Source of the DNA: a virus
Taxonomy: Duplodnaviria; Caudoviricetes
IMG/VR virus record: IMGVR_UViG_3300043220_000029
Location: 1-43,337 of that record
Strand: one strand, 5' to 3'
DNA length: 43,337 nt
Positions 1 to 43,337 of the stretch are shown here, piece by piece. The position numbers and the translations under genes are program-made. The notes below the pieces were generated by a model. The model saw nothing but the letters and a program-made list of their open reading frames with translations, did no database searches and was not told the origin of the DNA. Every line of letters starts with the position of its first letter. Positions within the stretch are counted from its first letter, which is position 1.

Positions 1-127
1 GCTGCGCTCGTCGTTGGGATACGCCTTGCCGAGCATGGCCCTGATTGCCTTCGTCTGTGGCAGCGTGATCCCGTGGCCGTTGCTCGGGGCGGGCTGCTCA
101 ACGGGCGCGGCGGCGGTGGCTTGGCGC
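1..127. repeat. Terminal direct repeat, left copy (probably assembly overlap)
   Basis: Exact match to 43211-43337; falls mid-ORF; 127 is a common maximum assembler k-mer. Confidence 0.95.
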
Positions 128-648
128 ACTGGCTCAACGCGACCACCTTTCTTTGCGTTCTCGATAATGGCAGCCACCAGCTCTTCTGGCAGAAGGGCTC
201 GCTTGGCGTTACGAACGGCCTTGGTGATCCCGTGCTCGTACCAGTGGGGGTTGACTGTACCGTTGCGGTGTATCTTGTCGACTCGCTTGCCACGCACGGC
301 CGTATCAAGCAGGATCTCGCTGACCACGCCAGTCTCGCTGTGGACGGCGATCGCGTACCTTCCAGCCTTCGCGATGAACCGAGCCTCAGTTTCGTCCTCG
401 TACTCGACCTCGCAGGAGATCTCGCGGATCACATCGGTGCCCTTGCTCTGGCCGGCGAGGTGTCGCGCCGCCTCCTCTACTCCCGCCGCCGACAGGCCTT
501 CGACGGTCGTGCCACCTTGAGCGAAGCTATACACCCATGCCTTGCTGACTCGCCCATTGATCCGCTCGACGATGGCCCGGTCATCCATTGAGTCCATGAC
601 CGCGAAGACTTCGCTCGGAACGATGGCCTGTGTTGTTTGCTGGGTCAT
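1..648 (-). CDS. Putative single-strand annealing protein (Rad52/ERF/RecT-like), 5' part; continues at 43210-43088 (256 aa total)
   Basis: Hand translation MTQQTTQAIVPSEVFAVMD...HWYEHGITKAVRNAKRALLP...; ATG overlaps the TGA of the upstream nuclease (ATGA); absent from the ORF track because it spans the junction. Confidence 0.6.
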   Translation of the reverse strand, partial: MTQQTTQAIVPSEVFAVMDSMDDRAIVERINGRVSKAWVYSFAQGGTTVEGLSAAGVEEAARHLAGQSKGTDVIREISCEVEYEDETEARFIAKAGRYAIAVHSETGVVSEILLDTAVRGKRVDKIHRNGTVNPHWYEHGITKAVRNAKRALLPEELVAAIIENAKKGGRVEPVRQATAAAPVEQPAPSNGHGITLPQTKAIRAMLGKAYPNDERS

Positions 649-1460
649 ATGATCACCTCTTCCTCGATGAGAAATTGTCGTGCGGCTCGTGCTCCATAAG
701 GGCAGATGTTCCAGTAGCCGCACCATTTCTCGGAACACCACCAACCGTCAGTACGTGGGGGGAAGTTGCCTTCCCGGATTGCCTGCGATACGAACTTGTG
801 GACGACCTCGAACCCCTCCAACTGCTCAGGCGTCTTGACGACCTGGAGCTGCTGTATCTCGGGCCGCTTCTTCTTGACCGCGATGTGGAACTGGCCGCCG
901 GGCGTCTCCCGCCCGAGAACCTTCCGGCGCGTGTATTCGTAGGCCGTCATCTGTAGGTCGCCGTCTGCGCGGTCCTGGCTCCACGCGGCTCGGCTCGTCT
1001 TGTGCTCGATGTCGATATCGTCGATGTCGATGAGGTCGAGTTGGCAGGCTATCGGGAAAGCGCCGTCGACAGAGAGGCTTAGCTGCTTTTCCGCCTCCTT
1101 GGGCAGCACCGTCGGCGCCACTTCGTTCCGGTAGACGCTGACCAGCGACACCACCTGATCCTTGAGGGCACCGAGCTCTTCGTCTGCCGTCAGAACCGGC
1201 CGCTCCCGCTTGAGCAGGTTGTCCCACCGTTCTGCCGCCACCTCTTCCACCTCCGACACTGGCAAGTCTTTGCCCGTTGCGATCTTGTGCTTGAAGTTCT
1301 CCTCTAGCCCGCCGTGGTAAGCCGTGCCCTGGTACATGGCGCCCGCCGGCGGCGTTCGGATACCTTCGATGTGGCGATACTCGAACGCCTTGGGGCACTT
1401 GTCCCAGAACATCTGCACCTGGGTTGGGTGCAGGCCGCGGTTGAAGTCTGTTGGCTTCAT
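645..1460 (-). CDS. PD-(D/E)XK RecB/Cas4-like exonuclease
   Basis: N-terminal CP, GTAYH, LDLIDIDDIDIEHKTS, QMTAY and C-terminal WWCSEKWCGYWNIC cysteine cluster. Confidence 0.85.
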   Translation of the reverse strand: MKPTDFNRGLHPTQVQMFWDKCPKAFEYRHIEGIRTPPAGAMYQGTAYHGGLEENFKHKIATGKDLPVSEVEEVAAERWDNLLKRERPVLTADEELGALKDQVVSLVSVYRNEVAPTVLPKEAEKQLSLSVDGAFPIACQLDLIDIDDIDIEHKTSRAAWSQDRADGDLQMTAYEYTRRKVLGRETPGGQFHIAVKKKRPEIQQLQVVKTPEQLEGFEVVHKFVSQAIREGNFPPRTDGWWCSEKWCGYWNICPYGARAARQFLIEEEVII

Positions 1461-1672
1461 ACCCGCTCTTCGCTGCCGCCCTTGCAGTGCGGGCAGTCCG
1501 TCATGGCTTGCTCGATGTCGCTGGGGTAGTCGAACACCCGGCCCTTGTAGTTCTCAATCGCCGCCACCGGCACCTTACTGTCGCCGTTACAGAAGGTGCA
1601 GATCGGCTCCCCGTCGGGTCCGGCGCGGTCGTGCATCCCCTGGGCGACACCTGCTCCGAGTGCGGGCATCAT
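1457..1672 (-). CDS. Small CxxC zinc-finger protein
   Basis: CTFCNG and CPHCKG pairs; translationally coupled to neighbours. Confidence 0.6.
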   Translation of the reverse strand: MMPALGAGVAQGMHDRAGPDGEPICTFCNGDSKVPVAAIENYKGRVFDYPSDIEQAMTDCPHCKGGSEERV

Positions 1673-2001
1673 CGTCTCGCCTCCAGCCGGTCGCGATAGT
1701 GCTCCAGCAGTGGCAGCACTTCGTCGTACTTCGCCTGGATGCGTGCGATCTCAGCCAGCACCTTGCCGCCGCCGCGCTGGATGCCCTCGGCTAGGGCAGC
1801 CACATCGCCACCGCTGCCACGCCGAACGCTGCCGTCACGCTCAGCACCGCCAGCAGCAGCGCCGGTTCCATCAGCATCTCCATCGTCGTTCCTCCTTGTG
1901 GTACAGCGACACTCGGATATGTCGAGAGTCTCTAGGCTATGGGTGTAGATATTTGCGTGGCACCGCCGAGCGTGGGCGGGGTGGCCGCAGTCACGACACA
2001 T
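1669..2001 (-). CDS. Hypothetical protein (frame uncertain; an overlapping 30-aa hydrophobic ORF MEMLMEPALLLAVLSV... has a strong AAGGAGG RBS)
   Basis: ORF track plus manual reading of the RBS near 1890. Confidence 0.35.
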   Translation of the reverse strand: MCRDCGHPAHARRCHANIYTHSLETLDISECRCTTRRNDDGDADGTGAAAGGAERDGSVRRGSGGDVAALAEGIQRGGGKVLAEIARIQAKYDEVLPLLEHYRDRLEARR

Positions 2002-2269
2002 GGTGAGCCTCGCCTTTCAGTGCTGCGTCAAAGGCGGCATCTATAACCGTGCGAGCTTTCTCTACGGCGTCGGCGGCCTTCACGAAGAGCACGGTGCCCT
2101 CCTCGTTATCCAGGGCGTACAGCAACTCATCTAGTGCCACGAACAGCGCATCGTCTTCAGTGAGCAGCTCTCGCACGATGCCGGCGAATTCGGCTTTGTG
2201 GGCAGCGCAGTCGTGCCCATCGAAGTCCTCATCGAAGACTAGTTCTCGCCACTCTTGTTGTGTTCTCAT
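1991..2269 (-). CDS. Hypothetical protein
   Basis: Start MRTQQEW overlaps the upstream stop (ATGA); acidic, helical sequence. Confidence 0.6.
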   Translation of the reverse strand: MRTQQEWRELVFDEDFDGHDCAAHKAEFAGIVRELLTEDDALFVALDELLYALDNEEGTVLFVKAADAVEKARTVIDAAFDAALKGEAHHVS

Positions 2270-2616
2270 CCCGCCCCGTCCTTCGTAGCGGCGTGCTTGG
2301 GCTGGGCAGCGGCGCTCCACTCCTCAAGTAGCTCGCGAGCCTCTTCCGCCTCAGGAGCGCAATCGTGCTCATCGAGGTCAGCACAATCACAAGCGAACGA
2401 CTTAGCGAATTCTCGCAGCGCGTCCCGCTCCTTGGCCGTCGCCTCAGCCTGGGCGTGCAGGGGACAGGGCTCAACGACGTAATAAATCTGGAAGATATTC
2501 TGGCCCTCTCCGTAACCGAGGCTCACGCTGCCACTCTTCCCTGGGCTCTCTGTACTGAAGATCACGCCGCACTCCCCGCAGGTGCTACCCGTCTGGGTGG
2601 CGGCCTGGGCGGTCAT
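2266..2616 (-). CDS. Hypothetical Cys-rich protein
   Basis: CGEC, CPLH and CDC..HDC motifs; coupled start/stop. Confidence 0.6.
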   Translation of the reverse strand: MTAQAATQTGSTCGECGVIFSTESPGKSGSVSLGYGEGQNIFQIYYVVEPCPLHAQAEATAKERDALREFAKSFACDCADLDEHDCAPEAEEARELLEEWSAAAQPKHAATKDGAG

Positions 2617-2861
2617 GGCTGTACCGTCGCTGCGACGGCATCCTCCACGTGGTCATCGCAGGCCGCCAACGACGATTCTTCTACGTCGGTCCTCTCTGCA
2701 TCTTGCCAACGAACTCGCTTCCGGGCGATAGCTGTGCAGGTCGCGCCACCAACTGCTCCGTCAGGTGCAGGAACAAACCAGTCACAATGAACGTGGTCTT
2801 TGCCCTCGATCCACTCGACCGAGATGCTGAGAATGATGCTTGTTGTTCTCTTTGCTGCCAT
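2613..2861 (-). CDS. Hypothetical protein
   Basis: AGGAGG RBS before ATG; several Cys/His residues. Confidence 0.65.
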   Translation of the reverse strand: MAAKRTTSIILSISVEWIEGKDHVHCDWFVPAPDGAVGGATCTAIARKRVRWQDAERTDVEESSLAACDDHVEDAVAATVQP

Positions 2862-3364
2862 CTGCTATCCTCCTACTGTCTTTGCGATGGGATGCCCTCG
2901 TAGTGTTGTGCGGGGGCATCGCTGCGTTGTGGGGGAGCCTACGGGCCTCTCCTTCAATGCGACAAGCTTTCACCGTGACTCCTTGGTGTTCTGCTTTCGG
3001 ACCGCAGGCCCCCCGTTGCTCCGGTAGCGGTGCCAGAGCACCACCTCCCTCCTTACCCTTGTCTCCTTGAGGTGCAGAGAGCCGGAGACGTGATCGCAGC
3101 CAGTCACAGTTGGGTACCCCAATGACTGGAAACCCACTCCACCTCCCTCCCATCGTTCGTCTCCGGCGCTCCATTCCCCAAGGGTGCGACGCCGGCAGGG
3201 CTGGGGACTGGTGGGAGTCGAAGCGCCTGCCAGCGTCGCTGTGTCGGGTGGCTTCGTGCCATGGCTTCCATGCCTCCCAACCGGGCCGCTACCAACGCGA
3301 GGGCCAACCGCCCCCATCTCGGCTTCCACCGACTGAACGCTGATAGCGGCGCGGTCACGGGGCA
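2862..3364 (-). ncRNA. Candidate large structured RNA or cluster of structured elements
   Basis: ~500-nt gap with stems 3338-3350/3285-3297, 3226-3239/3186-3199, 3158-3167/3081-3090 and 3002-3014/2932-2944 plus nested hairpins; mismatches resolve as G-U pairs on the minus strand. Confidence 0.5.
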
Positions 3365-3706
3365 TCATTGCGCGAGCTCGGCCTTGGCGATGGCCCTGTT
3401 GGCCTGACACAATGAGCAAGGGCAAGGATCGTAGTCTAGCCCAGCGTTGAAGCAATCGTTATTGATAAGGTGTCGGCACGTATTCCGCAGTCCCTCTACG
3501 CAACTCTTCAGCGCCTCTAGCAGCTCATCGTGGGCGTTCACGCAGGCGACGATGCGGCGCAGGTTTGCTGGCGCATTGGCCGTTGAGTGCTGGCGAAGAT
3601 CGGCAAGAACATCGTCATTGACGGTCATCAGTCGAGGAACGCCATCTTCTCCTGGCCCCGTTCCTAGATGGCCGTGCCACGGCCCCGGCGTGTGTTGCTC
3701 GTTCAC
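3365..3706 (-). CDS. Hypothetical phage protein (HTPGPW...RIVACVNAHDELLEAL family-like)
   Basis: GAGGAG RBS and GTG start lie inside the 45-bp repeat; motif is common in small early phage proteins. Confidence 0.7.
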   Translation of the reverse strand: MNEQHTPGPWHGHLGTGPGEDGVPRLMTVNDDVLADLRQHSTANAPANLRRIVACVNAHDELLEALKSCVEGLRNTCRHLINNDCFNAGLDYDPCPCSLCQANRAIAKAELAQ

Positions 3707-3741
3707 AGAAGCTCCTCTCTCCCCCGCTCGGTCAGGTGCCA
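3697..3741. repeat. 45-bp exact direct repeat, copy 1
   Basis: gctcgttcacagaagctcctctctcccccgctcggtcaggtgcca, identical to 4173-4217. Confidence 0.95.
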
Positions 3742-3774
3742 GTTGTGGATGGTGCGCTCGTGCGCCATGGGGCA

Positions 3775-4182
3775 TCACCGTGCAACTCGCATTTCGTGAT
3801 CGCGGGGGATCATGACTTCCAGGTGATATCGCTCTTCACCTGGAAGTGAGATGTTCAAGTGCGGACAGATCATCTTGTGCTCTGTCCTGACGACGATCTG
3901 CTCGTAGACGACCGGGAAGTGGCCCTTCAGCCAGCCGGGGAAACGCGCTGCCTTGAACGCCTGCCACCATGACGCGGGGCGCTCGATGATTTCCTTCTCT
4001 GTGTGGATTGTGTTCCCCATGAGGTAAAGCCGGAGTTGAGCGACGAACCCGCCAGCGGCGTGATCAACAAGCACGGAGAACTTCATTCCCTCAAGGGCGG
4101 TTTGGCCGATGAATTCCCGAAGGCCGATCTCTGTCTTCTCAAGCGTGAGACGTTGAAAGTGCATTCTGTCTAGCTCGTTCAC
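3775..4182 (-). CDS. Hypothetical protein (PASWWQAFK motif)
   Basis: GAGGAG RBS and GTG start lie inside the second repeat copy. Confidence 0.7.
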   Translation of the reverse strand: MNELDRMHFQRLTLEKTEIGLREFIGQTALEGMKFSVLVDHAAGGFVAQLRLYLMGNTIHTEKEIIERPASWWQAFKAARFPGWLKGHFPVVYEQIVVRTEHKMICPHLNISLPGEERYHLEVMIPRDHEMRVAR

Positions 4183-4217
4183 AGAAGCTCCTCTCTCCCC
4201 CGCTCGGTCAGGTGCCA
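4173..4217. repeat. 45-bp exact direct repeat, copy 2
   Basis: Identical to 3697-3741. Confidence 0.95.
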
Positions 4218-4354
4218 CGTCCAGATGTGCTGCTTGTAGTATGTGCCCCACGAGTAGCAGCGGACGCCATACCGACGCGCCTCGTGGAGAGAGCCACCAC
4301 ACCGGATGCAGTCTTCGCCCGGCACGAGCGGGGTGGTGCTGATCAGGACCGCCA

Positions 4355-4690
4355 TCACTCAGCCCTGCCTAGGAGCTGCGCCTCGCGGCGGTGGAACTCG
4401 GCTTCGGCGGCGGGGAGGTTGTCTGCCCTTGCTGATACTTCAGTTCTGATGCAGTGATGTTCAGGCCGTGCTGAGCAGAAGTGCGCCTCTTCGGCGAGCA
4501 CTCCAATGCATATGCTATAGAGCTGCGTCGCGTCCCGTTCCTGGCCGTGTCCTTCCTGCCAGCCGGAATCGCTAATTAGCCAAGCTACCCGCCCATCCCA
4601 GTGAGCGCAGCGCACCACCCACGGCGGACACACCGTACACTCGCGCCCCTCTGCGGCACTGCGCGGGGAGCGTGGCTCAGTCTGCAACAT
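4355..4690 (-). CDS. Hypothetical Cys/His-rich protein
   Basis: CTVCPPWVVRCAH motif; fills the operon gap. Confidence 0.55.
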   Translation of the reverse strand: MLQTEPRSPRSAAEGRECTVCPPWVVRCAHWDGRVAWLISDSGWQEGHGQERDATQLYSICIGVLAEEAHFCSARPEHHCIRTEVSARADNLPAAEAEFHRREAQLLGRAE

Positions 4691-4850
4691 TGGGAGCCTC
4701 GTCGACGTGTTCTAGCATGGCTCGTAGCGCCTCTTCGACAACGCGGGCGGGCTTCAGTCCGCGCTTTGCTGCCTCTATGTTAAGACGACGCCTAAGCTCA
4801 GGATCAATCCGCCAGCCGACTTGTGGAAGAGCGCCATTCTTGGTAGCCAT
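4677..4850 (-). CDS. Ribbon-helix-helix (Arc/CopG-like) DNA-binding protein, 57 aa
   Basis: Hand translation MATKNGALPQVGWRIDPELRRRLNIEAAKRGLKPARVVEEALRAMLEHVDEAPNVAD shows the strand-helix-G-helix pattern; below the ORF-track cutoff. Confidence 0.75.
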   Translation of the reverse strand: MATKNGALPQVGWRIDPELRRRLNIEAAKRGLKPARVVEEALRAMLEHVDEAPNVAD

Positions 4851-4899
4851 GCGAGTATGTTACCACGGTATTCGCGCTCTGTCTATACCCCTTGGGGTA
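4851..4899 (-). promoter_or_regulatory. Sigma70-type early promoter giving a leaderless mRNA, with palindromic candidate operators
   Basis: TAGACA-17nt-TAACAT with extended TG, 6 nt from the ATG; palindromes TACCACGGTA (4861-4870) and TACCCCTTGGGGTA (4886-4899). Confidence 0.65.
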
Positions 4900-5030
4900 G
4901 AAGATCAGAAAAAGTTTCGCTACTCTAGGCTCCCGCGTCGCGGCGCTGGTGGGCTAGGCTGCCGACCCAGCCTCATTGCTCATAGTTAAATGGCACCTGG
5001 CCCACGAGGCATCACCTCCCTTCACTCGTC

Positions 5031-5705
5031 CTACTCTCCGTCCTCCGGCTTGCTGCCCAGCTTCAGGAGCCTCCGCTCGTGGCTGACGGCTATCTTGGAG
5101 AGCAGGTCAATGGCGGCCCTGTTCCCCACGATGATCTTGTTCTGGAAGTCGAACCCAGCCTTCATGTCTTGCAGGAGCTTCCGCTCTTCGTCTGTCATAT
5201 CGTCCTCCTCCTTGGCTCGGAGCATCCTCAGAAACTTATCCCAGTTGAACGGATCGCCGGGGTCGCTCTTGCCGTCGCGGTGCCCCTGCGCCGTGTCCTC
5301 GTGGCCGGTGTAGCCCTGTATCCCGTTAACGGCGTTGAAGATGTGCATGGGCGGGATGTCAGGGTAGAACTCACGGCAGACCTTCACCAGCCCAGCGTAG
5401 TGACCTTCCTGATACGCCGTGCCGGGGAGCGGTTGGGTGAGCTCAATGCCGAACATGGCGTCGCTGTGCTCCTTGGCGTGCCACGCCCTGTTCTCGTCGG
5501 CGACAACGCGTACCTGCTCCGTAGCGCTGATGACCCAGTGCGCCGAGGGCTTGCCCGGCAGCGAGAACCAGTTGAGCGTTGCGCTGAGCTCTATCTCATC
5601 TGCCCAGTCCTGGCCGCTCCGCGTACTGTGAACGACGAGCGCCTTGGGCCGGCCGCCCGGCCAGCCAGGGGTGAAGTTGGGAGAGAGTTCAGTACGGTAC
5701 GTCAA
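5031..5705 (-). CDS. Endolysin, N-acetylmuramoyl-L-alanine amidase (Amidase_2-like)
   Basis: LVVHST, SAHWVI, AWHA, GIEL, GHED and KSDPG zinc-amidase motifs. Confidence 0.88.
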   Translation of the reverse strand: MTYRTELSPNFTPGWPGGRPKALVVHSTRSGQDWADEIELSATLNWFSLPGKPSAHWVISATEQVRVVADENRAWHAKEHSDAMFGIELTQPLPGTAYQEGHYAGLVKVCREFYPDIPPMHIFNAVNGIQGYTGHEDTAQGHRDGKSDPGDPFNWDKFLRMLRAKEEDDMTDEERKLLQDMKAGFDFQNKIIVGNRAAIDLLSKIAVSHERRLLKLGSKPEDGE

Positions 5706-6715
5706 CGCCGCACCGTCAGGCCGAAGTGCGCGTCGTGGCCTTCCACGTAGGCGTGGATATCGACGAGACCCGGCGATACCCCTACGACAAAGCCACTATT
5801 CTGCTCGACCGCTGCGATGTTCGTATCCGACGATGCCCAGTCCGCCGCGACCACCCGCTCCGTGCCGTCGCTGAACGTGGCCCTGAGCCGGTACTGCTTG
5901 CTGTGTCCCTTCTTGAGCGTACGGGCGTTGGGAATGAAGCGAGTCCCGACGATGACGATGGGGTCAGGTTCCGGTTCTGGCAAGGGATCGGGGGTCGGCT
6001 CTGGCTCCGGCGGCGGCGTAGGCGGTACACCGACAGGTTCGAGGAAGAGCTTGTTTCGCTCAACGGCGTTCTGCTTGTGGATGTCCAGCCAGTCCGTTCC
6101 CAGCCAGAGAACGACGGGCGAGTGGATGTCGCCAAGCCCCATACCGTGGCCCATCTCATGGCCGAAGCTCAGTCCAGGGTTGGAGACTGACCGCATACAG
6201 AACGAGCGCCCCTTCCAGATGAGACAGCACGGTTCCGGCTCGCCCCACGTTTCGGCGTTGATCTCCCAGTCACCGAGCATCCATTGGCCATAGTTCTCGT
6301 TGTGCTCAGGGCGCTGCACGAACCGGCCGCCTGCCAAGCCACCACCGCCGAGGACGTAGATGCCGATGCGAAACGTCTTGGTGCCGGGCACCTCCGTCCA
6401 TTGCTTTACGTCAGGACCGTAGAAGTGAGCGCGGGCCTCAAGCATGACAGTCGTCTCGTGCATCCCAACCCAGTGATCACCGCAGTCGTTTATGTCGGCC
6501 CATGCGCCATCCGGCGCCGTGGCGAGCTCCAGGTGGGTTAGTTCCGAGCGCCACCATTGCACGTCGGCGCGGAAGACGTAGCCTACTTGGTCAGCGAACC
6601 ACTGGTTGATCCGCACCATGTTCTTGATGACCTGCTGGTATGCCTCCTCGATCTCGGAGTCGGGCCGAGTGTAGTCAGCAGGCGCGATCAGCGCGATCCT
6701 GACGGGTAGTACCAT
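5702..6715 (-). CDS. Putative zinc metallopeptidase with Pro-rich linker and C-terminal Ig-like (Big_2) domain
   Basis: HEMGHGMGLGD motif, PPTPPPEPEP linker, WASSDTNIAAV...G.V.GVSPG pattern; AAGGAGGT RBS. Confidence 0.65.
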   Translation of the reverse strand: MVLPVRIALIAPADYTRPDSEIEEAYQQVIKNMVRINQWFADQVGYVFRADVQWWRSELTHLELATAPDGAWADINDCGDHWVGMHETTVMLEARAHFYGPDVKQWTEVPGTKTFRIGIYVLGGGGLAGGRFVQRPEHNENYGQWMLGDWEINAETWGEPEPCCLIWKGRSFCMRSVSNPGLSFGHEMGHGMGLGDIHSPVVLWLGTDWLDIHKQNAVERNKLFLEPVGVPPTPPPEPEPTPDPLPEPEPDPIVIVGTRFIPNARTLKKGHSKQYRLRATFSDGTERVVAADWASSDTNIAAVEQNSGFVVGVSPGLVDIHAYVEGHDAHFGLTVRR

Positions 6716-6888
6716 GTCGTCACCTCCTTGCAGAATTCCGTCGCTGCCCTCGCCCAGAGTAACACAGCGAGCGCCGTGCCGAAGCCCAACGTCTGCCAGC
6801 CCATGAGCAGGTATGTCGCGCTGTCCGGCGGGTGGCCCTCCCAGGCACGCGCAGCGACGCCCTCAGCTTCCCGTAGAGCCGTTGCCAT
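6688..6888 (-). CDS. Small membrane protein
   Basis: One hydrophobic segment (YLLMGWQTLGFGTALAVLLW); lies in the lysis module. Confidence 0.4.
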   Translation of the reverse strand: MATALREAEGVAARAWEGHPPDSATYLLMGWQTLGFGTALAVLLWARAATEFCKEVTTWYYPSGSR

Positions 6889-7084
6889 TCAGTATCTTGC
6901 CGTTTCTAATGCTCGACGCGATGGCGCTCGTTCCCTGCTTGAAGCCCGCGCCGCCGATGAAGGTGAGGAGAGCGGTGGCGTCCTTGCCCATAGCGATGAG
7001 CACCACTGCTCCCACCCCCATACCGACATAGACGATGGCTGTACTCGCATGGTCGATTAGCGCGACTAGCGTTCCGTTGGTCAT
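6863..7084 (-). CDS. Putative holin
   Basis: 73 aa, two hydrophobic segments, AAGGAG RBS, upstream of the endolysin. Confidence 0.55.
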   Translation of the reverse strand: MTNGTLVALIDHASTAIVYVGMGVGAVVLIAMGKDATALLTFIGGAGFKQGTSAIASSIRNGKILNGNGSTGS

Positions 7085-7152
7085 GCAGACTCCTTGCTAC
7101 TTCTACTTTGGATGGTGCTAGCCTGTTCGTTTTCTCGTGCAGACATCAATAG

Positions 7153-9021
7153 CTACCCGCTCTTCACCCGCACTCTGGCCGCATAACAGCGGTACGTAGC
7201 CCCAACTTCCCCACCCCGCTCGGCTCGGTACTCCTTGTCTGCTGATGGTAGCGAAAGCGCACTACTCAGTACTCGTTCGCCGCTTGTGTCAGTACTCGTG
7301 ACCTCCGAGTCAGTCACAACTGAAGCGTCGGTGATGTTGAAGAGGCGAGCGGAGACAGCCTTGCCCGCGTCGCTGGTGGCGATGATAGCCTCGAAGAAGA
7401 ACTGAGCGTTGGTCGGATAGTCGTTCGGGTTGATTAGGGCACGCCAAGTACCAAAGTCTGAGAAGATGACGCCCGTGGTGACGGTTGCGGACCCGAACGC
7501 CTCCAGGCTGACGATGCCCGATGCGGTGAATGCGAGATTAAGTTGGGCTGATCCGAACGCCTCAGCAGAGACGATGCCGTTGGGCGTTAAGCTCTGTGTA
7601 GCGCCGCCGAGTGTGACTGTCGCCGCACCGAACGCTTCCGCGCTGGCGATCCCGCTCGCCGTGAATGCTAGGTTTAGCTGAGCGGAGCCGAAGGCTTCTG
7701 CGGACGCGATACCTGCGCCTGTGATGAGCGCAGCCACCGACGCTGAGCCGAACGCTTCGGCGCTGGCGATACCTGTGGCGGTGAAGGCGAGATTCAGTTG
7801 TGCCGCGCCGAAGGCCTCGGCGGACGCAATGCCTGACGGGCTAATGGTCTGCCCGCCCGCCGCCGTGATCTCTACCGAGTTGACCTTGTTGACGAAGAGA
7901 ACGTTGTCGTCATCGTTGAAGAAGACAGGCGCGAAGCGACTCTCAGTACCTGACGTGGAGTGCCCTGCGTTGATGGATCGCTCATCGTCCGCTGCGCCCT
8001 CCTGGTACGCCGCCTGCGCCCCCCAGGTGCCCCCGCCATCACCGGATTTCTTGTAGAACGCCGTGAGGGTAGCTTGCCAAGTCTCGCTCCCATCCTCGTT
8101 GCCCAGATAGCCGCAGTAGAGGTCGTCATTATTCTGGTCGATGAAGAGAGCACAACACACACAGTCATCTGAGTTCGTGACCACATCCGCCTTCGCCGTA
8201 ATCGTAGGCGTAGCTAGGGTGATGTCCCATACCCTCAGGTCGGCTGTAACCGAGTCGAGTTCGCTCCAAGCAGCGACGATGATGTGCCCATCCGAATGAC
8301 GGACGACGGCATTCATCTGAAGAATATCGCTTGAGCTAGTCATGCTGCCGGAGATAGATGTCTCACCCCAAGTGTTCGCCGAATCGTCGTACTTCTTGAT
8401 GCTGAGCTCAGAAGCACTCCTATCCCAGTAGACCATCACAATGTCCTGATTATCGGCCGAATCATCGTCGGGGAGGCACAGAACCTCATCTACGGTATCG
8501 TCATCTGCCCCATCTGTTCGGCTCGTCCAGTTGGCTCCAGCATCGACCGAACGATAGAAGCCTCGTTCGCCAACGTTATCTCCCCAAAACTGGACGTAGA
8601 GATTTCCGCCGACCGCCTTGACGCCACTAGCCATCTTCGTATTTCTGATACCTGCACCGAAGCTGGCACCAGCAAAGACGGTACGCAATGTCCCCAACGA
8701 GTCGCCCGATGTATCAAGACTCCGGTAGAGAACATCGTCAATGTTAAAATCGAGCCACCAGATATGGATGACCGTGCCACTATCGCCTGGAGTCCATTTG
8801 TCAAACCAGACATCTAGATGGGAAGCAGAAATAGCACCGCCTACATCCACCGCCGCTGCCCAGTTAGCGCCACCATCAGTCGTCTTCCTGTACTTCACAT
8901 CGAACGAACTATCAATGAAGAAGAAGTATCCCGTATCCTTATCAGTCCAGACGGGTCCCACGCGGCTCAGCCACCGCGCTAAATTAGTATAGGGCGTTGT
9001 GTCTACGGTTACATCAGCCAT
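7153..9021 (-). CDS. Tail fibre/receptor-binding protein with Asp-box (BNR/sialidase-like) propeller and repeat stalk
   Basis: Asp-boxes TTDGGANW, SVDAGANW and SGDGGGTW; six GI(A/V)S(A/L)EAFG repeats. Confidence 0.7.
   Translation of the reverse strand: MADVTVDTTPYTNLARWLSRVGPVWTDKDTGYFFFIDSSFDVKYRKTTDGGANWAAAVDVGGAISASHLDVWFDKWTPGDSGTVIHIWWLDFNIDDVLYRSLDTSGDSLGTLRTVFAGASFGAGIRNTKMASGVKAVGGNLYVQFWGDNVGERGFYRSVDAGANWTSRTDGADDDTVDEVLCLPDDDSADNQDIVMVYWDRSASELSIKKYDDSANTWGETSISGSMTSSSDILQMNAVVRHSDGHIIVAAWSELDSVTADLRVWDITLATPTITAKADVVTNSDDCVCCALFIDQNNDDLYCGYLGNEDGSETWQATLTAFYKKSGDGGGTWGAQAAYQEGAADDERSINAGHSTSGTESRFAPVFFNDDDNVLFVNKVNSVEITAAGGQTISPSGIASAEAFGAAQLNLAFTATGIASAEAFGSASVAALITGAGIASAEAFGSAQLNLAFTASGIASAEAFGAATVTLGGATQSLTPNGIVSAEAFGSAQLNLAFTASGIVSLEAFGSATVTTGVIFSDFGTWRALINPNDYPTNAQFFFEAIIATSDAGKAVSARLFNITDASVVTDSEVTSTDTSGERVLSSALSLPSADKEYRAERGGEVGATYRCYAARVRVKSG
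7475..7850 (-). repeat. Six intragenic ~20-aa (60-nt) repeats
   Basis: GIASAEAFG...QLNLAFTA units; codons diverged between copies. Confidence 0.85.
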
Positions 9022-9322
9022 CAGGACTCACTAGCTCTGCGAGTGCGGTTGTCGGCGTCCGCCCATCGGCCTCTGCCGAGATGAGCGCCGCCCGCAACTG
9101 CGCCGACCAGTCCAGCGCCGCCCGGTTGCGCTCGGCCTCAGGCTTCAGCAGCTCTTCGGCCTCTGCTGCGTCCAGGTGCTTGACGAAATGCGCCGTGAGG
9201 TGCGCGAGCAGGGCGCTCACAAACGGGTCGAAGCCGTCCTTTACCGCTTGGACGTTCGCTCGTGAGCCACTAGCCACTGCGGCATCGATCAGGGCTTCGT
9301 AGTCGGTGACAGGATTTGGCAT
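9014..9322 (-). CDS. Hypothetical protein (tail module)
   Basis: Tightly packed ORF with purine-rich RBS. Confidence 0.65.
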   Translation of the reverse strand: MPNPVTDYEALIDAAVASGSRANVQAVKDGFDPFVSALLAHLTAHFVKHLDAAEAEELLKPEAERNRAALDWSAQLRAALISAEADGRTPTTALAELVSPDG

Positions 9323-9325
9323 AGG

Positions 9326-9535
9326 CTATCCCCCGTTCTGCGACTCCGCGCCTTCCCCTACGCGCTGTGGTGGAATCGTGGATGGGTTGTCGATGATCTC
9401 CTGTTGCCGGGCCTTCCAATGCACGTCGGCCTCCTGGCGGAGCGCGATCCTCCGTTCCCCCTTGACCGCGATCTCATCGCCGAGCTTGATGATCTCGGCC
9501 TCGATCTGCTCAACCGTTCTCGTCTTGGTTGCCAT
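9326..9535 (-). CDS. Hypothetical coiled-coil protein
   Basis: AAAGGAG RBS before MATKTRT. Confidence 0.6.
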   Translation of the reverse strand: MATKTRTVEQIEAEIIKLGDEIAVKGERRIALRQEADVHWKARQQEIIDNPSTIPPQRVGEGAESQNGG

Positions 9536-9926
9536 GCGTGGTAGCTCCTTTCTGAGTAGTGACCGTTGGTGCTCCGAACTGCTCGTGTCCTTGCGACCGT
9601 TCATGCACACCAGCGCCGAGGTACTTCCGTAGCGTCGGGTCGTGCGTCGCGTCGATCGCGGCCTGCTTCTGGATGTCCGGGTTGTCCGTGAGGCCGAGCG
9701 GCGCTCCAGTCTTGATGAGAAGCGCCTGGTCGAACGTGATCTGCTCGTGCTTGGCGATCTCCTCGGCCTTCCGGGCCTTGAGTCTCAGCGCCGTGGAGAG
9801 ATCGAGTGCGACGTTCCACGGCATCCGCAACGCCCGGCCATCGATGATGAGGTGAACCTCCGACCCTTCCTGGTGGATGCGAACCTTCTTCATCTCATCG
9901 GCGAGCCCGGTCAGTTTCCTGGTCAT
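9510..9926 (-). CDS. Hypothetical protein
   Basis: Start overlaps the upstream stop (TAATG). Confidence 0.65.
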   Translation of the reverse strand: MTRKLTGLADEMKKVRIHQEGSEVHLIIDGRALRMPWNVALDLSTALRLKARKAEEIAKHEQITFDQALLIKTGAPLGLTDNPDIQKQAAIDATHDPTLRKYLGAGVHERSQGHEQFGAPTVTTQKGATTHGNQDENG

Positions 9927-10351
9927 TAGAGCTTGAAAATCTTGTTGGCGCCGTTGTCCCAGGCGATGGTGATGTCACCACCGTTGGGCGTCACCGGTAG
10001 GCCCGTGGTCGCCGAGTCGAGCGCGAAGATCAACGCCTGCGTTGAGTCGGTGCCCGTCTCGTACCAGCAGATGACGTAGTCGGCGGCATCACCTGTGACG
10101 GACGAGAGCGTGACGTCGTCGGCGTCAGCGACGCCCGTACCGTCCTTGGTTAGGCTCGTCATGTTGCCAGACTCGGCAGCGGCGCTAACCAGCCCCGCTA
10201 CCAGGTCATCCCAGAAGTCGTTGACGGCGAGATCGAACGTGACGTCCGTGTCGTCCACCAGACCAACACGGCGAGCATCAGCGTCCCAATCATGCCCGGT
10301 AACTGCTCCCAGGAACCCGTCTCTACCTGCATCGAATAGTGCGTTGGCCAT
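9926..10351 (-). CDS. Probable minor tail/structural protein
   Basis: MANALFD.GR..FL...DW and GLPVTPNGGDITIAWDNGANKIFKL, typical of small phage tail proteins; GAGGAG RBS. Confidence 0.7.
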   Translation of the reverse strand: MANALFDAGRDGFLGAVTGHDWDADARRVGLVDDTDVTFDLAVNDFWDDLVAGLVSAAAESGNMTSLTKDGTGVADADDVTLSSVTGDAADYVICWYETGTDSTQALIFALDSATTGLPVTPNGGDITIAWDNGANKIFKL

Positions 10352-10366
10352 GTGTCGTGCTCCTCT

Positions 10367-13300
10367 CTATGGTGTGACTGGCGCACCGTCGATATCGGTG
10401 CCCAACGGTATATATATCACAAACGGCACCGCTCCATCCGACCGTGATGTCAGCGCAATGGTCCCGCTTGCATCCGGCCACGTCAGTTCGCGTGTGTTCC
10501 CTGCCGCAACCTGGTCCAACTGGAAGGTGCCGACCTTAGTGTTATCGGTCGCATCGAAGACCTTGAGCGCGTTGTCGGGGAACTCCGTCTCGGATGAGGA
10601 AGCGCCTCCCCTGGCTCCTAGGAGGTCTCCCCGGCGTAGGTCTACGACAGAGCCAAAGGCCCAGCTACCCGCTTGTTTCTGTATGGTCAGCCTAGCGATG
10701 AGAAACGCTGTTGAGGATTCGAGGTCGAACTCGCGGGGGAGGTCGAAGTTATCGAAGGCCGAGATGTCTTGCTCTGCACTGGCCTGAGTGTTGTAGAAGC
10801 CGGCAGGCAGGTTGATCATGACGGGCTCGTATGTACCCGACTTGTTCGCCACGCCCCAGATGACGAGGTTGAACCACTTGTTGTTGCCGATGGTATTCCC
10901 GCCGGAGTCGTCTACGATGTCAAACAGGTTGTTGAGGGCGTGAAAGGCGTCCCCGTTCCAGTTAGTGACGAGAGCTACATCGCCTGCGCCACCGGGGTCG
11001 GTGTTCACAGCAGGTGAGGAGTGCGGGTGCATCTGATGGATGATCCCTGAGGTGGCTTTGTAATAAACGGTTGCACCGGCGATTGTCAGGTAGCTCGTCG
11101 TGCCGTTGGGGTCGATACCGCTGAAGTAGCGCGCGCTGGTCAGACGCTCACGCTCAGCCATGTGGGCCATGTGCCCCATATTGTCCGTCCCCATCTGGTG
11201 ATCGTTCCACTGCTGCTGGATATAGGGGCCGTTGTTCGAGACGAACGTGGCTGAGGGGATGAGATAGTAACCCACCTTGATATGCTCAGTGGCAGGCCAT
11301 TGAGACGTGGACTTGGTAAGCACCTTCGTAGCTATTGGGATGTAGATGTAGTTTGCTTGGGGTGAGGCGTCACTGTCGACCGTCAGGGCAATGGTCGCCG
11401 CCGGGGTGGTATCCAGGATAAACAGCCCGGTGCTGAAGAGCATCGTGAGGTCGCCACCATCCTCCTGTTGGAGGGAGAGTGTGACTACACCGCCAGCCTC
11501 GCTAATATCGGCGTCTAGGGTCTCAAGGAATGTCCCGTTGTAGAAATCCTGGAAGATATCCGTGTTGGCAAGTACGGCCGTCTCTTCAGCGATAGAGACG
11601 ATGTCGCCGCTGGAGATGACGACGATGCCCAGCGGGATACTCCCCAGTGAGTAGCCTACAACGTTGTGGCTAACAGTCGTGCCGACAACCTCAACGTAGC
11701 TGGTGTCGTCGTCAGCCAGGGTCAAGGTGCTGGCTGAGATGGAGTTGATCACGTTGTCTTCGCGGGTGATGAAGTCCCTCCAGCCGATGTCCAGGCCACC
11801 AGCGTCGTAGAGGATGCCATCAACCGTATCGGCAGGACTACCGTCCGTATCCGCCGCAGTGCTAGGCGGAATGAACAGGTTGTTCGCTCCGTTCGTCACC
11901 TTGTAGAGCACGTTGCCGACTGGTGTGTTTGGCCCGAAGATGCTTCGCTCTACGTAGTCGGCAATGACCGAGAAACCTCCCTGGCTCTCTATACTCCCCC
12001 CATCCGTATTGTCGTCATGACCGAACGTGTTGTGGGCAACGGTCACGCCCCGTATTTCACGGCTCGAAGCGCCAAGCAGCTTGATGTACGCTGTCGTTGC
12101 GTCAACGGCACTGCCGAAATCTCCTGCGAAGATGTTGCCCGTGATGTTGATCCTTGAGAACTGGCGCAGGGCCGCCGTCGCGTCAAACCGGATCATCGCA
12201 TTGGCGCTCAATACCTGGACTGCAAACACGTTGTTTTCGATTGCTAGGTTGAAAATGCGTAATCCTGCCGTATCCAGAATCGCGTCTCTTGCCGCCGTCG
12301 TAAAGATGTTGCCGATGATCCGTCCATCACGTACATCGCCGAGCGTGATGGAGCTATCAATGACGCAATGCTCGATGCCAAAGTGGCTGATGAAGCCGCC
12401 ACCACTTAGGTCGATCAGGCAGTTTGCATCGAACCAGCAGTGACGAAACACTAGCTTTTCAGGATTCGGGCTCACGATGGTAATGTCATTCCAGAAGTCA
12501 CACGCCGCCGCCTCAAAGAGGTCAGGCCCGGCAAGGTCTACGGTTCCCTCAAATCGGCAGCGTTCCGCACGGGCGTTGAGCGCGGAGCCAGTGACGGAGA
12601 AGCTAGGGCTGCCACTGAGAACAAGGTCGCGCAATTCCATGGCAAACGGAGCCCCGCCCGCTGATGTGAGGGAATTAGCGCCGCTAATGATCACGCTTCC
12701 ACGTTGAGAAGAAAGGTTAGTACGGACGATGCCCCCGCCGCCTATGCCGATGAGTGAGATGCCACGGACATTACTGACAGCGTCGGAAGGCCAACTTAGA
12801 GACTCAGGATAAGTCCCGGGGCAGATCACAACCATGTACCACTTGTCCTGGTTGTCGGACTCGATATCATTGAGTGGGGCCTGAATCGTGCTGTAGAACT
12901 TGATCGAGCCGCCCCCGGTAGTGGGAATCGATGCCCCCTCCGCTCCCGGCCAGTCAGCGTCAACAATGTAGTCGTAGCAGATGGCTCCGGCCGCATCGAC
13001 GGTGAATAGCCTGTTGTTCGGCCAACTCCCCCGCGTTACTTGCATCCCGTGACGGAAGTTGATTCCGTAGCCGAAGCCCTGATCGGTGCCAGAATCCTGC
13101 ACCCGAATCGACTCCATGTGGTGGTGGCCGTCGCGAGGCTTCAGTCGTAGGGCGTTCTTGGGTCGCCCTGCTTCGAGCCGCTCGATCTGCGTTCGCACCA
13201 CATCGTTGACCGCCGCCTGAATCGCGAGCTCGCCCTGCAACGTCTCGAAGTCGCGGTGCGCCTGCTCAATCTGCGAGAGCGCCTGCTGTAGGTCGTACTG

Positions 13301-13369
13301 TGGCGCGGCGAGCCGCTGCTCAACAGTTTGCTTCGCCCTCGTCTTTCTCGTCCTTGCCCTCTTCGCCAT
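10367..13369 (-). CDS. Tailspike with predicted right-handed beta-helix (pectin-lyase-like) domain
   Basis: STIQAPL...VVICPGTYPE entry motif followed by repeated I.GNIF/IENNVF/AHNTF rungs; N-terminal coiled coil; start overlaps the upstream stop. Confidence 0.7.
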   Translation of the reverse strand: MAKRARTRKTRAKQTVEQRLAAPQYDLQQALSQIEQAHRDFETLQGELAIQAAVNDVVRTQIERLEAGRPKNALRLKPRDGHHHMESIRVQDSGTDQGFGYGINFRHGMQVTRGSWPNNRLFTVDAAGAICYDYIVDADWPGAEGASIPTTGGGSIKFYSTIQAPLNDIESDNQDKWYMVVICPGTYPESLSWPSDAVSNVRGISLIGIGGGGIVRTNLSSQRGSVIISGANSLTSAGGAPFAMELRDLVLSGSPSFSVTGSALNARAERCRFEGTVDLAGPDLFEAAACDFWNDITIVSPNPEKLVFRHCWFDANCLIDLSGGGFISHFGIEHCVIDSSITLGDVRDGRIIGNIFTTAARDAILDTAGLRIFNLAIENNVFAVQVLSANAMIRFDATAALRQFSRINITGNIFAGDFGSAVDATTAYIKLLGASSREIRGVTVAHNTFGHDDNTDGGSIESQGGFSVIADYVERSIFGPNTPVGNVLYKVTNGANNLFIPPSTAADTDGSPADTVDGILYDAGGLDIGWRDFITREDNVINSISASTLTLADDDTSYVEVVGTTVSHNVVGYSLGSIPLGIVVISSGDIVSIAEETAVLANTDIFQDFYNGTFLETLDADISEAGGVVTLSLQQEDGGDLTMLFSTGLFILDTTPAATIALTVDSDASPQANYIYIPIATKVLTKSTSQWPATEHIKVGYYLIPSATFVSNNGPYIQQQWNDHQMGTDNMGHMAHMAERERLTSARYFSGIDPNGTTSYLTIAGATVYYKATSGIIHQMHPHSSPAVNTDPGGAGDVALVTNWNGDAFHALNNLFDIVDDSGGNTIGNNKWFNLVIWGVANKSGTYEPVMINLPAGFYNTQASAEQDISAFDNFDLPREFDLESSTAFLIARLTIQKQAGSWAFGSVVDLRRGDLLGARGGASSSETEFPDNALKVFDATDNTKVGTFQLDQVAAGNTRELTWPDASGTIALTSRSDGAVPFVIYIPLGTDIDGAPVTP

Positions 13370-15306
13370 CAGAGCACCCACCGCTGGATGTAGACCTCCA
13401 GGCTGTACTCCGCCCCGCCGCTGCCGCCGGAGACCACCCGCTCCTGCACGTCGTGGATGTAGCCGGTGAACGTCGCGTTGATGCCCGGCTCCTTCACTGT
13501 CACGGACGCGCCGCTCTTGAGGTTCCGTAGCGCCTTCAGCGTGCCGGGGATGCCGGAGCTACGGCCTCTCGCCTGGCCGCTGGTAAGCGGCAGCACACAG
13601 CGATAGACCGTCGGCGTCACGACACGGATGCCGAACGAGCGCAGTCGCGGGTCCTCCGTCGCCTCTGCGAACGTGCCGGTGTCCATCTCGATAGCCGGGT
13701 GCAGGCTGATGAAGGTGTCGTTGGTGCCCGGCGTCGCAGAGTGCTCCGAGCGTCCGTTGCCGGAGGTTCGGTCGCTGCCGATCTGCGTCGGGGTGGTCGA
13801 GCGGTCGCGGTAGACGATGGCGCGCGCCGCGAAAGCGGAAGCGAAGTCATCCCAGTTCTGCCACATCATGCGGACCTGCTTCGTCACCTCCGGCTCGCCG
13901 AAGTCCGTCTCCGGCATGATCAGCACCCCGACCTCATCGTCGCCGCCGTGGTTCGTGCCGCTCGCAGTCACGCGCCGTAACGAGCCGTCCTGCTGGAGAT
14001 CGATTCGGTAGAGGTCGCCGTTGGTATCGAGCACGTAGAGGATGGGTGCTGTGGAGGTCGGAACGATGACGCAGCGGTTGATCGCCAGCAGATCGGTGCC
14101 CTGAGCGCTGAAGAGGTTGCTCGTCCAGCGAATGCGGTCGCCCTCTAGCCGCCCCGCCCAGAGGCCCGACGTTGCCTCTGTCGCGTACACCCACTGCCCC
14201 CACGACGCCACGGAGAGCCAGCGGCCGTAGAAGGCGGGGACAAGGCCAGACACAGGCCCAGCGCTAGACGTGGAGTCGAAGTTGAGCCCGCTGAAGTCGG
14301 GATTGGAGACAGGATCGATTGGCCTCGCAAATTCGCCGCGACCAGTGACGCGCCAGAGTCCACTTGAATGCGTCCACAGATACATTTCACCGATACTGCC
14401 GCTGTTCGAGCCGTCCTCGCCGGTGTAGCCCGAGAGGAAGCCCGACTTACCTACGAAGTCCATCACCGGGAAGGCGTTGCCGCCGCCGTCCTCGGAGAAG
14501 AGCCAAGGCGAATCAGGCTTCGCGATGTACATCAAGCCACCGATAGACGTTAGGTCGGTGATCGGCAGCGAGGTGTCGCCTACCTCGAAGGATGAGCCGA
14601 ATGTGATCGCGTCGGCGCTTCCACTCACACGGCAGGACGCTACGCCCGACGCTGGGGCGTCGCCGGCATCGTTGTTGTGAGAGCGCCAGAGCTCGGCCAC
14701 CCCTTCGAGATTCAGCGTTGCAAAATGCGTCGCAAAGCGACTACCTGTTGGACTGCCGCCTGTCTCAGCCGTCCTGCGCGTGTCGCCGGAGACGTCCCCA
14801 ACCCCGACTACCGTGAGCGTCACCCACTGGACGGTATCACCAAGCGGGATTCTCCAGAACCCCTCGAACAGCACGGGGTGGCCGGCGACAGCTCCGGCCC
14901 CGAAGTCCACGACGGAGCCTTGAAGAGCGTCGTTGGCGAGCGCGACCTTCGCCATGAAGCGTCCTGAGAACACGTAGACGTACTCAGCACCCCCCGAATC
15001 CTCCGCAACGAACATGTACGTCGGACTGGAGCCCAGCGGGTTAGTGAGCGCCGTCTTCGTGCGAATCGGCAGCAGGCGGGCATAAGGATGCGTGCTCGCG
15101 TCGATGTTGACGGCAGCATAGATCTGATCGCGCCGCGTCGTCAGCCCTTCGCTGAAGTAGCCGACGCCGCCGTTGAAGCCTACGTTGTAGAGCCGCTCCA
15201 ACGGCCGCGCCTCCGCAACCGTATCCCACGCGGAGCAGGCATAATTCTTGCCGTTGATGCCGATCTGGAAGGGCTTAGCGGCAGGGCTTCGTGTGCCGAG
15301 CGCCAC
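13369..15306 (-). CDS. Probable tail nozzle / tail tubular protein B-like
   Basis: 645 aa beta-rich protein after the adaptor; C-terminal TDFGEPEVTKQVR motif typical of podovirus nozzles. Confidence 0.55.
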   Translation of the reverse strand: MALGTRSPAAKPFQIGINGKNYACSAWDTVAEARPLERLYNVGFNGGVGYFSEGLTTRRDQIYAAVNIDASTHPYARLLPIRTKTALTNPLGSSPTYMFVAEDSGGAEYVYVFSGRFMAKVALANDALQGSVVDFGAGAVAGHPVLFEGFWRIPLGDTVQWVTLTVVGVGDVSGDTRRTAETGGSPTGSRFATHFATLNLEGVAELWRSHNNDAGDAPASGVASCRVSGSADAITFGSSFEVGDTSLPITDLTSIGGLMYIAKPDSPWLFSEDGGGNAFPVMDFVGKSGFLSGYTGEDGSNSGSIGEMYLWTHSSGLWRVTGRGEFARPIDPVSNPDFSGLNFDSTSSAGPVSGLVPAFYGRWLSVASWGQWVYATEATSGLWAGRLEGDRIRWTSNLFSAQGTDLLAINRCVIVPTSTAPILYVLDTNGDLYRIDLQQDGSLRRVTASGTNHGGDDEVGVLIMPETDFGEPEVTKQVRMMWQNWDDFASAFAARAIVYRDRSTTPTQIGSDRTSGNGRSEHSATPGTNDTFISLHPAIEMDTGTFAEATEDPRLRSFGIRVVTPTVYRCVLPLTSGQARGRSSGIPGTLKALRNLKSGASVTVKEPGINATFTGYIHDVQERVVSGGSGGAEYSLEVYIQRWVL

Positions 15307-15308
15307 GG

Positions 15309-16799
15309 CTACACCACCACAAGCGGATTAGGATTGATCCTCAGTTCGCGGATGATGTAGCCCTTGAATCGCCCGCGTGCCGCCGCTCGCCTCGACCAGA
15401 CAGCGTGATCGCGATCCTCGCCGGGCCAATCGCTTAGGATGTTCGCGATGATCCTGGCCTTCGCGTACTCGCGGTCTATCGGCGTGGAGTCGGAGTTCAC
15501 CGTGACATCATCGAAGGGACGCCGGCAAACGAAGTAGACCGGCCTGGAGCCGCTGGGGTCCAGGAAGACTCGGAACGGGTTAACTGCCCGATCCTCTCTG
15601 ATGAAGTCCGGCGACGGCTCGAATCGTGGCGCCGCGCCCAGAGCGACAAAGGAGTTCGCGTCCTCGCTCGCTCGGCCCAGCTCCAGGTAGCACGCCTCGA
15701 TGAACTGCGATTCGTCTACAAACCAGGAAGGCAGCACGTAGGTACGTTTCGCCTGCACGGCAATGTGCGGCGAGACGTAGAAGTCGTCGGAGGCCGCCGT
15801 CGAGATGAACCGCATCCTCATCTGCTTGCAGTCGGCAGGCACGTTCACGTTGAACCGCACCTCCGTCCAAGCAAGCTCGTCTATCGTCACGGGCGAAGGC
15901 GATACATCCTCGCTCGCCGTCGCGTTGCGGAGCACGACGCTCACGGAGCCCACCGCCGCCCGCACGAACACCGAGACCAAGAGCGGCTCGCCTTCATGGA
16001 CATCGAATGCCTTGGACTCAAAGCCCTCAGTCGCAGCGTCAGCTACCGTGTGTATCGCTTTCTCACCAAAGAAGACGTTGGCCGCGCCCGTGACGAACTC
16101 TGGTACTGTGCTGGGCGTGCCTACCGTGTCCCAGTTGTCGCTCACCGTGGAGGACGCCAAGAAGTCGGCATCGCCAACGAGCGAGGGGAACCAGAGGCTT
16201 AGTGCCAGCGTGTCCCGTAGCAGCGCAGAGAGATACTCGTTCAGCACCTCTGGGCCGAGCCCCAGCGGATACATGAGGTAGGGCGCCCCAGCCACTACAG
16301 CAGCGACCGTTGGCGAAAAGGTCAGCGTATCCGTGCTGATGTTGAAGCCGGCATCATCGACGCCTACCCGCCCCGGTAACTGCTGAACAGTCCCGCCCGT
16401 CCCGCCGTCCGTAACTTCAATCGGAATCGTGAACGTCGTGTCGGCGGTAACGATAACCACGTGCTCACCGTTGATGTCAGGCGTGACGCTCGTGTGGCCA
16501 GAGATGACAACGCTATCGCCGGTCGTGAGTCCGTGGTTCGTCGCCGTCGTGATCACGGTCGGATCAGCGACCGAGGAAGTGCTAATCGTGACGGAGGCTA
16601 CTTGATCCGTCAGCTCGATAAGCCGCGCATCGTAGCGATTCGCCTCCATCGTGCCCCTGCCAAGCTTGGCGTCGATGAGCGTAGTTGTAGTACCGAGAGC
16701 AGTGGCGCTGAGCGGCACAGGGAGCGCCGCCAGCACCTCATCCTTTTTCGCCAGCACGCGCACCACGTCTTGCTTGATCAGCAGGCGGGTCGTAGCCAC
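15309..16799 (-). CDS. Probable head-tail adaptor with inserted beta-barrel and carbohydrate-binding-like domains
   Basis: Position after the capsid genes; TTATNHGLTTGDSVVISG...INGEH insertion; GGAGG RBS before GTG. Confidence 0.5.
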   Translation of the reverse strand: MATTRLLIKQDVVRVLAKKDEVLAALPVPLSATALGTTTTLIDAKLGRGTMEANRYDARLIELTDQVASVTISTSSVADPTVITTATNHGLTTGDSVVISGHTSVTPDINGEHVVIVTADTTFTIPIEVTDGGTGGTVQQLPGRVGVDDAGFNISTDTLTFSPTVAAVVAGAPYLMYPLGLGPEVLNEYLSALLRDTLALSLWFPSLVGDADFLASSTVSDNWDTVGTPSTVPEFVTGAANVFFGEKAIHTVADAATEGFESKAFDVHEGEPLLVSVFVRAAVGSVSVVLRNATASEDVSPSPVTIDELAWTEVRFNVNVPADCKQMRMRFISTAASDDFYVSPHIAVQAKRTYVLPSWFVDESQFIEACYLELGRASEDANSFVALGAAPRFEPSPDFIREDRAVNPFRVFLDPSGSRPVYFVCRRPFDDVTVNSDSTPIDREYAKARIIANILSDWPGEDRDHAVWSRRAAARGRFKGYIIRELRINPNPLVVV

Positions 16800-16840
16800 T
16801 TACTTCCTCCGTGGCTTCCTGCGTTTGTAGTTTCGTGCAG

Positions 16841-17458
16841 CTATGCCGGTTCCTCTGTCCACTGGAAGAAGCCGAATCCTACGGAAACCGCTAGGGTGTA
16901 GATTGCGGCGAACGTGCCAGGCGGCAAGACGTAGCGCCCGTCTAGGTCAATGCCAACTTGGTGCGGCGATGTCGGCAAGGCGGCACTCGCGTTGGCTCCA
17001 CTGAACAGTTCCAGCAACGTCGGCGTCGGGATTGTTGCCGCTCCGTCCAACTTCGTCGTCGCTGCATGCCCTGACGCGCCGAGACGCGTGGAGCGAATAG
17101 CTGCGGCTGCGATGGGGGTGGTGTGGGTAACTGTACCCACTCCGCCCATCAGGCCAACAGTTGGGATGGCTGCTGGGGCGACAGAAAGTCCGAAGCCAGC
17201 CCTCAGCAGCACGAGGTCTACGTTGCTACCTGCGTCGTTGGCAATGACAAGCCCCGTGTAGGTCGTAGCCAGTGCGACTGTCGTGGTGACTGCGGCCTGG
17301 TTGGAGACTGTGAAAATCTTGCCACGAGATGCCCTCTCGTAATAAGGGCCATTGAGCTGCGAGACGATAAGTTCTCCGGCACGCCCTTGGCGGAAGGTGG
17401 CGTCTTCACCGTCACCCAGTTCACTAGGGCCAACTCGGCCTGTAATTTCGACTGACAT
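16841..17458 (-). CDS. Probable virion structural protein
   Basis: AAAGGAG RBS before MSVEITG; Ala/Thr/Gly/Val-rich. Confidence 0.55.
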   Translation of the reverse strand: MSVEITGRVGPSELGDGEDATFRQGRAGELIVSQLNGPYYERASRGKIFTVSNQAAVTTTVALATTYTGLVIANDAGSNVDLVLLRAGFGLSVAPAAIPTVGLMGGVGTVTHTTPIAAAAIRSTRLGASGHAATTKLDGAATIPTPTLLELFSGANASAALPTSPHQVGIDLDGRYVLPPGTFAAIYTLAVSVGFGFFQWTEEPA

Positions 17459-17566
17459 TTGCTCTTCTCCTTTGCTATTCCGTATTACGCGACGCCCCTT
17501 CACTGGCATCAGGGAGAGCGTGGCGATGGCCTGCTGCCCCTCTATGTCGTGTGTTTCATCTCGCAT

Positions 17567-18256
17567 TTAGGCCCCCGGGTGCGCGGCCCGTGCGTGGTTG
17601 ATAAGCCACTGCGCTGGGTCGGCGTGCCCTTCAGGCGCGTCGCTTCCGCACACTACACACGCCGGTATCGCAGCTTCCTGCATCTCTTCAGCCGCAGCGT
17701 TGGCCTGGTCTACGCTGAGGTCTGTCACGGTGCCCGGAGGTGCTGCCTCCAGGTCGATATCCAGACTCGCGATGAGTTCTTGCAGTCGCGGGTCCTCGGA
17801 GGCAATCTGCTGCTCGATGCGCTCCAGGATGACGCGGTGCGTAACCGCCGCTTCGGCGTGAAAGCCCCGAACATGCGCGACGACCTGCCGGCGGTAGTGC
17901 AGCGCTTTCTTGCACATGCCGACGAAGCATTTGTACTGGGCATCCCGCTGCGTGCGCTCAGGCGCCGCGATCCTGAACCAGAGGCCGCCATCAGCGCGAC
18001 GCTGGCGATTCAAGGCGTTCGGCCCGCCGACATCCCACTGTCCGCGAGGGAGCTTGCATGGAACGCCATACTCGCCCTTCTCATCCACGAACATCTTCCA
18101 GGCGTCCATCCACTGCGGATCAATACTAGGCTCCGTGTACGCGGCTGTCTCTGCGCCCATGCTGGCGGCATCCGGCGCCTCAGGCTGCATATGCGAGCCT
18201 TCTTGCTCGCGCAGCGCATCAGATTCGCGGGCCCATAGCTCTGTGTCCATTACCAT
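17567..18256 (-). CDS. Hypothetical protein with C2H2-type zinc finger(s)
   Basis: CFVGMCKK...HVRGFH and CVVC...HARAAH; AAGGAGG RBS. Confidence 0.65.
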   Translation of the reverse strand: MVMDTELWARESDALREQEGSHMQPEAPDAASMGAETAAYTEPSIDPQWMDAWKMFVDEKGEYGVPCKLPRGQWDVGGPNALNRQRRADGGLWFRIAAPERTQRDAQYKCFVGMCKKALHYRRQVVAHVRGFHAEAAVTHRVILERIEQQIASEDPRLQELIASLDIDLEAAPPGTVTDLSVDQANAAAEEMQEAAIPACVVCGSDAPEGHADPAQWLINHARAAHPGA

Positions 18257-18257
18257 A

Positions 18258-18647
18258 TCATCGCCTCCTTAGTGTCCGGGGGTTGCGCTCTATCAGCTTA
18301 GCTCGGGCGTCCCTGAGTTCGTCGTAGCTGTCGAGCATCTTGTCCTTGCGCTGGCGTCGCCGGGCGTCCCAGTCGACCTTTTCGTCAGTCGGGTTCTCCC
18401 GTTCGTACAGGTATTCGTCCGTGAGGTGCTGCACTTCGTCCGCCGTCTCAACGCCGTGCGAGGGAATCCATAAGTATTCGCCAACGTCCGGGATCTCCTC
18501 CATCGACGTGATCACCCCAAACTCCGACCCGTCATCGTGCCGGTAGCGTTCGATGTGGAAACGGAACCGACGGCCATCGTGCGGCATCTCGGCGTAGCCT
18601 GAGCCGACAAGGTGAACCTTGTTCATCAAGACGTTGGCTGCGTTCAT
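18258..18647 (-). CDS. Hypothetical protein
   Basis: Start MNAANV coupled by ATGA, with AAAGGA RBS. Confidence 0.6.
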   Translation of the reverse strand: MNAANVLMNKVHLVGSGYAEMPHDGRRFRFHIERYRHDDGSEFGVITSMEEIPDVGEYLWIPSHGVETADEVQHLTDEYLYERENPTDEKVDWDARRRQRKDKMLDSYDELRDARAKLIERNPRTLRRR

Positions 18648-18823
18648 GCGTCCTTTCGCCTCGTCCATTTGTCCGCGTCGCCGGCTCGCACTTGATCGGG
18701 GGTGAACTCTTGTGACTTGCCCCTGTCCCAAACGATGACACTCTCTACGTCAGTATCTTGCAGCGAACTCCGAATCGCGGAGGTTGGACTGCCTACCTTG
18801 CGCCGGCCCAGTTTGTTACGCAA
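18644..18823 (-). CDS. Hypothetical small protein (TTG start)
   Basis: AAGGTG 7 nt before TTG; fills the gap between neighbours. Confidence 0.4.
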   Translation of the reverse strand: MRNKLGRRKVGSPTSAIRSSLQDTDVESVIVWDRGKSQEFTPDQVRAGDADKWTRRKDA

Positions 18824-19067
18824 CGGTGAACACCTTTTCGTTCTTGAACTCGATCTCGTATGGCAACTGGCGGGAGGCAGGCCCGTCCAGGACCACACCC
18901 CCCCCCGATGCCTGAGTTGCAGCTACGATTGCGTCGATGTTGGTGCGAGTCGGGCGGCCGAACTCCATCCGCTTCAGCCAGGCGTCCGTGACGGTCGTGC
19001 CACGCTGTACCTGGCCTTCCTCGCGGATGTGCCATTGCCTGTACTCGCGCTCAACGACGTAGTTCAT
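18816..19067 (-). CDS. Hypothetical protein
   Basis: Tightly packed after the upstream gene. Confidence 0.55.
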   Translation of the reverse strand: MNYVVEREYRQWHIREEGQVQRGTTVTDAWLKRMEFGRPTRTNIDAIVAATQASGGGVVLDGPASRQLPYEIEFKNEKVFTVA

Positions 19068-19070
19068 CGG

Positions 19071-19793
19071 CTAGCAGATGTTCAGGTCGATAAGCGACTT
19101 GTTGCCATCGGAACCGACGTTTAGGACACGCCCGAGAATGACGGACGTGTCGGCAGCGGCTGGCCCAACGGACGCGGCCTGCGTGACAAGCATCGCGGCG
19201 TTGTGCCCGATGATCAGCGTGCCCTTGGTCGTGACGGATGCGGGGCCGACAACTTGCAGCCAGCCAAATACACTGGCGGTCAGCGCCGAGACGGACACGC
19301 CCACGGCGGGGCCGGTCAGTGTGGTCACGGGCGACTGAATGACACCCTTGTACTGGTTCGCAATCAGCGAGACCGAGTTCGCCGTTGCGGGAACGGCTGT
19401 TTGTAGCGGCTCGAAGAGCGGTACGGTGAACGAACCCGAGGAGGCGACGGCAGGGTGCTCCTGAATGGTGTACGTCTGCCCCTTGGCAGTGCCAATCGGG
19501 ATATGCAGATAGCCGTCCTTGTAGGCGTTTACCGCCACTGCGGTGGCGCCCAGCGCGACCACGAGCGTCCGGTCATCGACAACTCCGGCTGTCGGCGTTT
19601 GCAGTACGTGGTTGGCCACTGGTGCCGAGGACTGGATCACATCGCCGGAGACGAGCAGCACCGCAGCGTTCTCCGCATAGCGGAACGCTCGCCCATCTGG
19701 GAAGATCATCCGCCCACCCAGGATGTGACCTGCCTGGACGGTGGATTCGTTGAACTGGTCGCCAGGGCCACCAGCTACGATTGGAAGCAACAT
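19071..19793 (-). CDS. Probable capsid decoration/cement protein
   Basis: Directly after the capsid gene; LGGRM.FPDGRAFRYA and FGWLQV.GP motifs; AAGGAG RBS. Confidence 0.55.
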   Translation of the reverse strand: MLLPIVAGGPGDQFNESTVQAGHILGGRMIFPDGRAFRYAENAAVLLVSGDVIQSSAPVANHVLQTPTAGVVDDRTLVVALGATAVAVNAYKDGYLHIPIGTAKGQTYTIQEHPAVASSGSFTVPLFEPLQTAVPATANSVSLIANQYKGVIQSPVTTLTGPAVGVSVSALTASVFGWLQVVGPASVTTKGTLIIGHNAAMLVTQAASVGPAAADTSVILGRVLNVGSDGNKSLIDLNIC

Positions 19794-19817
19794 GCTTAAT
19801 TCTCCTTCTAAGCCGCC

Positions 19818-21020
19818 CTACGCGGTGAGCGGGCTTGCGTCGTAGGTTGCGGCGATGGCGTAGTGCTGGTCCAGGATGCCGAACCCGTAGTCGTCTACAA
19901 GGGACATCTGGATCGAGCGGCCGTCATCGGAGTCCTTGACGAAGATTTGGTCGCCTGCGCCATCGTGCGGGAACGGGATAAATGCGATGGCGTCTCGGTG
20001 GCCGATGATGCCAACGGTGTCATCTGACCCGTTCTTGGCGAAGTTGGAGTTGCCGAACAGTTGCACGCCCCCGACCTTGCCAACATTGGCGTCCGCGATT
20101 GCCTGGGCACCGATACCGGCTGGTGCGGCAGTAACGGATGTTGTGGCAACGGTGCCGATGATAGCGCCACCTGCCAGGGAACGCATGACGGCCCCCAGCG
20201 ATTCCCAGCGGAACGCGCCCCAGATTTGGCCCTTCGGCGTCTGGTTGCTGACCGTGCCAGCAGAAATCGCGACGGTGGCGATATTGTCTCCGCTTCTGAG
20301 GGTGGTGAAGCCACCGAGGAGCGTGCCCGGCGTCAGAAGGTCGCCGGCTGAACCCTGCGTGTGCGTGGTAAAGCTGGCAGCCAGGCCACCAATGTCAGCA
20401 TCGATCTTCCGCTCGCGCGCGTCTCGCATGATGCGGCCCGAGCGGAGCGCCATGTTCTCCGTCCACTGCGCCAGTGACTTCTTGGTAAACTTGACCGCGA
20501 GGCCAACTTCGCCGGGAACGATCACGACGTTCGAGGTGGAGAGCTTCTGAAAGTTGGTGATGTCCTCACCTTGCGTCAGCCCCTCTGAGTTCAGGTGGCC
20601 GAGCTTCGGGGAGTTCCAGGACGTACCCATGCCCTGCTGAAGGTTGTCGTTGAATACGAGGGAGCGCAGCGAGCCAACCTCCTGGGTCGTCTCCCGCGCC
20701 TTCGCGATTGTGAGCTTCAGAAGGTTGCCAGGTACAGTTGGCCTGGTCGCCTCCGTAAACGTTCCTGTCTGCATCACGCCCAGTTCAGAATTCAGCAGGC
20801 GTAGCGCGTATGATGCGGCGACCGCCTTGGTCAGTGCTACGAAGGCAATCTGGCGTTGGATCATCCATGCCCGAACTGCGATCCGAAGCTTGCCGAAGTC
20901 GATCAGCCTCCGTCGATCAGCCCTCGATAGAAAGCTGAACGCCTGACGGTCAACGTAAGCAAACATCGCAGCAAAGCCAACGACGAACGATACGAGAACC
21001 AATTGTAACGTGCGAATCAT
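19818..21020 (-). CDS. Major capsid protein (HK97 fold, inferred) with ~81-aa N-terminal leader
   Basis: Follows the scaffold gene; SPKLGHL.S.GLTQGED, RERKIDADI and C-terminal DDYGFGILD patterns; AAGGAG RBS supports the 21020 start. Confidence 0.75.
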   Translation of the reverse strand: MIRTLQLVLVSFVVGFAAMFAYVDRQAFSFLSRADRRRLIDFGKLRIAVRAWMIQRQIAFVALTKAVAASYALRLLNSELGVMQTGTFTEATRPTVPGNLLKLTIAKARETTQEVGSLRSLVFNDNLQQGMGTSWNSPKLGHLNSEGLTQGEDITNFQKLSTSNVVIVPGEVGLAVKFTKKSLAQWTENMALRSGRIMRDARERKIDADIGGLAASFTTHTQGSAGDLLTPGTLLGGFTTLRSGDNIATVAISAGTVSNQTPKGQIWGAFRWESLGAVMRSLAGGAIIGTVATTSVTAAPAGIGAQAIADANVGKVGGVQLFGNSNFAKNGSDDTVGIIGHRDAIAFIPFPHDGAGDQIFVKDSDDGRSIQMSLVDDYGFGILDQHYAIAATYDASPLTA

Positions 21021-21031
21021 GAAATTACTCC

Positions 21032-21961
21032 TTAGTTGCCGCGTGCGGCGATCCACGCCCGATCTTCGTCGGTCGGACGGTTGCCCTTACTGTCCTGCCC
21101 ATAGGCGAGACGATCGAGGCGCGCCGTATCAGAATTGTCGATAGAGCCACCGCCAGCCGTCCCAGCGGGAGCCGCCGGTGGCTGCGTGCCGTTGCGCTGT
21201 TCGGCCCTCGCCTCTACTCCCACCCGCTCCACCTTGGCATTCAGCTCCTTGATCTCGTCTTGCAGGGGCTTCTTCGCCGCTGCCGAGATCGCCGAGACCA
21301 TATCGGTGAAGATGGCGGGGTCGCTCAGGCCGCGTTGCATCTTGGTCAGCCGGGCGCGGAACTTGTTGCCGAAGTCTTCTGACTCGGCCGCCTCCGCCAA
21401 CCCATTGATCAGCCCTGCCGCACCAACCCATCTGCCAGCTTCTTGGTGCTCGCCGGTCAGCGCCGCGAAAGCTTCGCTGTGCTCCTCCATCAAGTCGCCC
21501 AGGGCGGTTGCCGAGATGGCTGGAGCTTCGCCTTCAGGTCCAGCTCTCGTGAGCTTGTTGAAGGAGCTCAGGAACCGGTTCATGCTGCCGTCGATGCGGT
21601 TCAGCCGCCCTTCGCGCTCTTGATACGACTCCCGCATCGTTTCGAGGGCTTCGGTACGGCCCGTGTTTCGGGCGGCATCCTCACGCTCTGTGATGCGCGG
21701 CGCGATCTCCTCGTGGGCGAGCAGCTCTTCGGGGTCGCTGATCGTGGCCCACGCAGGAGCCGACGGAGTCTCAGGCTTGGGATCGCCACCATCACCTTCA
21801 GGGGATACGGGACCATCGCCAGGCTTCGCCTCGGTCCCATCGGACGGAGGCTCAAGCGTGGCTGCGGCAGCCGCTTCTTCGCTGATTGGTGGTGTGGTGG
21901 CGCCCTCCGCCAGAGGCTTCGCTTCTAGAGTGGCTGTGGTGGGGTCGTCGCCATCAGACAT
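21032..21961 (-). CDS. Probable capsid scaffolding protein
   Basis: Acidic disordered N-terminus, coiled-coil middle, Pro/Gly linker and short C-terminal helix; directly upstream of the capsid gene. Confidence 0.65.
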   Translation of the reverse strand: MSDGDDPTTATLEAKPLAEGATTPPISEEAAAAATLEPPSDGTEAKPGDGPVSPEGDGGDPKPETPSAPAWATISDPEELLAHEEIAPRITEREDAARNTGRTEALETMRESYQEREGRLNRIDGSMNRFLSSFNKLTRAGPEGEAPAISATALGDLMEEHSEAFAALTGEHQEAGRWVGAAGLINGLAEAAESEDFGNKFRARLTKMQRGLSDPAIFTDMVSAISAAAKKPLQDEIKELNAKVERVGVEARAEQRNGTQPPAAPAGTAGGGSIDNSDTARLDRLAYGQDSKGNRPTDEDRAWIAARGN

Positions 21962-22081
21962 GCAACACGCTCCTTGGCTTGCGCCTCAGAGCGTGCCTGA
22001 CAGTGGCCTCAATGAGAAGCGACAGCACACCCTGAGGCGCACTGTCGCCTATAACCTACCCCGTAGGGTATCCGTTGTCAA
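21962..22081 (-). promoter_or_regulatory. Late promoter and structured 5' leader of the scaffold/capsid operon
   Basis: TTGACA(22081-22076)-17nt-TAGGTT; 13-bp hairpin 22019-22048; a second GCAA-loop hairpin covers the AAGGAG RBS. Confidence 0.7.
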
Positions 22082-22092
22082 GTGGGAGCACT

Positions 22093-25000
22093 TTACCGCG
22101 TGGCGTTCTCGACTGCGAGAATGAGATCGCTTATCCGATCATTTGCCAGGTCGGGGTAGAACAGCAGTAGCGGATCGCGGTTTGCGATAATGAAGTTCTC
22201 GTATTGCTCGCTGGTATTATCAGCTCGCCAGCGTGAGCTGCCCAGGTCGATAGCCGCCTCGATGAAGTTCTCGCTGAAGCCTCGTAGGGGGCCGATGATC
22301 CGCATGAAGTCCGCCACGGATTCTACGTTCTCGGACCCCACGACGTTCTTGCGTTCCTCTCGGGCTCTCAGCATGTCGCGCCGGAAGTCCTGTAGCTTTG
22401 TCTGAAGGGAGACGGGGAACGGCGTATAGCGCGGGATCTCGGCGAGCTGGTCGCGGAGCGGGCGCGCCTCTGTGCGATATCGTAACTGCATCGGAGTATC
22501 GTGATGCCCAAGAATCAGACGCAGGAAGTCATCACGCTCGGCGTCGGATAACGGCGCGAGGGCCTTATCCTGCAATAAGTCTACCGTGAGCCAGTCGATC
22601 TGTCCTGTCTCTGGATCGGCGAAGTCGTCAGGGTTGATGTCAAAGAAGGCATCTGTGGCAGCACCTACCGATCCTTCCTGGGCGCTAACATCGCCAAACT
22701 CAATGCCAGCGAACTCCCGCAAGTCCTGGCGACTCTGGAAGAAACGCTGCCCACGGTCAGAAAGGTTCCCCCGCCACTGGTTGCCGTTAATCGCGCCACT
22801 CCCAAGCCGAGCATCGTCCTGTTCCTGCTCAGTCCGCTGCCGATCCCTAAGCGTGTCTATGAAGTCGAATGCTTGCCCGCGCACATCGCGAGGCGGGAGT
22901 CGGTCAAGGACGGCTTGTTGCTGCTGTACCCGTTCGTCCGCATCTACGCGTGCAGCCGCAACGGGATCGTCAGTCTTGAGATCGCGGAAGTTGCCCTCTA
23001 GCCCCATCTCGCTCATAACGGTTGCCCGAATGAAACGTAGCTCCTCGAATGGCGAAGTCTCACGCAGATCAACGCCCGCGAGCTGGGCTCCCGCACGCTC
23101 AGCCAAAGCCCCAACATCTGTCGGCTCTACCTCGCCTCGCCTGATTGCCTCTGAGGGCTCAGCAGCGGCGAGCGGCAAGACGTTGTTCGCCGCGTACCAG
23201 ATCGTCCGGAGCACATTCTCAGGAAAACTCCCCGTGGCGATCTTTCCGCCCCAGTAGTCCTTGTTCCGCGCAATATCGATAGGCGTGCTGAGAGCGGGCG
23301 TCACCTTGTTCTGAAGCCACTGTGCCGTGCCGACGAAGGGCACGTAGATAGGCACGCCTTTGACTTCGCCCACCCTCTGCGGAATGAACGCCTTTGCTGC
23401 TGAGCGCAGCGGCCCGCCAAGCGGGATGCGACGTTGCTTTCCCAGGGCAACGCTCATGAAGCGCGGGCTCTTAGGGTTGATCACCGCATCTAGCGCATCC
23501 TCTGGCGACCAGCCAGAAAGCATATGGGTTACAACGCCGGCCGTGACGATGCTGCCGAAGATGCTTGATAGGTGGAGGATCGCCAACTGCTCGCGGCCTG
23601 CCAACTCCTGCCACCGTGCTTTCGGGGAAAGCGCCCGTGAAGCGGAGAGCTTTGCAAGCCCTGATGCCGCGTCCTTCATCGCAGCCGCCGGGCCGCCGAT
23701 GAATGAGGTGGAAATGAAGGGTAGGCGCTCAACGCGGGCCTGCAATACCGACACGCCGCGTTCTCCCGCATTGAGGGCAGGGATGATCTTCGAGAGCGCG
23801 TTGCTAGCCTCTGCGTCTGCCACGTTCTGCGGCGCCCCTCCTAGTTGAGCGATCTTCGTATCAGTCTTCCACTGGTTGTAGCGAATCAACTCTACGGCAG
23901 ACATGAGGCTGTCGTTTAGCTCTCGACCGCCGGGGATTGCGCTGATCACTTGCTCCGCGCCAGGGATGCGGCTAACTGCGCCTGCCACTCTGGGGAAGCG
24001 TTCGAGCACCCGTCGTCCACTGGGGATACGCTCGATGCCTCGCGCCTCCTGGACGAACTCTGTGCCTAACTGCCCGAAGGGTCGCCCAGTCGCCTGCGTG
24101 AAGCGCTGCACCAGTTCAGGCTCCTCACGCGTAATTCTCAGCAGCTCCTCTGGGCTAAAGAGCGCCCGGCGAACACCTGGCAGACTGCGGGCACCCGTCA
24201 ACGGGTCGGACAGGATGCCCAGCAGTCCTTGAATCGTTAGCGGGCTGACATCGGCAGCAAAGGCAGTAAGGCGCACCTCGTCAACGGCTGCTAAGAGGCC
24301 GTCGCCGATGTTGAGCTTTGTACGCAATATCTGGTCTATCGCTGCCGATTGCGGGGCCTCGTGATATCGGAACGTGCTGCGGTTGAGTACGAAGGGCTCC
24401 AGGTTGGCTGCCTTCCATGCTGGCTGCAATCGCCGTATCTCTTGGCGAACGCCCCTAATCTCCGCATTGACAGCCTTAACGTTTTGGCCCTTGCGAAGCC
24501 CTCGCGTTATCTTCACATCGAGCGCATCCGCCAACTCACCCAGGTCGCCATCAGGTGCAGTCAGGAAGTCATCTATTGCGCTGCGCGTTCGCTCCGTGAG
24601 CCTGCCCGTCGCACCGCGTAAGTTGTCCAGTCTTTGCCTCAGGCCAATCATGCGGTTGGCGAGGTCCGGGTGAAGCTCCTGCATGATGTCTAGCCGCGTC
24701 CTACCACCGGAGCCGAGCCGGAACGTCTCGTTACCTGCCATCTTCGCTAGGGCGCGGTCGTGGACTGAGCTTAGTTCGGCCAAGTCAGTCTCAGCGCGAA
24801 ACTTGGGGTTCTTCAGCGAACGCTCGCGAGCAGTCTCGTACACCCTCGGCTTTGAGATGGCCGTTCTAGTGGGGAGGCCGGACGACGTATAGCCATCAGC
24901 CACCTTCAGTAGAGACTCATCCAGCGTCTCTCTCGCGGCCACGGTAGGCAGGTAAGCCCAGCCTAGCTTCTCTGAAGTGAACGGCCTGATGTTGCCGTTG

Positions 25001-26832
25001 TAGTCCCCGACGAAGCGGGCGAGGAACCGGTTGCTGATATCGTCGTAGGCTGCTACGGCAGCGCGGAGTTGCGGGCTGACGTCGGTGTACAGCTCAGGGT
25101 TCTCAAAGAAGTCCTTGGCCGTGTTATTGAGGTAGTCTGTTGCTGGGTTCCGAGGCCCCGTGTAAGTAGGAGGCTGCGCCGTCCAAGCCGCCTCAAACCC
25201 ATCAATAACCGTGCTGCGCGTCGCCGCGAACTCCGTCTCAAGAGTTGCATCCACGGCCCGCTGAGCGTTGTAGGACACGAGCACGTCTCGGTCTATGCTA
25301 ACACTGGGATTCAACCCTGATACCGCCTGACGGACGCCGGGGAGCTGTGTGGCTCGGCCTGGCCGTAGCAGCGTCTCCTCTTTCAAGTCGAGAGCCTGTT
25401 GAGCGCCGGTGGTTCCACGCTCAGGGAGTTGCCCACCTGTTGGCGAGGTAGGTGGCGGTTCGATTGGCGGGGCCTGGGCAGCCTCCCCACTGGGAACCGC
25501 GCCAGCAGGCTCGACAGCGCCTGGTCCCACGTCCAACGCCGATGCCGCCTCGCGCTCAGCACGCCGAATGCCACGCCTAGTTGCCGCCCTAGTTCGTTCA
25601 GCGAGGGCGGCAACCATCGACTGAACCGATGGATCATAAACACCATCAATCACGAACCCGCCATCTTGAACACGCTCAAGCGGAAGGCCTTGCTCGCGAA
25701 TAATGTCCATGTGGGTTCGATTGCCACCCTGCCCTAGTGGATCGAAGTAGATAGCCCCATCATCTGTACGAACAGCAGGGAATGTACCTTGTTCTGGTAA
25801 CCGCCGCATAGGGGGCAATTCTCGTACCGGACCGCCCGGCGGCGTGACCGCGCCCCGCTCCTGCGGCAGCAGCCGGCTAATCTCATCTACCAGCTTCCGC
25901 GCCTTGCCGCCCACGGCAGGATCGTTGATTAGCCTGGCAGCATTGTCTCGTATGCCGCGTAGCACATCAGGAGCTACTCTCGCCCCTGCTTTCAGCTCTG
26001 GCCCTAGCTTCAGGGCTATACGGAGCGCGTCGTCGATAATGGGTACGGGCACGAGGTTGGATAGCACGGCGACTTCAGGGAAGCCCACCGCCCCCACTTG
26101 ACCGCCGACCTCACTGAGATCAATCCCTGCGGCTGCCGCTAGTGGACCGGCGGGCGTCGCCTCAAGTTGCGTGCCGAGCCCCCGCCCAAGGAACCGTCCG
26201 ACCGGTTCCGTGACAGGTCTACCAAACTCGACTTCGGCTTCGAGCAACCCCAATGGACCGCGTTCCTCAGCGAACTCTCGCGCCTCCAGGCCGCTAGGAA
26301 TGCCTCCCAGTACGGGGATGTTTAGGCGTTCGCCGGCCTCGCGGCCAGCCTGGAGCGCTGTGCCCAGCGGCACGCCAGTGACGGCGAGTTCCGCCAATCT
26401 GCCTGTCGCTTGATTGATGCGTTCGTTGATGCGGCGAAGGTCGCCGAAGATAGGCAGCCCTGAGGTGTCGGCTGGAATGCTGGAGAGCGTCTCGCGGAAC
26501 GGCTCACGCCCTGGTGGGCCGCCACGCCCCGTAAGCTGGGTCAGTATCTCTGGTAGCGCCGCTGGTGGGATAGTAGGAGTGCTGGGACGGAAGGGTTCTC
26601 TGCCAGGAGGCCCCGGCCTCGCCCGTAAGGGCTCCAGCGTCGCCTCTGCCGTGTCCTGCGTGAACGCGTCACCAAGCCGCCGCAGGGTCAGCCTCGCGCC
26701 TCGCTGTGCCCGCTCCAGGCCAGCCTCAACGACGGGCGCCAGCGTCTCCAGCACTTGGGTCTGCGTTGCCTGGAAGCGCTCACGACGGCGACGTTCACCA
26801 GGGCTGTCGTAGAAGCCAAGTTCGTTGGGCAT
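22093..26832 (-). CDS. Large internal virion / DNA-ejection protein (1579 aa)
   Basis: Size, helical Ala/Arg/Glu-rich composition, position in the structural block; NKDYWGGKI motif; hydrophobic segment about two-thirds along. Confidence 0.55.
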   Translation of the reverse strand: MPNELGFYDSPGERRRRERFQATQTQVLETLAPVVEAGLERAQRGARLTLRRLGDAFTQDTAEATLEPLRARPGPPGREPFRPSTPTIPPAALPEILTQLTGRGGPPGREPFRETLSSIPADTSGLPIFGDLRRINERINQATGRLAELAVTGVPLGTALQAGREAGERLNIPVLGGIPSGLEAREFAEERGPLGLLEAEVEFGRPVTEPVGRFLGRGLGTQLEATPAGPLAAAAGIDLSEVGGQVGAVGFPEVAVLSNLVPVPIIDDALRIALKLGPELKAGARVAPDVLRGIRDNAARLINDPAVGGKARKLVDEISRLLPQERGAVTPPGGPVRELPPMRRLPEQGTFPAVRTDDGAIYFDPLGQGGNRTHMDIIREQGLPLERVQDGGFVIDGVYDPSVQSMVAALAERTRAATRRGIRRAEREAASALDVGPGAVEPAGAVPSGEAAQAPPIEPPPTSPTGGQLPERGTTGAQQALDLKEETLLRPGRATQLPGVRQAVSGLNPSVSIDRDVLVSYNAQRAVDATLETEFAATRSTVIDGFEAAWTAQPPTYTGPRNPATDYLNNTAKDFFENPELYTDVSPQLRAAVAAYDDISNRFLARFVGDYNGNIRPFTSEKLGWAYLPTVAARETLDESLLKVADGYTSSGLPTRTAISKPRVYETARERSLKNPKFRAETDLAELSSVHDRALAKMAGNETFRLGSGGRTRLDIMQELHPDLANRMIGLRQRLDNLRGATGRLTERTRSAIDDFLTAPDGDLGELADALDVKITRGLRKGQNVKAVNAEIRGVRQEIRRLQPAWKAANLEPFVLNRSTFRYHEAPQSAAIDQILRTKLNIGDGLLAAVDEVRLTAFAADVSPLTIQGLLGILSDPLTGARSLPGVRRALFSPEELLRITREEPELVQRFTQATGRPFGQLGTEFVQEARGIERIPSGRRVLERFPRVAGAVSRIPGAEQVISAIPGGRELNDSLMSAVELIRYNQWKTDTKIAQLGGAPQNVADAEASNALSKIIPALNAGERGVSVLQARVERLPFISTSFIGGPAAAMKDAASGLAKLSASRALSPKARWQELAGREQLAILHLSSIFGSIVTAGVVTHMLSGWSPEDALDAVINPKSPRFMSVALGKQRRIPLGGPLRSAAKAFIPQRVGEVKGVPIYVPFVGTAQWLQNKVTPALSTPIDIARNKDYWGGKIATGSFPENVLRTIWYAANNVLPLAAAEPSEAIRRGEVEPTDVGALAERAGAQLAGVDLRETSPFEELRFIRATVMSEMGLEGNFRDLKTDDPVAAARVDADERVQQQQAVLDRLPPRDVRGQAFDFIDTLRDRQRTEQEQDDARLGSGAINGNQWRGNLSDRGQRFFQSRQDLREFAGIEFGDVSAQEGSVGAATDAFFDINPDDFADPETGQIDWLTVDLLQDKALAPLSDAERDDFLRLILGHHDTPMQLRYRTEARPLRDQLAEIPRYTPFPVSLQTKLQDFRRDMLRAREERKNVVGSENVESVADFMRIIGPLRGFSENFIEAAIDLGSSRWRADNTSEQYENFIIANRDPLLLFYPDLANDRISDLILAVENATR

Positions 26833-26838
26833 GTTGCC

Positions 26839-28491
26839 CTACGCAAACCGCGCCGGTTGTGGCGTTAGCGTAGCCGCCCTACCCGGGGTGAAGAAGTTAA
26901 TCCTACGGTCGAACTCCGCCTCGCTCATGCCGGCCATCTTGTACGTGCTCCGCGCTATCAGTTGCACGTCGGGGCCGAGGTTCCGCCAGATAGCAGCCAG
27001 CTTCTCTGGGGCTGGCAGGAAGATGCCGCGCCCTGACTGGTCGGGGAGTCCTGCATCGTTCACATCCAGCGGCACGAAGAGCGGTACGGGACGCTCGGAG
27101 AACGATCCCCCGGGAGCGGGAGGCGGCTCGGTAAATCGCTCACCTCGAAACTCGCCTAGCTGCTGGATCTCATCGAGGTCCATCACGACGGCATCGAAGG
27201 AATTGAGGCCCAGCGCGTTCACCTCGGCCAGCCCGCCGATCTTCTGGAGCTCTCCAGTCGGTGTGCGGAAGAAGAACTCGCCGGTGCCTGCCGCCTGGAC
27301 AAGCGCAGGCCTCGTGCCCAGCCGCTCAAACGTCTCTGCTGATGGGCCCCGAAACTGCCCGAAGAAGTGGCGTGGCCCTGTCCGAACCGCACCGATTCCA
27401 GCGCCCTGTAACGCCTGTATCCGTTGATCCGGCGTCAGCGGGGCGGCCGCTAATGGGTCTGCTAGTGCTGGTGCCGAAGTCAGCGTCGCGCCGGCATCTG
27501 GGTCGTCTATGTCCACCGTACCGCCGTGCGCTGCCGACGCCCTGAGCGGGATGAAGCGCACGCTGCCATCCTCCATGAACTCAGCGACCTCGGCGGTGTT
27601 GTTGCGTATCCCTTCGCCACCCACGCCCTCGCCCACGAGGACAGCCGTTCCTGGCCGGAGGTCGGCCTGCGCCCCATCGCCTCCTGCTAGCGGACGTGCC
27701 TGTAGCCGCCCCCCACGACGCTGCACCGTACCGCCGTGCGCCATGCCCAGCGGGGCTCTTGGCAAGCCAGGCGTCACCAGGCCCTCAAGGCCTGCGATGC
27801 GCTCTTCGATCATCGGTAGGCTCTCATCGGCGGAGAGCGGCGCTGGTATCTCCGCGCCGCCCAGCTCACGGAGGCGCTGAATGAACTCTTCGACGGGACT
27901 GCGGCCTCGCGGTACCGCACCTTGAGATAGGATCGCGCCACGGAACGGGTCATCGCCGAAGCGCTCCCCGACGATCTGATTCGCCTGCCCCTGCAAGCCG
28001 ATGAAGTCGCGAGTGATGTTCTGCGCGTCGGCGAGGCGGCGCAGCTTGAGTTGCTGAGCGTCGGCCTCACGGCGCAACTGCCGCTCCTGCTCGAAGGTGC
28101 GGCCGCCGGAGGAGGCAGGGCCAGTGGGAATTCCGGGTTGCCCACCGCTTCTGATGTCATCTTCTTCGCCAGTACGCAAGCGGCGAGGCCCATCCACCAG
28201 GTTCCCGTCGTTGTCTATCTGGAACCAGTCGCCATCGGCGAGGCTGAACCAGCCACCTTGTCCAGTGAACGCCTGACCCGTCTCGAAGTCGAACATCACA
28301 ATGCGGCCATTGTCATTGATACCGATGCCAACTCTGCGGCCAGAGACGACATGGATGGCGGGCTGGCCACGCTGGAGCCCACCGCCGGATGCTCCACCGC
28401 CTCCACCACTCGTCGTCGTGCCGCCTCGCGCTGACTCTAACGCATCCGCTTCCGCATCAGTAAGGCCAGGATGTTCTATGCCTTTATGCAT
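26839..28491 (-). CDS. Probable internal virion protein (550 aa)
   Basis: Two AHGGTV motifs and VLVGEG..GE; Gly-rich; GAGGAGG RBS. Confidence 0.5.
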   Translation of the reverse strand: MHKGIEHPGLTDAEADALESARGGTTTSGGGGGASGGGLQRGQPAIHVVSGRRVGIGINDNGRIVMFDFETGQAFTGQGGWFSLADGDWFQIDNDGNLVDGPRRLRTGEEDDIRSGGQPGIPTGPASSGGRTFEQERQLRREADAQQLKLRRLADAQNITRDFIGLQGQANQIVGERFGDDPFRGAILSQGAVPRGRSPVEEFIQRLRELGGAEIPAPLSADESLPMIEERIAGLEGLVTPGLPRAPLGMAHGGTVQRRGGRLQARPLAGGDGAQADLRPGTAVLVGEGVGGEGIRNNTAEVAEFMEDGSVRFIPLRASAAHGGTVDIDDPDAGATLTSAPALADPLAAAPLTPDQRIQALQGAGIGAVRTGPRHFFGQFRGPSAETFERLGTRPALVQAAGTGEFFFRTPTGELQKIGGLAEVNALGLNSFDAVVMDLDEIQQLGEFRGERFTEPPPAPGGSFSERPVPLFVPLDVNDAGLPDQSGRGIFLPAPEKLAAIWRNLGPDVQLIARSTYKMAGMSEAEFDRRINFFTPGRAATLTPQPARFA

Positions 28492-28795
28492 CCTCGTCCT
28501 CCTCTCCCAGCTCCCGTGCTGCGAACAGCGCCTCGCGTATCAACCGACGCGGCACTGGCTTATCAGGCGGCGGCTGAAACCGTGCCGCCAATTCGTCATA
28601 GCGTGCTAGCGGCGCCAGCGGGTTCCCTAGGAAAGCCCTGTGCTCTCCGAGCCGCTTCTGGCGTGCCTTCCTGTGCCCAACGGCTGGTCGGTTTACCACA
28701 GTGGCCTTCATCTCGCGCACCAGTTCAACAGATTGCTTTCGCGCTTCGTCCATTGCGTCCTGGCCTATCTGCATCAGGTCGGGTTGGTCAGGCAT
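28484..28795 (-). CDS. Hypothetical protein
   Basis: Start MPDQPD overlaps the upstream gene end. Confidence 0.55.
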   Translation of the reverse strand: MPDQPDLMQIGQDAMDEARKQSVELVREMKATVVNRPAVGHRKARQKRLGEHRAFLGNPLAPLARYDELAARFQPPPDKPVPRRLIREALFAARELGEEDEDA

Positions 28796-29045
28796 GGCGG
28801 AGTTCCGTGATCTTGCGGATGGCGGAACGGGGGATAGAAGTTGTGCAGCCAAGGTTATTGCTCGTTACGCCGTCCGGAACTACCGACTCATCAAGGCTCT
28901 CAGCTAAGACTAGATACTCGTCATTTTCTTCAACCAAGTAACCGACAGACAGGCACGGGGAGAGGCCTGACTCCTGATCCTTCTTATGCCAGCCGTGAGT
29001 CGTGCTGACATCCGTCCACTCCACCTCCACGATGCGCTCAGGCAT
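28788..29045 (-). CDS. Conserved small phage protein (VEVEW.D...SVGYLV...IPRSAI family)
   Basis: Recognisable motif pattern; TAATG coupling to the portal gene. Confidence 0.7.
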   Translation of the reverse strand: MPERIVEVEWTDVSTTHGWHKKDQESGLSPCLSVGYLVEENDEYLVLAESLDESVVPDGVTSNNLGCTTSIPRSAIRKITELRHA

Positions 29046-30949
29046 TACGGCGCCACCGTGTTCGGCTGTTGGCCACCAGGCAAGGCGCTCAACGGAGCCT
29101 GTGCCCTACCAGCGCCACGAGCCTCAGGCCCAAGGCCACCGCCAGCCTTCTGCCGGATGGCGTCTGCCACGCCGGCCAACCGTGGGTCATCGCCCAGGGC
29201 AGCCAGGGCATCCTCGACGCTCATCCCTTCGTCGGCAGCCACATCGACGTCCGCCTCATCCAGCATGATATCCTCGCGGAACTTCCGCATCGTCGGACTG
29301 AGGAAGAAGCGAGTAGTCTCCGACCGCTTGAACATCTCCCAAGGCTGCTCAATGTTGAGCATCTCCTCCATGACCCAGTCGAGAGCGATCGGCAACGGTT
29401 CGCCCGGCGCAATCGCTTGCATGGTGCTGATCGCCGTTTGGATCATGGCGATCTGGTTCACTGGCGTTTGCAGCCGGTACTCGCCCTTGAGGATCGGCTC
29501 GTAGCTACCCAGTTCGCCTGGCGTGAGCGTGATGCTGCCGCCCTCTTCGCCGTGGCGTTGCAGTACGATGGGCTCGCCCCAAGCCTCTACGCAGCGGATC
29601 AGCATCTCTGTATGGTCAATGCGAGCCGCGATGATAGCCAGTGTCAGCTCCTTGTTCGCGGCCTTCGCCTGCTCGGTGAGCTGGTTCAGAGACCATGCCG
29701 GCATTGACGCCACCTGCACACCTCCGGTCAACGCCTCGTTCGCAGCCGTCAGGTCGCGGATGGCGTTGCGCAGCATCTCCGCCAGCTCTATGTTCTCGCG
29801 ACCAAATGGCGGGATGTGAACGGCACTGATGTCTTCGCGGCCATCTCCGCCAGGTTCGCCAGCATTGAGGTCGATGATGTCGCCGCGTAGTTTCTTCTGG
29901 ATAAGGCTGGCCGCATCGTCGCTGTCGCCACTGAGATTGAGGTGCGCCTTGAGCAACGGATGAACGGTCTCCCGAGAAGCCGTTGCCGCCTCGCTCGTTC
30001 GTCGGTCAAGCTGCGGGATCATCTTCCGCACGTCGTAGAGGATGCCCCGCCAATATTGCCCTGGCTCCTTCGGTCCCGTCTTCCCCGCAAGGATGCGGAT
30101 TGGACACTTGTCCAGCTTGTGCTCGATGCTGCGAAGTATCTTGTCTGGGAAACGCCTGCCTTCGCCGTAGCCGGGGATGCCGGTCTTGCCATCTGCCAGG
30201 ACAGAGTACGCGACGTATTTACGGTTGGCGTAGATACCCAACGTCACTGGTGAGAAGCGATCCTCTCGTTTCTCCGGCAGCGCACCAGCCAACTCCTTTT
30301 CGCTGAAGATGTCCTGGAGCTCGTGCCATGTCGTGCTGAGCGTCGAGAGCGCAAGATCGTTCACTGCGCCGAGGCTGGGCGGGAACGTGCTCTCCGCCGG
30401 CAGGTCGCGATAGAGGATCGGCACCGGCGCCTTCCGCTGCCAGATGCGGTAGCGAGCGAGCCACTGCGTCTCGGCTTCGCCAGGCTGCTTCTTGGGCGGG
30501 TCCCACCAGTAGGCATCACCGGGCAACACAAGCACCGCGCCACGCCCGATGTCGAGGAGCTGCTTGACGAAGCGAATCCACGGCGAGTCGGTCGGTGGGT
30601 TCTCTTGATCCCACAGTTCGCTCAGCCCGATCTCTACCTCGTCGCCCTTAGCCTGGTTTCGCTGGCCTTCGCCCGTCCACATCACGCCGATGGTCGGGGG
30701 CACGCTGAAGAGGCTGTAGATAACGTTCTTGGTGCGCGGCCCTTCGCCCAGCGTCATCCGTTCAGGGTCGAGCCGGTTCTTGCGCTTCTTGTCCGCCGTG
30801 TCGGAGACGGTAACGCCGTGTTCCTCGGAGGTGAGCGCTTTCAGCTCCGCGTCGAGGGCGCGTTGCTGCGACCAGTAGGAACCCTGGTTCCAATCGTGCA
30901 GCTCGCGGATAGTCTCTACAGTGGGCTTTTCGTCGAGGTCTCTTGGCAT
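29045..30949 (-). CDS. Portal (head-tail connector) protein
   Basis: 634 aa directly downstream of the terminase; helical with a low-complexity C-terminus; assigned mainly by synteny. Confidence 0.7.
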   Translation of the reverse strand: MPRDLDEKPTVETIRELHDWNQGSYWSQQRALDAELKALTSEEHGVTVSDTADKKRKNRLDPERMTLGEGPRTKNVIYSLFSVPPTIGVMWTGEGQRNQAKGDEVEIGLSELWDQENPPTDSPWIRFVKQLLDIGRGAVLVLPGDAYWWDPPKKQPGEAETQWLARYRIWQRKAPVPILYRDLPAESTFPPSLGAVNDLALSTLSTTWHELQDIFSEKELAGALPEKREDRFSPVTLGIYANRKYVAYSVLADGKTGIPGYGEGRRFPDKILRSIEHKLDKCPIRILAGKTGPKEPGQYWRGILYDVRKMIPQLDRRTSEAATASRETVHPLLKAHLNLSGDSDDAASLIQKKLRGDIIDLNAGEPGGDGREDISAVHIPPFGRENIELAEMLRNAIRDLTAANEALTGGVQVASMPAWSLNQLTEQAKAANKELTLAIIAARIDHTEMLIRCVEAWGEPIVLQRHGEEGGSITLTPGELGSYEPILKGEYRLQTPVNQIAMIQTAISTMQAIAPGEPLPIALDWVMEEMLNIEQPWEMFKRSETTRFFLSPTMRKFREDIMLDEADVDVAADEGMSVEDALAALGDDPRLAGVADAIRQKAGGGLGPEARGAGRAQAPLSALPGGQQPNTVAP

Positions 30950-31019
30950 ACGACAGCGACACTCCAGCCAGGAGGCGCACTGTCGCTCGTAGGGTAGTCT
31001 AGTTAGGCGAGGCTGTCAA
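30950..31019 (-). promoter_or_regulatory. Late promoter and leader hairpin of the portal operon
   Basis: TTGACA(31019-31014)-17nt-TACCCT; hairpin 30950-30986 abuts the ATG; shares GCGACAGTGCGCCTC with the capsid leader. Confidence 0.65.
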
Positions 31020-31027
31020 CCGGCGAC

Positions 31028-31231
31028 CTAGGGGCATTCCGCTGCCTCAGCGTATTCCAGCATCGCTTTGAGGCACGGAACGCAGAGCTGTACTTCAACG
31101 CGGCGGTCCAGGTAGAGTAGCCCACGGTTCGTTTCACCGCACGCATCGCAGCCGCGAGCAGTTCGGCCGTCCGGATCAGCGCGATAATACTCGAAGGGAA
31201 ACGAACCAAAGTATTCTTCTCGCTCGCCCAT
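31028..31231 (-). CDS. Small CxxC zinc-binding protein
   Basis: CDAC...CVPC; TGATG coupling to terL. Confidence 0.55.
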   Translation of the reverse strand: MGEREEYFGSFPFEYYRADPDGRTARGCDACGETNRGLLYLDRRVEVQLCVPCLKAMLEYAEAAECP

Positions 31232-32538
31232 CAGTAGTTCCCGTAGACCTGCACCGGCTCCCTGAGCGGCTTCCTCGTGCCGGTGAAGTATAGCTCGTTC
31301 ACACCCCACACCAGCGCATCAAGGCGGTCTGGCGACTTGCCTTCACCCGGCACCCACGAGCAGAGCTGATCTTCCAAGTCGGGCATGACGCCGACGTGAT
31401 GCACGACGCCTTGCTTCGGCTCGTAGAGCGCAGCCACCGGCTCAGCCCGCACCTGCTTACCGCGACTCGCACGAACAGCCTTGAACGATATCGTCTTGTC
31501 AACCGTTCGCAGGTTGGCCCGCACCATGTCGCCGCCGAAATTGACCTCGGCAACGATGCGATCGGCCTTGTGCCACTTGTACGCTGCAACCGTTCGGCGC
31601 GCCCACTGGTTCGGCGTGAAGTGACCCGAGAGGTCCTCCATCACGAAGATGTGCCGAGCCGCATCGCCCTTGCAGTGGCAGTTACCAGCACCGCAAACGA
31701 TGATGCCCTGCTCGTCGTCATCCTCCTCAGCTCCACCCGACGGGTCAACGGCAACGATAATCCTGGAAAGGTCAGGAGCTTTCTTCACGCGTCGCTCCTC
31801 GATCCAAACGCGCTGCCAGAGGGCGCCTTCCGCATCATCGATGAACTCTGCCAGGAGTTCCTGCCGGCCCAGCCGCGTGCCACCGTACCGCTCTTCGAGC
31901 CGCTGCCTAACCAGTGCCGAGAGGTGTGGGTTGTCGTATGTCGTGGCGATGGTCACAGCGACCTTCGGATCGCTTTTCATCTCCTTGAGAAACTTTCGGT
32001 TCTTGGGCGTCGTCGTGATGATGGCGCGGGGGTGAAAGCCAAGCCGGAGCCCGAAGAGAGCGTGATCCCAAGACGTGCCGCCGTCCTCTTTTTTCCTACT
32101 CCACAGCGCCAGCTCATCTACCCAGAGCATCGACCACTGCGGACCGTTCCAACGCGCCGGCTTCTCAGAGCCGAGGAACTTCACGTAGCCGCCCCGACGA
32201 TGGCGTGCCTCACTCAACGAGCGATTGTAGTTTAGCTCCTCCCCGAAGAGCGTGATGAGGCCGGTGTCACCTTCCGCACAAACATCGCGGGCGTCACTGA
32301 CGGTCGACGCTCCAATCCCGACGCGGGCACCAGGCGTGTCTCGAAGATGGTCAATGACGGCGTTCGCCCCAGCCTCCGTCTTGCCAGAGCCGCGTCCGCC
32401 CAGCAGGAGCCAGATGTCCCAGTCGCCGGGAGGTGGCTTCTGGTGGGCCTCCATCCGGTGAGCACGACCCGACCGCGCCTTGCGGTGCTTGGCCCGCATG
32501 ACAGCCTCGGTCGCTATGAGGGTTGGCGTTGCGATCAT
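31231..32538 (-). CDS. terL: Terminase large subunit
   Basis: Walker A GGRGSGKT, Walker B LWVDE, motif III TTTP, nuclease AVDP, AEVNFGG and SPDRLDALVW. Confidence 0.95.
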   Translation of the reverse strand: MIATPTLIATEAVMRAKHRKARSGRAHRMEAHQKPPPGDWDIWLLLGGRGSGKTEAGANAVIDHLRDTPGARVGIGASTVSDARDVCAEGDTGLITLFGEELNYNRSLSEARHRRGGYVKFLGSEKPARWNGPQWSMLWVDELALWSRKKEDGGTSWDHALFGLRLGFHPRAIITTTPKNRKFLKEMKSDPKVAVTIATTYDNPHLSALVRQRLEERYGGTRLGRQELLAEFIDDAEGALWQRVWIEERRVKKAPDLSRIIVAVDPSGGAEEDDDEQGIIVCGAGNCHCKGDAARHIFVMEDLSGHFTPNQWARRTVAAYKWHKADRIVAEVNFGGDMVRANLRTVDKTISFKAVRASRGKQVRAEPVAALYEPKQGVVHHVGVMPDLEDQLCSWVPGEGKSPDRLDALVWGVNELYFTGTRKPLREPVQVYGNY

Positions 32539-32948
32539 CGGCCACTCAAGAGCGCTTCTACTTCGGCCACGGCTGCTGCTTTCTCCTCTTCCGGCAGTCC
32601 CAGCTCGTCAGCGATGCGCTCAGCCTCAGCCCTCGCGTCCTGAAGCTGGATATCCACGCGTTGTGGCGGCTTGCCGAATACATACTGCACTACAATGTCA
32701 ACGTAGTGCCGGCACGTCGCGCAGTCCGGTCCAGCCTTGTGATCTTCGAAATGCTTGGCGATGATCGACTTGACGTTGCCAAGGAGGGGGGAGAAGAACG
32801 AGTGCGCCTCTTCGATGCGCTGCTTGGTGATCTTGTTCTTGGCGCCGGGGGGACGACCAGGGCTAGCACTGTTGCCAGGGCCAAACGTGCCGTCATCCCT
32901 CCGCGTCGCAACGTCCAGCCGTTGTTCTTCCGTTATTTTGGCGGCCAT
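32535..32948 (-). CDS. terS: Terminase small subunit
   Basis: GTFGPGN...GRPPGAKNKIT and FGKPPQ motifs; overlaps the terL start. Confidence 0.75.
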   Translation of the reverse strand: MAAKITEEQRLDVATRRDDGTFGPGNSASPGRPPGAKNKITKQRIEEAHSFFSPLLGNVKSIIAKHFEDHKAGPDCATCRHYVDIVVQYVFGKPPQRVDIQLQDARAEAERIADELGLPEEEKAAAVAEVEALLSGR

Positions 32949-32967
32949 CTCGCCTCGCAGTATACCA
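32949..32967 (-). promoter_or_regulatory. Extended -10 promoter upstream of terS
   Basis: TGG-TATACT 10 nt before the ATG; no clear -35. Confidence 0.45.
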
Positions 32968-32975
32968 CGCCTCGC

Positions 32976-33341
32976 TCAGCTCGCTTCCCAGTACGCTGAC
33001 ACCTCGCGGGCCGTGGATGTCATTTCGCCTAGCTGCACCCCAGTCAGCGTGTAGATCACCTCGGACTTGTGAGCGGACGGAATCTTCGGCATGCAGTCCT
33101 CACACAGCGCCTCGGTTCCAAGAACCGCCATATCGTCAATCCAGCGTGGACGAGAGCAGCCATCGCAGCGCACCTTGCGCTTCTTGGCCGGCGATCCACC
33201 CTGCCCATACCGCTCTTCGAGCCAGCTCTCAGCGAACACTACGTGATCTTTCGCCTTCTCACGCTTCGCTTCCTCGAACGCCTGGGTGGTAGCGTTAGCT
33301 CCATACTTCTCAGCTAATTCCTGGGGGGAGGATCGATTCAC
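32976..33341 (-). CDS. Hypothetical zinc-ribbon protein
   Basis: CDGC...CEDC; AAGGAGG RBS before GTG. Confidence 0.6.
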   Translation of the reverse strand: MNRSSPQELAEKYGANATTQAFEEAKREKAKDHVVFAESWLEERYGQGGSPAKKRKVRCDGCSRPRWIDDMAVLGTEALCEDCMPKIPSAHKSEVIYTLTGVQLGEMTSTAREVSAYWEAS

Positions 33342-33405
33342 GTCAAAGCCTCCTTCGCGGGCCGGTGCCCAGTATATCGTAGATCGTTACTTACGCCCCT
33401 CTGGA

Positions 33406-33488
33406 TCTGTCTCTGTATCTGTCTCTGTATCTGGGGGCGTTACAGAAACGTTACTGTAACGTTACGTCGCCGTTTCAGAAACGTTACT
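33406..33488. repeat. Candidate replication origin (iteron-like repeats)
   Basis: CGTT(A/T)CAGAAACGTTACT at 33438 and 33471; palindrome GTAACGTTAC 33456-33465; 12-bp tandem repeat 33406-33433; AT-richer than the flanks. Confidence 0.5.
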
Positions 33489-33809
33489 TGTCCGTTTACG
33501 AAACGCCCGTACTCTGTTACTAGAATGGTCGCTTTTGTATTGGCGCTTGTCCCAATTGTGCGCCCTCCAACCCTGACGCGTCTTATCGAACAGGCGGCGA
33601 GCGACAAGTTGAGAGAGGATGAGTTGGAGCCGAGATATGCTCACTCGCATTAGTTCAGACGCATCGTTAATGTCAATCAACCAACCGTCATCGTCCGTGA
33701 GACAGAGCAGTAGGACCCAGTGCTTGAAGAGGGCCGGGGGCAACTGGCGAACCTTCGCCTTGGTCGCCGCATTGCGGTAAAAGCGGAACCACTCATGTGC
33801 GTCGCCCAT
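33462..33809 (-). CDS. Replisome organizer / replication initiator N-terminal-like protein
   Basis: WFRFY...WVLLLCL...HNWDKRQYKSD.S..RVRAFRKR pattern; TGATG coupling. Confidence 0.7.
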   Translation of the reverse strand: MGDAHEWFRFYRNAATKAKVRQLPPALFKHWVLLLCLTDDDGWLIDINDASELMRVSISRLQLILSQLVARRLFDKTRQGWRAHNWDKRQYKSDHSSNRVRAFRKRTSNVSETAT

Positions 33810-34024
33810 CAGATCTCCTTGCTTCCCCGCGCGCTCTCCTGCCCCAGCCTGAACATCAGTTGCGCCGTGGTCCGGTAGCCGGCACGTATCCTGACGACGT
33901 GCAGGCGTGAGCCGACGGCCTTCTTCGATATGCCAAGTGCGGCGCCTACCTCGTCGTGGTTCTTCCCCTGCGCCAACTGAGCGACGAGCCGGAGCTCGTG
34001 ATCGGTCAGGTGGAGGTAGCTCAT
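33809..34024 (-). CDS. LuxR/GerE-type HTH regulator
   Basis: LTDHELRLVAQLAQGKNHDEVGAALGISKKAV matches the LuxR HTH consensus. Confidence 0.85.
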   Translation of the reverse strand: MSYLHLTDHELRLVAQLAQGKNHDEVGAALGISKKAVGSRLHVVRIRAGYRTTAQLMFRLGQESARGSKEI

Positions 34025-34039
34025 CGCTACGCTTCACTT

Positions 34040-34352
34040 CTCGGCGTCAGTTCACGGCACGGCACATCAAACCAAACCAGTACTCGTCGTCAGATCAAGC
34101 CAACTCACCGCAATCCTCGCCGTCAGCTCACAGCACCGCATGCCATATCAATCCTCGCCGTCACTCCATATCAGCGCACGCCATTGCTCGGCGTCATAGC
34201 ACGTCACCCCAAGACACGTCACAGCTCGGCGTCACTCCACGCCACATCGCCGCAGCTCAGCCCACCACAATCCTCGTGCCAAGCCACATCACCACACTTC
34301 AGCCCATCCCTCGCCGTCATGGCATATCACCTCAGTGCAAGTCTCGCCGTCT
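34040..34352 (-). repeat. Hierarchical non-coding array: 9 anchors TGACGNCGAG separated by NNN+(TGNNN)4-7
   Basis: Plus-strand anchors CTCGNCGTCA at 34040, 34083, 34116, 34154, 34187, 34225, 34273 (degenerate, 9 nt), 34310 and 34343; spacers 33, 23, 28, 23, 28, 38, 28 and 23 nt. Confidence 0.92.
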
Positions 34353-34358
34353 TGTCGC

Positions 34359-34589
34359 TCACCGCGCCACCTCGAACCGATGTTCGAACACCAGCGTGTC
34401 GGCGTCGGCGCCCAGCCCCAGATCGACGCAGAGCTCGTAGCGGGCGAGGATGGCCCGGTCCAGTGCCCTGCGGCCACCATCCGTGATCTTGTCGCGGTAG
34501 CGTGCGTTCTGCCGCAAGGCGTGGGCGAGCGACGCGACGATCTGCGGACCATCGACTGGGGCGTCATAACTCAGCCAGCGCACCGTCAC
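34359..34589 (-). CDS. Hypothetical protein immediately upstream of the array
   Basis: GTGA coupling to the VRR-NUC gene; stop lies 6 nt before the first anchor. Confidence 0.55.
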   Translation of the reverse strand: MTVRWLSYDAPVDGPQIVASLAHALRQNARYRDKITDGGRRALDRAILARYELCVDLGLGADADTLVFEHRFEVAR

Positions 34590-34897
34590 CGCAACGTCTC
34601 CTCGATCTCCGGCCAGTCGCTCGGCCTAAGTATCCCTGCCTCAACGACGCGCACCTGGATCAGCCGCACAATGTAGTCTTGCTGCTCCGGACTCACGCGG
34701 CCCTTCTCCGACTTGAGCTCCCAGAGCAGGAGCCTGTGGCCCCGCACCAGCGCCAGGTCCGGCCAGCCAGGGTTGGAGCGCCGCGAGTCGTGGGTGTGAT
34801 AAACCATCCAGCCCAGCAGCTCAGCGTAGGCAATCACCTGCGCCTGAAAGTCGCGCTCGCTCATCGCCGCGTCGAGGACCTGGCGGGCTGTGGTCAT
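34586..34897 (-). CDS. VRR-NUC domain nuclease (Holliday-junction resolvase-like)
   Basis: SERDFQ, GWPDL and ELKSEKGRVSPEQ motifs. Confidence 0.85.
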   Translation of the reverse strand: MTTARQVLDAAMSERDFQAQVIAYAELLGWMVYHTHDSRRSNPGWPDLALVRGHRLLLWELKSEKGRVSPEQQDYIVRLIQVRVVEAGILRPSDWPEIEETLR

Positions 34898-35403
34898 GCC
34901 CCGTTCCGTTCCTTCCTGATCCGCTCGACGGCCGCGTTGAGTTCCTTCATCGCCTCATCGCTCCCACCGGCATCAGGGTGGCGGCTCTTGGCGAGCGTCT
35001 TGTAGATCACCTCAACCGCCTCCATGTCGGCGTCGGGGCGGAGACCCATGACCTCGTAGGGGTCGCGGTGCTGTGGTGGCGCCGCTAGTTGGAGATACGC
35101 CTTAGCTAGCGTGTCGGCGATGCCGCGTTTCTCGTTCATCCGCATCGACTCGATGGCGAACACCACGCACCGGAGGTTTTGTTGATAGGTAGCTTGAGAG
35201 TCGCAGGCGACAGTGATCCTCTGACCCCGTAACTCAAACCTCACCGTTGCTGAGGAGCTCCCCACCTCTTCGGGAACGGGGAAGTCATACTTGCCGATGA
35301 CCGCCGCCGAGTAGCGGTTGTCGTCATTCCAGCGAGTAAGCTGAGTGACGATCTCCCTGCGCGATCGCGCCTCCGTCCAGTTCGTGTTCGTGGTGTAGCT
35401 CAT
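34894..35403 (-). CDS. J-domain (DnaJ-like) protein
   Basis: C-terminal DPYEVMGL...HPDAGGSDEAMKELNAA with the HPD motif; GGAGG RBS. Confidence 0.85.
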   Translation of the reverse strand: MSYTTNTNWTEARSRREIVTQLTRWNDDNRYSAAVIGKYDFPVPEEVGSSSATVRFELRGQRITVACDSQATYQQNLRCVVFAIESMRMNEKRGIADTLAKAYLQLAAPPQHRDPYEVMGLRPDADMEAVEVIYKTLAKSRHPDAGGSDEAMKELNAAVERIRKERNGA

Positions 35404-35627
35404 GCCCCCTCCATTCTCGGACTCCATGCGTGCTTGAGGCCGCAGTGGTTACAGGTATGTGCCACGCCGCTCCGAGCGTCGCGCCGCCACAACAGGTAGC
35501 GGCAGCGCCTTCGCCCACAGCACCGCTGCTTCGCACGCACTGGCCGGTAGTACCGTCCGCATATAGGGCAGCGCGGTAAAAGCGTTGCTGCGCTTCTCCG
35601 TGGCTTCCTAGCGGGCATCGTCACCAC
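35400..35627 (-). CDS. Small Cys-rich zinc-finger protein
   Basis: CPIC, CCGRRRC and CNHC motifs. Confidence 0.5.
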   Translation of the reverse strand: MVTMPARKPRRSAATLLPRCPICGRYYRPVRAKQRCCGRRRCRYLLWRRDARSGVAHTCNHCGLKHAWSPRMEGA

Positions 35628-36436
35628 AACGCCTCCTGGCCCTCCTGGGGCTGCGCGGGGACGAGGGGCAGCGGCATCACCGCCTGCGCCATGCGCTTAG
35701 CGGCGATCTCGCAGTAGCGTTCCTCGATCTCGATGCCGATGGCCCTACGGCCGAGATCCTTGGCTGCGCGGAGCGTCGTGCCGGAGCCCATGAAGGGATC
35801 GAGGATAAGGTCGCCAGGGTTGCTGTGAATCTGCATCCAATGGGACACGACCTCGAGGGGCTTCTGTGTTGGGTGCCTACGCTTCTCGTTCGTGTTCTGG
35901 CATCGCCAACCCGAAACAATCGGAGCAGCAACCGTGTTCTTGGTTGCACCGCTGGCGTTGAATGTCCAGCTCCCACCCTTCGTCTGCCACACCGCCATCT
36001 CAACTGACCGCTGGTAGAGCCCACGAAAATTAGGGGCGGGGTTAGCCTTTAGCCAATACAGTAAGCAGCGATGATCAAGGCCGGACTGCAGATAAGCTGC
36101 GAGAAGGAACTCCGAAGTGAAGGCGATTAGGGAGCCGCCATCGCAGAGCAGACGTCGCGTCTCCGAGAGCAACGGCGTTGCATCCCAGTCATAGTCCCAT
36201 TCACCGAAGTCTCTCTTGATTTCGCGGTAGCTCTCTGAACCGTCAGCCCGCGCTCCTGTGATGACATGCTTTCGCTTCACCCGGCCAATCGTCGTGTTGC
36301 CGCGACCATTGCGAGCACTCACGTTGTATGGGGGGTCGGTCAGCACCAAGTCCACGGGCTCTGTGAGCTGCAGCAGCACCTCGCGGCAGTCGCCGTGGTA
36401 GATCATCACCGCCTCATCCTCGTAGTAGGGCTTCAC
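35621..36436 (-). CDS. N6-adenine/N4-cytosine DNA methyltransferase (beta class)
   Basis: TDPPY precedes HPTQKP and DPFMGSGTT; GTG start coupled to the upstream stop. Confidence 0.92.
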   Translation of the reverse strand: MKPYYEDEAVMIYHGDCREVLLQLTEPVDLVLTDPPYNVSARNGRGNTTIGRVKRKHVITGARADGSESYREIKRDFGEWDYDWDATPLLSETRRLLCDGGSLIAFTSEFLLAAYLQSGLDHRCLLYWLKANPAPNFRGLYQRSVEMAVWQTKGGSWTFNASGATKNTVAAPIVSGWRCQNTNEKRRHPTQKPLEVVSHWMQIHSNPGDLILDPFMGSGTTLRAAKDLGRRAIGIEIEERYCEIAAKRMAQAVMPLPLVPAQPQEGQEALW

Positions 36437-36942
36437 TGTTGCCTCCACACCACGACCGCCGAGGGGAATGGCGCAGGCCCCGTGGCTCCACCGAACTTGA
36501 GGCGGCCAGGCAGGAAGTGAAGCTCCGCTAGTCGCGGGTGAGCGTGCAGCATCCCCGCGCCAGCCCACCCCCTCACGATGTATCTCTGCCAGACCTTGGT
36601 ATCGGTGCGCGAAGGGATGAGCGCCACTACCAACTCCGCGTTGCCACACTCCACCTCACTCACCGCCTTGTCGATCCACTTGGGCATCTCGCGGCCATAG
36701 GGCGGGTTCATGTAGACCTTCCCGTACCAGGGCTGAAGCAACCCGTCCATCGCCTCGGTCGAGCCGTCGTAGAAGCCGCCGCCCTTGTGGGCGATGCGCC
36801 AGGCCGTGTAGTGGTGCTCTCGCTGTCCACAGGGGTCAAGGTCGAACGGCCCGAACTCATCCCAGAGCCGGTCGAACAGGTCCTTCGGCGTCTGCCAGTC
36901 CGTGCTCTGAGCCTGTAGCATATAGCCTCGCTCAGCCATCAC
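36433..36942 (-). CDS. Phage DNA N6-adenine methyltransferase (phage Dam-like family)
   Basis: DWQTP, FDLDPC, MNPPYG, RTDT and GRLKFG...APFPS motifs. Confidence 0.9.
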   Translation of the reverse strand: MMAERGYMLQAQSTDWQTPKDLFDRLWDEFGPFDLDPCGQREHHYTAWRIAHKGGGFYDGSTEAMDGLLQPWYGKVYMNPPYGREMPKWIDKAVSEVECGNAELVVALIPSRTDTKVWQRYIVRGWAGAGMLHAHPRLAELHFLPGRLKFGGATGPAPFPSAVVVWRQQ

Positions 36943-37199
36943 GACGACCTCGCATCCACGCCCGGCACCGGCGCCAGCTCAACCTTCTTTCGCGGGCAGT
37001 GACGCTCGCAGTGCTGCGCCTCGATGCGGCCGTACTCTTCAGGCTGTTCGGTCATCAGCCGCCGGCAGCGAATACAGGAGAGCATGAAGCAGGCGGAACA
37101 CCTCGGCCTGGGCCGGAGCTCGCCTCGCTTCCGGGCAGCGGCAACTCGCCGGCGGTGAGCGGCAACGGTCTGTTTAGCCATCCCACTCATCATCCTCAA
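36939..37199 (-). CDS. Hypothetical Cys-rich protein
   Basis: CSAC..SCIRC...HCERHC. Confidence 0.5.
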   Translation of the reverse strand: MRMMSGMAKQTVAAHRRRVAAARKRGELRPRPRCSACFMLSCIRCRRLMTEQPEEYGRIEAQHCERHCPRKKVELAPVPGVDARSS

Positions 37200-37419
37200 A
37201 GGGCCGGGGCCCCGCCTTTGTTACGGTTGGCGCAGGCTGACAGCAGCCCCTCAATTCAAGCCCCCGCTTCATGCCGGCGTCGAAGATATGGCGGAGCTGC
37301 TGTCGCAGATCGCCGACTGGCAGAACGGCATGGATGATCCGACGCTCGCCTCCTGGCAAGGAGTTAAGCATCGCCTGAAACGCCGCGTCGTCTTCCTCTT
37401 GGCCTATCGTCTTAGCCAC
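37174..37419 (-). CDS. Hypothetical protein
   Basis: Overlaps the MTase end; GGAGG upstream. Confidence 0.5.
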   Translation of the reverse strand: MAKTIGQEEDDAAFQAMLNSLPGGERRIIHAVLPVGDLRQQLRHIFDAGMKRGLELRGCCQPAPTVTKAGPRPFEDDEWDG

Positions 37420-38470
37420 GCCGTCCCTCCATGATCAGCCGCCCGACGTGCTCCGCGACCTGGGGGACGACTGCATTGCCGAGTCCTCTAAGTCGGTCCA
37501 CCCGAGCGGGAACCCCATGAGCCACTCGACCCACGTCGGGTTCAACTGCCCACCAATCTGCGTCCGTAGGTTGTCCCCGCCATCCCTGCCCGAAGAGCCG
37601 GGACCACCCATCCCATCGCTCTGCGTCGGCGTCGGCCATCGCTTCACCGCTTGGCTCAAGTCCACCTGGCGCTTCTTGCCGTCCGGCGTCATCCCCGTCC
37701 GCGTCGTGCCCTCCGGTAGCGTGCGGCCGACGCTGGGAAGGCTTGGTGTCGGCCACATATCCGGCCTCTGCCTGGCTGCCTCCACTGCTTGCGTCAGATA
37801 GTAGCTGTGATGGCTCCCCGTCAGAAGGTTCTTGACCTTGGCGCTGTCCGGTCCCGCACCCGGCATCTGGGCCGCTGGCGTGGGCCACGATGAAGACCCG
37901 ATCGCGGATGTGCGGGGCGCCGAGGGCTGCTGCTGGTATATGATCCCATTCCGCATCGTAGCCGCTCTCGGCCAGGTTCCTGAGCACTCCTCCAAAGAGC
38001 CGTCCAGCGTCGATTGATAGTAGCCCTGGTACGTTCTCAACCAGGACCCATCGGGGCCTAACCTCGCGTATGATTCTGTGGAACTCCGGCCAGAGCCAGC
38101 GATCGTCTTCGGCACCCAGTCGCCGGCCAGCGTGGGAGACGGGCTGGCAGGGGAAGCCGCCGCAGATGAGGTCGACGGGCGCGAGCGTTTCACCGCGTTG
38201 TGCAGTGTCTCGCCCCTGTGTTGTCCCAGCCAACTCGATCCGCTGGCCCTGAACCCCTGATCGTTGTCGTTGGCTCTCGGCGTCGGCCACCGCTGTTCCG
38301 TGACAGTCTCGTACATCGCCGTATCGAACAGCGTTGGGGAAGTGTCGGGTGAGGACTCGTCTACACCACTCATCGACCTCTACCTGCCAGACGATCTCCA
38401 TGCCAGCGCGTTCCAGCCCCAGGTCCATGCCGCCGATGCCAGAGAACAGCGAGCCGACGCGCATCGTCAT
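37412..38470 (-). CDS. C5-cytosine DNA methyltransferase, main polypeptide
   Basis: Motif I LFSGIGG, IV GGFPCQ, VI ENV, VIII PHIRDRVFIVA and X LGNAVVP. Confidence 0.93.
   Translation of the reverse strand: MTMRVGSLFSGIGGMDLGLERAGMEIVWQVEVDEWCRRVLTRHFPNAVRYGDVRDCHGTAVADAESQRQRSGVQGQRIELAGTTQGRDTAQRGETLAPVDLICGGFPCQPVSHAGRRLGAEDDRWLWPEFHRIIREVRPRWVLVENVPGLLSIDAGRLFGGVLRNLAESGYDAEWDHIPAAALGAPHIRDRVFIVAHASGPDAGCGTGQRQGQEPSDGEPSQLLSDASSGGSQAEAGYVADTKPSQRRPHATGGHDADGDDAGRQEAPGGLEPSGEAMADADAERWDGWSRLFGQGWRGQPTDADWWAVEPDVGRVAHGVPARVDRLRGLGNAVVPQVAEHVGRLIMEGRRG
37435..38373 (-). CDS. Nested alternative-frame polypeptide of the C5-MTase (WPTP repeats plus motif IX-like segment); start uncertain
   Basis: Four WPTP repeats and LNPTWVEWLMGFPLGWT; the main frame lacks a recognisable motif IX. 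Confidence 0.7.
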   Translation of the reverse strand: MSGVDESSPDTSPTLFDTAMYETVTEQRWPTPRANDNDQGFRASGSSWLGQHRGETLHNAVKRSRPSTSSAAASPASPSPTLAGDWVPKTIAGSGRSSTESYARLGPDGSWLRTYQGYYQSTLDGSLEECSGTWPRAATMRNGIIYQQQPSAPRTSAIGSSSWPTPAAQMPGAGPDSAKVKNLLTGSHHSYYLTQAVEAARQRPDMWPTPSLPSVGRTLPEGTTRTGMTPDGKKRQVDLSQAVKRWPTPTQSDGMGGPGSSGRDGGDNLRTQIGGQLNPTWVEWLMGFPLGWTDLEDSAMQSSPRSRSTSGG

Positions 38471-38646
38471 CAGCCACGCTGTCCCTCCCGCACCACGCTA
38501 GCCAGCCGCGACGCATCGCCGAAGCTGAGCCGGGTGGTCGCCCCAGCGGGGAAGCGGCGCACCAGCTTGCACTTCCGGTAGCGGCCCCACACGGAGGGCG
38601 TGCCGTGCGGCGTAGCGATGCGCCAGCGATGGCGGCAATCAGGCAC
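38470..38646 (-). CDS. Small protein, C-x-H-x-W-x-I...P.G..S..G...C pattern
   Basis: Hand translation MPDCRHRWRIATPHGTPSVWGRYRKCKLVRRFPAG...; stop coupled to the MTase start. Confidence 0.5.
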   Translation of the reverse strand: MPDCRHRWRIATPHGTPSVWGRYRKCKLVRRFPAGATTRLSFGDASRLASVVREGQRG

Positions 38647-39052
38647 GGGCGGCCTCGCGCCAGCGAATGTCGTAGAACGCCACCACGCTCACCACCTCGT
38701 CGTCATCCCATGAGCCGTAGAGTCCACGCCACGCCTGCCTGAAGTCTTCTAGGTCCAGGTAGCCCTCACACCTAGCATCAAACCTGTCCATGTCTCCTAG
38801 CTGCTGCATCCAGGTTCCCATCACCCTGGCCGTGCCGAGGTATTCGCCCTGGTGAACGATGGTGATCCGTGAGCCGAGCCGTTTCTTCAGCCAATACTTG
38901 TTGCGCCTGCGCGTCACGGTCTTGCAGCCCTCGCGCATCGCCTGGACCGACTCCGGTAGATCAAAGCGGATTGGGTGCCCCCTCTCGACGCCAAGCCCTG
39001 GAACTACGGCTTCGCTCAGCTCGGCAGGTTTTACAGTCTCGCCCTGTTCCAT
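38639..39052 (-). CDS. ASCH domain protein (start uncertain)
   Basis: IRF...GCKTVTRR, DARCEGY..LEDFRQAW..LYG and V.VVAF motifs. Confidence 0.8.
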   Translation of the reverse strand: MEQGETVKPAELSEAVVPGLGVERGHPIRFDLPESVQAMREGCKTVTRRRNKYWLKKRLGSRITIVHQGEYLGTARVMGTWMQQLGDMDRFDARCEGYLDLEDFRQAWRGLYGSWDDDEVVSVVAFYDIRWREAARA

Positions 39053-39542
39053 CCGGTTTGATATAGGTATTGGCTTTGTCGTATGAATGGCCGTGGGGAC
39101 AGTGAGTCCTTGCTCGCCCACGCGCTCGCTGGACTGCTGGTAGGCACCCACGTAGAGTATTGACGCTTCGGGGCACAGCCTCGATGTGGCTAGAGCGAAT
39201 GCACGGTGGAGTGCGGCAGAGATGATCAGATTCTAGATTTCTGGGCATTGGATGACCATGCTCATCCTCGTATGCCCAACGATGTGCGAGAACCTTCCGG
39301 CGCTTTGCGCCATCCCAGAAGCGCCCGTAGCCAAGACGATCTTTGCTCCCAGTCCACAGCCAGCACGCGCCCAAGTGTGGAGCGTCAGCAGGAACAGGGC
39401 CACCCTTATTGACTTGCAACCAGAACCGTTCGGGCGTTCGGCGCTTAGCCTCTTCATGAATCCACACTCGAAAGCAGGGGTAGCATTGAGTCGCCTTCAA
39501 GTTGGCCTTGGGGTGAGAACAGGCGGTAGGATGAGGGCGCAT
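38961..39542 (-). CDS. HNH homing endonuclease
   Basis: CWLWTG...GYGRF...AHRWAYE...DHLCRTPPCI...HIEAV...N plus C-terminal THCPHGH...RDCKTC; AAGGAG RBS. Confidence 0.9.
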   Translation of the reverse strand: MRPHPTACSHPKANLKATQCYPCFRVWIHEEAKRRTPERFWLQVNKGGPVPADAPHLGACWLWTGSKDRLGYGRFWDGAKRRKVLAHRWAYEDEHGHPMPRNLESDHLCRTPPCIRSSHIEAVPRSVNTLRGCLPAVQRARGRARTHCPHGHSYDKANTYIKPDGTGRDCKTCRAERSRSSRAWRREGAPNPL

Positions 39543-39659
39543 GGGAAGCTTACTCCTTCCTGTGTCATGTGGCCGGACGCTCACCGCGTCGCGGCCACGT
39601 TCTTTCTGTAGCACACTCATTCTAACACACCCCAAGCTGCATGGGCATACCCGCGAACC

Positions 39660-40127
39660 TCATGTGCTCTCCGCCTCGCCGGACAGGGCGGCGCGGTCAC
39701 GCGGGATAAGGTCATGGAGTCCGCAAGTACAGGGCTTCTGGGCAAAGAGGGGTTGCGAGCCAAAGAGACAGGTAGGCTCATGTGCGCCGTAGCGTTGCAG
39801 CGCCGCTAGGAGCCGCGCTACCTCGTCCTGCGCCACGGGCTGGCCAGCGAGATCGGCTTCAGCCTGGGCTGCAACTTCATGGACGCAGTAACAGGCGTCG
39901 GGATGATGGCTACAGCCTGGATGCGCGGCTCTCTCTAGCGCCTCCACCAGCGCCCCCCCCTTGGCGGCTTGGGCGTCTAGCCAAGCAATGAGATCGATAG
40001 CATCGGCTTGGTGGAGCATGAAGATATCGTCTCCATCCTCGCTCCGAAGCTCGCTTGCCAACCACCCTCGGATGTGCTCATCCGTCGGCACCTCCGTCGT
40101 GCGTGGCGCTGTGGGGTCGGGGGTCAT
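39660..40127 (-). CDS. Hypothetical protein
   Basis: ATGA coupling; YGAH...C...CTCGL motif. Confidence 0.55.
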   Translation of the reverse strand: MTPDPTAPRTTEVPTDEHIRGWLASELRSEDGDDIFMLHQADAIDLIAWLDAQAAKGGALVEALERAAHPGCSHHPDACYCVHEVAAQAEADLAGQPVAQDEVARLLAALQRYGAHEPTCLFGSQPLFAQKPCTCGLHDLIPRDRAALSGEAEST

Positions 40128-40369
40128 GGCTGTTGCCGTTGGCGCGACCGAAGCGTGCGCCCACATTTGCTACAACCGCCGCCACGCTCCTTGTATGCCC
40201 CGAAGGTCTCGGGCCCATACCAGCCCCAGTCCTCTGCTACGCTAAAAGGGTCATTTTCTTGAACCACCTGAACGACCCCTCGCCCACACATCGTCGTTCT
40301 AATACCAAGTAGCTCATGCACACTCGCCCCGGATCGAGTCAGCGCAAAGCTCTGCTTCTCACTCATCGT
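40124..40369 (-). CDS. Hypothetical zinc-binding protein
   Basis: VH...TMCGR...CSKC; GGAGG RBS. Confidence 0.55.
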   Translation of the reverse strand, partial: TMSEKQSFALTRSGASVHELLGIRTTMCGRGVVQVVQENDPFSVAEDWGWYGPETFGAYKERGGGCSKCGRTLRSRQRQQP

Positions 40370-40491
40370 CCCCTCCCTCTGTGGCCTCTGCCACACGGCG
40401 GAGCAGCCACTTCACAATGAGCACGACGCAGACAAGGGGTAGGCTTAGCAGGAACAGCGGATCGTACCAACTGATCAACGGCTCCTTGGCG

Positions 40492-40806
40492 TCAACTGCC
40501 ATCGCTTTGCTCCTCTACCCCCAGCGCCTTCGCGTAGTCGCGGAGCAGAGTACAGGTCTTACACCCCATAACTGCATACGCCATGAGATTCACAACGCCG
40601 AACTCGCCTGGGCTTAGGTGGCCCGTTATACGATGCTCGCGCACCAGCGCCTTCACGGTGGCTAGGGGTCGCCCAGGGCCTCCGAAGGTATCGCGGAGTG
40701 TGTTGTCGGCATCGCGCTCCTCTTGTGTGCGAGTGAACCACGGGGGCCTCGCCGCCTCAGCCAGCCGCTCCACCTCGGCCTCTAGGCGGGCTGGGAGGTC
40801 GTTCAT
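40492..40806 (-). CDS. Hypothetical protein
   Basis: ATGA coupling; H...CKTC. Confidence 0.55.
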   Translation of the reverse strand: MNDLPARLEAEVERLAEAARPPWFTRTQEERDADNTLRDTFGGPGRPLATVKALVREHRITGHLSPGEFGVVNLMAYAVMGCKTCTLLRDYAKALGVEEQSDGS

Positions 40807-41051
40807 GACAGGGCCTCGATGCGCTTGCGTAGCTCAGCCTCAAGCATCGTCCACGACATCGGCCCCAGTTTGTCTTGAGCCGACTGCATCGCTGCGGCCA
40901 CGCCCTCGGCGGCCTCATCCAGCACCGCTAAGGCCAAGGCGCGAGCCCGCGCTACAGTAGTGGCGCAAGAGATACACGTTCCCTGCTCGCCATGCGGTAG
41001 AGCCGCCAGCACATCGTTCTGCAAGTCGTTCCACGCCTCGTCGATACTCAT
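40803..41051 (-). CDS. Hypothetical protein
   Basis: AAGGAGG RBS before MSIDEAW. Confidence 0.55.
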   Translation of the reverse strand: MSIDEAWNDLQNDVLAALPHGEQGTCISCATTVARARALALAVLDEAAEGVAAAMQSAQDKLGPMSWTMLEAELRKRIEALS

Positions 41052-41119
41052 CTCGCCTCCTTGTAGGGCATTGCCAGCAGCGCCACGACGCCTGCTAGGT
41101 CCGGGCTGGGCAGCATCAC

Positions 41120-41377
41120 TCACCTCCGGGGGCCGTGGCGGGGGTCGTCGGCCTTGGCATTCGCCGCTGCGATCCGCTGGGCTGCTGGGCATTCTGGAGC
41201 AGGCTCCGAGTGGGCATGGAGCCCCATCTCCGCGACATACCCCACGCGCCCACCACACTCGTTGCAGGCTTCCCCATCACGGGTGAAGGCCCAGTAGAGG
41301 GCATCGAGGTTCCCCGTGGCGTAGCAAAGTCGGCACGGCACGTGGCGCTTGCCGTTACAGCTTGGGCAGTTCATCAC
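41120..41377 (-). CDS. Small CxxCxG zinc-finger protein
   Basis: CPSCNG, CRLC..TG and CNECGG; GAGGAGGT RBS. Confidence 0.55.
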   Translation of the reverse strand: MMNCPSCNGKRHVPCRLCYATGNLDALYWAFTRDGEACNECGGRVGYVAEMGLHAHSEPAPECPAAQRIAAANAKADDPRHGPRR

Positions 41378-41615
41378 TCACCTCCTCGCTCGCACCCACG
41401 CGCTGGGCGGGGGTCATCGGCATCTCCAGAGCAGGGTGATGTATGGCTACCCGCTCAGGCATAGCCGAGGTGGTCTGCGACTCGTAGATCAGCACCAACC
41501 CCGAAGTAACTCGGCGCGCAACGAGATCGCGACACATCACGTACCTCTCCTCGATCAGCTTCCAGTTGTCCGTGTCCTTCATTATCTGGGCGGCCTTCCA
41601 CGCTTCTTTGCTCAC
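41355..41615 (-). CDS. Hypothetical protein
   Basis: GAGGAG RBS before GTG (VSKEAWK). Confidence 0.45.
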   Translation of the reverse strand: MSKEAWKAAQIMKDTDNWKLIEERYVMCRDLVARRVTSGLVLIYESQTTSAMPERVAIHHPALEMPMTPAQRVGASEEVSDELPKL

Positions 41616-41619
41616 GGCA

Positions 41620-41865
41620 CTACTCCTCGCCACCAGCAGCCTTGGCCTCTTTGTGCTGCTCCATAAACGTGTCGGCGCGGGCGACAGCTTGGCACCAAAT
41701 GTTGTGTTCCTCACACTCAACGTCATGGCGCATCCTTTCGTGGTAACGCCACACCGGCTCGTAGAGCGCAAGAATGAGTCGTCGGGTGTCGCGTTTGTAT
41801 GAACGGCTGTACTGCTTCTTGGCACCCGCCTTACGAAACCAGGATAAGAATCGTGATGGTGTCAC
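41620..41865 (-). CDS. Hypothetical protein
   Basis: GTGA coupling; GAGGAG RBS. Confidence 0.45.
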   Translation of the reverse strand: MTPSRFLSWFRKAGAKKQYSRSYKRDTRRLILALYEPVWRYHERMRHDVECEEHNIWCQAVARADTFMEQHKEAKAAGGEE

Positions 41866-42596
41866 GGCATCACTCCTCTGTACCAGCAGCCGAGGTAGTT
41901 GCCGTCCTCGTCTTGGAGGCCGCCCCAGCCCCCGGACCCGCCGGGGTGCTCGATGGCGTTGGCCCACCAAGCGACGTTCGCACCGACGTGGTACGGGTTT
42001 CGTGGATCGTTGAGCTTTGTATTTCCCACAGCCCTTCGCCAGGAATCGACATGAAACTGCGCTCGTGAGACGTATCCGTTTGCGTAGTATCCGTCCCACT
42101 CCGAAGATTCACAAGGAAGGACATCCTCGATGAAGTGCCGGAGCCATGCTGGGTTGCCGTCATAGTCTAGGTAGCCCTCCGCGAACTGTTGCCAGTCGGC
42201 TCCGAGGAGCGAGCGCCATTCTTCTTGCGGCAAATCGTACAGCTCTGCATCCAGTGGGCGTTGATGTTCATCGCCCACTCTGGGTTGTGGAATGTCCCGC
42301 CCCAGTTGTCCGGTCGAACGTGCAGGCCCAGCCTCGTGATGATCCATTGCCTTCGGCGCCACCCGCGCAGCCACCGCCAGGCCAAGCAGCTCGCGGCGAG
42401 GATCAGCAGCGCTAGGCGGAGCAGCATCTAGCGACCGTGGCCCTGGCACCAATTGGGACAGCGACTCCCGTGCGCCCACTCGGCAAGACGCCTCATACCG
42501 TGATAGTAAGCCCACACATACAGCTTCTCTCGCATCATTCCCTCCCATCGTCGCCATCGCCCCCAGCAGCAGCGCCCCCAGGAGCCAGCGGCCTAT
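41862..42596 (-). CDS. Lysozyme-like transglycosylase (Rpf/SLT-like) with hydrophobic N-terminus; possible ATA start
   Basis: VLPCESS...RAQFHVDSW...DP.NP...GW...CW; frame is open upstream to an ATA with AGGAGG RBS. Confidence 0.55.
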   Translation of the reverse strand: MGRWLLGALLLGAMATMGGNDAREAVCVGLLSRYEASCRVGARESLSQLVPGPRSLDAAPPSAADPRRELLGLAVAARVAPKAMDHHEAGPARSTGQLGRDIPQPRVGDEHQRPLDAELYDLPQEEWRSLLGADWQQFAEGYLDYDGNPAWLRHFIEDVLPCESSEWDGYYANGYVSRAQFHVDSWRRAVGNTKLNDPRNPYHVGANVAWWANAIEHPGGSGGWGGLQDEDGNYLGCWYRGVMP

Positions 42597-42982
42597 ACGC
42601 GAGCCTCCTGCGGCTCATAGACCCATTGCCGTGCAATCTCACATAGCGCGACAAACACAGCGTCCTTGTCGCGCTCCAGTTGCCCTAGATCGGCGTATGG
42701 CACAAGGTCGGGGTGAATCTTAGCCTCTCGGTCGTACACCTCTCCGTACTGCCAGCCCATGCCGAGATATGCCTGCATCCAGCTTCCATGCAGCTCTTCA
42801 GGGGATCGTGAACGGTGCCCCCCACACTGGCGCTCGATCACATCTAGGAACTGCTCACGGAACGCCGGTTCTCGCTCCTGCCACGGCACGGGTATGATTG
42901 GAGCCCTCGCCGCTATTGCTGCTAGGCGTGCAGCGTTGTATACGAACTCGGCGCGGCGTTCCATCAATTCACTCATCGTCAT
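42593..42982 (-). CDS. RyR-domain-like protein
   Basis: SPEELHGSWM...GWQYG..YD...K.HPDLVPY.DL...ER.KD matches the RyR repeat pattern; AAGGAGG RBS. Confidence 0.75.
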   Translation of the reverse strand: MTMSELMERRAEFVYNAARLAAIAARAPIIPVPWQEREPAFREQFLDVIERQCGGHRSRSPEELHGSWMQAYLGMGWQYGEVYDREAKIHPDLVPYADLGQLERDKDAVFVALCEIARQWVYEPQEARV

Positions 42983-43087
42983 ATCGCCTCCTTGCGTAGC
43001 TTCGTCTCGCCTGTGGCGTCGCCGACCGGCTTGGCATGGGCTCGGATAGCACCCCCGGTCAGCGACGCTCCAGGTGGGAGGAAACTG

Positions 43088-43337
43088 CTAGTCTACGAGC
43101 GCCTTGAGCTCCGTTATGAGCGCCGATGCTTGCTCCTTAGTCAGCGAGCCGAGAGTCACCTTCGTGCCCTCCACGGCTGCCGGCTGCGTCCGCTCCATCC
43201 AGTCGAATTGGCTGCGCTCGTCGTTGGGATACGCCTTGCCGAGCATGGCCCTGATTGCCTTCGTCTGTGGCAGCGTGATCCCGTGGCCGTTGCTCGGGGC
43301 GGGCTGCTCAACGGGCGCGGCGGCGGTGGCTTGGCGC
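43088..43337 (-). CDS. 3' part of the junction-spanning single-strand annealing protein
   Basis: In-frame continuation ending ...LGSLTKEQASALITELKALVD, with TAG at 43090-43088. Confidence 0.65.
   Translation of the reverse strand, partial: RQATAAAPVEQPAPSNGHGITLPQTKAIRAMLGKAYPNDERSQFDWMERTQPAAVEGTKVTLGSLTKEQASALITELKALVD
43211..43337. repeat. Terminal direct repeat, right copy
   Basis: Exact match to 1-127. Confidence 0.95.

Follow-up and report, generated by a model that had tools for sequence, protein, structure and literature searches.

An anchor-punctuated pentamer array in the genome of a tailed phage

The window is the whole of a 43,337-nucleotide virus record (IMG/VR IMGVR_UViG_3300043220_000029; Caudoviricetes) with direct terminal repeats. 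CheckV estimates its completeness at 68%, the terminal repeats notwithstanding; because close relatives of its capsid protein sit on contigs of 42.5 to 44.1 kb, we took the record as complete. Near-identical capsid proteins are present on contigs of 18.7 and 43.7 kb, and searches of IMG/VR with two proteins as queries found no close relatives of the phage.

The array under study occupies the gap between a 76-amino-acid (aa) gene of unknown product and an HTH gene, alongside methyltransferase, VRR-NUC, and replication genes that all run in one direction (Table 1). The frame of the replication-initiation-like gene stops at 33462, before the 312 positions of the family profile are complete, and short tandem repeats with periods of 6, 11, and 22, possibly origin iterons, lie past it (33400 to 33505). 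Elsewhere in the window, three consecutive DNA methyltransferase genes (N6/N4, Dam-like, and C5) occupy positions 35621 to 38470, a second long ORF overlaps the C5 gene in a different frame (37435 to 38373), and a 129-aa gene with a RyR domain (Pfam PF02026) is found at 42593 to 42982. Two sets of 301 genomes were compared for distant homologues of the capsid protein (~35% identity): 16 genomes carried one in the set belonging to the phylum of a Dehalococcoidia MAG, and none did in the set belonging to that of an Actinomycetota MAG. The host is possibly an uncultured member of the Chloroflexota, a weak assignment. In each of the 16 Chloroflexota-phylum genomes, the conserved ~35% homologue (L214-L223) is single copy and may represent a domesticated or gene-transfer-agent-like capsid.

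On the minus strand (34352 to 34040), nine anchors are placed at 34352, 34319, 34281, 34234, 34196, 34163, 34125, 34092, and 34049. Two are irregular: the anchor at 34352 has A as its first base, and that at 34281 is degenerate and 9 nt long. Each of the first eight anchors is followed by 3 nt and then by 4, 5, 7, 5, 4, 5, 4, and 6 pentamers, respectively; 39 of the 40 pentamers start with TG and one with CG, and all eight spacers are different. These anchors, pentamer counts, TG starts, and distinct spacers, all listed in a preliminary description made from the sequence, were re-found at the same positions. Unit length follows 5n+13, giving units of 33 to 48 nt with 10-nt anchors, and guides have 5 to 8 triplets, equivalent to 10 to 16 paired letters.

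We counted 38 TG-TG pairs at a 5-nt distance, whereas 2,000 dinucleotide shuffles averaged 9.1 such pairs and reached 18 at most. The anchor-plus-pentamer motif matched the window eight times, every time inside the array. Furthermore, a contig of sequencing run X1, a possible source of the window DNA, spans the array at a depth of ~149 with zero differences, so an assembly artifact is unlikely. Together, these results confirm that the array is a real feature. We found no sigma-70-like promoter or terminator at the array borders, no Rfam match to the array (CRISPR models included), and no stable RNA fold or long structured tail (folding z 0.0).

Table 1. Features of the array locus and candidate target sites in the window
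Feature	Positions	Strand	Remarks
Replication-initiation-like gene	33462..33803	minus	Downstream of array; phrog_3926
LuxR/sigma-like HTH gene	33809..34024	minus	Begins right after array; Pfam match below cut-off
Predicted orphan vrRNA array, anchor-punctuated pentamers	34032..34352	minus	9 anchors, 8 full units, then an incomplete one
Unit 1	34320..34352	minus	Anchor + 5 triplets
Unit 2	34282..34319	minus	Anchor + 6 triplets
Unit 3	34235..34281	minus	Degenerate 9-nt anchor + 8 triplets, one CG pentamer; chance-level target matches
Unit 4	34197..34234	minus	Anchor + 6 triplets; own capsid gene match 11/12, sense, wobble-phased
Unit 5	34164..34196	minus	Anchor + 5 triplets; 10/10 match near 35436, off wobble phase of annotated gene, chance-compatible
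Unit 6	34126..34163	minus	Anchor + 6 triplets
Unit 7	34093..34125	minus	Anchor + 5 triplets; own capsid gene match 10/10, antisense, wobble-phased
Unit 8	34050..34092	minus	Anchor + 7 triplets; target scans chance-compatible
76-aa gene, product unknown	34359..34589	minus	Site of RAMP or small partner in relatives; resembles neither
VRR-NUC nuclease gene	34586..34897	minus	Upstream of array, same co-directional gene run
Unit 4 site in own major-capsid-like gene	20319..20336	minus	Lead only
Unit 7 site in own major-capsid-like gene	20440..20454	plus	Lead only

Related arrays adjoin a RAMP gene that the window lacks

A first pattern scan of IMG/VR yielded 35 loci, 28 of them with a G-loop protein of 210 to 260 aa immediately upstream, and three wider scans, the last over 19 of 64 parts, brought the collection to at least 205 sequences, the window included. 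The array grammar belongs to a widespread phage family, with at least 184 loci that contain two or more clean units and at least 1,244 distinct units. In 100 of 100 family arrays, every frame of the transcribed strand, described earlier as unlikely to code for protein, is closed.

These loci form at least 131 groups without common units, and the RAMP gene is present in 95 of them among the matches listed. The search for co-occurring genes covered independent arrays with at least 1.5 kb of flank on both sides: among the matches listed, a stand-alone RAMP gene adjoins 36 of 37, the sole exception being the window. The vipr/RAMP gene that a complete VIPR locus contains was found beside 36 of the 36 other well-flanked arrays among these matches and is missing from the window. 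Here, two family HMMs, SUSP1 Vipr, and the G-loop motif detected no RAMP gene, in line with the preliminary description, in which none was recognized, and a partner HMM detected no small partner gene. Several other RAMP-less arrays (L026/L066, L056, L071, L123, L147, and L156) were rejected as orphans because they end near contig edges. In L026/L066, a sigma-70-like promoter (by eye) and a small CxxC-CxxC ORF precede the array, in the place of the RAMP gene, and the contig stops just after.

The linked protein has a RAMP fold with a G-loop and lies outside CRISPR loci. Its PADLOC RAMP matches were weak, and scans of family members against Pfam, PHROG, and PDB sequences gave no meaningful match. 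One member was modeled with AlphaFold2 (pLDDT 81), and the model resembles Cas7-type chains of type VII and Csm complexes (best E 3.7e-8, TM 0.56); as modeled, the linked RAMP protein folds like Cas7. Its alignment with SUSP1 Vipr is weak (18% identity over 127 columns, E 0.006, HH probability 6%), and a profile search of SUSP1 with the family RAMP did not recover Vipr. In this weak alignment of the G-loop, SUSP1 D177, which reads G1, faces G/A, and W178, which stacks on G2, faces E.

Very large arrays occur at loci L090, L124, L125, and L154, where ~47 to 57 clean units, their anchors of the TGAAG type, are split into several blocks about the RAMP gene. Many units of L003, L004, and L030 have a one-base insertion (a 6-nt step) mid-unit, after which the 5-nt rhythm resumes. 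In a tree of 75 RAMP proteins, anchor type appears to follow the protein clade, with TGAAG/TGATG-type anchors in the GQERSQ/GAERSQ G-loop group and TGNCG-type anchors in the GGERG/AGERG group. A distant RAMP homologue (24% identity, profile E 9e-17) is encoded by the cultured Microcystis phage Mae-JY09 (PP395641.1; L230, 2150 to 2600). The C-rich stretch that follows it seems by eye to have a period of 5, and this phage may be a relative open to experiment with a different scaffold.

Family guides follow the VIPR decoding rule

We applied nine decoding rules to 407 guides of at least seven triplets, with the arrays masked, across 885 kb of flanking DNA. Only one rule clearly exceeded its shuffles: reading the first two letters after TG and skipping one base gave 13 matches, against 3, 2, and 3. 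Letters 2 and 3 with the same skip gave 8 matches (5, 9, and 6 in shuffles), letters 1 and 3 gave 7 (4, 2, and 2) and were not clearly enriched, and a fully contiguous three-letter reading showed no enrichment in 74 guides. Among 688 de-duplicated guides, 15 had a match, against 1 to 8 in each of eight shuffles, and the skip fell on the wobble position in 14 of the 15 real matches versus 14 of 35 shuffle matches. The matches lie on both strands and hit the vipr-like G-loop and other parts of such genes in other phages, as well as the methyltransferase DPPY motif. Together, these results show that family guides follow the VIPR rule, in which two letters after TG are read and one wobble base is skipped, on either strand. 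Only ~2% of family guides had any match in the searched DNA. Across the family, guides matched their own flanks no more often than shuffles did (5 versus 6.8 of 544), and a test for stop-codon depletion was weak (65 versus 79.7, standard deviation 7.3).

The guide-type code proposed in the preliminary description thus stands in a refined form: the two letters next to TG carry the target information, one target base is skipped, and the last letter of the triplet contributes in part. When variable bases were searched for targets against shuffles, the gapped reading succeeded for the family, but the contiguous reading and the window's own guides did not. The suspected resemblance to Vipr phage arrays also proved sound, as both the decoding rule and the RAMP neighbor in relatives make the array VIPR related. 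Of the three options left open at that stage, variant and orphan both apply, since the RAMP gene of the relatives is absent here, and a new system is not supported. We conclude that the window carries an orphan array of a divergent, anchor-punctuated VIPR clade.

In four RAMP-bearing loci, L061 (an array in a 6-kb contig), L084, L102, and L200, guides spell the vipr-like G-loop or thumb of other phages. Guides of L084 also spell its own vipr-like gene. We read these four loci as family-internal warfare.

The third letter tracks the skipped base

Across the family, the third letter of the triplet is G rich (39 to 47%). We compared it with the skipped target base in matches picked on the first two letters alone, counting all 15, chance-looking ones included. 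It equaled the skipped base at 46 of 108 sites (31.8 expected). At ambiguous codons, where the wobble base decides the amino acid, the third letter was right at 45 of 54 sites, against 24.9 expected (p 2e-8), and four shuffles gave 26 of 54 (25.5 expected) in the same test. With one guide removed from each of two near-duplicate pairs, the count was 37 of 45. For 15 hand-picked guides, the purine/pyrimidine class in non-self targets agreed at 42 of 48 split-box sites and was at chance at four-fold sites (22.8 of 45). Altogether, our results show that the third letter tracks the purine/pyrimidine class of the skipped target base, and the earlier statement that the triplet varies freely no longer holds. 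In three self-matching guides, none of 11 four-fold sites agreed in class, a small and post hoc count to which the window's matches to its own capsid gene do not conform.

Composition was also analyzed independently of targets. Where both readings are four-fold (1,211 sites), the third letter was G in 46% of cases; at the 1,632 split-box sites G made up 34%, with C steady at 19%. This asymmetry in G is a better, though not decisive, fit to selection on the third letter than to plain copying. Substitutions between 18 related guide pairs were too few for a test of class conservation.

We tentatively propose, as a possibility that falls somewhat short of even, that the clade reads the base that canonical VIPR skips: the UG would be flipped out, two letters would pair strictly, and the third would check the wobble class. 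Each repeat would then carry ~1 bit more, making guides of 5 to 8 repeats specific enough, and the published gapped code would change. A phage could target a gene that it shares, its own four-fold wobble bases having been switched to the other class, which would provide self/non-self discrimination without a PAM. An RNA-only phage like this one would put that code to use through a borrowed protein. Alternatively, guides would be full copies of target sequence, interrupted by a UG after each third base. The third letter, if not read, would be a footprint of templated guide acquisition and the first clue to how VIPR acquires its guides. In the available texts of the VIPR literature, figures and data files aside, we found no information assigned to the third letter and no mechanism of guide acquisition.

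Search for targets of the window's guides

None of the window's eight guides had a target that passed a control. Exact scans of IMG/VR gave 9 chance-compatible matches for unit 3 and 4 matches for unit 8, 3 of which were wobble-phased in unrelated genes, about the chance number. One match of unit 3, in a terminase gene, was wobble-phased, with only 2 of 8 third letters alike. Neither 204 RAMP proteins nor 64 non-self capsid homologues matched the window guides better than shuffles. In 401 Dehalococcoidia-class genomes, units 3 and 8 had no multicopy sites and matched 1 and 2 genomes, respectively, versus 0 and 3 for reversed controls.

Sites for units 4 and 7 were found in the phage's own major-capsid-like gene (Table 1), and the best site of unit 8 in this gene (10/14) abuts that of unit 4. 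Two guides fell in one gene in only 2 of 300 shuffles, with thresholds set post hoc. Genome-wide, top-gene sum tests of the own-capsid signal gave p values of 0.55 and 0.75, and contigs of four sequencing runs contained no variant of the capsid site nearer to the guides. The capsid gene of a related phage may be the best target candidate for the window guides, and we treat this sequence match as a lead only.

Proposed mechanism and rival explanations

We consider it probable that the array is an orphan set of eight guide-type units of a divergent VIPR family. Its transcription is likely, as is loading of its units onto the Cas7-like protein of a co-infecting phage, which they would steer to silence conserved rival genes. 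Because relatives keep the array beside a Cas7-like protein that is absent here, the window phage likely borrows the protein of a rival. The array would be transcribed by read-through from the upstream genes, and its RNA would be cut or loaded at the TG-NNG-YCGAG anchors. A co-infecting phage would supply the RAMP protein in trans, with one borrowed protomer per pentamer, and gapped pairing to double-stranded DNA would then lead to repression of the rival's gene, as in SUSP1. Several observations speak against this explanation. The guides are short, with 5 to 8 triplets versus 9 to 16 repeats in print, and one anchor is damaged, consistent with decay. The target scans of the window's guides stayed at chance level, few family guides match anything in the searched DNA, and the array borders lack a recognizable promoter or terminator. 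The 68% completeness estimate and the weak similarity to SUSP1 Vipr count against it too.

In falling order, the rivals are a relic, a sponge, DNA binding sites, and a plus-strand protein. A genuine family array may have outlived its lost RAMP gene and be non-functional now, which we regard as unlikely. The missing partner gene, the damaged anchor together with another whose first base is changed, and the failure of the scans to find guide targets would all fit such a relic. However, TG starts in 39 of 40 pentamers and all eight unit lengths are intact, leaving the array as clean as those adjoining a RAMP gene; moreover, vipr-deleted relatives of SUSP1 retain targeting guides, according to the available part of that report (10.64898/2026.10.15.759431).

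A little less likely again is a decoy or sponge RNA, whose units would bind the RAMP protein of an incoming phage, protecting without a real target, or would divert it to harmless sites. Eight different guides would be unneeded by a pure sponge, and guides 3 and 8 lack multicopy sites in the 401 Dehalococcoidia-class genomes, a comparison that depends on a weak host assignment. Nevertheless, short guides for which no target was found are what such an RNA might look like, and the accessible text on SUSP1 satellites describes redirection to host decoys (10.64898/2026.10.15.759431).

The preliminary description also offered a DNA-level role, with protein-binding sites phased by half turns near the replication genes. 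The array does lie just upstream of the HTH and replication-initiation-like genes, but the arrays of relatives travel with an RNA-binding-type RAMP fold and not with these genes, and in codon phase the variable letters read as conserved motifs from other genes. We find this role very improbable, and the decoding result largely refutes it. Least credible of all is a plus-strand protein encoded by ORFs 33907-34440 or 33956-34486: two stop-free plus-strand frames do cross the array, but they have no Pfam match, 94 of 100 family arrays have one or more open antisense frames as a side effect of their composition, and unit lengths of 5n+13 break the reading frame.

The kind of system is already known, because VIPR, orphan guides, and non-GGY repeats appear in 2026 preprints. 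What is new here is a decoded clade in a multiplexed repeat-spacer format, with 10-nt anchors and 33- to 48-nt units, that resembles an intermediate between VIPR and CRISPR arrays. The recording of the skipped base by the third letter is a family-level result and more interesting than the window copy itself. The window itself contributes a natural example, likely from outside the enterobacteria, of a phage that uses the code without a protein of its own.

Comparison with known systems

In published VIPR logic, each repeat has two informative letters and one target base, on the wobble position, is skipped (10.64898/2026.04.26.720920). In SUSP1, per the available text, the Vipr protein holds all three scaffold bases and the skipped target base is unpaired (10.64898/2026.04.26.720927). 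As far as the accessible portions of these reports go (10.64898/2026.04.26.720920,.720927), the family described here shares with the type II VIPR of Escherichia phage SUSP1 a stand-alone RAMP gene with a small partner in relatives, the 5-nt period, the two informative letters, the wobble skip, and the targeting of rival phage genes on both strands. It differs in its scaffold, which is (n)UG versus GGY, with the third letter and TG replacing GGY. The counterpart of G1 varies here and tracks the skipped base. Family guides have ~5 to 9 repeats with a 10-nt anchor between them and no long structured tail, and the family RAMP protein is only ~18% identical. The canonical vrRNA is built on GGY/NN, with 9 to 16 repeats and a structured 3' tail, and the window array differs on all three counts.

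Class 1 CRISPR arrays with Cas7/Csm3 are alike in their repeat-spacer layout and RAMP fold. In contrast to them, the spacers here do not copy targets contiguously, we recognized neither cas1/cas2 nor an effector operon, and Rfam gave no CRISPR match.

Non-canonical VIPR repeats have been named NNNGG, YNNNG, NNNNG, and "staggered" arrays (10.64898/2026.04.26.720920, methods and legends of fig. S17-S18), and the portion available of a further report lists GAC/NN, CAC/NN, WGT/NN, and TGH/NN clusters (10.64898/2026.10.21.760802). From what these sources give, the likeness lies in a period of 5 and a relaxed scaffold beside Vipr-like folds, whereas the register here is TG-NN-n and not TGH-NN. The clade may already be in published figures or data, because NNNTG fits NNNNG and CAC/NN is the reverse complement of the commonest GTG/NN; the available texts, figures and data files aside, contain no CGAG anchor and no decoded targets for non-canonical repeats. 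Staggered vrRNA arrays, compared by legend only, have a 1-nt guide overlap, whereas here the register shifts by 3 and units are 5n+13.

Finally, orphan (solo) vrRNAs occur in SUSP1-family phages and satellites, and those of SUSP1 relatives target rival vipr genes (10.64898/2026.10.15.759431). Judging from the part of that report available, the likeness is twofold: a guide array is carried by a phage without vipr, and family guides here match rival vipr-like genes in wobble phase. Those orphans are GGY/NN guides of Enterobacteriaceae phages, whereas the window array belongs to another clade, comes from a phage with an uncultured, possibly Chloroflexota, host, and consists of eight short anchored units.
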